A stretch of DNA of 48,090 nt from Chromera velia (taxonomy: Eukaryota), in assembly GCA_018398765.1 (NCBI GenBank), contig JAHBMJ010000415.1, positions 1 through 48,090 of the forward strand. The letters run 5' to 3'. The notes under the pieces are model-generated. The model was given only the letters and a program-made list of their open reading frames with translations, did no database searches and had not been told where the DNA came from. How positions within the stretch are numbered: the first letter of the stretch is position 1; the number at the start of each line of letters is the position of its first letter. Shown here in pieces: positions 1 through 48,090 of this stretch. Both the position numbers and the translations under genes were made by a program.

Positions 1-2305
1 GGGGCATCATCGAGTCCTGTCAGGGGGGGGAGGCATCAGGCCTGAGGGTGGTGGTGTGTCCGCCCGAGAGAAGGGTCGTCTTCAGTCCCCGTGTGTTCTC
101 CCAACTGGGCCGAGTGTCAGTGGGGGGAGATCGGAAGACGCGTGTGTTTGACAAGAACGGACCGAGAAGGTGGGTGAATCTTGGGCTCGTCAATGGAGAG
201 AGGGGGCTCTCGGATCTTCCTCCGTTTGGGTTTGACTACACAAACAAGACTGCTTGCCAGTCAGAAGTGGCGTCTGCTCAAGGGGCGGTTGGGTCAGACT
301 CCCCCCCTCCTTCTGCAGATTCTTCAGATTCAGAGCTCTGGAATTTGGACAGCTGGCTTCTTCAGAAGGCGCCTCTGTCTTTTTTTTTCTCGAAAAGCAG
401 AAGGGCTGTGATGAATGAGGTGGAGGAGTTCGAGCGAGAAGGACTGAAGCCGTGTTTGTGGGTAGGAGCAACCTTTCCGGTGTCAGATTCCCCTGCAGAA
501 AGAGGAGGGAAACCCTTCCTTGTGGCAGTACTTGAGTGGACCGAAACGTTCTCTGTCCCTGGGAGTTGTGGAAAGTCAACGATGCGACAGACGGAGGTTT
601 GGAGAAATGTGTGGGTGACAGAGGAGCCTGTGCTTTTGGAACTTTGCGACTGGGGTCTGCAGACTCTTCTTCGGAAGGTGGTAGAAGAGCTCAGACTTAG
701 TAGGGAGGGGGAGGTGGCAGCAGGGGATTCTGAGAGAGATGCAGCAGCTGTGCCTCCTCTCGCGGTTGCCGAAAACAATGAGTGCTCTGCAAAGAGGAAG
801 AGGGAGGAGGAAAAGGAAGAGAAAGAGAAAGAGATGGGGGACGAAGAAAAAGAACAAAAAGAGGAAGCAGAAACAGAGTGCCGCCCAAGGAGTCCAAAGA
901 AGGCTCGACAGCATCAGAGAGAGGGGGACTCAGGAGACGAATCGATGGCAGGCGGCTTGGAGGGGGGGGGCACAGATGTGCAACATGAGGAGTCGAAGGA
1001 AATTCACCCCCCGGTAGGTCGACAGGCACATAATGTGTGTACGGATCGAGGGAGAGCTGTGCGTCGATCTCTTTTCGAACATCCGACAGAAACTCCACAT
1101 GAGAAACCTGTCTGTTCTCCTTCCGTGTGGTTGTGCACGCTTTCACAGACGAAGAGAAGTATTTCTTTTCCCTTCTTTTCATTCCCCGCCCCTTTTTTTC
1201 TGCTCCCTCTATTTGTTCTCCAGTCAAAGAATCAGCCTCTGTCCAGCCGAGCGCTTCGTGTTAGTTGAGTCGGCCATCTCGTGACGCGCTTTTCTGAAGG
1301 TTTCCTTTTGTTTCTGTTTCTCTGTCCGTCTGTCAAGCCGTCTCTTTTTTCCTGCAGACAAACACGTTGGTTTCTTCGTGCGTCTTTTCTCTCCTCTCCT
1401 CTCATCTTCTCTTAATTGTGCGTTTGTGCGTGCAGGAAGGAATCGAGAGCGAGAGCATGGACGAGGACGAGGAGTTGGAGTTGGAGGAGAACGGGAACGA
1501 CAACAACATGGTTGGTACATGCGTTTGTTTCTTGCTTCTTCCATATGTGTCTTTCTTTGTTCATCGTTCAGCATCCCTGTCTGCATGTCTGTGTTGCCCA
1601 TCGAGTGTCCTTCTCTTGCCCTGTCAGCATATGTCGGGCTCTGTCTGTCGCTTTTTAACTATTCACCTGACTTCCCTGTTAGGCTGTCTGCATGACTGGC
1701 TTGGCATGCGGCCGATCGCCTTCTGTGATCTGACTTCTTTGAGAAAAGCTGCATGGGTCCCCGCAGAAACTCCCTTTGTCGGTGATGAGCGACGTGATTT
1801 GTTCCCGCACAACTCTACTGTCATTTCCCCTCTTGCTTTCTTCTCGTTTTCTCTGTCATTTTCCCCCTCTACCCTCTCTGTGTCGTTACCACGCAGGACG
1901 TAGACATCCAGTTGTGGTACGGGAATGGTCCGATTCCTCCTCCAGGCCAGGTCTCGATTGTGGGAATTAAGCTGGGTCCCTTAATTCGGGGGTCTCTCTC
2001 ACCGATCGGTGGGGGCAGGGTGCAAGAGGGGGGGGCGAGAGGGGAGATGCGTCTGATGGCCCACTTCTCTCCTCTGGTCCTGAGACACCTCGATGATTCT
2101 CTGGAATCAGGGTTTGTGGAAACTGAGTCCGTCCAGTTTGCGGTCAGTCTTTTCTCCCTTACCCTCTGTTCAATTGTCTATCAGACACCCGACAGAAAGT
2201 TTTGGTTTCCCTCTTCGTCTCTTTCCTCCCTCTGTATGTCCATATGTCTTATCCGCACTGCGTCTGCCAGCAATCGTCACTAGATTCAAGTCCCCCACGA
2301 CCGTC

Positions 2306-2346
<41 letters not shown>

Positions 2347-4609
2347 TATGCCTGCAGGGGACCCGGCTGTCTGTGGTTCTCAGGGCGGGCAGATGGGAAG
2401 GGAGCGGCTGGTTTCTCTCAGCGTTCCTTCGAAGGGTAGACCGGGCAGGCGCCTCTTCAACGATAGAAGGGAGGATCAAACTGTGTGGGGAGGAGAATGA
2501 ACCCGAATCAGCCTGTCCTTTGCTGGGGGGTGTATCCCAGGGTCTGTGTGGGTGGACTGAGGTGGGGGGACGTGAGTTCTTTCCGCTTGTCCAAAGGGCC
2601 GATGTGGTTCTATCAGAGAAAGCTTCTCTCTCGTCTGAAACAAAAAAAATCAAATGGGGCCACAGAGCTCCGAAGCAAAAGAGAAAAAAAGGATGGGCAT
2701 CGCTCCATTCAAAGAAAGGTGTCCGCCTGGACATTCTCCTTCATGAAAGCAAACCCCCCGTTCTCTCCCCTCCTCGCCTGCCCCCCCCTTTCGTTCCTTC
2801 TCCTGACGCTTCCATGGAGGAGACAGAGGACACAGCAGCGGTCTCCCCCGCGTCTGTCCTGGAGGAAGGCGTGTGGGGGCCCCTGACGCTCTATTCTCCC
2901 ACAGCACACAGGAACCTCGTACGCAGGCGAATCCCACCCTCGGAATCTAAGCAAGCCCTCCCGTATGAGTTCCAGAAGAAACAGAAAGCTCTGGAGTTTG
3001 CGCCCTACGCCACTATACAGCTTCCTCAGAAGGTTCGCTTGCCGGTGGGGGGGGAGGGTCAGACCTCAGTCTTCTCTTTTTCCCTCCGTACGATGCACGA
3101 TAAATTCGAAGATTGGTGTCTCAATTGGGACCGTCGTCCTGTTGTGAGACACGTTCGTCTGGAGATGATGAAGGAGAGTGGAGATTTTGAGGGAGAAATC
3201 GATGTGGAGATCAGAGGGGATGCGGGGAAGAGAATGAGTAGGCATGTGTCGACAGAAAGGGAAGAAGGGGGAAGAGAGGAGTCATCCGACAAGCAGCAGA
3301 AGCAACAACAACCGTCCGTTGTAGTGAAGACCTTCAGCTTTCTCCACTCACCCATGTCTTCAGAAAGATATGGAAGGTCGAAATCTCCCATTCTGTGTGC
3401 TGATGTGACTCAATTCTACGACCTTCTCGACGTTTTCGGGGTCTTCCGATTGGACGACGTCGTCCTCCGTGTGCGTCCCCTGCACCGCATCCCCACGACT
3501 CTGACACCCAACTGGCCCTCTCTGTGGACACCCTCGCGAGACTCTGTGTCCCCAAGTCCGCCTCACAGCTTTTCCCTCGGCACGGTTTTTTTCCTCTATC
3601 CGAAAGGACGCGATGAGCGCTTCCGTGTCTCCGAAGAGATCAAATACAAAGTCAGTCAGTCGATCAGTGGATCGCCTCAATGGATTGGGTTGCCATCGGG
3701 GGCTTTCCACGGCCGTCTGTGTTCCTCCTCTGGCCCTCACTTCGTTTTACAAATGCCATGCAGGTTCCTTTTCGTTTTCGTAAATCGCCTATGAACTTTG
3801 TTTCTCCATCCTGACTTGCAGTGAGTTAGGTTGCCCATAAGCATGCAACAGAAGGTCTCAAAAGAATTCAAATGTCCAGAGGCCGCCCACAGATACTCTG
3901 TTGGTTGTGTGTGCTTGCAGGGATACGTCCTTGAGTTGGTCTCTGGAGTTGTTGACGCCGAGAGGGAGGGTGAGGTCGTCTGCATGGAGGAAGATGGGGA
4001 GAAGGCTGACGGCGTGATTCGATTCTGGCTAAAGGTCAAGAGGGAGAAGGAGAGGGTGGGGGTCAGAGACAAAAGCGATCATACCAATTTTGGGCGTCTG
4101 TGTCCCCCAACCCCCGTGATCATCAGGTGCGGCCTTGAGGGTCCCTCTCCAACTTACTGGTCTGGGAGTCGTAGTGGATGGTTGGTGGGGGGGCAGCTGT
4201 CTGTTTTCGATGGTTTGTTTGAGGAGAACAGAAAGGGCATCGCGTCTGAACTCTTCGACCTCACCTACACGGCCAACAGCGGCAGCGATCTCTGGTGTTC
4301 CCACAGGGTTCAAGACGGTTACGGCAATCTGCACCCTCGTGGGCGGCCCCGCTTCAGAGTTCCATGCGATCCACCCACGTCTGCACAAAGACTGTGGGTG
4401 GAGATTTCCGAACCCCGACATGTCCCCCTTGTGGCCCTCTCTGCCGGTGCTGATGAGACGGGGCGGGGCAGAGAGGCAACGTTTGAGGTGAAGAGGTGGG
4501 GAGCATCCCGTCGAGATCCTTGGAAGGAAGATCTGATCGTGTTCGAAGAGTTTGACGTCATGCAGGTGGGTCTCTTTGTTTGTTTGTTTGTTTGTTTGTT
4601 TGTTTGTAC

Positions 4610-4648
<39 letters not shown>

Positions 4649-7016
4649 TGTGAACACGTCTGTCTGTTTCGGTCTATCTGCCTGCCTCGTTCTGTTTCCG
4701 TCTGAATGTCTGCCTGTATGCTTCTATCCTTGTCGGCCCGTTGCGGTCGTGTACTTGTGCGCCCCTGTCCGCTTCCTTATTCGCACTCTCTCCTTGACAA
4801 CATCGGATTCCTTCCAGAAAGGCTGCCCGGTCTGGCGAACGTGGTGTTGCGCCATCAGACCCAGCACGAATATTTCTGTACTGAGGGCTCAGTGGCTCTC
4901 GCTCCTCTGCGCACCCGTGACGATTTGTGCTTCTTCCTCAGTGCCCCCCCTTTCCTTTTTTTCTTTTTCGTTCCTGCTTCGTTTCGACGGCCAGAGAGAA
5001 AAGGAGATCGTTGCATGACCCCGCCTCCGATGGAATCGCGTGCGTTTATTTGTTTGTGTGTCTGTATGTATTTCTCTTCGCTACACTTGTTTGTGTGTGC
5101 AGAATTTCCGTCTCCGTTTCTTGTTGAGCACTTCACTGGACGGCGTCCCCTCCCTGAGGTTTCTGGTCACCCAGCAGTGTCCTCCTGAGTTGACAGAGGA
5201 GTGCCCTCTCCCTCTCAGAGTGTCTCTCCAGATGAGTGCAGAAGAGAAGAAAGTCAGGGTGGAAGGGGAGGCTCCAATTCTCCTGTCGGTGTCTCCTCCG
5301 TCAGGCTCTTGGGGTAGAGATGAGTGTGAGAAGGAGAGGGAGGTGCACTTGGATGAAAGGGAATTGGAGTTGCTGAAAACATTCCTTCGGAAGTCTGAGT
5401 CCGTTTCTGATTCCTGCACTCTCCACGTTTGCATCTCTGTGACGAGACCATGGAGGGCAGAGTTGATTTCGGTAAGTGAGAAGGAAACAGTGAGGGAGTA
5501 CGTGGTTGCATTCCCCGATTTCCCTGCTGCCATGCGAGGCCGGAAGCCAGGCTGTGAGCCTTTTGTGGTTCCTGACGGTGCCTCCGCGACCGGTTTTCGA
5601 CTCTCTTTCTTTGCCCCTGCCCTTTCCTCGAAGTGTGAGGGAGGGGGGGAGGGGGCAGAGGGTAGGGAGACGCCGATGGTGGTTGACTCTGTCTCTGTCC
5701 CTGTAGGTTTGAGAGGAGACGGGGGAGGCATTGGTCTGCAGTCGTTCGCAACTTCCGTAGGAGGGATAGAGGTGACAAAACAGGAGACGGGGGAGGGTGG
5801 GAAGGGCAGATGTGACTATACGGAGATTCAGACAGAGAGGAAGGTCGCGACAGAGGTTGACACAGTGATGGGGCAAGCGGACGAAGGAGAAGGCAGGAAT
5901 GGAGAGTCGGAGGAGATTCATGCAGCAGTTCGAGGAGAGTCAGAGCAGGAGAGAGGAGAGGAACTTGGAGTCAAGAAAGGGGGGGGAGGTGTCACTGATC
6001 ATACAGTGAAAGGCACAGCATTCGAGGCAGGATCAGAATCAGCTCTGGAACGAGACAGGTCCGCTTCCTCTTCGCCGCATTGTGCCTGGGTTCTGTCTTG
6101 GCCTTGGCCTGACATTCTCTCCGGCTTTTCATCTGATCATTCCCAGACGACTTCTTCTTCTTCTCCAGAGGCAGAGGGTGGTCCTCCGAGGGTGTCGGTG
6201 TATGACGAGACGGGAGGGGGTTCTGTTCCGATCAGTGGGACTCTGCTGTTTCCCTCAGCAGATGGAGGGCCTCCTGGGGGGGGGCTCGTGTTCGTTCCCT
6301 CATGGGAAGATCCTGTAGAAGAGATGGAGAAGATCGTCAGGAAGGCAGAGACAAGCGAGGGGGAGAGGGCAGTGTTCCGGTAAGTCAACTGAACATCGCA
6401 CTCACCCAGCCACATGCAGGCTCACCCACTTGCCTACACAGTCACTCACGCACTCACTCACATAATCACTTGCTTGCTCGGTTAGGCAGATCCTTGCTCC
6501 GTGTATGAACCGTTCAGCTCGCTTTCCTTTATGTGTTCTTGGAGCTTCCTCTGTTTATGAACGTGCAGCCATCCTGTGTTTTATTGTGTGGTCTGAGAGT
6601 CTTCGATGTCCTGCTGTTGAAAATAACTCATGAGAAGTGCACATGTTTGGGTGTGGCGACCTGCCACATAATGGCTCTTCTTTTTCGAAGTGAAGCAAAC
6701 GAATCGATAGACCCTCCCGATTACCTTTGTCTTTGCCAAATACATCTTCGTTGAACCCGCCTTTAACTTTTGGCTCCGTGCAGGATCCGGGTAGTCACGT
6801 CAGAGAGCCCTGCTGTTGCTGCTACTGCCGTCATTGAGGCCATCAATGAAGAGAAGCTGGAAGGGGAGGGGGGAGAGGAAGGACAGACCCTCAGTGTGAT
6901 GGTCCGATTCCCGCAGGCGCCCTTCAGGAGGAATCAAGGAATAGGAGACCTCCAGACGAGAACTTCAAAGACCACGATCAGATCTCCCGTGTTCAGGCTG
7001 GAGGTGGGTGAGCAGG

Positions 7017-7069
<53 letters not shown>

Positions 7070-8176
7070 ACGAAAACAGGCACAGAGAACTGAAGTGTGT
7101 AGTGGCCGGAAGAAAGAAAGTTCTGTCCGTATCCTTCCGTTGTTTCTTTCTTTTTGTTTACTTCTTTCTCTCTTTCTCACTTGGAGCGCACGGAAGGGGA
7201 TGAAAGGACAGGCATCTGGAGAGGCGCACTCGAATGAAGAGTCGGAAAGCGAGGCCTGACTTGCTTCCTTACTTGGTTGCTCCCTCACATTCCAAGTTGC
7301 TGCCAAGATTATGGGCCTTCTAAAGACGTTTGTGGTTTACTTGCTTGCAGGAGTTTGTCTTTCGCCTTGACTACACGCCTCCGTTGGATCCAATCGAAGG
7401 TTCCCTCCAGTCCGACTGCCAGAGGGGGGGGGGTGTTGGGACTCCGAGTCGGGCGCTCTGCTCATTCTGCTGCTGCTGTTGTAGATTCTCTCTGTGGACA
7501 TGGACAGTCATCGTCTCTTTCTGGAGGTCTTCGCAGGGGGGGTGGTGGGAAGGAGAAAGTCGTGATACGTTCGGGTGGAGACAGAGGTCCTGTAAATAGG
7601 GGGGGAAGGGGAGAGGTGCGGATCGGGTGGGAAGTGTTTTGTGTCTCTGCTGAGGGGGTGTGGACGTCTCTGTCTGTCGGGAAGAGCAGGAGGGGGTGCA
7701 GCTCTTTGAAGTCGTTCGATGGTCTGAAAGAAGAAGAGTGGCAAGTGTGCGAATACGTGAAGGCACCTGAAAAGATTTCTGAGCCTCTGTTGGGGTCTGG
7801 GGGTGACTGTGTGATGATTACCGACGACGAAAGGGGGGAGGGAGGGGGGGGAGGGTATGTGAGCATTGGGGTGAGAGTGCGCTTGGTCCGGAGATCTGGG
7901 GGAGGAGAGGCTGAGGAGAAGGAGAAGGATAGAGACGGGGCACTCGAGTGGAAGTTGGTCAGGCCAGGCACGACTTCGTTCCTTCTCCGTCCTTTGCCCG
8001 ACTCCCAGCTGCCTCTGTCCCGTCTCCGGCCTCTCCCCGGGGAGGAAAGTGAAGATGAAAAGGATGAGGAAGGGGACGGTATTTGGGAGCCAGAGGGGGT
8101 CTCTGCATTCAGGGTCCTTCGACGTGACGGTTCTGAAGGAAGGGTACCAATGTGGAGGGTTTCTGAATCAGGATGA
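1..8176 (+). CDS. Large multi-exon hypothetical protein (5' end outside window), possibly with divergent MATH/TRAF-like beta-sandwich domains
   Basis: Chain of purine-rich long ORFs on + (48-1268, 2337-3794, 3831-5018, 5040-6383, 6770-7093, 7277-8176) separated by pyrimidine/microsatellite tracts with GT..AG ends (e.g. ccg|gtaggt ~1014, tgcag|gg ~2357, cg|gtaagt ~6380, tgcag|ga ~7351). Ends at TGA 8174-8176 ahead of an AT-rich spacer. Confidence 0.6.
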
Positions 8177-9300
8177 GGGAGTATGGTGGATGTGATCAGT
8201 CTAGCTGCAAGCCGATCGAACATGCACAGCTCCCGAGAATGATTGCATCCATGCCACCTTTCAGTGGCTGATGGTTGATCTGGGGTGTGCTAATGCAGAA
8301 GGTCAGAGCAAAGTCCTCACTGAGTTCTCTCTGCTGCAAAGAGCGATAAATTGTCGAGAAACAAGATGATCAATACTAGAAATAATAGTGTTGTACGTGG
8401 GAGCGGTGCTCGTACAGCGATGTTCAGCGACCTCCGTGCGCATGCGCGAAACTGCAGGGAGCTTCCGGCTTTTTGGCAGAGCCGGTGTGCCAGTGGCCTC
8501 ATCTTTCTGGGGTTTTACTGTCTGCAGCTGTGCCAGTGAGAATAAATTGTGCACGTCCGCGTAGGTGTAAGTCAAAGTTTAATAAGGCAAGTTTTCCATA
8601 GCACCTCCCGGTGTGAGTATGACTTAGTAGGACAGCTGAGTACAGTCAATGACTTTGCATTTCAAGTTAGTGATTCTGCTATAGTGATTATATTACTAAG
8701 TGATTCTCAATGAAACATATCAAAACAGTGTTGAAAACACAATCCAAGAATACTTGCATCATGACAGCCTTCTAGATAGTTAGACCATGTAGGCTGGACA
8801 GTGTATAATTGTTTTATTAAGTTTTATATGAAAACCAATAAATTCTTATTCTTCGTATCTATCTTAATGCATTAATGCTAGCATTAATATAACTTCATAG
8901 TATGCAATTGATTAATATTGTAAGATTGAATCAACATTGCGGGTTAAATGCTCTGTGGTCCACAGTAACTGTTTGGCCAACCATATAACATGATATAGGT
9001 TTGATCAATCGAGTTCTTGAATTAATTTAATAAAATTATTAAATGTATACAACATCGAAAGGTTTGATTGCTACATAAATTACAGTTTAATTACTAAATT
9101 TTTCTATCATTAATAAGATTCATTATTAACAAAAACTAAGTAAGTATTATTGAATTGCATTCAATGCATAGAGACAGAGCCGCATCATGGCCCATATGCC
9201 AGTGTTATTGAAGCGTTTTAGACTAACTTTTCAAGCAAAAGTATCAAGAATTGTTTGGTTATGTCAATCAATATCACCTACGTGATCACCACTCTATAGT

Positions 9301-9528
9301 CTAGGTGTCGGCTAAAGAAAGAAAAAAAAAATCTCCCCAAACCTTTTATATATATATTTTTTCTTTTTTTCTTTTTTAGCTAGTCAAACAACTGTTATTC
9401 AAGTGTTGCACAAGTGTTGTTCATGTGTTGCACAACTGTTGTTACGTATTGTTGAAGGTAAAAAAGTAAAAAAAAAAGAAAAAGATCTCCTCTGATCGCT
9501 TATTTTTTTTTTTTAAGCCGACGTCTAG
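9301..9528. mobile_element. MITE-like element, copy 1 (~228 bp)
   Basis: Imperfect TIRs CTAGGTGTCGGCTAAA ... TTAAGCCGACGTCTAG around an AT-rich non-coding interior; homologous copy at 30637-30961. Confidence 0.65.
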
Positions 9529-9661
9529 ACTCTAGTCAGCACTGCATCATGCCAGTCATAAAACTTGTACGTAATAAAAAAAATTAAAAAATATGTAGTG
9601 CATGAAAGACTTTCAATGAAAGCCTTTTTTAAAAAAGTTATTTTTTTTTTATTTAAATTAA

Positions 9662-12328
9662 TTATGTAACAGTCGCTGAAAGTGAAAATGCTTTGCAAGG
9701 CTGCCAGGGCTTTCCAACATATCGGTTTCCTTTGCGACGATTCTCTTCAGACCACATTGGCTGGAGATTTGAGAAATGGAGGCGGGAAAAAACAGTTTCA
9801 GTGTCTGGCTTCTGGCCATCCGGACCAGCAAACATGATGGGCACAATGTGGTCAACATGCCACAGGGTCCCGTAATTCTTCCACGACATTCCTGGGTTGC
9901 CGTGGAAGTTATCCTTCTCGAGGTGGGACTTCAAATCGGAATACGAACAACCCAGGTACTCATGGGAGCGTTTTCGGGGTTTCGGGGGAGGCTGGCCTTT
10001 TCGCATGGCCCGTAGAGATCTGTACACGGTTGAACGCGCAATCAGAGTGAGTCGAAAGACGACATCCTCCCTGTATCGGATCCTTTGTGTATCATTCCTG
10101 CGTTGCCTTTTTTCTGCAAACGCTGGATTGTTCTTCTGACACTCTGCGCATTGACTTCTGCGTTTTTGGTGTTCACATATCTGAGCCCCGTGACAATCCC
10201 GACAATTACTGCGATGACGACCGTGCTCACAGATCCCATTGCCACCGCAGTCGACGCAATGGTACTTTGCACGCCCATGAACACAAATAGATGCCCCACC
10301 ACACTCTGCACACACAGAACGCCTTCGACCGTGGATGCAAATTTGAGATCCCCCACACTCTTTGCATGTCCTTCGAGTGCGACCGTGTTCGCAGATCCCT
10401 TTCCCGCCGCACTCTTTGCAATCGTACTTCTGTCTTCCGTGCGGACAGCGCCCTTTGAGGCGGTGGCATTTGGGATTTGTTGCTGTGGCGATGATTGTCT
10501 CCGAGTTGGTGAATTCTGTTTGTATAAATGCCCCCTTTCCCCTCCCGCTTTTTGCGTCAACAGGTGACGTACCACTCCCGAAAGGAGCAGATTTTCTCTC
10601 AGGCTGCTCGACACAAACAGGGGTGGAAGAGCGGGATAGAAGGGTGGAGAAAGACCTGAACTGTCTTAAAGTTCCAACGGCAACAGAGTTCTTTTCTGCA
10701 CGTAGTCGTGTATCCGTGATGGCTTCTGACTGGTGGGGCACTGCCCCCGCTAGAAGGTGGGGAAAACTCGAACCCCCCCAGGAAAAAACTGAGGAGGGTG
10801 CCGTTTGGGCAGATCTATTTGGAGGGCGTCGAGCCAATGGGAGAGGCGTGCTGCTCTGTTCAACGATACTAAGCGCGTTCTGTGAGGGGAAGAGCAAGGG
10901 CGGCGGTTTGCCCACAAACCTGTTGCCCTTTCGGAGATTCTCCCCTGACCACATCGGCTGGAGATTTGAGAAATGAAATCGTGCGATCTGGGTCTCTGTG
11001 TTTGGTTTTTTGCCGTCAGCACCTCGATACATGATGGGCACAATGTGGTCAACATGCCACAGGATCCCGTAATTCTCCCACGACATTCCTAGGTTGCCGT
11101 GGAAGTTATCCTTCTCAAGGTGGGACTTTAAATCGGAATACGAACAACCCAGGTACTCATGGGAGTGTTTCTTTTCTCCCGGGGACCTGCTTTCACGTAA
11201 ACCACTCAAATATCTCCAGACTGACCGCCTCACGGTCTGTCCCAGTCGATATACGGGGTCCTCTTTGTATTTTAGCTTCTGCCGCAGATGCCTTTCAGCG
11301 AAAGCGGGGTTGTTCTTGTGGCACTCTGCACAGTTGTACCTCATGCGTCCGTGTTCACAGAAGCTTCTACCGCCGCAATCCCTGCACTTAGAGCGCTGAC
11401 GGCCATGTTCACAAATCCCTCCTCCCTTACACTCTCGACACAAACTGCGCTGACGACCGTGGCTGCACACTCCTTTTCCTCCGCATTCTACACATGAATA
11501 TCTCATGCGCCCGTGAATGCAAATCGACTTCCCCCCACAATCCTTGCACTCATGACGCCTCCGGCCGTGCTCACAAATTCCTTTTCCACCACACTCTTTG
11601 CATTGGCTTCGCCGATGCCCGTGCTCACACAGGCCTTTGCCACCGCACTCTTTACATCTACTTGTCTGTCTGCCGTGCGGACAGAGGCGCTTTTTCGGAC
11701 AATCACCATCGTTCAAATTTCTTTCTCTTCGAAGTTGGACATCCGGACTCTTCCCACCGATGCGTGCACGTTCAAGTATTGATAGTGACGCACTGAAGAC
11801 TCTCAAACTCCCGACATTCTCTCTGACATCTGCTGGTCGTCTGCAGAGTGCAGGCATAACAAGCGAAGAACTCCGGAGCAACCTGCGGTGCTCAACAACG
11901 ATCTGAAGAGACTGCCGGTGCATCAGAGTGCGTGTTTCGACCGAAATAAGAGGATACACAAAGAAAGGATAGGAAAACCTTAAACAAGTATCCGACGGCG
12001 GAGAAGACATAGAACAAATCTGCCGCGCTTCATGGCCCGAAGCCCTGATTGCCTCGCCAAGATGATGCGTTACAGCAGCAGTCTTCGAGCTGCTTCGGGA
12101 CAGGTACTCACAAAAGCTGGTTTTGGCTATGGGTCCTTGATACCACCATCGACCTTTCATGAGGGAGGGCTTGCTGGTTTGATCTGAGAGGGGAGTGGTA
12201 AATTTGTCTCGTAAAAGCGACAGTGCAGGGCGACCAGGATGGCCTGGAGTGCAACGAGAGAGCACTGCTGCCCCTCGTCTCATCTTGGGACAGGATTCAA
12301 TCGGCGTACAGCTGGCCAACCGATTCAC
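9662..12328 (-). CDS. Intronless protein with two tandem [18-aa CHCC zinc-finger repeat array + HNH endonuclease] modules
   Basis: 888-codon uninterrupted ORF (GTG at 12328, first ATG at 12283). It has 7 + 6 repeats of CxHGRxRxxCxxCGGxxI, each array followed by YLGCS..L..HLE...GMSW.NYG..WHVDHIVP...HFSNLQPMWS.EN.RKGN (HNH/HNN motif). Confidence 0.9.
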   Translation of the reverse strand: MNRLASCTPIESCPKMRRGAAVLSRCTPGHPGRPALSLLRDKFTTPLSDQTSKPSLMKGRWWYQGPIAKTSFCEYLSRSSSKTAAVTHHLGEAIRASGHEARQICSMSSPPSDTCLRFSYPFFVYPLISVETRTLMHRQSLQIVVEHRRLLRSSSLVMPALCRRPADVRENVGSLRVFSASLSILERARIGGKSPDVQLRRERNLNDGDCPKKRLCPHGRQTSRCKECGGKGLCEHGHRRSQCKECGGKGICEHGRRRHECKDCGGKSICIHGRMRYSCVECGGKGVCSHGRQRSLCRECKGGGICEHGRQRSKCRDCGGRSFCEHGRMRYNCAECHKNNPAFAERHLRQKLKYKEDPVYRLGQTVRRSVWRYLSGLRESRSPGEKKHSHEYLGCSYSDLKSHLEKDNFHGNLGMSWENYGILWHVDHIVPIMYRGADGKKPNTETQIARFHFSNLQPMWSGENLRKGNRFVGKPPPLLFPSQNALSIVEQSSTPLPLARRPPNRSAQTAPSSVFSWGGSSFPHLLAGAVPHQSEAITDTRLRAEKNSVAVGTLRQFRSFSTLLSRSSTPVCVEQPERKSAPFGSGTSPVDAKSGRGKGAFIQTEFTNSETIIATATNPKCHRLKGRCPHGRQKYDCKECGGKGICEHGRTRRTCKECGGSQICIHGRRRSVCAECGGASICVHGRAKYHCVDCGGNGICEHGRHRSNCRDCHGAQICEHQKRRSQCAECQKNNPAFAEKRQRRNDTQRIRYREDVVFRLTLIARSTVYRSLRAMRKGQPPPKPRKRSHEYLGCSYSDLKSHLEKDNFHGNPGMSWKNYGTLWHVDHIVPIMFAGPDGQKPDTETVFSRLHFSNLQPMWSEENRRKGNRYVGKPWQPCKAFSLSATVT
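9707..9967 (-). other. HNH endonuclease domain 2
   Basis: WHVDHIVP ... HFSNLQPMWSEENRRKGN; close paralogue of domain 1 at both protein and DNA level. Confidence 0.85.
10139..10447 (-). repeat. Zinc-finger-like repeat array 2 (6 x 54 nt / 18 aa, last unit partial)
   Basis: CPHGRQKYDCKECGGKGI, CEHGRTRRTCKECGGSQI, CIHGRRRSVCAECGGASI, CVHGRAKYHCVDCGGNGI, CEHGRHRSNCRDCHGAQI, CEHQKRRSQCAEC. Confidence 0.95.
10904..11167 (-). other. HNH endonuclease domain 1
   Basis: WHVDHIVP ... HFSNLQPMWSGENLRKGN. The catalytic D-H, structural N and metal-ligand N of the beta-beta-alpha-Me fold are all present. Confidence 0.85.
11321..11683 (-). repeat. Zinc-finger-like repeat array 1 (7 x 54 nt / 18 aa, last unit partial)
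   Basis: CPHGRQTSRCKECGGKGL, CEHGHRRSQCKECGGKGI, CEHGRRRHECKDCGGKSI, CIHGRMRYSCVECGGKGV, CSHGRQRSLCRECKGGGI, CEHGRQRSKCRDCGGRSF, CEHGRMRYNCAEC. Confidence 0.95.
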
Positions 12329-13323
12329 ACATGATTTACAACATCAAGCTGGCCCGATACATTCACTAGACAAAAAATTTATGGCTTGAACCGAAGATGT
12401 AGAAAAATGAATGCGTGACTTGCATGGAGGAAGCCCACGTGACTGCTGGCCAGCGACTGTACATCTCGACATAGCCAGCTCCGCGTCGTGCTGAATTATT
12501 GTCAGTTCAACAGAATCAATGTCAGAACACTCAGAGTTACAGCTAGACATGTACACATATATACGTGCAGAGAATTCTATAGAAATGCAACAATGCAACA
12601 ACACTGCATGCCTGCATGTGCATGCAACATTCAGTCTCATTCAATGTGTGTACGGGTTCTGCAACACCGCAAATTGGTATGCAAGTTTGTTCGCGCGCAT
12701 CGCGCCGCATTCGCGCGCGAAAGTTAGTGCGAGAATTAAGTTTGTGCGCGTCCTCAGAGGGCAGCTTAAGTAAATTAACCTAAATTAACCAAAGTAAACC
12801 TAAGCCCCCGCGAGAAGTATCGGAAATTCGCATTACAATTCTGGGTGTACCTGATTTTTAAGTATATAGCACTGTGTGAGTGAACAATTGATAAGACAGA
12901 CAGTCATTTGAAAGTACGTAAGCTAGTCTGTCTCTATTACTCTCTTAGACTAGCTGCCTCTAGCTATAAAACGTAAAAAATATTAAAAAATATTTTTAGA
13001 TACAGTGATCAGCATAAATTGGCACATTAAAGTTGTATACAACGTCATACATGCTGTAAGATATCAGAGTGGAAACCTCCTTGAACCTAAATACCACTTG
13101 AAAAGATATAATTAAGATTATTTCTATCTAGAGTTGAGTGATTGACGATCTCTTGCATGAACATGGACTGCTGGGAGCACGGCTCCACTCTAGTGAAGCC
13201 AACTTCATTCATTCATTCATTTATCTGCGGCATCGTTTTTTAAGAGACCGTCCATGCCTGTGGCGTAGCTGGTCAAAAGACCGCCCAGATATGTGGCTTT
13301 GATTTTTAAGATACTGTAAATGA

Positions 13324-13659
13324 TCAGCGCCTACGGTGCACACTTTCAAGCTTATCCAAAAATGCGGCTTGAACTTTCAAGTGGTAGTTACTAGTAGTAG
13401 GTTTAGGAAGGTCAGAGTGGACACGCATTGCAGTGATGATTGCATCATTATTGCACGCTGACGTGTTAAAAAAAAAAAAGATTATATAATGCATACCAAT
13501 ACTGAATACACACCAGGGCAAATTTGCATCAGAGCTCCCCTCGCTCCACCCGCCCGTCTGTCTGTTCGTCCGTCTATCGGTCAATTGATTCATTTAGTCA
13601 TTGATTCCTTCATTCATTCATTCATTCATTCATTCATTCATTGACTCATTCATCGACTC

Positions 13660-13693
<34 letters not shown>

Positions 13694-16600
13694 TCATTTA
13701 TTTTTCCATTCATTCGTGCATTCATTCTTGATTGATTCATGCTCTGACCCATCAGGCCGCTTCGGTATCGGAAAGAGACTCTCGAAATCCGATTGTAGCA
13801 GTTCCCCTAGTCTCTGTTTCTCCTGAGGTGTCGTGCCCTGGTTGTTCTTTGTTGAGGGCAAGGTCGCAAGAACCCGCAGACGCTCGTGGGCTGCCTCGGC
13901 TTCGGCTGCAGCAACAGCTTCGCTTCGCCGTCTCCTCTTTGCTGCGAGCACAGCGGGGGAGTTTGCAGAGGGCAACGGAGCGGGGCTGCATGGCCGGGTC
14001 CCTGGAGGGTTCTCCTGGGGGTCTGCGTACTGAATGACGGACCCCCTGCGTGTCCCTCTTCTTGCCTGCTGACCCTGAGGAGGGCTCCCGCCATCGTCCC
14101 CTTCCAAGAGAGCGGCCTTGACTGCCTGGGCAGAGACGGATATGCGGGGAAGTCTCTCTGAGGCTCCATGCGGGAGGGGAGGAGCCTGAGGGACAGAGGA
14201 CTGCTGAGATGCTCGTCGGACGCGTGTGCTGTCAGCAGAGGAACGTCTTGAGTGTGAGTGGGGGGGGCCTGCAGGGTCTATGTTGGGCAGCTGCACTCCG
14301 GCTTGGCTGCCTCGACGAGCTTGAAGTGCAGGCACAACAATTTCCCCTCTGTTCAACCTGGCTCTTTCATCTGCGTGGCTTAGATCGGATGCGTTTTTGC
14401 GATCTTTCCAGAAGGCCTTCACGCATTGTTGTACGGGGCTTTGGTCCTCTCCCTGCATGAGAGAAAACGCGTCGTCTTGGGGGGCTTGGGAGACTAGTCG
14501 TTTCTTTGAAAAACTTTCGGGTGTTCGTCTGAAGTGGGCCGAAACGCTGTCGATAGAGAAGGCAGTGGAGGCGTTTCCACAGTCCTGCAAAATGAGGAGA
14601 AGCTGGAAGACCTCATCCATTGTTACTGGAGAAGGCTTTCCCTTCGTGCCTGTCGCGCTGTTGCCGTCTCCTTCCACGAAGGAGGGCTGAGAGAATACCG
14701 GAGGGGCGCAGGCTGGAGAGACAGAGAAGCGTCGGAATGGGTTGAGGCTCTCAGCGGCCAGCGAACGCTGGCTTGCTTCTGCAAATCTGATCCTCATCTG
14801 GTGCAGAGACTGGATGCACTTCTCTCGCCTGCACAAACGGAAACAGAGAGCAAAATTTAACCACACACCGGCCATCGTGTGTTGTTCTCATGAAAGGCAT
14901 GCAGGACGGGAAGAGGTGAAATGGTAAAAAGATTCCTGCGGAACGGAAGAGAGTGTAGAGGTGGTTCCCTCTTTTTCACCACGACAACTGACGCGCTGTT
15001 TGCACCCTCCCCAAAACCTGTCTCGACCATTCTTGCTTACGTGCCCAGAGGTTGTCACAAGATTGTCCATCCAATACGCACTCCGCCGAGCTGAGATCAA
15101 AAAAGAAGATCGGGCCAGCTCGAAGCGACAGAAGAGAAGCGAAAGTCACCCTGCATGACAAACTTCGTCAGCCCCCACTCAGCTCACATTCCATTCGATC
15201 GATCTGTGTTGCCATCTCACCTCTTCATTACTTGCCACCACGCCCGCATTTCCGCCCGATGCAGCACACGTCGTTCCCGGGCCCACTCCTGCAACCGACC
15301 AAAGAGAGGCAAAGCCAGTGTTGCAGACAGACGGTTTGTCTCTCACAATCCCTACGGTAGTAAGCTTGTGAGGCGTCAGCATGCATGTGAGCGCTGCATG
15401 TGAGCGCTCACGAAGGCTTTCGTCCACCGAGATATATGCGGCCAGATACAACGAAACGCAAGGAAGCACAGTCCAGGAAAGAGCAGACAGAATGGGAAGG
15501 AGACAAAATCCCACCAATCAACCAAGGCGTGCAGCCTGTGGCACCCAGCCATACAGCCGACAGACAGACCTTACAGAATTCCATTCTCATCTCTTCAGGC
15601 ACAGGGTTGAATTTGGGTTTCCCATCGGGTCCCTGCACTACGGGGGGCTGGAAGGTCTTCAGAAGTTTCATCGAGGGGGCTGCGGCCACGACCCTTCTTC
15701 TCCCTGCAGTGGGTCTCCTGATCTGCTTGGGCGAAGGTGAACTTCTAGGGGAGGCTCTAGGAGACATCAGGGCGTTACTTGGGGGGGACATCACACTGCT
15801 CTTGTGCTGGGGTGTGGATAAAGTATTTTTGGATTCTGTCGGTTCCTCGTTCTCTTTTTCCTTCTCTTTCTCTTCTGCTTGATCGTTCACTTTGAAGATG
15901 CTGGTGACTTTTGTCAGGTCGTCGCCCCACAGAGCCCCTGCGGTCGGTTCTCCAGGCGATGATCCTGCTCTCGGTTTAGCCTTGAATGCTGCAAAGGCTG
16001 CCATCTGGGCTAGAATCGTCTTTTCGGCCTCCAACCTGTAAGACGAGCAGGAAGTGGGCAGACCCAAAGTACAAAAGTCTGACAGACAATTGGAAGAGGG
16101 AAAGACGATGGTCTCAGATAAAAGGCGGACGGGAGATCACGAAGAAAAAAAAAGTCACAACGCAGTAATTGAGTAGCAAAGTTCCACAAAGCATACTGGC
16201 TCGCAATGCCCACGGCGCAAATATGCAACAGGACAAAGGCAAGAACAAAGCAAAAAACGGAAAAGAGCGAAGATTATTTGTCCAAGGATAAGGCACAACG
16301 ACTGCCGGCCGACTTACCACTTTAACTCAATAACCCTCTCCTGAATTCTCAATCTCAAAATACGTCGCCTCCACCAAAGCTGTAGCTTCGCCACACTGTA
16401 GACAAACAGTCAACAGAAAGAGACACACAGTCAGAGAATGAATTAAGATTGGCAACTCAAGAATCTGCCCTGACGGCGCTGTTCCAAATGATTCAACTGT
16501 TCCGTCTCTCTCTCATATGACTAATCTCACTGCGGGACGTTTTGCTAAATTTTCATTTTTTGACTTCTTGCGCTGGGCTCCTGAATAAAAGCCGCCTGGG

Positions 16601-19600
16601 AGCAAACCAAGAAGGATCCTTCCTTCTTTTTTTCTGCCCCTAGCAAGGTAGCCTGACAAGGATCCTTCTTTCTTTCTGCCCCTAGCAAGATAGCCTGACC
16701 TTCTCACAAATCTCTGCATGCAGTTGACGATGGCCACAACGGAGGGCAGAAGGAGAACCTCCCGCATCAGCCCGGCAGCCTTCCTCCTCGCCCTCTGGCG
16801 CCTCACAAGTCTGCCCAGAAACTGCAATATGCAGAAATCAGTGCATTGTCGGACAAACATGCAGACCCTTAGAGCCAGAGGTCGCAGATGGATACATGCA
16901 TACAGCCTGGTGATCATCCATAAGCTTGATAAAGCAGGAGAGATCAACGAGTTCTATTCCGACACTCAGACCATCCGGAGCAGCCACACAATTCTGAAAG
17001 CAACTGATTGGATAAAACACTGGTCCAGTTCAACAGAAAGGTCAGTCAAAAGCATGGGGGGGATTCTGGACGCGGGGGAATAGTTGTATGATTGGATCTG
17101 GTCATGAAGCAGCGGCAGTTGACAGACGGAAAAAGACGAAGGGAATCCGAGAGGGCAGGGAGGCGCGAGATTGCAAGGAGCACCTAGAGAACAGAGAGGA
17201 GAAGCACAGGCTGTTTTCCAAATCATTCGTCGGACACCCACAGATGCATGTACAGACCAAGAGAGCAATTTGGAAGATTTTCAAGCAGCCCTCTTCTGAG
17301 TCGGAGAGCTTGGTGGTGCCTCTCCTTTTCTCGATCATTTTTCTTCGTTGAGATTGTTTGCGCCTCAACTCGCGGGCCCTTCTCAACCTGCAGGGAGGCA
17401 TGCATGGTCACCAGTTTATCGATCGGACAGGAACGAAAGAAGACAACCTTTCTGAAACCTTTTCCTTATTCACATGATGTGCGGCATGAGAGATGGCCTG
17501 GGCCTGCAGAGATTTTCCGAGCGAGGGTGTGCAACTGAAGCTTAAATTTAACGCTAATTGATTCGATTGGATTTGCAGTCGCTTGCAGGGAAGAAAGTGA
17601 AGCCAGCCTAAGTGTGATCCCTCAACTGATTGCCTGTTTTTTCACATTTTCCCATCATGGGATTTTATCAAAAAACCTTTTATGGGGAACAAAAGAGCAT
17701 TGTCAGCGGCTTGTGAAAACACAGTACAGAAGTTTGAGTTCATTTCCCGAAAGTGCAAACAGAGTCAAACAAAAAAAAAGCTTTATTTGGACATGCCCCA
17801 TGCAAATGAATACCCCCACATGAGGGACTGACAGCCAAAACTTTCGGGCGAAAATGGCCGAATTCAACGCGAGACACCAGGCACTGCCCATAATGGCCCT
17901 CGAAAGGGAGACAGGAAGTTTCGCGTCTGCAGCATCAATCACCTCGGCAGGGACGAGCCTGCCTCTGTCTCCTTCCCCGTCTCCCTCTCCTATGTATGTC
18001 TGAGATGTCCTCATTCCCTTTGTCCCTACACCCCCTCGCGTTTCCGAGTCCTCGTTGAATTGCCGTTCCCTTAGACGCTGCTTTCTCCTGAGGGCAAAAC
18101 AGGACTGCGAGTCCTTCAGCTTCACTTTCCGCAAAATTGCCATCCGGGTCCGCAAACTCTGCGCCTCTGCACTCTCTCGAGCCTGCATGCAGACTCACGT
18201 GAAGTCATGCCACGCAACCATACAGACAGCTAGAGGAAATTAGGAAGAGATCGATCGAGAAGCAAAGGTCCAAGTTTGATTGGGTCACGAACAAACCAAA
18301 CTCGTAAGAGAAATCAGAAGCCAATCTCGATCGGTGCAGAAGAACTTGAAAACAGGGAGGGAAAATTAAAATGTCTCAAGGACCAAACACGAGAGCTCCT
18401 GCGGGCACTCCCCGTTTCTTCTTAATTTTATCTGTCAGCAGACAAAGAGAAAGAAAAGAAAGCGGCGCACTCAATGAACCACGAATAAAGTTAGAGAACA
18501 GAAACATCGTACTTTGAAAACAAAAAAACAAGAAATCCATCGACAAGACCAGAAGAGACCTCCTGGCTGTTTGACCGACCCTCCTTAGGCGTTCATTCAC
18601 GTTCCCCAGTTCCTTCTCTGCGGCCTCTCGGATCTCCCGTCTCTTCATTGTGTCTAAAATTGCCCTGGCCGAGAGCTCCTCTTTTCTCTTTACCTCCTCA
18701 TAAAATTGACTGCACGCGTGCGTGAATGCATGAGATTCAGAAACACCAAAAACAAAAGAAAATGAACAGAGGGGGAGAAACTGGAGGAGTGTAAACAAAA
18801 CGAGAGGAATAAAGGACAGAAAAAGAAAGAGAGAAGCCCAAGAAAGAAAGAAAGAAAGAAAGAAAAGAAAGAAAGAAAGAAAGAAAGAAAGAGAGGGACG
18901 GAGAGGGGACTGACGCATCATGATAGAACTTTTTCGGTCTCTGTTCCCGCAGAAGGACCACAATGTTCACCTCCTTCATCAGCATCTGTCTCCGAAGGGA
19001 TTCGGGTTCTCTGCATACATACATACATACATACATCACAAACATATAGACAGACAGACGGACAGATAGACAGACAGACAGACAGACTATATGTTTCTTC
19101 TTCTTCTCCCTCCTTTTCTTCATGAACACAACAGACAACACAGACAGACAGACAGACAGACAGGCAGGCAGGCAGGCAGACAGACAGACAGGCAGGCAGG
19201 CAGAGAAGCAGACAGACAGACAGACAGACAGACAGGCATACAGGCAGACAGACAGACAGACAGACAGACAGAGAGACAGACATACATACAGACAGACAGA
19301 CAGACAGACAGACAGGCATACAGGCAGACAGACTATATCGTCTTTTCTTCACTTCACTTTTTCCGAATTGCTTCCTTTCTTTCGGACAGGCAGACAGACA
19401 GACAGACAGACAGACACAGACAGACAGACAGACAGACAGACAGCCAGACACAGACAGACACAGACAGACACAGACAGACACAGACAGACACAGACAGACA
19501 CAGACAGACACAGACAGACAGACAGACAGATAGACAGACAGACACAGACAGACAGACGTTCCAAGACAAAAAAGGAAATGGAATTTCACGGAGGTAGGCT

Positions 19601-20515
19601 GGGTGAAAACGTGATTGCTTGATTGATTGATTGCCCACAGGATGGATGGAAGGACTCATGAATGCAAAGGGGGAAGAAAGAGGGCCCTTCGCTGTTTTTC
19701 TCCTTCGTGCGTCAGTTCCCTTTTGTGGCACATGTGAAGCTTCAGGGCAGATCGCCGACTGACGAGCCCTTTCGGCTGATCTAAGACAACCGTTATCTGG
19801 TTGCACCACATTCTCCTTCTCTCCCTTTCTGACTGACTGACAGGCAGACAGACAGACAGACTGACGAGAAGTCGACTTCCTCGAAGAGTTTCTGTTTGAC
19901 TGCCAATTTCATGTGGGCCTTTCTGATCAGAGAAGTGCCTGTGAGGAAGAAGGAACTGGCCGCAGGAAGGGAAGCGTCGGCAGGGGAAGGGGACGTGGCG
20001 TTCTGCAGGGAAGAGAGAAGAGAGAGAAAAGTGATGCTCAGACGGAGAGCTAGAGACGAGCACAGATGCGGAAGACGGAGGAAGGACTCAGGGGAAACAA
20101 AAGACTACAAACTAGCAGCATCTACCTTCCAAGGAGGCCTCTCAGGTAGAAGCCGTCAGACGGAGAGAAGGATTACGACGTGACTCAACGGAGGAGAGCT
20201 GCTGGTCTCAGCGTGGTCGGCACAGAGAAGGAAGGAACAACCGATCGAACGGAACGATCGAGAAGAGAAAAAGATCAGGGAACGTTTTCTTTAAACTTTC
20301 CGACGAAAGAAAGAATAAAAAAAAAGTATTGAAGCTTCAACTCAAGAGAGCCTACCCCCAGGTCTCCGGAAGTCTTTTGTGCTTTGGTGATGTTGGGAAG
20401 TTCTATCCCTGTCTTCTGCTTCTGTATGCTCTGTGCATCCTCGAACTTCTCACCCTCTTCTCCCGCCGCTCCGATCATTTCGCCTGTCTCGTCGTCTAGT
20501 GCTGCGGCATTGCGT

Positions 20516-20553
<38 letters not shown>

Positions 20554-21793
20554 GCATGATTCTTCAATCAAAAAAGGAAGAGGGGTGTGGTGGAAACTGT
20601 AGAGAGAAATCCATCACAGAAAGCCGGGTGGCCGTTGTGTTTGCATTGCATACTGCTTGATCACAGAAAAGAAGAGGAAAAAACCAGAATGGCGAAGGAC
20701 GACTACAAAAAAAACAAAAAAAGAAGCAGAAGAAGCAGAAGACGCAGGGCCTTGAAGAAGGAAGCAAAAAGAGCCCATACACACGACAGGCGGCCGACCA
20801 AAGAGGAGGCAGGGAGAGATCAGTGGAAAAATGAAAGCTAGACCTGAAAGGTCGAATCTTCATGATTAATGTCAACGTACAGAAAAGAAGCACAGTTCCC
20901 ATCGGCAGGAGGTCTCTGTTGAAGTGCCCCCCCTCGACTGCTGCTGCCAGGCCGAGGAGACCCTCTGCACCCTTCACAGACCCCCGACGGAGCAGAGAGG
21001 CCCGACGGTTTGAACCATCAGGCGCTGCGTGGGACACAATGGACCCTGAACGCCCGGCTGTGGTGTGCTTTCCTGAGTGTGGGGATCCTTTTGGAGACAG
21101 AGGCTGGTTGGTGTCGTTTGGCGTGTGGAGACGGAGGAGTGCCTCTTCCCCCGGAATTTTCCAAAAGTCTGTTGCTACTTGTCCGAGTCTCTCTAGATCT
21201 GGAAATGGGTTCTGTTTGAGTGTTCTCAGATTCGCACTTGTGTTCTCCAAATTTGTCTTCATGAACGCAGGGAGATACCCTGTGGCACCCCCCGGGCTGT
21301 AGGCCTCCATCGCGTCCTCGTCACTCGCACCCATTTCAGCCAGTCTTTCCCTGGCAACGTGCAAGAGCTGTGCGAGAATCTTCGTATTCTTGTTGCCTCT
21401 CAAGTCTCTCTGTACTTCCTCTGTCATGTCGTCCATCTGAATTTGTGAATCTTTCGAACCCTTCCGTCCGCCTCCCGGTGTCTCTTCTTTCTGTCCCTTC
21501 TCTTGTTCATCTAGGAGGTCACGCAGGACCGGCATGAGAAGGGAAGTGACACTCAAAGTAATGCCGCCAAAACAGAGAGACGTGGCGACAGGACCAGAGG
21601 GCTTTGGGTTCTTGGCATCAGCGTCTGTTTCTTGCTGCTTCTTTGTCGTTGTCAGACTTGTCGAGCTCGCCTTTCCCAAGTCCTGCCGACTGGCCATCCT
21701 CCCCAGTTCCGCCCGACTGGTTGTGGAGGCCGCTTTTCGTCTCTTGAACGCCTGGAAGGAGGGAGGGGAGGGAGGACAAAGGATCAAACAACC

Positions 21794-21844
<51 letters not shown>

Positions 21845-22785
21845 ATATCCAAGGAAGCAAATAAGAGACTGAAGTATCTGCATGCAAAGGATCGACATTC
21901 GAGTTATTGGGGCCTTCTCTCTTGAATTCGGAATCCGAGACATTTTGGGTCTCTCTTGCCTGCACGCACCCATGCTCTGCCTCCTCAGTTTCCGTTCTTT
22001 TCGTCCCACACAGTCACCAACTGAGTCTCTGAGCGACTCATTGACCTACGGCATCTCTGATGACTCAGTGAGGCTCTGTAAAGTATGCCCAGAAAGAATC
22101 TCTCTTCCTTCCCTGATGCACCCACCTTCATGTCCAGTCGCGTGAGTCTGTCCATGGAGTCCTTCAGCAGGCTGACGCTTTTGTCCATGGCGTTGTCCTG
22201 TTGGGCGTTTTCTTTGTTGATGGTCGTGAAGACACGGTGGGGTCCGACCAGCAGGGATTCTGGAGGGTCAGGCTGCCGTGAAGGTAAGTCAAATTTGACT
22301 GAGGTCTCAGTCTGCCTGGACAGCTCTTGAGCGAACTGCAGACCCTCTAGGTCCCTCATCTCCTCCAGAGAGAGTGCCTGGATGTTGGAGAGCCTCCTCC
22401 TCTCCTTCCAAAACCGGTCTGGGAGTTCCTTCTCTTTGTGGGCCGAGGAGGAAGAGGAGGAGGAACCAAAGTCTCCAGAGTCCTTCGCAAAAGAGGAGGA
22501 CTGCATGCAGATAGACAGAAAGACAGAATGATAGATAGGGGGCGTGCATGAGAGAATGCGATCGAGGATCAGAAAAGGAGGAGGCTCTCGTCTGACATTG
22601 CGTGGTAGAAGACGGGGGCGGCGGAAAGGCTCCTCGCTTTCTCTTTTGTCTTCTGTTCTCTTCTCCTCTTTGCCCCCCTTCGCCTCTGCTTGCCCGCCCT
22701 CAGTCGAACTCTTGGCATCCTCTGTCAAGTTGAACGCCCCGCCAGAGGAGTCATCCTTGAATGCCACAGAGAGGCTCGACCGCAT
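13324..22785 (-). CDS. Multi-exon hypothetical protein with charged coiled-coil and IQ-like segments
   Basis: Minus-strand coding blocks (~22785-22600, 22500-22130, 21750-20900, 18700-18570, 18180-18040, 17400-17270, 16820-16705, 16040-15570, 14800-13750) separated by microsatellite introns with ..tgcag acceptors. IQ-like text [14 protein letters not shown] and MQRFVRR. Both ends uncertain. Confidence 0.55.
16613..16699. repeat. Two-copy ~43-bp tandem duplication overlapping a splice donor region
   Basis: aggatcctt...ctgcccctagcaag(g/a)tagcctgac occurs twice. Confidence 0.8.
19047..19557. repeat. Compound (CAGA)n/(CAGG)n/(CAGACAGACA)n intronic microsatellite
   Basis: Directly visible tandem repeats. 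Confidence 0.95.
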
Positions 22786-23119
22786 TGAGAACCTATCGTT
22801 TCTTCCTGAAATGGTGCAGTGTCGGTCTGCACACGGTGCAGAAAGGCATGGATCAGTCTCCGCTACACTGAAGGGATCACAGTCACTCGCAGACCTGCTT
22901 TTTCGACGCCGTAGTGCATTAATTGGCTTCTTTGCTTGGAAACAGTTTGCTTTGTACACAATACACGTGACAGTATATGTACAAACCACTGAGGACTGGC
23001 GTGTCAAGCATCAGCTATTATATATATAAAGTGCACTCTGCGCTGATTGTGCCACCAGCGCGGCAGTGCATGGCGGCACTGCATGTGTCAGGCCCGATAT
23101 TCACATGCATTGAAGGATG

Positions 23120-23170
23120 CCGGGGCCCATGATGCATGCAAGGGCCCACTATATGGGCCCATGCATGCAC
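23120..23170. promoter_or_regulatory. Dyad of TGCATGCA and GGGCCC motifs in a divergent promoter region
   Basis: TGCATGCAAGGGCCCA-CTATA-TGGGCCCATGCATGCA (23133-23169; 16-bp arms, one mismatch) plus another GGGCCC at 23123, between head-to-head genes. Confidence 0.5.
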
Positions 23171-23530
23171 TTCGTGTAGACGGCATTAAGCCAGATCAAA
23201 TGATGCGTGTGTGACAGAGATCCCTGCATGAGCATTTATTAGTGACCAGCTGCACACCACTGCACAGCTACGCTTCAGACATCTTCAAACTGTGACAGAC
23301 TTTGCAGAACAGGCCAAGCATTCAGCTTTTTGGCTGCCGATTTGGGTCAAGAAACTTCCAGCTGAATAATTAATCGTCATAAACACATGCATCCAGAGAC
23401 GCGTTCAAGACCGTCAGAGAAAGAAAGAGCATCAAGTTGGATCAGAGGAAGCAAATATGAAGGTGGAGAGAAGCACTGCGACTTGGAGATTCTTTGATTG
23501 ACCTCTTTGATTCAGCAGAGAAACCTCAGG

Positions 23531-25507
23531 ATGCTCCAAATGATGGAGGAAGCGCCGCTGGCGGTGCACCTGCGGCTTCTGGACTTTTTGGCGTCTCCTC
23601 AGGTTGCAGCCCTTCCCTCAATTTGCCGAGGGGTGCGAGATGCTCTTCAGTTTCCTGTTGTGTCCACAGGGGTGCTTCGTCTCTTCAGGTCGTTCCTTCT
23701 TCTCGAGAGCGACCTTATGGACATGCACGAGCTTCTACATGAGCCTGCAGCAGTGAGCAAGGTGCTTCGACGGTACGATCTGAACTACGCAGACCGCAAA
23801 GGGGGATCGAAAAAGAATCTTGAGAAACCTGTCGGGCAGAGCGTGTCGGAATATATTCTGAAGATGGGAAAGGCAGACAAGCAGGCGGACCTTGTCGACT
23901 CCTCCTCTTCTGATTCTGATTCTTCTGATTCTTCCTTCTCGTCGTCCGACTCCTCGTCCTTGTCTGGGTCCTCCTCCTCCTCTTCCTCTGAGAGCTCAGA
24001 TGACGAAGACGGAGGTTCGGGGTCGGAAAACGAGAGGAAGGGGAAGAAGTGCAAAGCACAGAGCCTCAAGGGTCAGAAAGTGCTTTGGACCTTTTTTCCC
24101 ATTCAAACCTTTTGTTTGTCTGCGGCTTCCGTCGGTTTCTTTTCTTTTTTCGACGTATGTCAGCACGGGACTTTCCTTGTCGTCATTCTTTTTTTTTTGG
24201 TCATTCATCACATGCATGCGCAACTTCAATTTGTCTCTTTTTCCTTGCAAGCAATGTTTGTCATCACCTCCTTGTGCTGGTTTGCATGCACTGTCTCTCA
24301 GACAAGATGTCTGTCTCTCTATCGGAGCTTCTAAAGCCGAAAGAACAGGCTGCACAGGGGCATGGAAAGAAATTCGCGGAGATGCCCTCAGGAGCGCTGG
24401 ACCTTTTGGCCTCATGTGGTCCTTCGTCTTTTGGGACTCTGGGGCTGGTGGACTGCAGGACTGCAGTGCGAGTGAGGGAGTGGATATTGGAGAGTGGGGA
24501 GGCCGTGAGGAGGGGAGGGGGGGTGTCCTCTTTGTTTTGCGCGAATTGGGTGCGGGCGGTGCTCAGGTGTTTTCTTCGGAGACGGCTGGTTGCTCTGAGC
24601 ACCAGTCTGGCAGCACGGTCTGTGGAGGAGTGCACTTCTGTGGAGGAAGTGGTGAGCCCCCGGGGGGGGGTAAAGAGAAGGAGTAACAAAATTGGGGAGG
24701 GGCGAAGAGGGTCGAAAGGGGTGTTGATCTTCTGATTTCTTTCGAACAAGTTTCAATTCTTTGCCCCAGTCGGTTGCCTCCTCAATGGCTCGATCAGACT
24801 TCGGTTCGTTCTCTTTTGGTTGTCTTCTCGGGGCTTGTCTTCATTCCAACGCGCTGCGAGTGCCTGCAGGTCATCCGGTTGGGCGCATTCGCAGAGAGGT
24901 CAGTGAGCTTGTCTGTGAGAGAGAGAGTGAGTGAGTGAGTGAGTGACTGAGGGAGGGAGGGAGGGAGGGAGGGAGGGAGTGAGTGAGTGACTTAGTGAGT
25001 GGGTGAGTGAGTGAGTGAGTGAGTGAGTGACTAAGTGTACGAGTGAGTGAGAGAGGCTGACTGAGAAGAGAGAAAAGAGAGGCTGCAGGCAAAGGAAGAA
25101 GTACATCTGCGTGGTTTGCCAGCGGCTGTTTGCATTGCATAGAAAATCTGTGCACTGCCCCGGATCTGGGCCAAGAGAAACTGCATGCTTGAATATGGTG
25201 GTGGTTTGATGCAAGAAGAGAATCAAGCAAAGAGGGAGCGCTGAGACACCGAAAAGGTTTGTAGTGCCCTGACTGATTTTGTTTATGGAGCCTTTTGATA
25301 TCCCTCTTCTAAGGCCGGTTTGAAGGGAAACGTGTTTTGTGCTCCAGAATTGAGTCAGCCAAAACGAGCGCCTTCCTGCACCTTTGCTTGATCCTCTTTG
25401 CAGGGCCGACATCTGTGGAGCTCTGGTATTTCTGGAAGTCCTCGGGAAAGCCCTCGCACATCTGTGAGTGGGACTGGGTATTTTTCTTTCTTCGAGCAGT
25501 GCGGACA

Positions 25508-25545
<38 letters not shown>

Positions 25546-27237
25546 CTTCGCTGGCTGTTGTCTGTTCGGATACCCGTTTGTATTTCTCTGTTTTTCCTGT
25601 CCTTTCCACTTCCTGTGGCGCCTTGCCCTCGCTGAAAGTCTCTGAATTTTCTCCTGAATTCCTCTTCTTCGTTCGTTCGATCTTCTATGGTTTTCCTCTG
25701 TTCCCCTACAGGTTGAGGACCTCCTGGGACTCTTGTCTCCTTCATCTCTCCAGACTCTACGATCGACTGCTCGAAGCTGCAGAGCCCAAACAAACCGCAG
25801 CTTCCGCTGCTGCAGCAGCTGCTGGAGAGGCTGCAGCGGCGGCGGAAGGTCTAAAGGACGCAGCCAACCGGAAAGGCGCAAAAATGCTCTTTTGGTCCGT
25901 CAAACTGGAAATGTTAGGTTCAGCAAACTCGAATGGCCTGAAGGACTCGTGTGTTTTGCGTTGGTTTTGCTTCTTTTGGGATTGGAACCTTCTGGGGAAG
26001 GTGTCTTCTCTCCACTCCATTCCACTTTCCCTTTTCCCTCCCCCCCCCCCGAGGGGAGTCTGGTCCGAAATGCAGGAGGAGCATGACAGTCGGCATGCAG
26101 TAAAAGAGAGAGAGAGAGAAATACGGGAGGGAAGCAGAGGGACAGTCCATCCAGCAGGAAAAAGAGGGACGGAGAGAATTTGCTGGCTTTGCCTCAATTT
26201 TCTCCTTCTCTTCTTCACCCGTCCGCCTGCCTGCCTGTCTGCCTGCAGCCTGAGCGAGCCCACAGTAGAGGAGGTGGGGGATCTCCTGGAGTTGTGCCAC
26301 GCAATCAGGGTTGAGTCGGTGAGGCCTCTGAGGGCAGAGGCGGTCCTGTCGGCAGCTGCACGGACGTGGACGGGGGCTGTGAAGAAGAAGGCGGGGAAGG
26401 GGAAGGAGGGAGACAGAATGGAGAACCCCCCAGGGTCCGTCTGCATGTCTCAGTAGCTTTCGCTTCCTGTTTGCTCTTTCCTCTTGAGTCGTTCTCTACC
26501 TCCTTTTTTCGTTCTCTTCTGAGGGACCATCATCCACGCCTGCTTTTGAAAGGTCGGTTAAGTAGATATTTTACAGATATCTGCTCCTTTGAATCGGAGA
26601 AGGGGTCCTTGTTATCTGTGTGAGCCTACTTGCTGCCTGTTTTCCTGTCGTTCTGCCCACCTCTACTTGTGTCCATCTGCTTTCCTGCTTGCTTGCCTAC
26701 CTGCCTTCCTACTTGCCTCTCGCCTAAAAACGCCCGCAGGTCCCTGTACTGTCCAAGAACGCCTGTGGGCATTGCTGTCTCGGGAGCACTGAGAGAAATC
26801 GGTAGGTGGAGGTTTTTCTTTCTGCTCATTTTTCGCTGCATTTATTTTCACTTCGGAGAGAGAGACTGCGCTCCTCTTCTTCTGTGGCGGTTTCGTTTTT
26901 TCCCGCACTTCGCGATCAATTCATCTTTCTCATCATTCCTTCTTATGTTTTTCTTTCGCGCACTGGTCCCTTTTCTTCGAGCGCTGCAGAGTGACCTGAG
27001 GAAGAATGTGGGATTTTTGCCCTTCTGCTTTCGGTTTTTTGCTCCTCGCCTGCCTGGGCTGCTCTCTCTTTGTATTTGTGAATGCTTACTGATTGTCCGT
27101 CCATTTTTCTTGAGGGATCTCCGCGCTCGATGCCCTTCTTTCGTTCGTTCTTTCTTTCTTTCTTTCTTTTTTTCTTTCTTTCGTTTGTTTCCTTTCTTTC
27201 TTTCGTTTATTTCCTTTCTTTCTTTCGTTTGTTTCCT

Positions 27238-27269
<32 letters not shown>

Positions 27270-28163
27270 TCGTTTGTTTCCTTCTTTCTTTTGTTTGTTT
27301 CCTTCTTTCTTTCTTTCTTTCTTTCTTTCTTTCGTTCGTTCTTTCTTTTTTACTTTCTTTCTTTCTTCCTACTCCCTTGCTTTCTTTTCGCAGGCCTGGG
27401 CGCCTGGACACCTCTGAGGGGAAGCAAGAGCTTCAGTCTGCCGAAGAAGTACAGCACCCACATGAGAGTGGCCATGAACTTGGGCGGCCAGAAGGGCCTG
27501 GACGTTGTCCTCACTCTTCGACCCTTGTGTTCTGCTTCATTGGTGAGGACTGAAAGAACATGCATCCAGGTCTTGACTATAGGAATTTTCTGCGCACGGG
27601 TGTTGTAGAATGCTGCGGGCAAGCGTAGCGGGGCTTCCGGGTGTCGTTGTGTGCATTGTGTTTGAGCCCATCGTTTGTCAACAAGAGGAGAGAAGTCAAA
27701 CGAAGCAACCGGGCCCTCTCGCTGACTTGTCGGATGAACGGATGATAAATTGAATGAACGAGCGAACGAATGGCTGTGCCTGCATGCAGCCCCGGTCTGT
27801 GGCATCTGCTTTTGTCGGTTCGTCCTCTCTCCGGAAGACCAACCAGGAGGACGATACATCAGCGATGGTTCTGTCAGATAGCGGCAGACAGCTGCTGATA
27901 CGCAAACCGGAAATGGTACAGGTCGGTTAGACGGTCTGCATTTTATATGTGCAATAAATCTTGACCTGTATTTGTTTGATTTTTGTTCTCTTTTCGCTCC
28001 ATCCGTTAATTCTCAAGAGTCTCAGCCGTCTAAGTTCCGTCTGAATGCCCTTCACCGATCTGCCGACAAAACAAGAGGCCATGGGAGCTTTCCGAACTCT
28101 GCCTGCCTGACTCTCTTCGGCTTGTGCGCTCCATGCCTCCCTCTCGCCTGGAGTCCATCCTGG

Positions 28164-28196
<33 letters not shown>

Positions 28197-29142
28197 TCGT
28201 TCTTTCTTTCTTCTGTCACCGGTCGATTCATTCATTCATTCTCCGTCCCTTTGTTTTCTGTTCTGTTCTGTTCTCTACAATTCCGTCCGTCCGTCTGTCT
28301 GTCTGTCTATCTGTCTGTTTGTCTACAGGTGCAACTGGAAATTCTAGAGGAGGTGGGCAGTGGGGACGGGGGGGGTTGGAATGCATTCAGATAGGACGAC
28401 GGTATTGACTGTTGAGTGTCGGAGTTGTAATACGAGGGAGTGGGGGAAGTTTGCCTGCCTGCATGGGTTTAGTGCGAGGGTCTTCTGTTCATTTCATGAG
28501 GGCGTCACACGAAGGGAAAGTGGGGCTAATAGATAAAGGGAACGTTTTGTGAATGTTTCGCTCTGCATTGCACTTGATGTTTTTTTGATTTTGCCAGTGT
28601 CTTTCTCCCCTCAAAGTGCATGCTCAGAAACCGAAGAGAACAGACCGCCCTGCGATGAGAGATCTCTCTGACTGACTTTTTCCTTCCTTGCAGGGTTCTC
28701 GGGTCTGCCTGGTGACTCCTGAGACTTGTATGAGGGTTGGTGAGGGGAGTTTTGTGTTTTGACCGACGAGACTGTATGCATTTGACCCCTCTTCCTGTCT
28801 TTTCTGCTTGGATCTTTCTTTTTGCACTGGTGTTTTCCAACCTCATTTCTGGAGTTTTCTGCAGGTTTCTTCTTGTCAGGTTTTCCCCCTGCTGTGTCGT
28901 ACAGCAGTTCGGTCTGGTTCTCTTTGTGTGTTCTGTTCCTCCTTTCCCGTGCTTCTTCTGCTTTCCTGTAGAACTTTGAGGGTGGACGTCTGAAGACTGT
29001 GGGGGAATTGATGGCACCAAAGAGGAAGAAAAACCTCCAGAGCGCCCTCGTCGAGAAGACACCACTGGTGAGTCGGCCTGCCATGATGTGGGGCCCATTT
29101 TTGGAAAAAGTATCCGTCTGTCCGTTCCTATGGAGAGGCCAG

Positions 29143-29173
<31 letters not shown>

Positions 29174-30099
29174 GTGTCTAGCCTCTCTTCTTGACTGCCT
29201 TACTCGCTTCTTGGCTATCGTACTCCACAACCGTGCAAACAAATAAGAGGAGGAGGAGGAGGAGGGGGCTGTTGAAGTTTTTGAGCAGAGTCAGGCATAC
29301 AGACTCTCATGCAGATCTGTTGTGCCGCTCTCGAAGACGACGACCGTTCAAGACTCTGCATATGCATAGGGTTCTGCATGTGCAGCTACATGCGTACGTT
29401 CGTTCTATTTGAATGCACAGCAGAGACAGACGGTCACACAGCTTCTTTTGGTACAACTTTCTTCCCTGCATGCCGTTTTCTTCTTCGCGTACTTCATCTC
29501 CTGAAGGCATGCAGGCCTCTCCTTTGGACTGTCTTCTGATTCCTTCGAACTCTCCTGTGTTGGAACGGTGCCGTCGGAGGGTGAAGGAAACGGTGCGGTC
29601 TGTTGGGTCTCTGAGCAGTGAGGAGTTCCGACGGAGGCTGCAGGTGTGTGGGGAGAGAACTTTTTTCATTTACTTGGTTTTCCCTTCCTTTCTTCCTTCC
29701 TTCCTTCATTTATTTATTCATTCCTCCATATCTGCTTGCCTCTCCCCCCTTTCTTCTGCTTGCTTCGTTCCTATTTTGTGTTCTGTTTCCATTTCTTGTG
29801 CTGGTGTCTTCGAGCCAGCAGGTTTCTCTCATTTGATTGCTTCCTTCGCTGTTCCTTCCACCAGCTAGATGTGTGCATGTGTCTCGATCTGCATTCGTGC
29901 TCTTCTGCAGAGGGTGCTGGTCCATTTCGTGGTTTTTCTTGTGAACTGTTGGGGGGACGAAGAGATGAGAGACGTAACGCTCCTCAAATGGAAGAGGGCG
30001 TCTGCAGAGGCTGAGAGCTTCTGGAAGACTGACATCGAAACGGAAGCGCCGCTGGTGGGCAAGAAGCGTTTTTTCGACCTAAACTTAAAATTGAAATAA
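23531..30099 (+). CDS. Multi-exon hypothetical protein with Ser/Asp-rich tract and a Cys/His-rich exon
   Basis: Coding blocks 23531-~24070, ~24300-24650, ~25710-25850, ~26250-26430, ~27395-27540, ~28330-28520, ~29515-29640 and 29911-30099, with cag acceptors after pyrimidine tracts. Stop TAA at 30097-30099 precedes an AT-rich spacer. Confidence 0.55.
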
Positions 30100-30636
30100 A
30101 AACAATTCCAAAACAGATTTTTAGAAATCTACTTTAAAACATGTTATTTGTAACAATATATGATGCATTCTTAGATGCGAATACACTTTTTAAACATTAA
30201 AGTGTGCAACATTGTATCATAATGTGGGATCTTTTGACGCAAACGTTATTTAAATGCTATTTATAAAATATTTAAATTATAAGTTTATTGGAATTTTACA
30301 TTCTGACTTTTAAATTATAACTGGAAAAAAGGGTCATAATTTGTTAAATTTGATTATCATGATAATTTTTTTTTTCTTTTTTTTTTTTTTTAGTTTTTTT
30401 TGCAATAATGCTAACAATAATGTTTCTTGCTAGGTTTCATATCACAGCGCCGGCCCACGCGTAATGTACATCACTTAGATTTAATTCAGTGTTTAAATTC
30501 ACTTCTATAGCTTTACGATAATTTGGTCCATAAACTTTTATTGAAAAATATAGCTAGTAAAACATCTATATTTTTATAACACAAACTAGCACACAAAAAA
30601 TACTTGACATGCTTTAAAGCAAGATACATCAAGGAA

Positions 30637-30864
30637 CTACACGTTGGCTAAAGAAGATAAAAAATCCTCCCAAACTATTCCAAACCCTTTATTATTTTTT
30701 TGCTAGTTTTTTTATTAGTTAATGTTGAAGTTAAACATTGGGTCAAATTAACATAGGGCAATGTAGGGTTAAATAACTATTGTTTCAATGTTGCACAAGT
30801 ATTCGATCTTTATTATCATCATTACAGTTTATGTCTTGCACAATTGCCAGCGTTGTTAATCTTA

Positions 30865-30905
<41 letters not shown>

Positions 30906-30961
30906 TATAGTTTGTTTACTTTTTTTTGCTTTCTTCTAGGCTTTCTTTAACCGACGCCTAG
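30637..30961. mobile_element. MITE-like element, copy 2 (~325 bp)
   Basis: Ends CTACACGTTGGCTAAAGAA ... TTCTTTAACCGACGCCTAG; shares the internal motif TGTTGCACAAGT and the ctccc(c)aaa..ccttt..tttt..gctagt segment with copy 1. Confidence 0.6.
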
Positions 30962-32018
30962 TTAAGAAGAAACACAGAAAAACACACATAGTCAAGTCAG
31001 GCTGCAATTTCTGGATATATTTTTGAATAAAACGCTTTCATGCAGACGGGCAATTAATGCACTAGGTCTGATCTGTATAAGGTTATTTTTATAATAAAGT
31101 TTGGCGACTTTAAAACTTAATTTTTTGATTTTAATTTTTAAAACTTTCATATAATAAAAAACTAGAACACATTAATGTTTTTTTAAGTATTGTTCAGCCT
31201 TTTAAAACACCTTTTAGTATAAGACGGGAAAAACTTTTAAAATGCGTTCAAAAGTTATATTTTGAAGTCCACAATCGGAAACCAGACTTTAAACTTTATT
31301 TTACTTTGACAGAAGGGAAGAGGCATGAGAGTAGAGTACGTACTCACATGTAAAGCAGTGCCAAGTCCCGGAGTCGCTGCTTTATAGAGCCTGTATGAGA
31401 GAGAGAGATCTGGTGTATACAGCGAACCAGTACTGCGAAAACTATCCTCTCTAGTTCCTCCTCTCTTAACTGGTTTTCCCTCTGTAGAATTAGTAAGGCG
31501 CAGCTCTGGAAGCGCCACTGCCCTGGTCCCTTGCAGGAGGAACAGGACCGTACCCCCCTTCTGAATCGTCCGAGAAGCGACTGTCCTTTCTGGCGCCCTG
31601 ATTTACTGAAAAAAATAACAAAGAGAAGAAGAAGAAAAGGAGGAGAAGAGAGCTTCCTGAGGTTGTGAAAAGCCTGCCGATAAGCTGCACGACTGATCGA
31701 TGTTGATCGTGTAGGGAATCAAAGGATTGCATTCACTCAGATGCAAGCTCAGACCGTACGGGCGACATTACGACATGTGCCGGGAAGCCATTTCAAAGCA
31801 AAATGGAAGAGGGCAAAAGAAATAAAAGAACAGACACACGGACAGATAGGATGGAATGCAAGTAAGCATGCTTGATAGTCTGAAACAGACAAAACCATGC
31901 ACAGAGAGACTTGACGGAAGAATGAATTTTTGGGATCAATTGGTATGAGAGTGTTCGATCGAACTGACTTGTGAACAGTGGATGCCGTGAGGACTGTCTC
32001 CGAGGACAGGGTGGCAGT

Positions 32019-32338
32019 CGTTACGTTGTGGCTTGTACGGTGACTTGATCACCCGCCAAACTTGCTAGAACTGGGACTGGGAAACTAACTTCGCAATACT
32101 AAGCCCGGCCGGCATTAATTAAGTGTACTAAGAGAATTAAGTGACAGACTGACAATATAGAGAAAGAAATAATAGACTTGCAATACAGAAATAAATAGAA
32201 GCATGCCGTACAGTCTTCGTCCGTCTGTATCGCTTGAATGGAGTCCTTGGAAGTGAACTCTGAGTGACAGACTTAAGGAGGTAAGGTACGATAAGTCTCC
32301 AACTAGACTACGTTCTTAGTCTAGGAGGAAATCTGACG
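32019..32338 (+). repeat. 5' LTR (320 bp, CGTTA...TGACG)
   Basis: Direct repeat of 37324-37643 with 10 substitutions counted by eye and no indels. Confidence 0.95.
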
Positions 32339-32350
32339 TGGTAGCAGAGC
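32339..32350 (+). other. Primer binding site (initiator tRNA-Met type)
   Basis: TGGTAGCAGAGC abuts the 5' LTR and is complementary to the ...CUCUGCUACCA 3' end typical of eukaryotic tRNAi-Met. Confidence 0.8.
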
Positions 32351-32414
32351 CCCAGTCCTCCACCTCAGGGAGACCCCGCTCTGCTTCTCAACCGTTGTTT
32401 GAAGTACGGGCAGG

Positions 32415-33325
32415 ATGAATCCGTCTACTATCACTTCTGAGCTCATCCAGCAGCTCATTCAAACTCAACAGCAGCAGCAAGCTGAGATCCAGGCACTGCA
32501 GGTCCAAAACGGGCAGTTAACCCAACAGAATCAACAACTGCACCAAGAGCTGATCAACCACCAGCAGACAGTCGTGACAGCACAACAAAGCACCGCGGGG
32601 AACAGCCCCCCAGCGGCCGTGAAGTCAAATTTGAAACCCAAAGAGCCGTTCACATACGCAGGCAGTCGCAAGCAACTCCCAGATTGGCTCCGTACGACAG
32701 AAAGATGGCTTCGCTTGTCGCGAGCGTCGGAAGCCAAGAAATATGAAGCAGCATGTCAGTACCTATCCTGTCTCCTGCAGAGGTGGTACAAGCTCGAAAA
32801 CCAGGTCCTCCGAACGCCGTTCCAGGGGTGGGAGAATTTCAAAGAGAGGATTGGGAAGAAATTCAAAGACCCAAATGCTCAGACACGTTTGCGAGAGGAA
32901 GTCCGAGCAATGAAATGTGGGAACAAGACAGTGCAGAAGTACACCGATGACTTCATAGAGAAGGCCATATAAATTGAGGATGTCACAGAAGCCGACCTGC
33001 TGCACGACTACCTCAGGGGATTGCCAACTGACATTCGTCTCGCTGTGAAGCGTCGGGGAGTCACGGGACTTGAGGCCGTCATGACAGTGGCAGATGAGGA
33101 AGACCAATTGATCAGAGGCGAGCGCGCCGATGGGGCAGGCACACGGTGCAACAGCGCAATACGGATGGGCCTGCACCGATGGAAATAGATAGATTGTCAC
33201 GCTTATACGCGCTGTCGTACGAGCAGGTGCAGAGGCACATCAGAGAAGACAGATGTTTCAACTGCCACCAACAGGGCCACCGGGCGAACAGGTACCCAAA
33301 ATCCAACAACCGTCTCCTCCCCTAG
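32415..33325 (+). pseudogene. gag: gag (premature stop at 32970, frameshift, degenerate zinc knuckle)
   Basis: Retrotransposon-gag-like WENFKERIGKKF..P.AQTRLREEV..MK...TVQKYTDDF; continues past TAA as IEDVTEADLLHDYLRGL; knuckle CFNCHQQGHRANRY at ~33253-33294. Confidence 0.85.
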
Positions 33326-33583
33326 CAGCACCGAAACTTCCCATATCAGTCATTTCAGCAGCAACAACAGCAGCATCGGAATGCCCCTCCCCGTCCTGAT
33401 AATCGGAATTTCAGGCACATGGGGGTCAGCAACCCTCTCATGCAGCCTCAGGGTCCGGTGGTGCCCTCAGGCCTTGCACCTTCGCCCATGCAGCACCAGC
33501 AGATGTGGCAGCCTGCCGCACGGCCAGTCACTGACTTCCCGCCGGGGTTGTAGGGCTCGCAACAGCAGAATCAGAATGTAAGC

Positions 33584-36500
33584 ATGCGGAATGGCTACCC
33601 GTTTTGCAGATACTACCCCACAAAGACCTCCCGCGCACCGGAGAAGCTCATCCGCTTCCACGGTCGGTTGGCAGGGGTCTTTGTTCGCTGTCTGTACGAT
33701 CCTGTGGCAGATTTGAACTTCCTTGCCCATTCCGTTGCCGAGTCAAACCGTTTCACTCTCTGGAATCTTGATGAGCCGACCGCATACAAGGGCGGGTTGA
33801 ACGGGGGACCATAGCTTCCGATTTCCCAGGAGGTCAAAGGCCTTCCCCTCTGCATCCAGGGCTTCAGCGCGCCTCTGGACCTCACAGTAGTTGATCTGGA
33901 CAATGATTACGATGTTGTGTTGGGGATGCCCTTCTGTGAAGAATACCTTCCTATCCCCCATTACCGTGAGAAGGCCTTCACGATCCCCGCGTGTGAGTCA
34001 CCGACTGGGAGAGACTTGCTCCTGCTTGATAGCGAGGAGTACCCGGCAGGAGGGGAGGGGGAGGACTTCTTTAGCTAGAGAGAGCTCCGTCGGCTGATGA
34101 AGAGACCCAGTTCCCGTGTACATCTGTTCCGCCTCGAAGCAGTATGGAAGGGGCGGGTGAGTGATACGTTGGGGGTGCATTCCCTGCAGTCTGCCGGTAA
34201 GCTTGGAGACCCACCGCCCCTTTCATCTTTCTCTCCTGACCACCCCATCAATTCTTCGACCTACATGGGATTCCGAAAGCACCTCCAGAGTAAAGAAGTC
34301 CCACCCAGCGTCCAACCGGTTCTCGAGAAATATTTTGATCGGTTCCCAGACAAGCTCCCGGGTCTCCCACCCCACCGAAAGATCAAGTGTGAGATCAAGC
34401 TCGAGGCAGGGCACTCTCCTCCTGCGAGAACACCCTACCGACTGTCATACGGTCAGCTTGACGAGCTGAAACGGCAGTTAGACTCATATCTTGAGAAAGA
34501 GCACATCCGTCCTTCGATAAGTCCATATGCTGCACCAGTCCTGTTTGTGCAGAAGGCAGACGGGACGCAACGGATGTGCATCGACTTCACAGGACTCAAC
34601 AAGATCACAGTCCGCGACAAATTCCCCATTCCTCACCCAGAAGAGCTGCTGAGTCGCCTCCATGGCGCGAAATTTTTCTCGTCTCTGGACTTACGGCAAT
34701 ACTTCCATCAGACAAGGATCAGGGAGGGAGACGAGAAGAAGACGGCATTCGTCATAAGCCGCACTCCGGAGGAGCATATCGAGCACATCAACCGAGTCCT
34801 TTCGCTTTTGAGGGAACACCAGCTCTACGTCAAGGTCTCTAATTTAAAATGCGTATAGCTTCGGACAGAGGCGAAATTTTTGGGGTTGGTGGTTGATGAA
34901 AAGGGGGTCAGACCAAGCTATGAGAAAATGCAAGGGCTCACTGAGTTCGCATAACCCATAGACCGCACTTCCCTGCGCCAGTTTCTGGGATTGGCTAATT
35001 GGTCCCGCCGGTTTGTCCCGAGGTTCTCGTTTCTTACAGAGCCTCTCACATTCCTCCTCCAAGGGAACGTCCCCTTCGAATGGAAGACTGCACAGTCGCG
35101 TGCGTTTGCTGAGCTAAAGAAGGCAGTACAGGAGCATGCCACGCTTGCCCTCCCCGATCCCAGCAAGCCAGTCATTCTGGTGCCCGACGCGTCGTAGTTG
35201 GCAGGAGCCATTGGGGCTGTCGCCCTCCAGAAGGACTATGCAACCGGGAGATACCGCCCCCTCGCTTTCGGCTCCTGCCGTCTGACATCCACGGAAGCCA
35301 AGTACCCTGTCCGAGAGTTAGAATTTCTAGTGATTGTGCATTTCGCAAAGGTGTGGAGACACTTCCTGTCTCCAGACTCCGAAATATGGACCGATCACCA
35401 GAGTCTCACAAATTTCAGCCACCGATCGTTCGAATTTTGCTCCCTGTGAGTCCGACGCTGGATTGAGTTCATGCAGAAGCTTGGCATCACTCCAAAGTAC
35501 ATCCCAGGGAGAGCAAACATTGTGGCAGACGCCCTTTCCCGAAACCCTCCTGCCGCACGGCAGCTCGTGCCGTCTTCCGCCGGGGTTTTTCGCATGGGTC
35601 GCGCTCAGCGTCTGCCTGTACGTCCCAGGCCTCTGCCAGAGGCTGTCCCGGTGTCTATCCAGCCCATTGGGTCTTCGGGGGCTGAGTACGCTGATCTGCC
35701 CGATTTGGGTCCTCAGATTGAGGAGAGCCAGACTCTAGTTAGGGAGGGAGATGGGCAGCAGTCTCGGGTAGGGATGGAGTTGCAGAGTTTGACGGTCTCC
35801 GCCACACAGTCACAGGCATTCCTTGATACCTGCAGGAGGGGATACTCAGCCGATCCCTTCTTCCACCCTGTCCTTCAACATCTGTCACAGCAGCACCTAC
35901 CCGCCCCCACCCTTGATTTTGCCCTTCGTTTGCGAGGCATGTCGCTTCGTGCCGGTCTCTTGTATTTTGAGGGGAATCGCCTCTGTGTCCTTAGATCTCA
36001 GCAGGGGACTGTGATGGCTGGGGTGCACTCCCCTCCGCACGCTGCTTACTTTGGGATGGGGAAGACCTATCGGAAGGTGACGTCATTGTACTACTGGCCC
36101 AAGATGTGGAGGTCAGTCGCTTCTTTTGTTCGCGCATGCGATCGGTGTCAGAGAAGCAAGGGTCCCACTACAGCCCACCCTGGGCTTCTGCAGCCCCTCC
36201 CTATCCCTTCACGCCCTTGGGAGTCGACTTGCATTGACCGCCTTACTGATTTGCTGCCTTCCGGTGATGAGGGGTTTGATGCGATTCTTGTGGTACTTTG
36301 CCGGCTCATCAAGGCAGTTGTCTTGATTCCCACTCACAGCACAGCAGGAGCAGAGGAGACCACGCAAATCTACCGCCAGCACGTTTCGTGCAAGAAGGGC
36401 TTCCAGCGTCATATCGTCTGTGACCGTGACCCCCGTTTTGTCGCCCGCTTTTGGTAGACCCTCCATGCCTCCAGCGGCTCGGAAGTCAATTTCGCAACTG

Positions 36501-37288
36501 CATCGCACCACGACACAGCAGGTGCTGCAGAGAGAATGAATCGCACCCTCGAGGAGGCTTTACGGTATCTGGTAGACACGAAGCACTCCCGGTGGTCTAA
36601 ATTTCTGTGTAATGTGGAGTTTGCATACAACTCCTCTGTCCATGAGGGGACTGGTTTTGCACCCCTCACTCTCGATGGTGGGAAGTCCCTGCTCATCCCT
36701 CCCGCTCTCAATCTCCCAGTCTCAGTCGAACCTTCTTTCGACGCAAGGGAATTTCTGGAGGAGCACAGCCAGATGATCGCTGCAGCAAGAGATTCACTCC
36801 GCTCAGCCCAACAAGTCATGACCCGAAACGCCAATCGCCGTCGGCGTCCTGCTAAGAACATCCGAGTAAGAGATTACGTCCTGGTGCACCGTACGTGGTG
36901 GCCACGTCCTGTGGGGAAGGGGGAGGAATATGCTACGAAGCTTGATTCAGTTTGGTTCGGTCCGTTCGAAGTCGAGACCGTTCTGCCTCGAGACAATCTG
37001 GAGGTTGTTTTGCCTGCTGGGAGCAGGAAGCACCCTATCATTCACACATCGTTGTGCAAGCCTTACTGTTAGCCGAGTGGGGAGACTCGCCCCCCGTCTG
37101 TCCGCATGCCCGCTTGGGCTGAGGAGGAGTATGAAGTCGAGAAAATCCTTGCCATCCGAGGGAGGGGCAAGGCCAAGCAATACAAGGTTCTCTGGAGGGG
37201 ATACCCATTGGAAGACGCATCATGGGAGCCCCTGTCGTCATTGAAGAATGCAAAACAAGCGATCGCCAATTTCTATACTTCGGCCTGA
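33584..37288 (+). pseudogene. pol: pol: protease, reverse transcriptase (YxDD region deleted), RNase H, integrase, chromodomain; multiple stops and frameshifts
   Basis: Protease-like LYDPVADLNF; RT SPYAAPVLFVQKADGTQRMCIDFTGLN..DKFPIP..FSSLDL; RNase H LVPDAS..GAVALQ..YPVRELE..WTDHQSL..YIPGRANIVADALSR; integrase YYWPKM..CDRCQ, DRDPRF, AERMNRTL; chromodomain YEVEKIL..YKVLWRGYPLEDASWEP. Confidence 0.93.
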
Positions 37289-37306
37289 GTGAGGTGCACA
37301 GGCCAT

Positions 37307-37321
37307 GGGGGGGGGAGAGGG
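37307..37321 (+). other. Polypurine tract
   Basis: GGGGGGGGGAGAGGG just upstream of the 3' LTR. Confidence 0.85.
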
Positions 37322-37323
37322 CA

Positions 37324-37643
37324 CGTTACGTTGTAGCTTGTACGGCGACTTGATCACCCACCAAACTTGCTAGAACTGGGACTGGGAAACTAACTTCACA
37401 ATACTAAGCCCGGCTGGCATTAATTAAGTGTACTAAGAGAATTAAGTGACAGACTAACAATACAGAGAAAGAAATAATAGACTTGCAATACAGAAATAAA
37501 TAGAAGCATGCCGTATAGTCTTCGTCCGTCTGTATCGCTTGAATGGAGTCCTTGGAAGTGAACTCTGAGTGATAGACTTAAGGAGGTAAGGTACAATAAG
37601 TCTCCAACTAGACTACGTTCTTAGTCTAGGAGGAAATCTGACG
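37324..37643 (+). repeat. 3' LTR (320 bp)
   Basis: Direct repeat of 32019-32338, followed by TSD GCAGT. Confidence 0.95.
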
Positions 37644-39759
37644 GCAGTGATGAGTGGCTCGCAACGCTTTTCTTCTGCCCTGCGGATACACACACACACA
37701 CACACACATACACATACACACATACACACACACGCACGCACACACACACATACATACACACAGGGGGGGGAGAAAAGGGAAGGAGCGAGAGATTGAAAGG
37801 CAGCAAGCATCATCAAGGCCGGGAAAACATTCATTCTTTTGTATGTTTGTACGCATTGACAGACGCAGTCCGAAGATGGCTTTGTTGGAATGTAAAATTT
37901 CTGTTCCATCCGTAAAAAATCAGCAAAGGGCTTGTTCTAGTGTGCCTTGACTCAATCTGCATGTGCATGCGCCTGGCTCAAGCCTGAACACAGGCTCAGC
38001 CTCATACGCAAAACGTCCTCCAGACTTGTGCTAGCAACAGAAAGGACGGCACAACCCCCTGAAAAAAGATTTGCGCTGCCTTCAGGAAACATAAACAATC
38101 GCTGGAGTCGTCAAGATGACGACTTCATGAGAGGGCAATCGAGATGCGTTTAGTGTATGGGAGAGTTGTTTTCATCAGCCTTTAATTTCATGCGATTTAT
38201 ATTTAAGTGATGAGGATCTCTCTCATTTTTGTCTGCATTGACAACAGCTAGGGTGCGTTGGCTTTTCAAATCCGAACTATAAGAACCCACCTCTATCCTC
38301 CTCTCTGTCTCAACCGCGCACTCGACGTCTCCTCGACCAGTGATCCTGCATATTTTTGAAATGCTGAACATGTTTCGCTCCAGAGGATTGTTCCATCCCT
38401 CCGTTTTCTGGTGCACATCTGCAGCTTCTGGAGGGTTGTTTTCTTGATCTGGTCACACAGGTCTCCCCAGGCTTCTCCTACTGCAACCTTGAAGTCTCTC
38501 TTGGAGAGGAAAGACTTTGCCCCCCTTTGAATCCTTGCAGGCAGATCTGCCACAAACTGTTCGGCCTCTGCTTTCCTCATACCGTCGAGGGGCTGCAAGA
38601 ATATGAACAAGTTTGCATGCCAATAAACATGTAAATACACGTCCTTGCTGGCTAAACATTGAGTATAACTATGAGAAGGTTGATCGCGCCGTGCAAAAAA
38701 AGTTACTTGCCAAAAATGGCATTGCGGGGGACCAAAACAATCAAGCGATAAGAAAAAGTCCAATGCACTTCACAATTACATTGAAGCATCATGCGGGTAG
38801 AGGGAAGATCGAGACAAAAACCCACATTTTTTTGTGTGTTGTCCACAGTTACTAAGTCTCGCCCAAGCAACTCAAGGTCCACTGTGGCATTGTGCCCAAC
38901 CAACTTACCCCCCTGAACGCACTGCATCGGAACAAGGTTCGAGGGAGCACAAACTGAGACGGCGGAACAAAACGATGCCAAAGCACACTAGAAGAAAGGA
39001 GAGGGAAAGAGCGTCGAACGCAGGATCCGTGTCTTCCTTCCAGAATTAAAAAGAATATCAGACATTCACGGAAAAGGGCTGCATGGAGTCTATAAAGGAT
39101 ACAGATGGTTACTGAGAAGAACAACAACAAGAGAGGAAAGCTAAAAACAAACAGTTTTTTTCTCAGTCCTCATGCATGGAAAAGCTTTTCTGGGCACTGT
39201 GACAACAAATCTATGCATGTTACTAACTCTACTACCAGGAAAGAAAACACACTCAAGGAGGCAGATCACAGAAGAGAAGAGAAGAAAAGAGCTCCAATGA
39301 GAGAGAAAGAAAGGCGGGGAATCAAGAAATTCAGGAGTAATCTGGTGGCCTAACCGGCAGAATATACGGCCTAATCACGTTGAGGAGCTCATCGTCTGAA
39401 CAGCCGATTTCGAAACACTCCAGAGAGATTGAGAAAAAGAAATCCCCCAGGGGGACTCGCTGCGTCTGCTTGTTTGTTTATCCCTTTTCTACCATCTATT
39501 TTCCCTGCATGCAGATGCAATCGATAGGGGGCGTACATGAAAATTGTTAGAAAGGAACGTTTGAGGGCACATTGAATGAAACAGTCAAACGTTGGACCAA
39601 GACTGCACCGCAGCTTGAGCAAGAACTACCCAAAGGCCCTCTTCTTGTCGTCTGTATGACCTATTCATCCATAAACAGCGATAAGGAGAGAGATGTGCAG
39701 AGGGACACACAACGGAAATTTAAAGTAGCAGAATGAAGAAACACCTACTACTGTTCGCT

Positions 39760-39791
39760 CACTCATTCTCTCTCTCTCTCTCCCTCTCTCC

Positions 39792-39844
<53 letters not shown>

Positions 39845-40060
39845 GTATGTGTGATAGGCACATGCACACAGACTCAGAAATGTACGTGCGCTCTCTCTTT
39901 CGCTCGCACACGGTATACACACACGCATACACAAACACATATACACATTTTCATACATCCATACATATACATACATACACATACATACATACAAACACAC
40001 ACACACATATATATACATACAGATATACATACATACAAACATACACATACACATATACGT

Positions 40061-40095
<35 letters not shown>

Positions 40096-40155
40096 CATAT
40101 ATGAACACACACATACAGATACACATATGTATATACATACATATACACATGCACA

Positions 40156-40195
<40 letters not shown>

Positions 40196-40240
40196 NNNNN
40201 NNNNNNNNNNNNNNNNNNNNNNNNNNNNNNNNNNNNNNNN
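39760..40240. repeat. (CT)n/(GT)n/(CA)n/(TA)n compound microsatellite ending in an assembly gap (N 40196-40240)
   Basis: Directly visible. Confidence 0.95.
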
Positions 40241-40655
40241 GGGGGGACACAGGCCAGACAGCTTGAAGGCGACCGACAGACAAACACAGTATTCGTAGAA
40301 ACAAAATTGGACTAGGGCTTCAAGACAGGAGGCACAAACTGGAGCAACATTATATTATAATGATTTTGGAGGGTTTCAAAGAAAAGCGGACATCACACAA
40401 CAGCACCTTCACTCCCCATGCACCCTTCCAAGTATGGATCGGATGATTTTGATGACTGACCACTTGAGTCCCGCTCAATCCAAGGGCATCTGCGGCCTTT
40501 CAAATCGTCCAACCTTTCTCTGCTGCGTTCTCTTTTGGCATCCCAAACTTTTCTCGATAGTACATAGAGGTCGGGGGACTCGGAGCTTTTGTGTGCAGAT
40601 TGCACTTCTCGTCCTCGCCCTGGCTCTCGTAGCCAAGGGCTTTCAGCATCACTTT

Positions 40656-41501
40656 TTAGGATGCTCTCAAGGCTGGCCTCCTTGAGAGACATGCTCTGCA
40701 CGCAATCCATGCAGGATGAGAGTGCAGTGGGGGCTTTGAATGAGTGCTCAGTGACAGAGAACGAATGCAGTTCATCCCATTTTCAGAGAATCATTAGCGA
40801 ACTTGTTTGCACCAATTGAAGCTAGAGTCCACTAGCAAATGAGAAGCACAATGTACATATGCACACGCCTGCCCGGGACATTTCAAGACAAGGAAAAAAG
40901 TCTCAATGTCTAAAGATCGAGATTTCAGTATACACAACTTTTCTGGATCTGAAAAGAAAAACTATTACATCGCTGGTTTTGACTGTGACATGCAAGAGCT
41001 CTTTCTTTCGATAATGAAAGGTTGTGCTACAGCTAGAAATGGAAGCAAGACGAATGGAATGCCGTCAGAAAGAATGTACAGAAAGTCGAAAAAGACGCCT
41101 CGATGAATGCAGGAAGAAACAAAGCGAGCGGAAGAAGGGATGGAGAGAACAGGTTCAAAAGACACGAGTTGGGAAAGAATTACAGAGAGCACATTCTGTG
41201 CAGTGCAACCAAATGGTGCGTGAAGGTGGCATTCGATTAAAACCTACTGGTGGCATGCTTTGAACGTTGGAGAGAAATTTTCTGGCACTTCAGGCACGGG
41301 CTCTCCGATGACATCTAGGTTTTTGATCGGGTGTTCGCCCTGGCTTCCCATCTGTACGTAGCAAAAAATCGAAGCCAATTCCCTACTGGAAGTTCTTGTC
41401 TCTTTAGAAAACACATAATGCTGAAGGAGAACAGAGTTCACGAGAGCGTGCATAAATGTAGGTCGGTTAAAGACCGAAAGAAACAAACAAACAAACAAAA
41501 A

Positions 41502-41532
<31 letters not shown>

Positions 41533-44140
41533 GAAAGAAGAAAACAAGAAAGAACGAAGGAAAGAAAGAAAGAAAGAAAGAAAGAAAGAAGAAAGAAAAT
41601 AAGAAAGAAAAGAAGAAAGAAAACAAACAAGAAAGAAAGAAAGAAAACAAGAAAGAAAAGAAGAAAGAAAACAAGAAAGAAAGAAAGAAAGAAAAAAAGA
41701 AGGGAAGGAAGGAAGGAAGGAAGAAAGGAAGAAGAAAAGACATCGACGAAATTGCATGAGTGGAGAACTGGACCATTGCAGATTTCACCTCCTCTTTCTC
41801 CTATCCATTCACACCCAAATCGAGTGCAAAGCAAAATCAGGTATTGGTCTCACAGCTGTAGATCAAAGAATTAAATAGCGTGCTGGGGAAAGAGTTGATA
41901 ACGAAAATGGAGTCGGAGAGAAGAGCAAGGCAAGGGAGCCAGATAGCAAGTCATCAACTCAGAAAGCGATTAGTACCTGGTATAAAAGAATCCCTGTCGA
42001 GTAGATGTCGGACTTTCTGCTCTGCCCGCCCCCCCCCAACACCTCTGCAGCAAGGTTCAGAGGTGTTTTCCGCATGGTGGTCGTGTGTAAGTTGTCCTCC
42101 ACTACAGTGAGGCCGTTGTCCCCAACTTTCGCAGTCGTCCTCTTCACGTCCGTAAAAAAAACGTTTGACGCATTAATGTCTCTGTGGATGAAACCACTCT
42201 CATGGAGTGCTTGTATTCCTTTCAAAACGTCAGAGTAGTACCTGCACTCATATGTGCCACAAAGTAGGAAGGAGGAGGGTGATCAAGTCATTCAATGCAA
42301 TCCTTTCTACAGTATTACGCTATGCTTGGAAAACCTGGTAGGGTAGGCATGAAAGCCGGAAGGGTTTTGGAGAGCTGGGCTGAGTACATTAGAGACCGTT
42401 TAAAGCATTTTCATGAACTTGAAACGCAAGAAGGGGGCGCATTCATCAGAGCTCTCCAAAAGTGGTATGTCACTCCTTCAAGTTGGAGTGCAAAAAGGGA
42501 GGACTGCGACCAAGACGCAATGAAGACCGCTTCGGAAAAAAAAGGTTATCAAACGCACCCATGCGGAAATGGGTCACACGACCGTCCGACCTAAATATGC
42601 ATGAAGATCCTTTGCATAGACAGGAATTCCAAGTTCAAAAAACATGCATTGCACGGGCACTCACTTTCGAATTTCTTCTTCTGTCAACTTCGGTTTCTTG
42701 TCAAGCAGTTCCTTGAGGCTTCCCCCCGCACAGAGTTGTTCCGTGCTCCTCCGGACTCAGTAGGTCAGACAAAGCCGAAACGGAAGAATAGAACTAGAAT
42801 TGGAGTTAAATATATTTTTTAATTATTCACTCAGTGTTATTGAAGTCAGTGAAGGTCGGTTCAGATCGCTTCAAGTCAATTCTTCCAGAAGGTAAGTCAA
42901 CTCAATTTGGGATTCAATTCTGTTACTCCGAGGTCAAGTTTTTAATCGATTCTTTCTTTTCTTTCTTTTCAAAGTTGCATTTTATGCTTGTTTCCTGCAA
43001 AGGTTGCCAATTGTGAAAGTGCATCAATTGTGTAAGTGTATCATGTTTGACAAACTTTCATTTTTGAAAGTGTATCAAGTTTGACATACTTTGCCTTAAC
43101 CGATACAGAACCGATTAATTGGCTTTGTATCAGTATATCATCAGACTCATTGCTTGACCTTCTATCAATCTATTTTCCGTCTTTCTTATTAACTCTATTG
43201 CTTTTTTTTTTTACTCAAGCTTTTTAACCTTATTTCTTTTATCAGCTTCCTGATATCGTCTGACTTTATTTCTTTTATACCGAGTGTTTAATTCATTTCC
43301 ATCCATTCTCTACCAATCTTCCATCAAGGTATACACCCTTTACTGTATATCAGCCCTATAAGACCTTGACTCTTACATTCCGATTGATCTTTCTCCATGA
43401 CTTCTTAATCTATCATTCCTGTTGCTCAATTTAATAACTAAATATTTACTAACAAAATAAGACTAGTCTATGTCGTTCTTACTAGCCTTCGATCTAAAAA
43501 ACCTAACTTCATTCTATTGCCTATAACTTCAACAGAACAGAGTTCCATCTCTAAAAACTTCTGTTCCCCTCTTTTGAAAGAGTCGTAGAGCTTCACCACG
43601 TTCTCTCCTGATGCTGCTCTCATTGACAGCTCTTCTCTTTCCCCTTTCGACCCCTCAAGTAGAAGCTTCACTACTTTGAGTGCTCTGATTTCTTGTTTCT
43701 TGTTCTTAACAGCGTATACAACTCCAAAGTAACTGTTCCCCTCTCCAACCACCCCCAAGTTTTCATACCTGCATTCACATGAAAACATGAGCAGAAAGAA
43801 ACCTGGGGCTTTGAAGGCTTAAGAGAATCTTTACTCCACTCATGCATGGCTGAATAATAGATAAAACTATCTGTCAGGCAATTTGCTCACTGATTTATAG
43901 GCAGGCTTGCTGAATCCCCACTTTGTCGAAGCTGTACAGATGTATACAGCAACAACTGTTGTTCAAAAACAAAAGAGGCATGCATGCGAAGATAATTCAC
44001 AAGCAGGCGAAAGAAAAACATCCACCAAGACATCTGACCCACCCGTCTATTTGCTGGTATGACTTCTTGAGCTCCTCCTTTACTCTTCTGAGTAGGTGCA
44101 TTTTCCGAAGTTGTGTGTTGCTTGAATTTGAGAAACAATA
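40656..44140 (-). pseudogene. Ser/Thr protein kinase gene disrupted by a solo-LTR insertion
   Basis: Exons join in frame: 43768-43540 (VVGEGNSYFGVVY, ALKVV, NVVKLYDSF, up to LEMEL), across the insert to 42665 (CAGGSLKELL..EEEIRK), 42241-41977 (YYSDVLKGIQALHESGFIHRDINASN..KVGDNGL..TPLNLAAE..SDIYSTGILLYQ), 41351-41248 (MGSQGEHP..), 40695- (ACLSRRPALRAS*). Start codon not located. Confidence 0.8.
42737..43539. mobile_element. Solo LTR-like insertion (803 bp, TG...CA) inside a kinase exon
   Basis: Ends TGTTCCGT...ACAGAACA (8-bp inverted repeat, one mismatch), flanked by GAGT duplication (42733-42736 / 43540-43543). Removing it restores ATG GAA CTC TGT GCG (MELCA). Confidence 0.75.
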
Positions 44141-44179
44141 TATAGACAAAGTCCTCTTTTGCTGTTGCGGTTTTCTATA

Positions 44180-44290
44180 GCTGTATGAGAAGACTCCCTC
44201 GCTGTATATGTCTATGGCTGTATATGATCGCTACGGCGATCCGACTGTCTGTATGTGAAGACTCCCGCTATGGCGATCCGACTGTCTTGT
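44180..44290. repeat. Short patchwork of direct repeats upstream of the kinase gene
   Basis: cgcta(c/t)ggcgatccgactgtct x2, ctgtatg(a/t)gaagactccc x2, gctgtatatg x2. Confidence 0.7.
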
Positions 44291-45263
44291 CAATGCACTT
44301 GTCATGTGTTGTTTTTGCTTTTGATCGTGAGCGAATCCTTTAACTGACGGTCGGAGTGAATGGGAAGCTCTCTATAGAGTAGGAAGCTCTCTAAACCCCA
44401 GACTTTAGAGGATAACGACTCCACCTCTCGAAGCGCGTTGTCAAGTGAAGTATATATCGTTTCTGCAAAACAGCAAAACACATATGTTGCTCGTATACAC
44501 TTACAATAACCCCGGAAAGCGAAGCGAATACATGAATGCCCTAGCTTAATTTAACAATTAAGTTCGCGCGCCTTGCGCACAAAAATAATTAAGTCTGGCA
44601 GAGCGGAACGGCTTAGTGACAGTGAGAAATTTCGGCTCATTTATACTCAAGTGTACTCAAGTGCACGGCTTGCGCCTAAAAGGGCAACATTTTTTTCAAA
44701 AAATTCATATTGAAGGTAAGGCGGGAGACGGAAAATTCCGAATAAATTAGGAAAAAATAGAAAATCATTTTCTGATATTAAAGTTAAAGCACTCACCTTT
44801 GAGACTGTTTGTAAAGCGTTTCAAAGCTGCGTTTCAAGGCACTCACCTTTTTAACTTTACCAGTCATTTGTCGGAAGACCAGTTTATACTGATTGACTGC
44901 TAGACTGACTGACAGATACCAAACTTTTATATCTGCATGCACGATACCGGGGCCCTGACGCAAGGGCTTGAGGTAAAGAGCGACAGAAATAACCAGAGCC
45001 GGTGACAAGAGCGCATGTTCCAAACAGTCTATATCAATATATTGATAAGTGCCTCAAAATGCCGTATAATGTAGGTCCTATAGACTTTGTTGGAATTTTA
45101 GCTAGAATTTTGGCCTGTTCCATCATATATGTTCTAGCATATGTTTACACTTTTGAACTAGAGACTAGACTAGAGATGAACACAGACACGAACCACCCCC
45201 TATATATAGCTACTACTAGAGCTACTACCATTATTATTCTATTATATATTCGACTTATGCAAT

Positions 45264-48090
45264 CTAGGCATGCAATTTGATTTCTTTTGCTGCCTTTGTG
45301 CTGCCCTCTCTCCCTAGCTCTCTCCCCTTCCTCGTCTTTATTGAGTCCACAGGCACCGTCATGCCGTTACGGTGCAAGCAGAACATAAAAACATCAAAGA
45401 GTGAAGGAGGGAGATAGGCGTGCTGCTGAAGAACGAACGGAGGGTCAGCTCTCTCATGTGGGTCGATCACGAGAATGAAAGCACGAGAATAACAACCGAA
45501 CGCGGCTTTTTTGTTTTTCAGTTCTCCCAGGAATGGACCAGCTCTCTCTAGCTGTCTCTTCCTGTTTTGCTGCCTCCCTTTTGCCTTTTCTGTTCTTTGT
45601 TTCTTCCTTTTTTTCTCTCTGTCTTTGTGTCCGTCTTGTTGTCGGCACAGCGGATCCTCTCTTCTTTCGTCTGCTCTTCTGTTTTTCCTTTCTGCCTGTA
45701 TCCTGTCCATCTGTCTGTATATCTATCTGCTCTTCTGTTTTTCCTGTCTGCCAGTATCTGTCGGTGCCTGTTGGTCTCTGTCTTTCTGTTTGCCTGCACG
45801 CCTGTTCTCTGTCTGTCTGCCTGTTTATTGTCTGTCTGTCTATGTACCTGTTCTCTGTCTGTCTGTTTCTCTCTGTGTGTTTTCTCTATCTGTGTCTGCG
45901 CGGTTGGCTTCCTTTTCTTTGCCTCTCTTGTTGTTTCTCGTCTGTTTTTCTGCTTATCAGAGCGTGCATCTGCCCTTCTCCTTCTCTTTCTGCCTATCTT
46001 TCTGTCCGCCTCTATGTGTGTGTCTGTTGATCTCCGTCTGTCTGTTTGCCTGCCTGTCTGCCTCTCGGTCTGTCTTTCTTCTTTCTATCAGCTCTTCTTT
46101 CTTTTTTTCCTTTGGGCACCGTCGAGCTTTTTGATTGTTCAAGCACGAGTGCGTGAATGGTTCACAGATACATAGGCGTCCGCCCTTCTGAGAGAGAGGG
46201 TAGACAGCAATTATCTCGAACGTACTGAAGTCCGCAGACAATTTCTAGGCAGAGGAGACGCCACGAGCTGAATCACTGGCAACACCAAACCCCATGCTTG
46301 ATTTGCGGATCTCAGTCAATCAAACCGTCGGGTCAGTGTCTTCTCCAAAGTCGCTGACACGGTCTATCTCATCTCGACCGTCATCTCCCTTTGAATGGAA
46401 TCCCAAGCCACTCAGGGTTACGAAGGAGCTTGCTCCACTCATACGGCGCCGCTCTGAGTCCCTCACGAGAAGGACTTCCTCTGAAGCCTTCTCCGGCAGC
46501 TCTTCTATTGCAACCGCTTCTGCGTGCAAGTGGTTCTGCATTGCTGCAGCCCCACCTTTTTCCCCGGGCACACCCACCCTTCCCACCCCCTCCTGCATCG
46601 CTGCAGCCCCACCTTTTTCCCCGGGCACACCCACCCTTCCCACCCCCTCCTGCATCGCTGCAGCCCCACCCTTCTCGCTGGCACACACGTCGCTGGGTGC
46701 CCCTTCCCCCCCCGCCCCTCCAACCTGGGCGGCATGCAGCATCCCTGCCGCTTCTTTCGACTTCTGCCCTTGTTGGGACTGCTGCCGGGGAATGACATTC
46801 TTTATGTTGAAGTGCTTCCGAATGAAAGGCGTCGCCCAGTGTGCATTCGGTCTGCTAAGTTGAATCCACCCCTTTCTGACGTAGTGCAAAATCTTATCAC
46901 GTTCGGTGATCATGAAGAGTTCTTTCTCCTGCTCGCTCATTGGCTCGTGGGAGTGATCACACCACCTCCCTCTGTTACAATCTGCAAGATCACATTATTC
47001 AGGCAGTCATTTGCCTTGCTTTTCAAAATGCCGCAGTTCGGAATACAGGACAGATTTCCCTAAGTCCGTTCAGGCGCAAGAAGAAAAGCCCTTCTGGTGG
47101 TGGGAAGAGGAATGGTGGCAGGAAAAGCTCTCTGTTGCTGACAGACCGAAAGGCGTGTTCAGGAATAGGGCGTTCTTTCGGCACATCCCCGGAAGCTCAT
47201 GTAAGTCTTGGCAGTGGAATCTTCGACACTGTCCCTCCAAGAACGCTTCACACACCCGAACCTGCAGGAATGAAGACACGAGAACGTGTACATTGAACGA
47301 TGTATTTTCAAATTGGCCCCGCCCCCGAAGTATATCGCAGATCACCTACCTTTCGCTGATGAACTCCCAGGCCATGGCGATGAGGGGGGTGCGAAGGGTA
47401 TGGACGCGGATTCAGACCCGGACAGTGAAGCCGTGGATCCCGGAAAACTGCACAACACGCAGGACAGACACGACCATGAATTTTCCCATCGTTCTTGAAA
47501 GTCACGGCCTTCAAGTCCCACGGCTAGAAATCACACGAAGCTGACCGGGATGAAATAAGGGGGCGTTGAAAAAACTAAGTGGGGGGGCTGCTGCAGCAAA
47601 GTGCCTTGGGTATTGCAGAATTGGACCTGCAATGTGCAACAGATATGCATGACGTTTCGATTCAACAGATACGGCTATACCGTCGCGAAGAACCATCCTA
47701 CTCTGACCTGCAAACGGCTGTACATCGTGCCTCAGGAGTCGGGAAAGCTCCGCAAGGTCCTCTCTCTCAGTGAACAATTTGAAGAGAAAGTCAACCTTTT
47801 TCGAAAAGCTGGAACAGCTCGAAAATCCCAAAACCCTGTTCTCATGCATCCTGTTCAAAACCGGAACCAAGGATTCCAAACCATTGGTAGCCAGAAAGTT
47901 ACAACACAATGCTTGATCCTGTCTGGCTTCTGGAAGACCGGCATCTAGGCATCCACCGCGTGCAGTCAACATTTGAAGCGTGCTGGTGACTACTTTGAGG
48001 GTGGTCCAAAGCGGGTGTCCGCTGCTTCAGAGGAGATCTCGGGAAGGGGCAGGTCGTACGGTTGAACAGGAAATTTCGGTAATTCTGACT
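45264..48090 (-). pseudogene. Degenerate gene with CCCH-type zinc fingers (5' end outside window)
   Basis: One minus frame gives CEAFLEGQCRRFHCQDLH (C-x7-C-x4-C-x3-H) and CDLADCNRGRWCDHSH running into the 46320-46940 ORF, interrupted by in-frame TGA/TAA; likely intron ~47265-47349; 3' end uncertain. Confidence 0.55.
46536..46670 (-). repeat. 57-bp coding minisatellite (~2.4 copies; EKGGAAAMQEGVGRVGVPG)
   Basis: Units start at 46536, 46593 and 46650. Confidence 0.9.

What the first reader, a model, noticed from the sequence alone, without database searches (positions are those of the whole stretch)
9662..12328. Natural single-chain 'double zinc-finger nuclease': two [repeat array + HNH] modules in one ORF
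Seen: one intact ORF with architecture leader - 7 x 18-aa CHCC repeats - helical linker - HNH - spacer - 6 x repeats - helical linker - HNH, with catalytic motifs intact in both nuclease domains. Known: a single HNH (beta-beta-alpha-Me) active site cuts one strand, and HNH homing endonucleases use appended DNA-binding modules for specificity. Inference: the two different arrays could each read a half-site and position two nicking domains to make a double-strand break, like an engineered ZFN/TALEN pair fused into one chain. It could be a selfish/homing gene or a domesticated defence or genome-processing nuclease.
Basis: partly seen in the sequence, partly recalled or inferred. Interest (0 to 1): 0.88.

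Follow-up and report, generated by a model that had tools for sequence, protein, structure and literature searches.

The report
Doubled virus-derived zinc-repeat nuclease gene
A single-celled eukaryote carries one unbroken gene made of two back-to-back units, each a string of small cysteine/histidine repeats (likely zinc-binding) joined to a predicted DNA-nicking domain; the unit likely came from giant viruses, where it occurs singly, and likely spread through this genome as a selfish gene, while joint cutting by the two halves is untested.

Summary
9662-12328 (minus strand) is one stop-free frame: leader, 7 CxH-x6-CxxC repeats, helical linker, HNH, spacer, 6 repeats, linker, HNH. Both DH..N..N sites are intact, and two DNA runs match the junction exactly.

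The host is probably Chromera velia or a near relative. The one-module form is common in giant viruses, once inside a PolB intron-like insert. I found the two-module form only in Chromera: 11 of 17 related gene models show a second module, and the Chromera HNHs form one branch among single-module relatives.

Against a maintained precision tool: differences from another strain look neutral (7 of 25 synonymous, 7.8 expected), 8 of 17 models read their arrays off-frame, and the two HNH halves were recently homogenised.

Best reading: a virus-derived homing-endonuclease-like gene, doubled in frame and dispersed as a selfish family. Cooperative double-strand cutting with half-site reading is possible (about 0.2) but unshown. 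This scan had already noted single-module versions of this repeat on other (viral) DNA; none of the notes shown had the doubled nuclear form.

The parts
9662..12328 (-). Whole ORF, 888 aa from GTG (873 aa from the first ATG at 12283), two array-HNH modules
11684..12283 (-). N-terminal leader, aa 16-215, no detected relative
   Evidence: no blastp hit among fetched proteins, no Atlas hit; stop-free in 0 of 20,000 shuffles
11321..11683 (-). Array 1: 7 x 18-aa C-x-H-x6-C-x2-C repeats, basic (27 K+R against 12 D+E), predicted zinc-binding
   Evidence: AlphaFold pLDDT 82-95 in 10-residue blocks over the array, same small fold per repeat
11162..11320 (-). Helical linker 1 (aa 337-389)
   Evidence: two long helices in the model
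10904..11161 (-). HNH domain 1 (aa 390-475): VDH 426-428, N455, N464
   Evidence: (phrog_1035 'endonuclease VII', E 4.8e-9)
10448..10903 (-). Spacer, 152 aa, rich in P/S/T/G/Q and charged residues, poorly conserved; 151-175 aa in three other Chromera models
   Evidence: stop-free in 63 of 20,000 shuffles; DNA confirmed
10139..10447 (-). Array 2: 6 x 18-aa repeats with different variable residues
9965..10138 (-). Helical linker 2 (aa 731-788)
   Evidence: aligns with linker 1
9707..9964 (-). HNH domain 2 (aa 789-874): VDH 825-827, N854, N863
   Evidence: E 8.1e-9
11030..11164 (-). Tract nearly identical to 9833-9967 (130 of 135 nt), likely gene conversion between the two modules
   Evidence: synonymous differences 2 of 38 codons here against 16 of 28 in the rest of the HNH, p=3e-6

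Best explanation
This is one intact gene with two tandem [repeat array + HNH] modules, likely a homing-endonuclease-like selfish gene that the Chromera lineage acquired from giant viruses, doubled in frame and spread to many places in its genome. Each module is predicted to grip DNA with its basic repeat array and to nick one strand with its HNH site (inferred from the HNH family; not measured). Copies likely arise through repair of the breaks the enzyme makes, or as cargo of other mobile DNA; the route is not shown. Once inserted, a copy appears to be under little selection: this one is still open and catalytically intact, but it differs from another strain's version at about the neutral ratio, and many sister copies look broken. 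The doubled layout is a family trait rather than an accident at this locus. Whether the two nicks are coordinated into one double-strand break is open.
For: Shown: single array+HNH ORFs in 25 of 81 array-bearing ORFs from 80 viral loci, none doubled; 40 others carry the same array on a different nuclease motif. Their neighbours include NCLDV capsid, PolB, thymidine kinase, dUTPase and SNF2/YqaJ genes (81 neighbour ORFs from 22 of 25 loci). In L037 the module sits between PolB pieces. Structural neighbours include a Bodo saltans virus 'intron encoded endonuclease' (E 8e-8) and a Pithovirus array protein (E 9e-24). The 18 Chromera HNH rows form one branch (100/96) inside a group of single-module relatives (midpoint root). 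11 of 17 Chromera models show a second module and 8 of 17 read an array off-frame. Strain differences: 7 of 25 synonymous against 7.8 expected neutrally; dN/dS 0.2 rejected at p=2e-5; divergence 2.1% against 0.6% in neighbouring exons, p=1e-4.
Against: No terminal inverted repeat or target-site duplication was found around the gene, it is not in a recognised intron, and no empty allele was seen, so mobility of this copy is not shown. The strain comparison rests on contigs of depth 2-5 from two runs of one study, and the direction of the changes is unknown. The Chromera sister copies are gene models without DNA, so off-frame arrays may be prediction errors. The tree has 94 columns, a midpoint root and an unsettled bootstrap. 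The viral donor is inferred from similarity, not from a tested root.
Confidence: 0.55

Rival explanations
1. One reading: a single-chain paired nickase. Each array would read a half-site and the two HNH domains would nick opposite strands close together to give a double-strand break. This can be true together with a selfish origin.
For: Both active sites are intact and the two arrays differ. The doubled layout recurs with 151-175-aa spacers. Repeat positions 6, 8 and 9 are hypervariable (3.1, 2.9, 3.5 bits in 221 repeats from 29 proteins), while positions 5 and 7 are Arg/Lys in 92% and 97%.
Against: One module is the usual unit in viruses. The head-to-tail order with a long unconserved spacer fixes no geometry. 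Arrays differ even among viruses that hold the gene beside the same neighbour, so no simple code emerged. Drift looks neutral and includes loss of one repeat cysteine in the other strain.
Confidence: 0.2
2. A functionless tandem duplicate or read-through of two adjacent genes, now a young pseudogene, in which the fusion never mattered.
For: Neutral-looking strain differences and a 16-nt gap in one low-depth contig of run X3. The spacer has no significant match to other spacers. Many sister models look broken.
Against: Leader and spacer are stop-free far beyond chance (0 and 63 of 20,000 shuffles). The two-module order recurs in 11 of 17 models. The second halves of the two HNHs keep 28 of the compared codons as the same residue while 16 of these differ synonymously, which indicates past purifying selection.
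Confidence: 0.15
3. A domesticated host gene: an antiviral nuclease aimed at giant-virus DNA, or a genome-processing or regulatory factor.
For: Chromera has many nuclease-free arrays of the same repeat fused to other domains, many labelled CBM20 (one confirmed), so the repeat has been taken up by the host. Low-depth contigs from runs guessed to be RNA cover parts of the ORF. Fast change could be diversifying selection.
Against: Amino-acid changes are spread over leader, spacer, linker and arrays rather than focused on the variable positions. Divergence is 3-fold above neighbouring exons. Sister copies look decayed.
Confidence: 0.1

Closest known systems
HNH (His-Me finger) homing endonucleases of giant-virus group I introns, e.g. 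Bodo saltans virus (PMC5871332, passages read; BFVD entry A0A2H4UUB1)
   Same: Same linker-plus-HNH fold by Foldseek (E 8e-8); a single-module relative lies in an intron-like insert of a giant-virus PolB (L037).
   Different: Here the gene is nuclear, free-standing, carries 18-aa repeat arrays and is doubled in one frame.
Unnamed giant-virus 18-aa repeat-array nucleases (Pithovirus LCPAC304 A0A481Z8I3 'DnaJ central domain protein'; Ostreococcus tauri virus OTV1_127)
   Same: Same repeat, linker and HNH; 40-47% identity over a whole module to the best metagenomic relatives.
   Different: One module only; some (prasinovirus type) have DE instead of DH; many carry another nuclease type instead of HNH.
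Zinc-ribbon HNH nicking endonucleases of phages, N.phiGamma and kin, and the engineered Zif268::N.phiGamma nickase (PMC3592412, abstract and outline read)
   Same: Zinc-type modules beside an HNH domain; these enzymes are site- and strand-specific nickases, the basis for predicting one nick per module.
   Different: Their HNH holds a [CxxC]2 zinc site and they have one or two extra zinc sites and sit beside terminase genes; here the HNH has a single Cys and there are 6-7 regular repeats per module.
Engineered ZFN/TALEN pairs (recalled, no call)
   Same: Layout: variable repeat array in front of a nuclease domain, two units.
   Different: Not C2H2 fingers, not FokI, head-to-tail in one chain, and no recognition code shown.
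PacI and T4 endonuclease VII (His-Me finger groups 20 and 13 of PMC5714182, passages read)
   Same: Weak fold match to PacI (Z 4.5, rmsd 4.8, 90 aligned); PHROG family labelled 'endonuclease VII'.
   Different: No Pfam match, no sequence match in the PDB; these enzymes act as homodimers (recalled) and have no such array.

Membership tests
His-Me finger (HNH) nucleases | DH...N...N catalytic and metal-binding motif on a beta-beta-alpha core | tested here: met
   VDH/N/N in both modules; D, N, N invariant in 72 rows; model has strands 215-219 and 247-251 then helix 252-258
His-Me finger (HNH) nucleases | Fold match to a solved HNH structure | tested here: inconclusive
   Foldseek best E 0.65-0.69 (Cas9 HNH); VIA-align CAD Z 4.9 (rmsd 4.5, 117 aligned), PacI Z 4.5 (4.8, 90), below an unrelated row at Z 5.2
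His-Me finger (HNH) nucleases | Metal-dependent DNA cleavage | not testable with these tools
   needs purified protein
Homing endonuclease genes | Located in a self-splicing intron or intein | tested here: not met
   window gene is free-standing; no intron family at 7800-14000. A relative, L037, does sit inside a PolB insert, though Rfam found nothing there
Homing endonuclease genes | Patchy, varied insertion sites among relatives | tested here: met
   viral relatives beside capsid, PolB, TK/DUF5824, SNF2/YqaJ, methylase and other genes; at least 17 other Chromera gene models
Homing endonuclease genes | Cuts the empty allele and is copied in by repair | not testable with these tools
   no empty allele available; no whole genome held
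Zinc-finger nucleases (C2H2-FokI) | C2H2 fingers and a FokI domain | tested here: not met
   repeat is C-x-H-x6-C-x2-C; no Pfam match at E 0.05
Zinc-finger nucleases (C2H2-FokI) | Modular residue-to-base code | tested here: inconclusive
   three hypervariable positions, but arrays differ among same-site viral relatives
EsV-1-7 repeat proteins (PF19114) | Match to PF19114 | tested here: not met
   0 of 32 array-HNH proteins matched; the model does hit a separate stretch of P0075
Phage zinc-ribbon HNH nickases (N.phiGamma type) | [CxxC]2 inside the HNH domain; gene beside terminase | tested here: not met
   one Cys per HNH domain; no terminase among 28 ORFs scanned
Endogenous giant-virus region | Viral hallmark genes nearby | tested here: not met
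   none above Pfam cut-off in 28 of the 124 ORFs of 100 aa or more that were scanned; neighbours are spliced host-type genes
DNA transposon or retroposed copy | Terminal inverted repeats, target-site duplication or poly(A) tail around the gene | tested here: inconclusive
   no exact direct repeat of 11 nt or more and one 11-nt inverted match between the flanks; an A-run follows the stop, but the flank is full of A/T runs

The most novel reading that the evidence does not exclude
A eukaryote has built, from a giant-virus homing gene, a natural single-chain paired nickase: two re-writable arrays of 18-residue zinc repeats each read a half-site by a residue code and place two HNH domains to make a long-site double-strand break. 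It would be the most compact natural ZFN-like scaffold known and would drive its own spread in a nuclear genome.
Probability: 0.17. Interest if true: 0.9.

Novelty: new variant of a known kind. Interest (0 to 1): 0.56.

Why it matters
The 18-aa repeat has no Pfam model and no solved relative, yet it is joined to at least two nuclease types across giant viruses and varies at three fixed positions, as a DNA-reading module would. This locus shows the module entering a eukaryotic nuclear genome, doubling and multiplying there. One cultured alga thus offers many arrays to pair with insertion sites or in-vitro targets, which makes the question of a recognition code testable. If the halves cooperate, it is a natural blueprint for a single-chain paired nickase. 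If not, it is still an apparently undescribed selfish nuclease family in a nuclear genome.

Tried and rejected
Whole-genome search: no genome held, so sister loci were seen only as protein models.

Misassembly or artefact: rejected.

Leader as a diverged copy of the spacer: no significant protein or DNA match (best E 0.1 and 0.24); a profile of three other spacers did not hit either. A faint shared motif in the alignment is unproven.

Splicing of a module: no GT..AG joint listed in runs X3/X4. No contig of theirs bridges HNH1 to the spacer, and no run is on record as RNA; neither blank is evidence.

Full-length fold without alignment: failed, pLDDT 33.6.

Complex prediction of linker-HNH1 with linker-HNH2: tool not available, so contact between the domains is open.

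PDB sequence search: nothing meaningful. NCBIfam: nothing. Rfam on L037: nothing; one chance hit on a microsatellite in the window.

Module-1 versus module-2 clades: not resolved (4 changes each; 30 and 31 of 500 shuffles as low).

Recognition code from same-site viral arrays: no shared pattern.

Other Chromera-like DNA in metagenomes: 3 distant loci only.

The arrays have no matching solved fold reported; the structure lists were filled by the HNH part, so the array was barely tested.

Run X5 (one 151-nt contig) was not used.

Full report
1. Observation. The finding lies on the minus strand as one frame of 888 aa, the longest stop-free stretch in the window (893 codons, next 493). It holds 7 and 6 repeats of C-x-H-x6-C-x2-C with an 18-aa period, each array followed by a helical linker and an HNH-type domain with VDH...N...N intact. 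The modules are 64% identical. Base shuffles left the leader stop-free in 0 and the spacer in 63 of 20,000 trials. Two DNA runs of different studies reproduce the module junction without a difference (one may be the window's source).

2. Host and setting. The window is microsatellite-rich eukaryotic DNA with Ty3-type retroelement pieces at 32-37 kb. The best protein hits are Chromera velia gene models at 44-74% identity. The exact ORF is not in the collection and no genome is held, so the host is inferred. The gene lies between spliced genes, in AT-rich flanks that each hold a high-depth repeat (9300-9529 with inverted ends; about 13127-13390). I found no viral hallmark gene among 28 of the 124 longer ORFs scanned and no clear element ends.

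3. What the module is. Pfam and NCBIfam know neither part. PHROGs matches linker plus HNH to a family labelled endonuclease VII (E 5e-9 and 8e-9). AlphaFold on a 32-row alignment gives module 1 a mean pLDDT of 88 (pTM 0.60), with a repeated small fold, two long helices and a beta-beta-alpha core. Matches to solved structures are weak but mostly HNH proteins (Cas9 HNH, CAD, PacI). Matches to predicted viral structures are strong: a Pithovirus array protein (E 9e-24), a Bodo saltans virus 'intron encoded endonuclease' (E 8e-8) and mimivirus L246. The Atlas's nearest clusters are all viral, two of the best three mostly Nucleocytoviricota. The linker-HNH family is huge: 44,604 clusters at E 0.001 or better.

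4. The single module is a giant-virus mobile-type gene. In 80 viral loci, 81 ORFs carried the array: 25 with one HNH, 40 with a motif of another nuclease (RRPD...EIDE; earlier scan notes call it EDxHD/Vsr-like, a label I did not test), 16 with neither, none with two HNH. Neighbours of 22 of the 25 loci (three near-duplicates left out) were varied viral genes: capsid, PolB, thymidine kinase, dUTPase, SNF2, YqaJ, a methylase. In L037 the module lies between PolB pieces, with the frame broken at PKPIKL and resuming at EFEQ. A motif I recall as typical of group I introns lies near the ends of both inserts there, but Rfam found nothing. Intron-borne HNH homing enzymes are described for Bodo saltans virus (PMC5871332, passages). 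In 221 repeats from 29 proteins, positions 6, 8 and 9 are hypervariable and positions 5 and 7 are nearly always Arg/Lys. Against a simple code, arrays differ even among five viruses with the gene beside DUF5824/TK.

5. The doubled form is a Chromera family. Among the 150 best representatives, ranked by whole-protein score so that two-domain proteins rise, 12 have two real domains: 7 Chromera models and 5 proteins with no array (3 more rows listed with two stretches had one domain on re-test). A further 82 loci gave 88 HNH ORFs, none doubled. Of 17 Chromera models with this HNH, 7 have two HNH motifs, 1 has a second partial one and 3 have an array after the HNH, so 11 of 17 show a second module; 8 of 17 read an array in the wrong frame, which suggests broken copies or prediction errors. 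Three models have spacers of 151, 172 and 175 aa against 153 here by the same measure; only two of these resemble each other significantly. The 18 HNH rows from the first 10 Chromera proteins (this one included; 8 later models not in the tree) form one branch, 100/96, within a group of single-module relatives; the root is at the midpoint, the bootstrap had not settled, and first versus second modules were not resolved.

6. Selection and conversion. Runs X3 and X4 (one study, RNA by guess, spliced contigs on neighbouring genes) hold a version about 2% different, in contigs of depth 2-5. Of 40 difference rows shown I used 25: 9 were dropped as likely paralogue contigs, 6 as upstream of the ORF, and the tool hid 11 more. 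Seven of 25 are synonymous against 7.8 expected without selection; dN/dS of 0.2 is rejected (p=2e-5) and 0.5 weakly (p=0.04). One change removes a repeat cysteine (aa 712), and one X3 contig has a 16-nt gap near its end, unconfirmed. Divergence is 29 of 1370 nt against 13 of 2109 in neighbouring exons (p=1e-4; 16 of 952, p=0.008, without the gapped contig). Between the two modules, the first 45 HNH codons are 130 of 135 nt identical (2 of 38 synonymous differences) while the last 42 differ synonymously at 16 of 28 (p=3e-6). I read this as an old duplication under past selection with recent gene conversion.

7. Mechanism. Shown: architecture, intact motifs, viral single-module relatives, a multi-locus doubled family, neutral-looking drift, conversion. 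Inferred: zinc binding, DNA binding by the arrays, one nick per module (by analogy with phage zinc-ribbon HNH nickases, PMC3592412 abstract), viral origin, selfish spread. Untested: cooperation of the two sites, a recognition code, one transcript, the route of spread. I put 0.55 on a virus-derived selfish nuclease family with copies that decay after insertion, 0.2 on the cooperative paired-nickase model, 0.15 on a functionless duplicate and 0.1 on domestication.

8. Literature. Ten full-text searches listed no paper whose title or abstract start describes this repeat-HNH family or its presence in Chromera; most listed papers were seen only as listings, and subscription journals are largely missing. 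I read passages of PMC5714182, PMC5871332 and PMC12220804 (no mention of Chromera or zinc in the last) and the abstract and outline of PMC3592412. Supplements were not opened; tables of PMC5714182 might place this HNH in one of its groups. Earlier notes of this scan report single-module versions of similar arrays in giant viruses; none matched this sequence or genome.

9. Verdict. Real feature; new variant of a known kind (HNH homing-type nuclease with appended DNA-binding modules). The new elements are an undescribed repeat, transfer to a nuclear genome and in-frame doubling. Interest 0.56.

Noticed in passing
window 9300-9529: MITE-like element with imperfect terminal inverted repeats; summed contig depth about 2,500 against 30 in run X1, so a high-copy repeat.
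   Followed up: partly
window 13127-13390: Second, much higher-depth repeat (about 12,000 against 30) with three 33-nt subrepeats at 13223-13322; class unknown.
   Followed up: no
window 32415-37072: Fragmented Ty3/gypsy-type LTR retroelement: gag, reverse transcriptase, integrase zinc-binding and SH3 matches in separate ORFs.
   Followed up: no
L037:135-5671: Giant-virus PolB gene split by an intein and by at least two intron-like inserts, one carrying a 10-repeat array-HNH gene; a natural target-site test case.
   Followed up: partly
Chromera proteins P0012, P0015, P0026, P0035 and others: Many nuclease-free arrays of the same repeat at the C-terminus of proteins labelled CBM20 (confirmed for P0012); possibly a host-adopted DNA-binding family.
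   Followed up: partly
P0242, P0243, P0247, P0249, P0251: Twin-HNH proteins of the same nuclease family without arrays; in three of the five one copy has lost the DH motif.
   Followed up: partly
L009, L012, L013, L016, L018, L023, L024, L061, L066, L068: A subgroup (prasinovirus-like, with OTV1_127) has DE in place of the catalytic DH, invariant within the group.
   Followed up: no
window 10362-10976 (+): A 204-codon open frame antisense to the spacer and the start of array 2; probably incidental.
   Followed up: no
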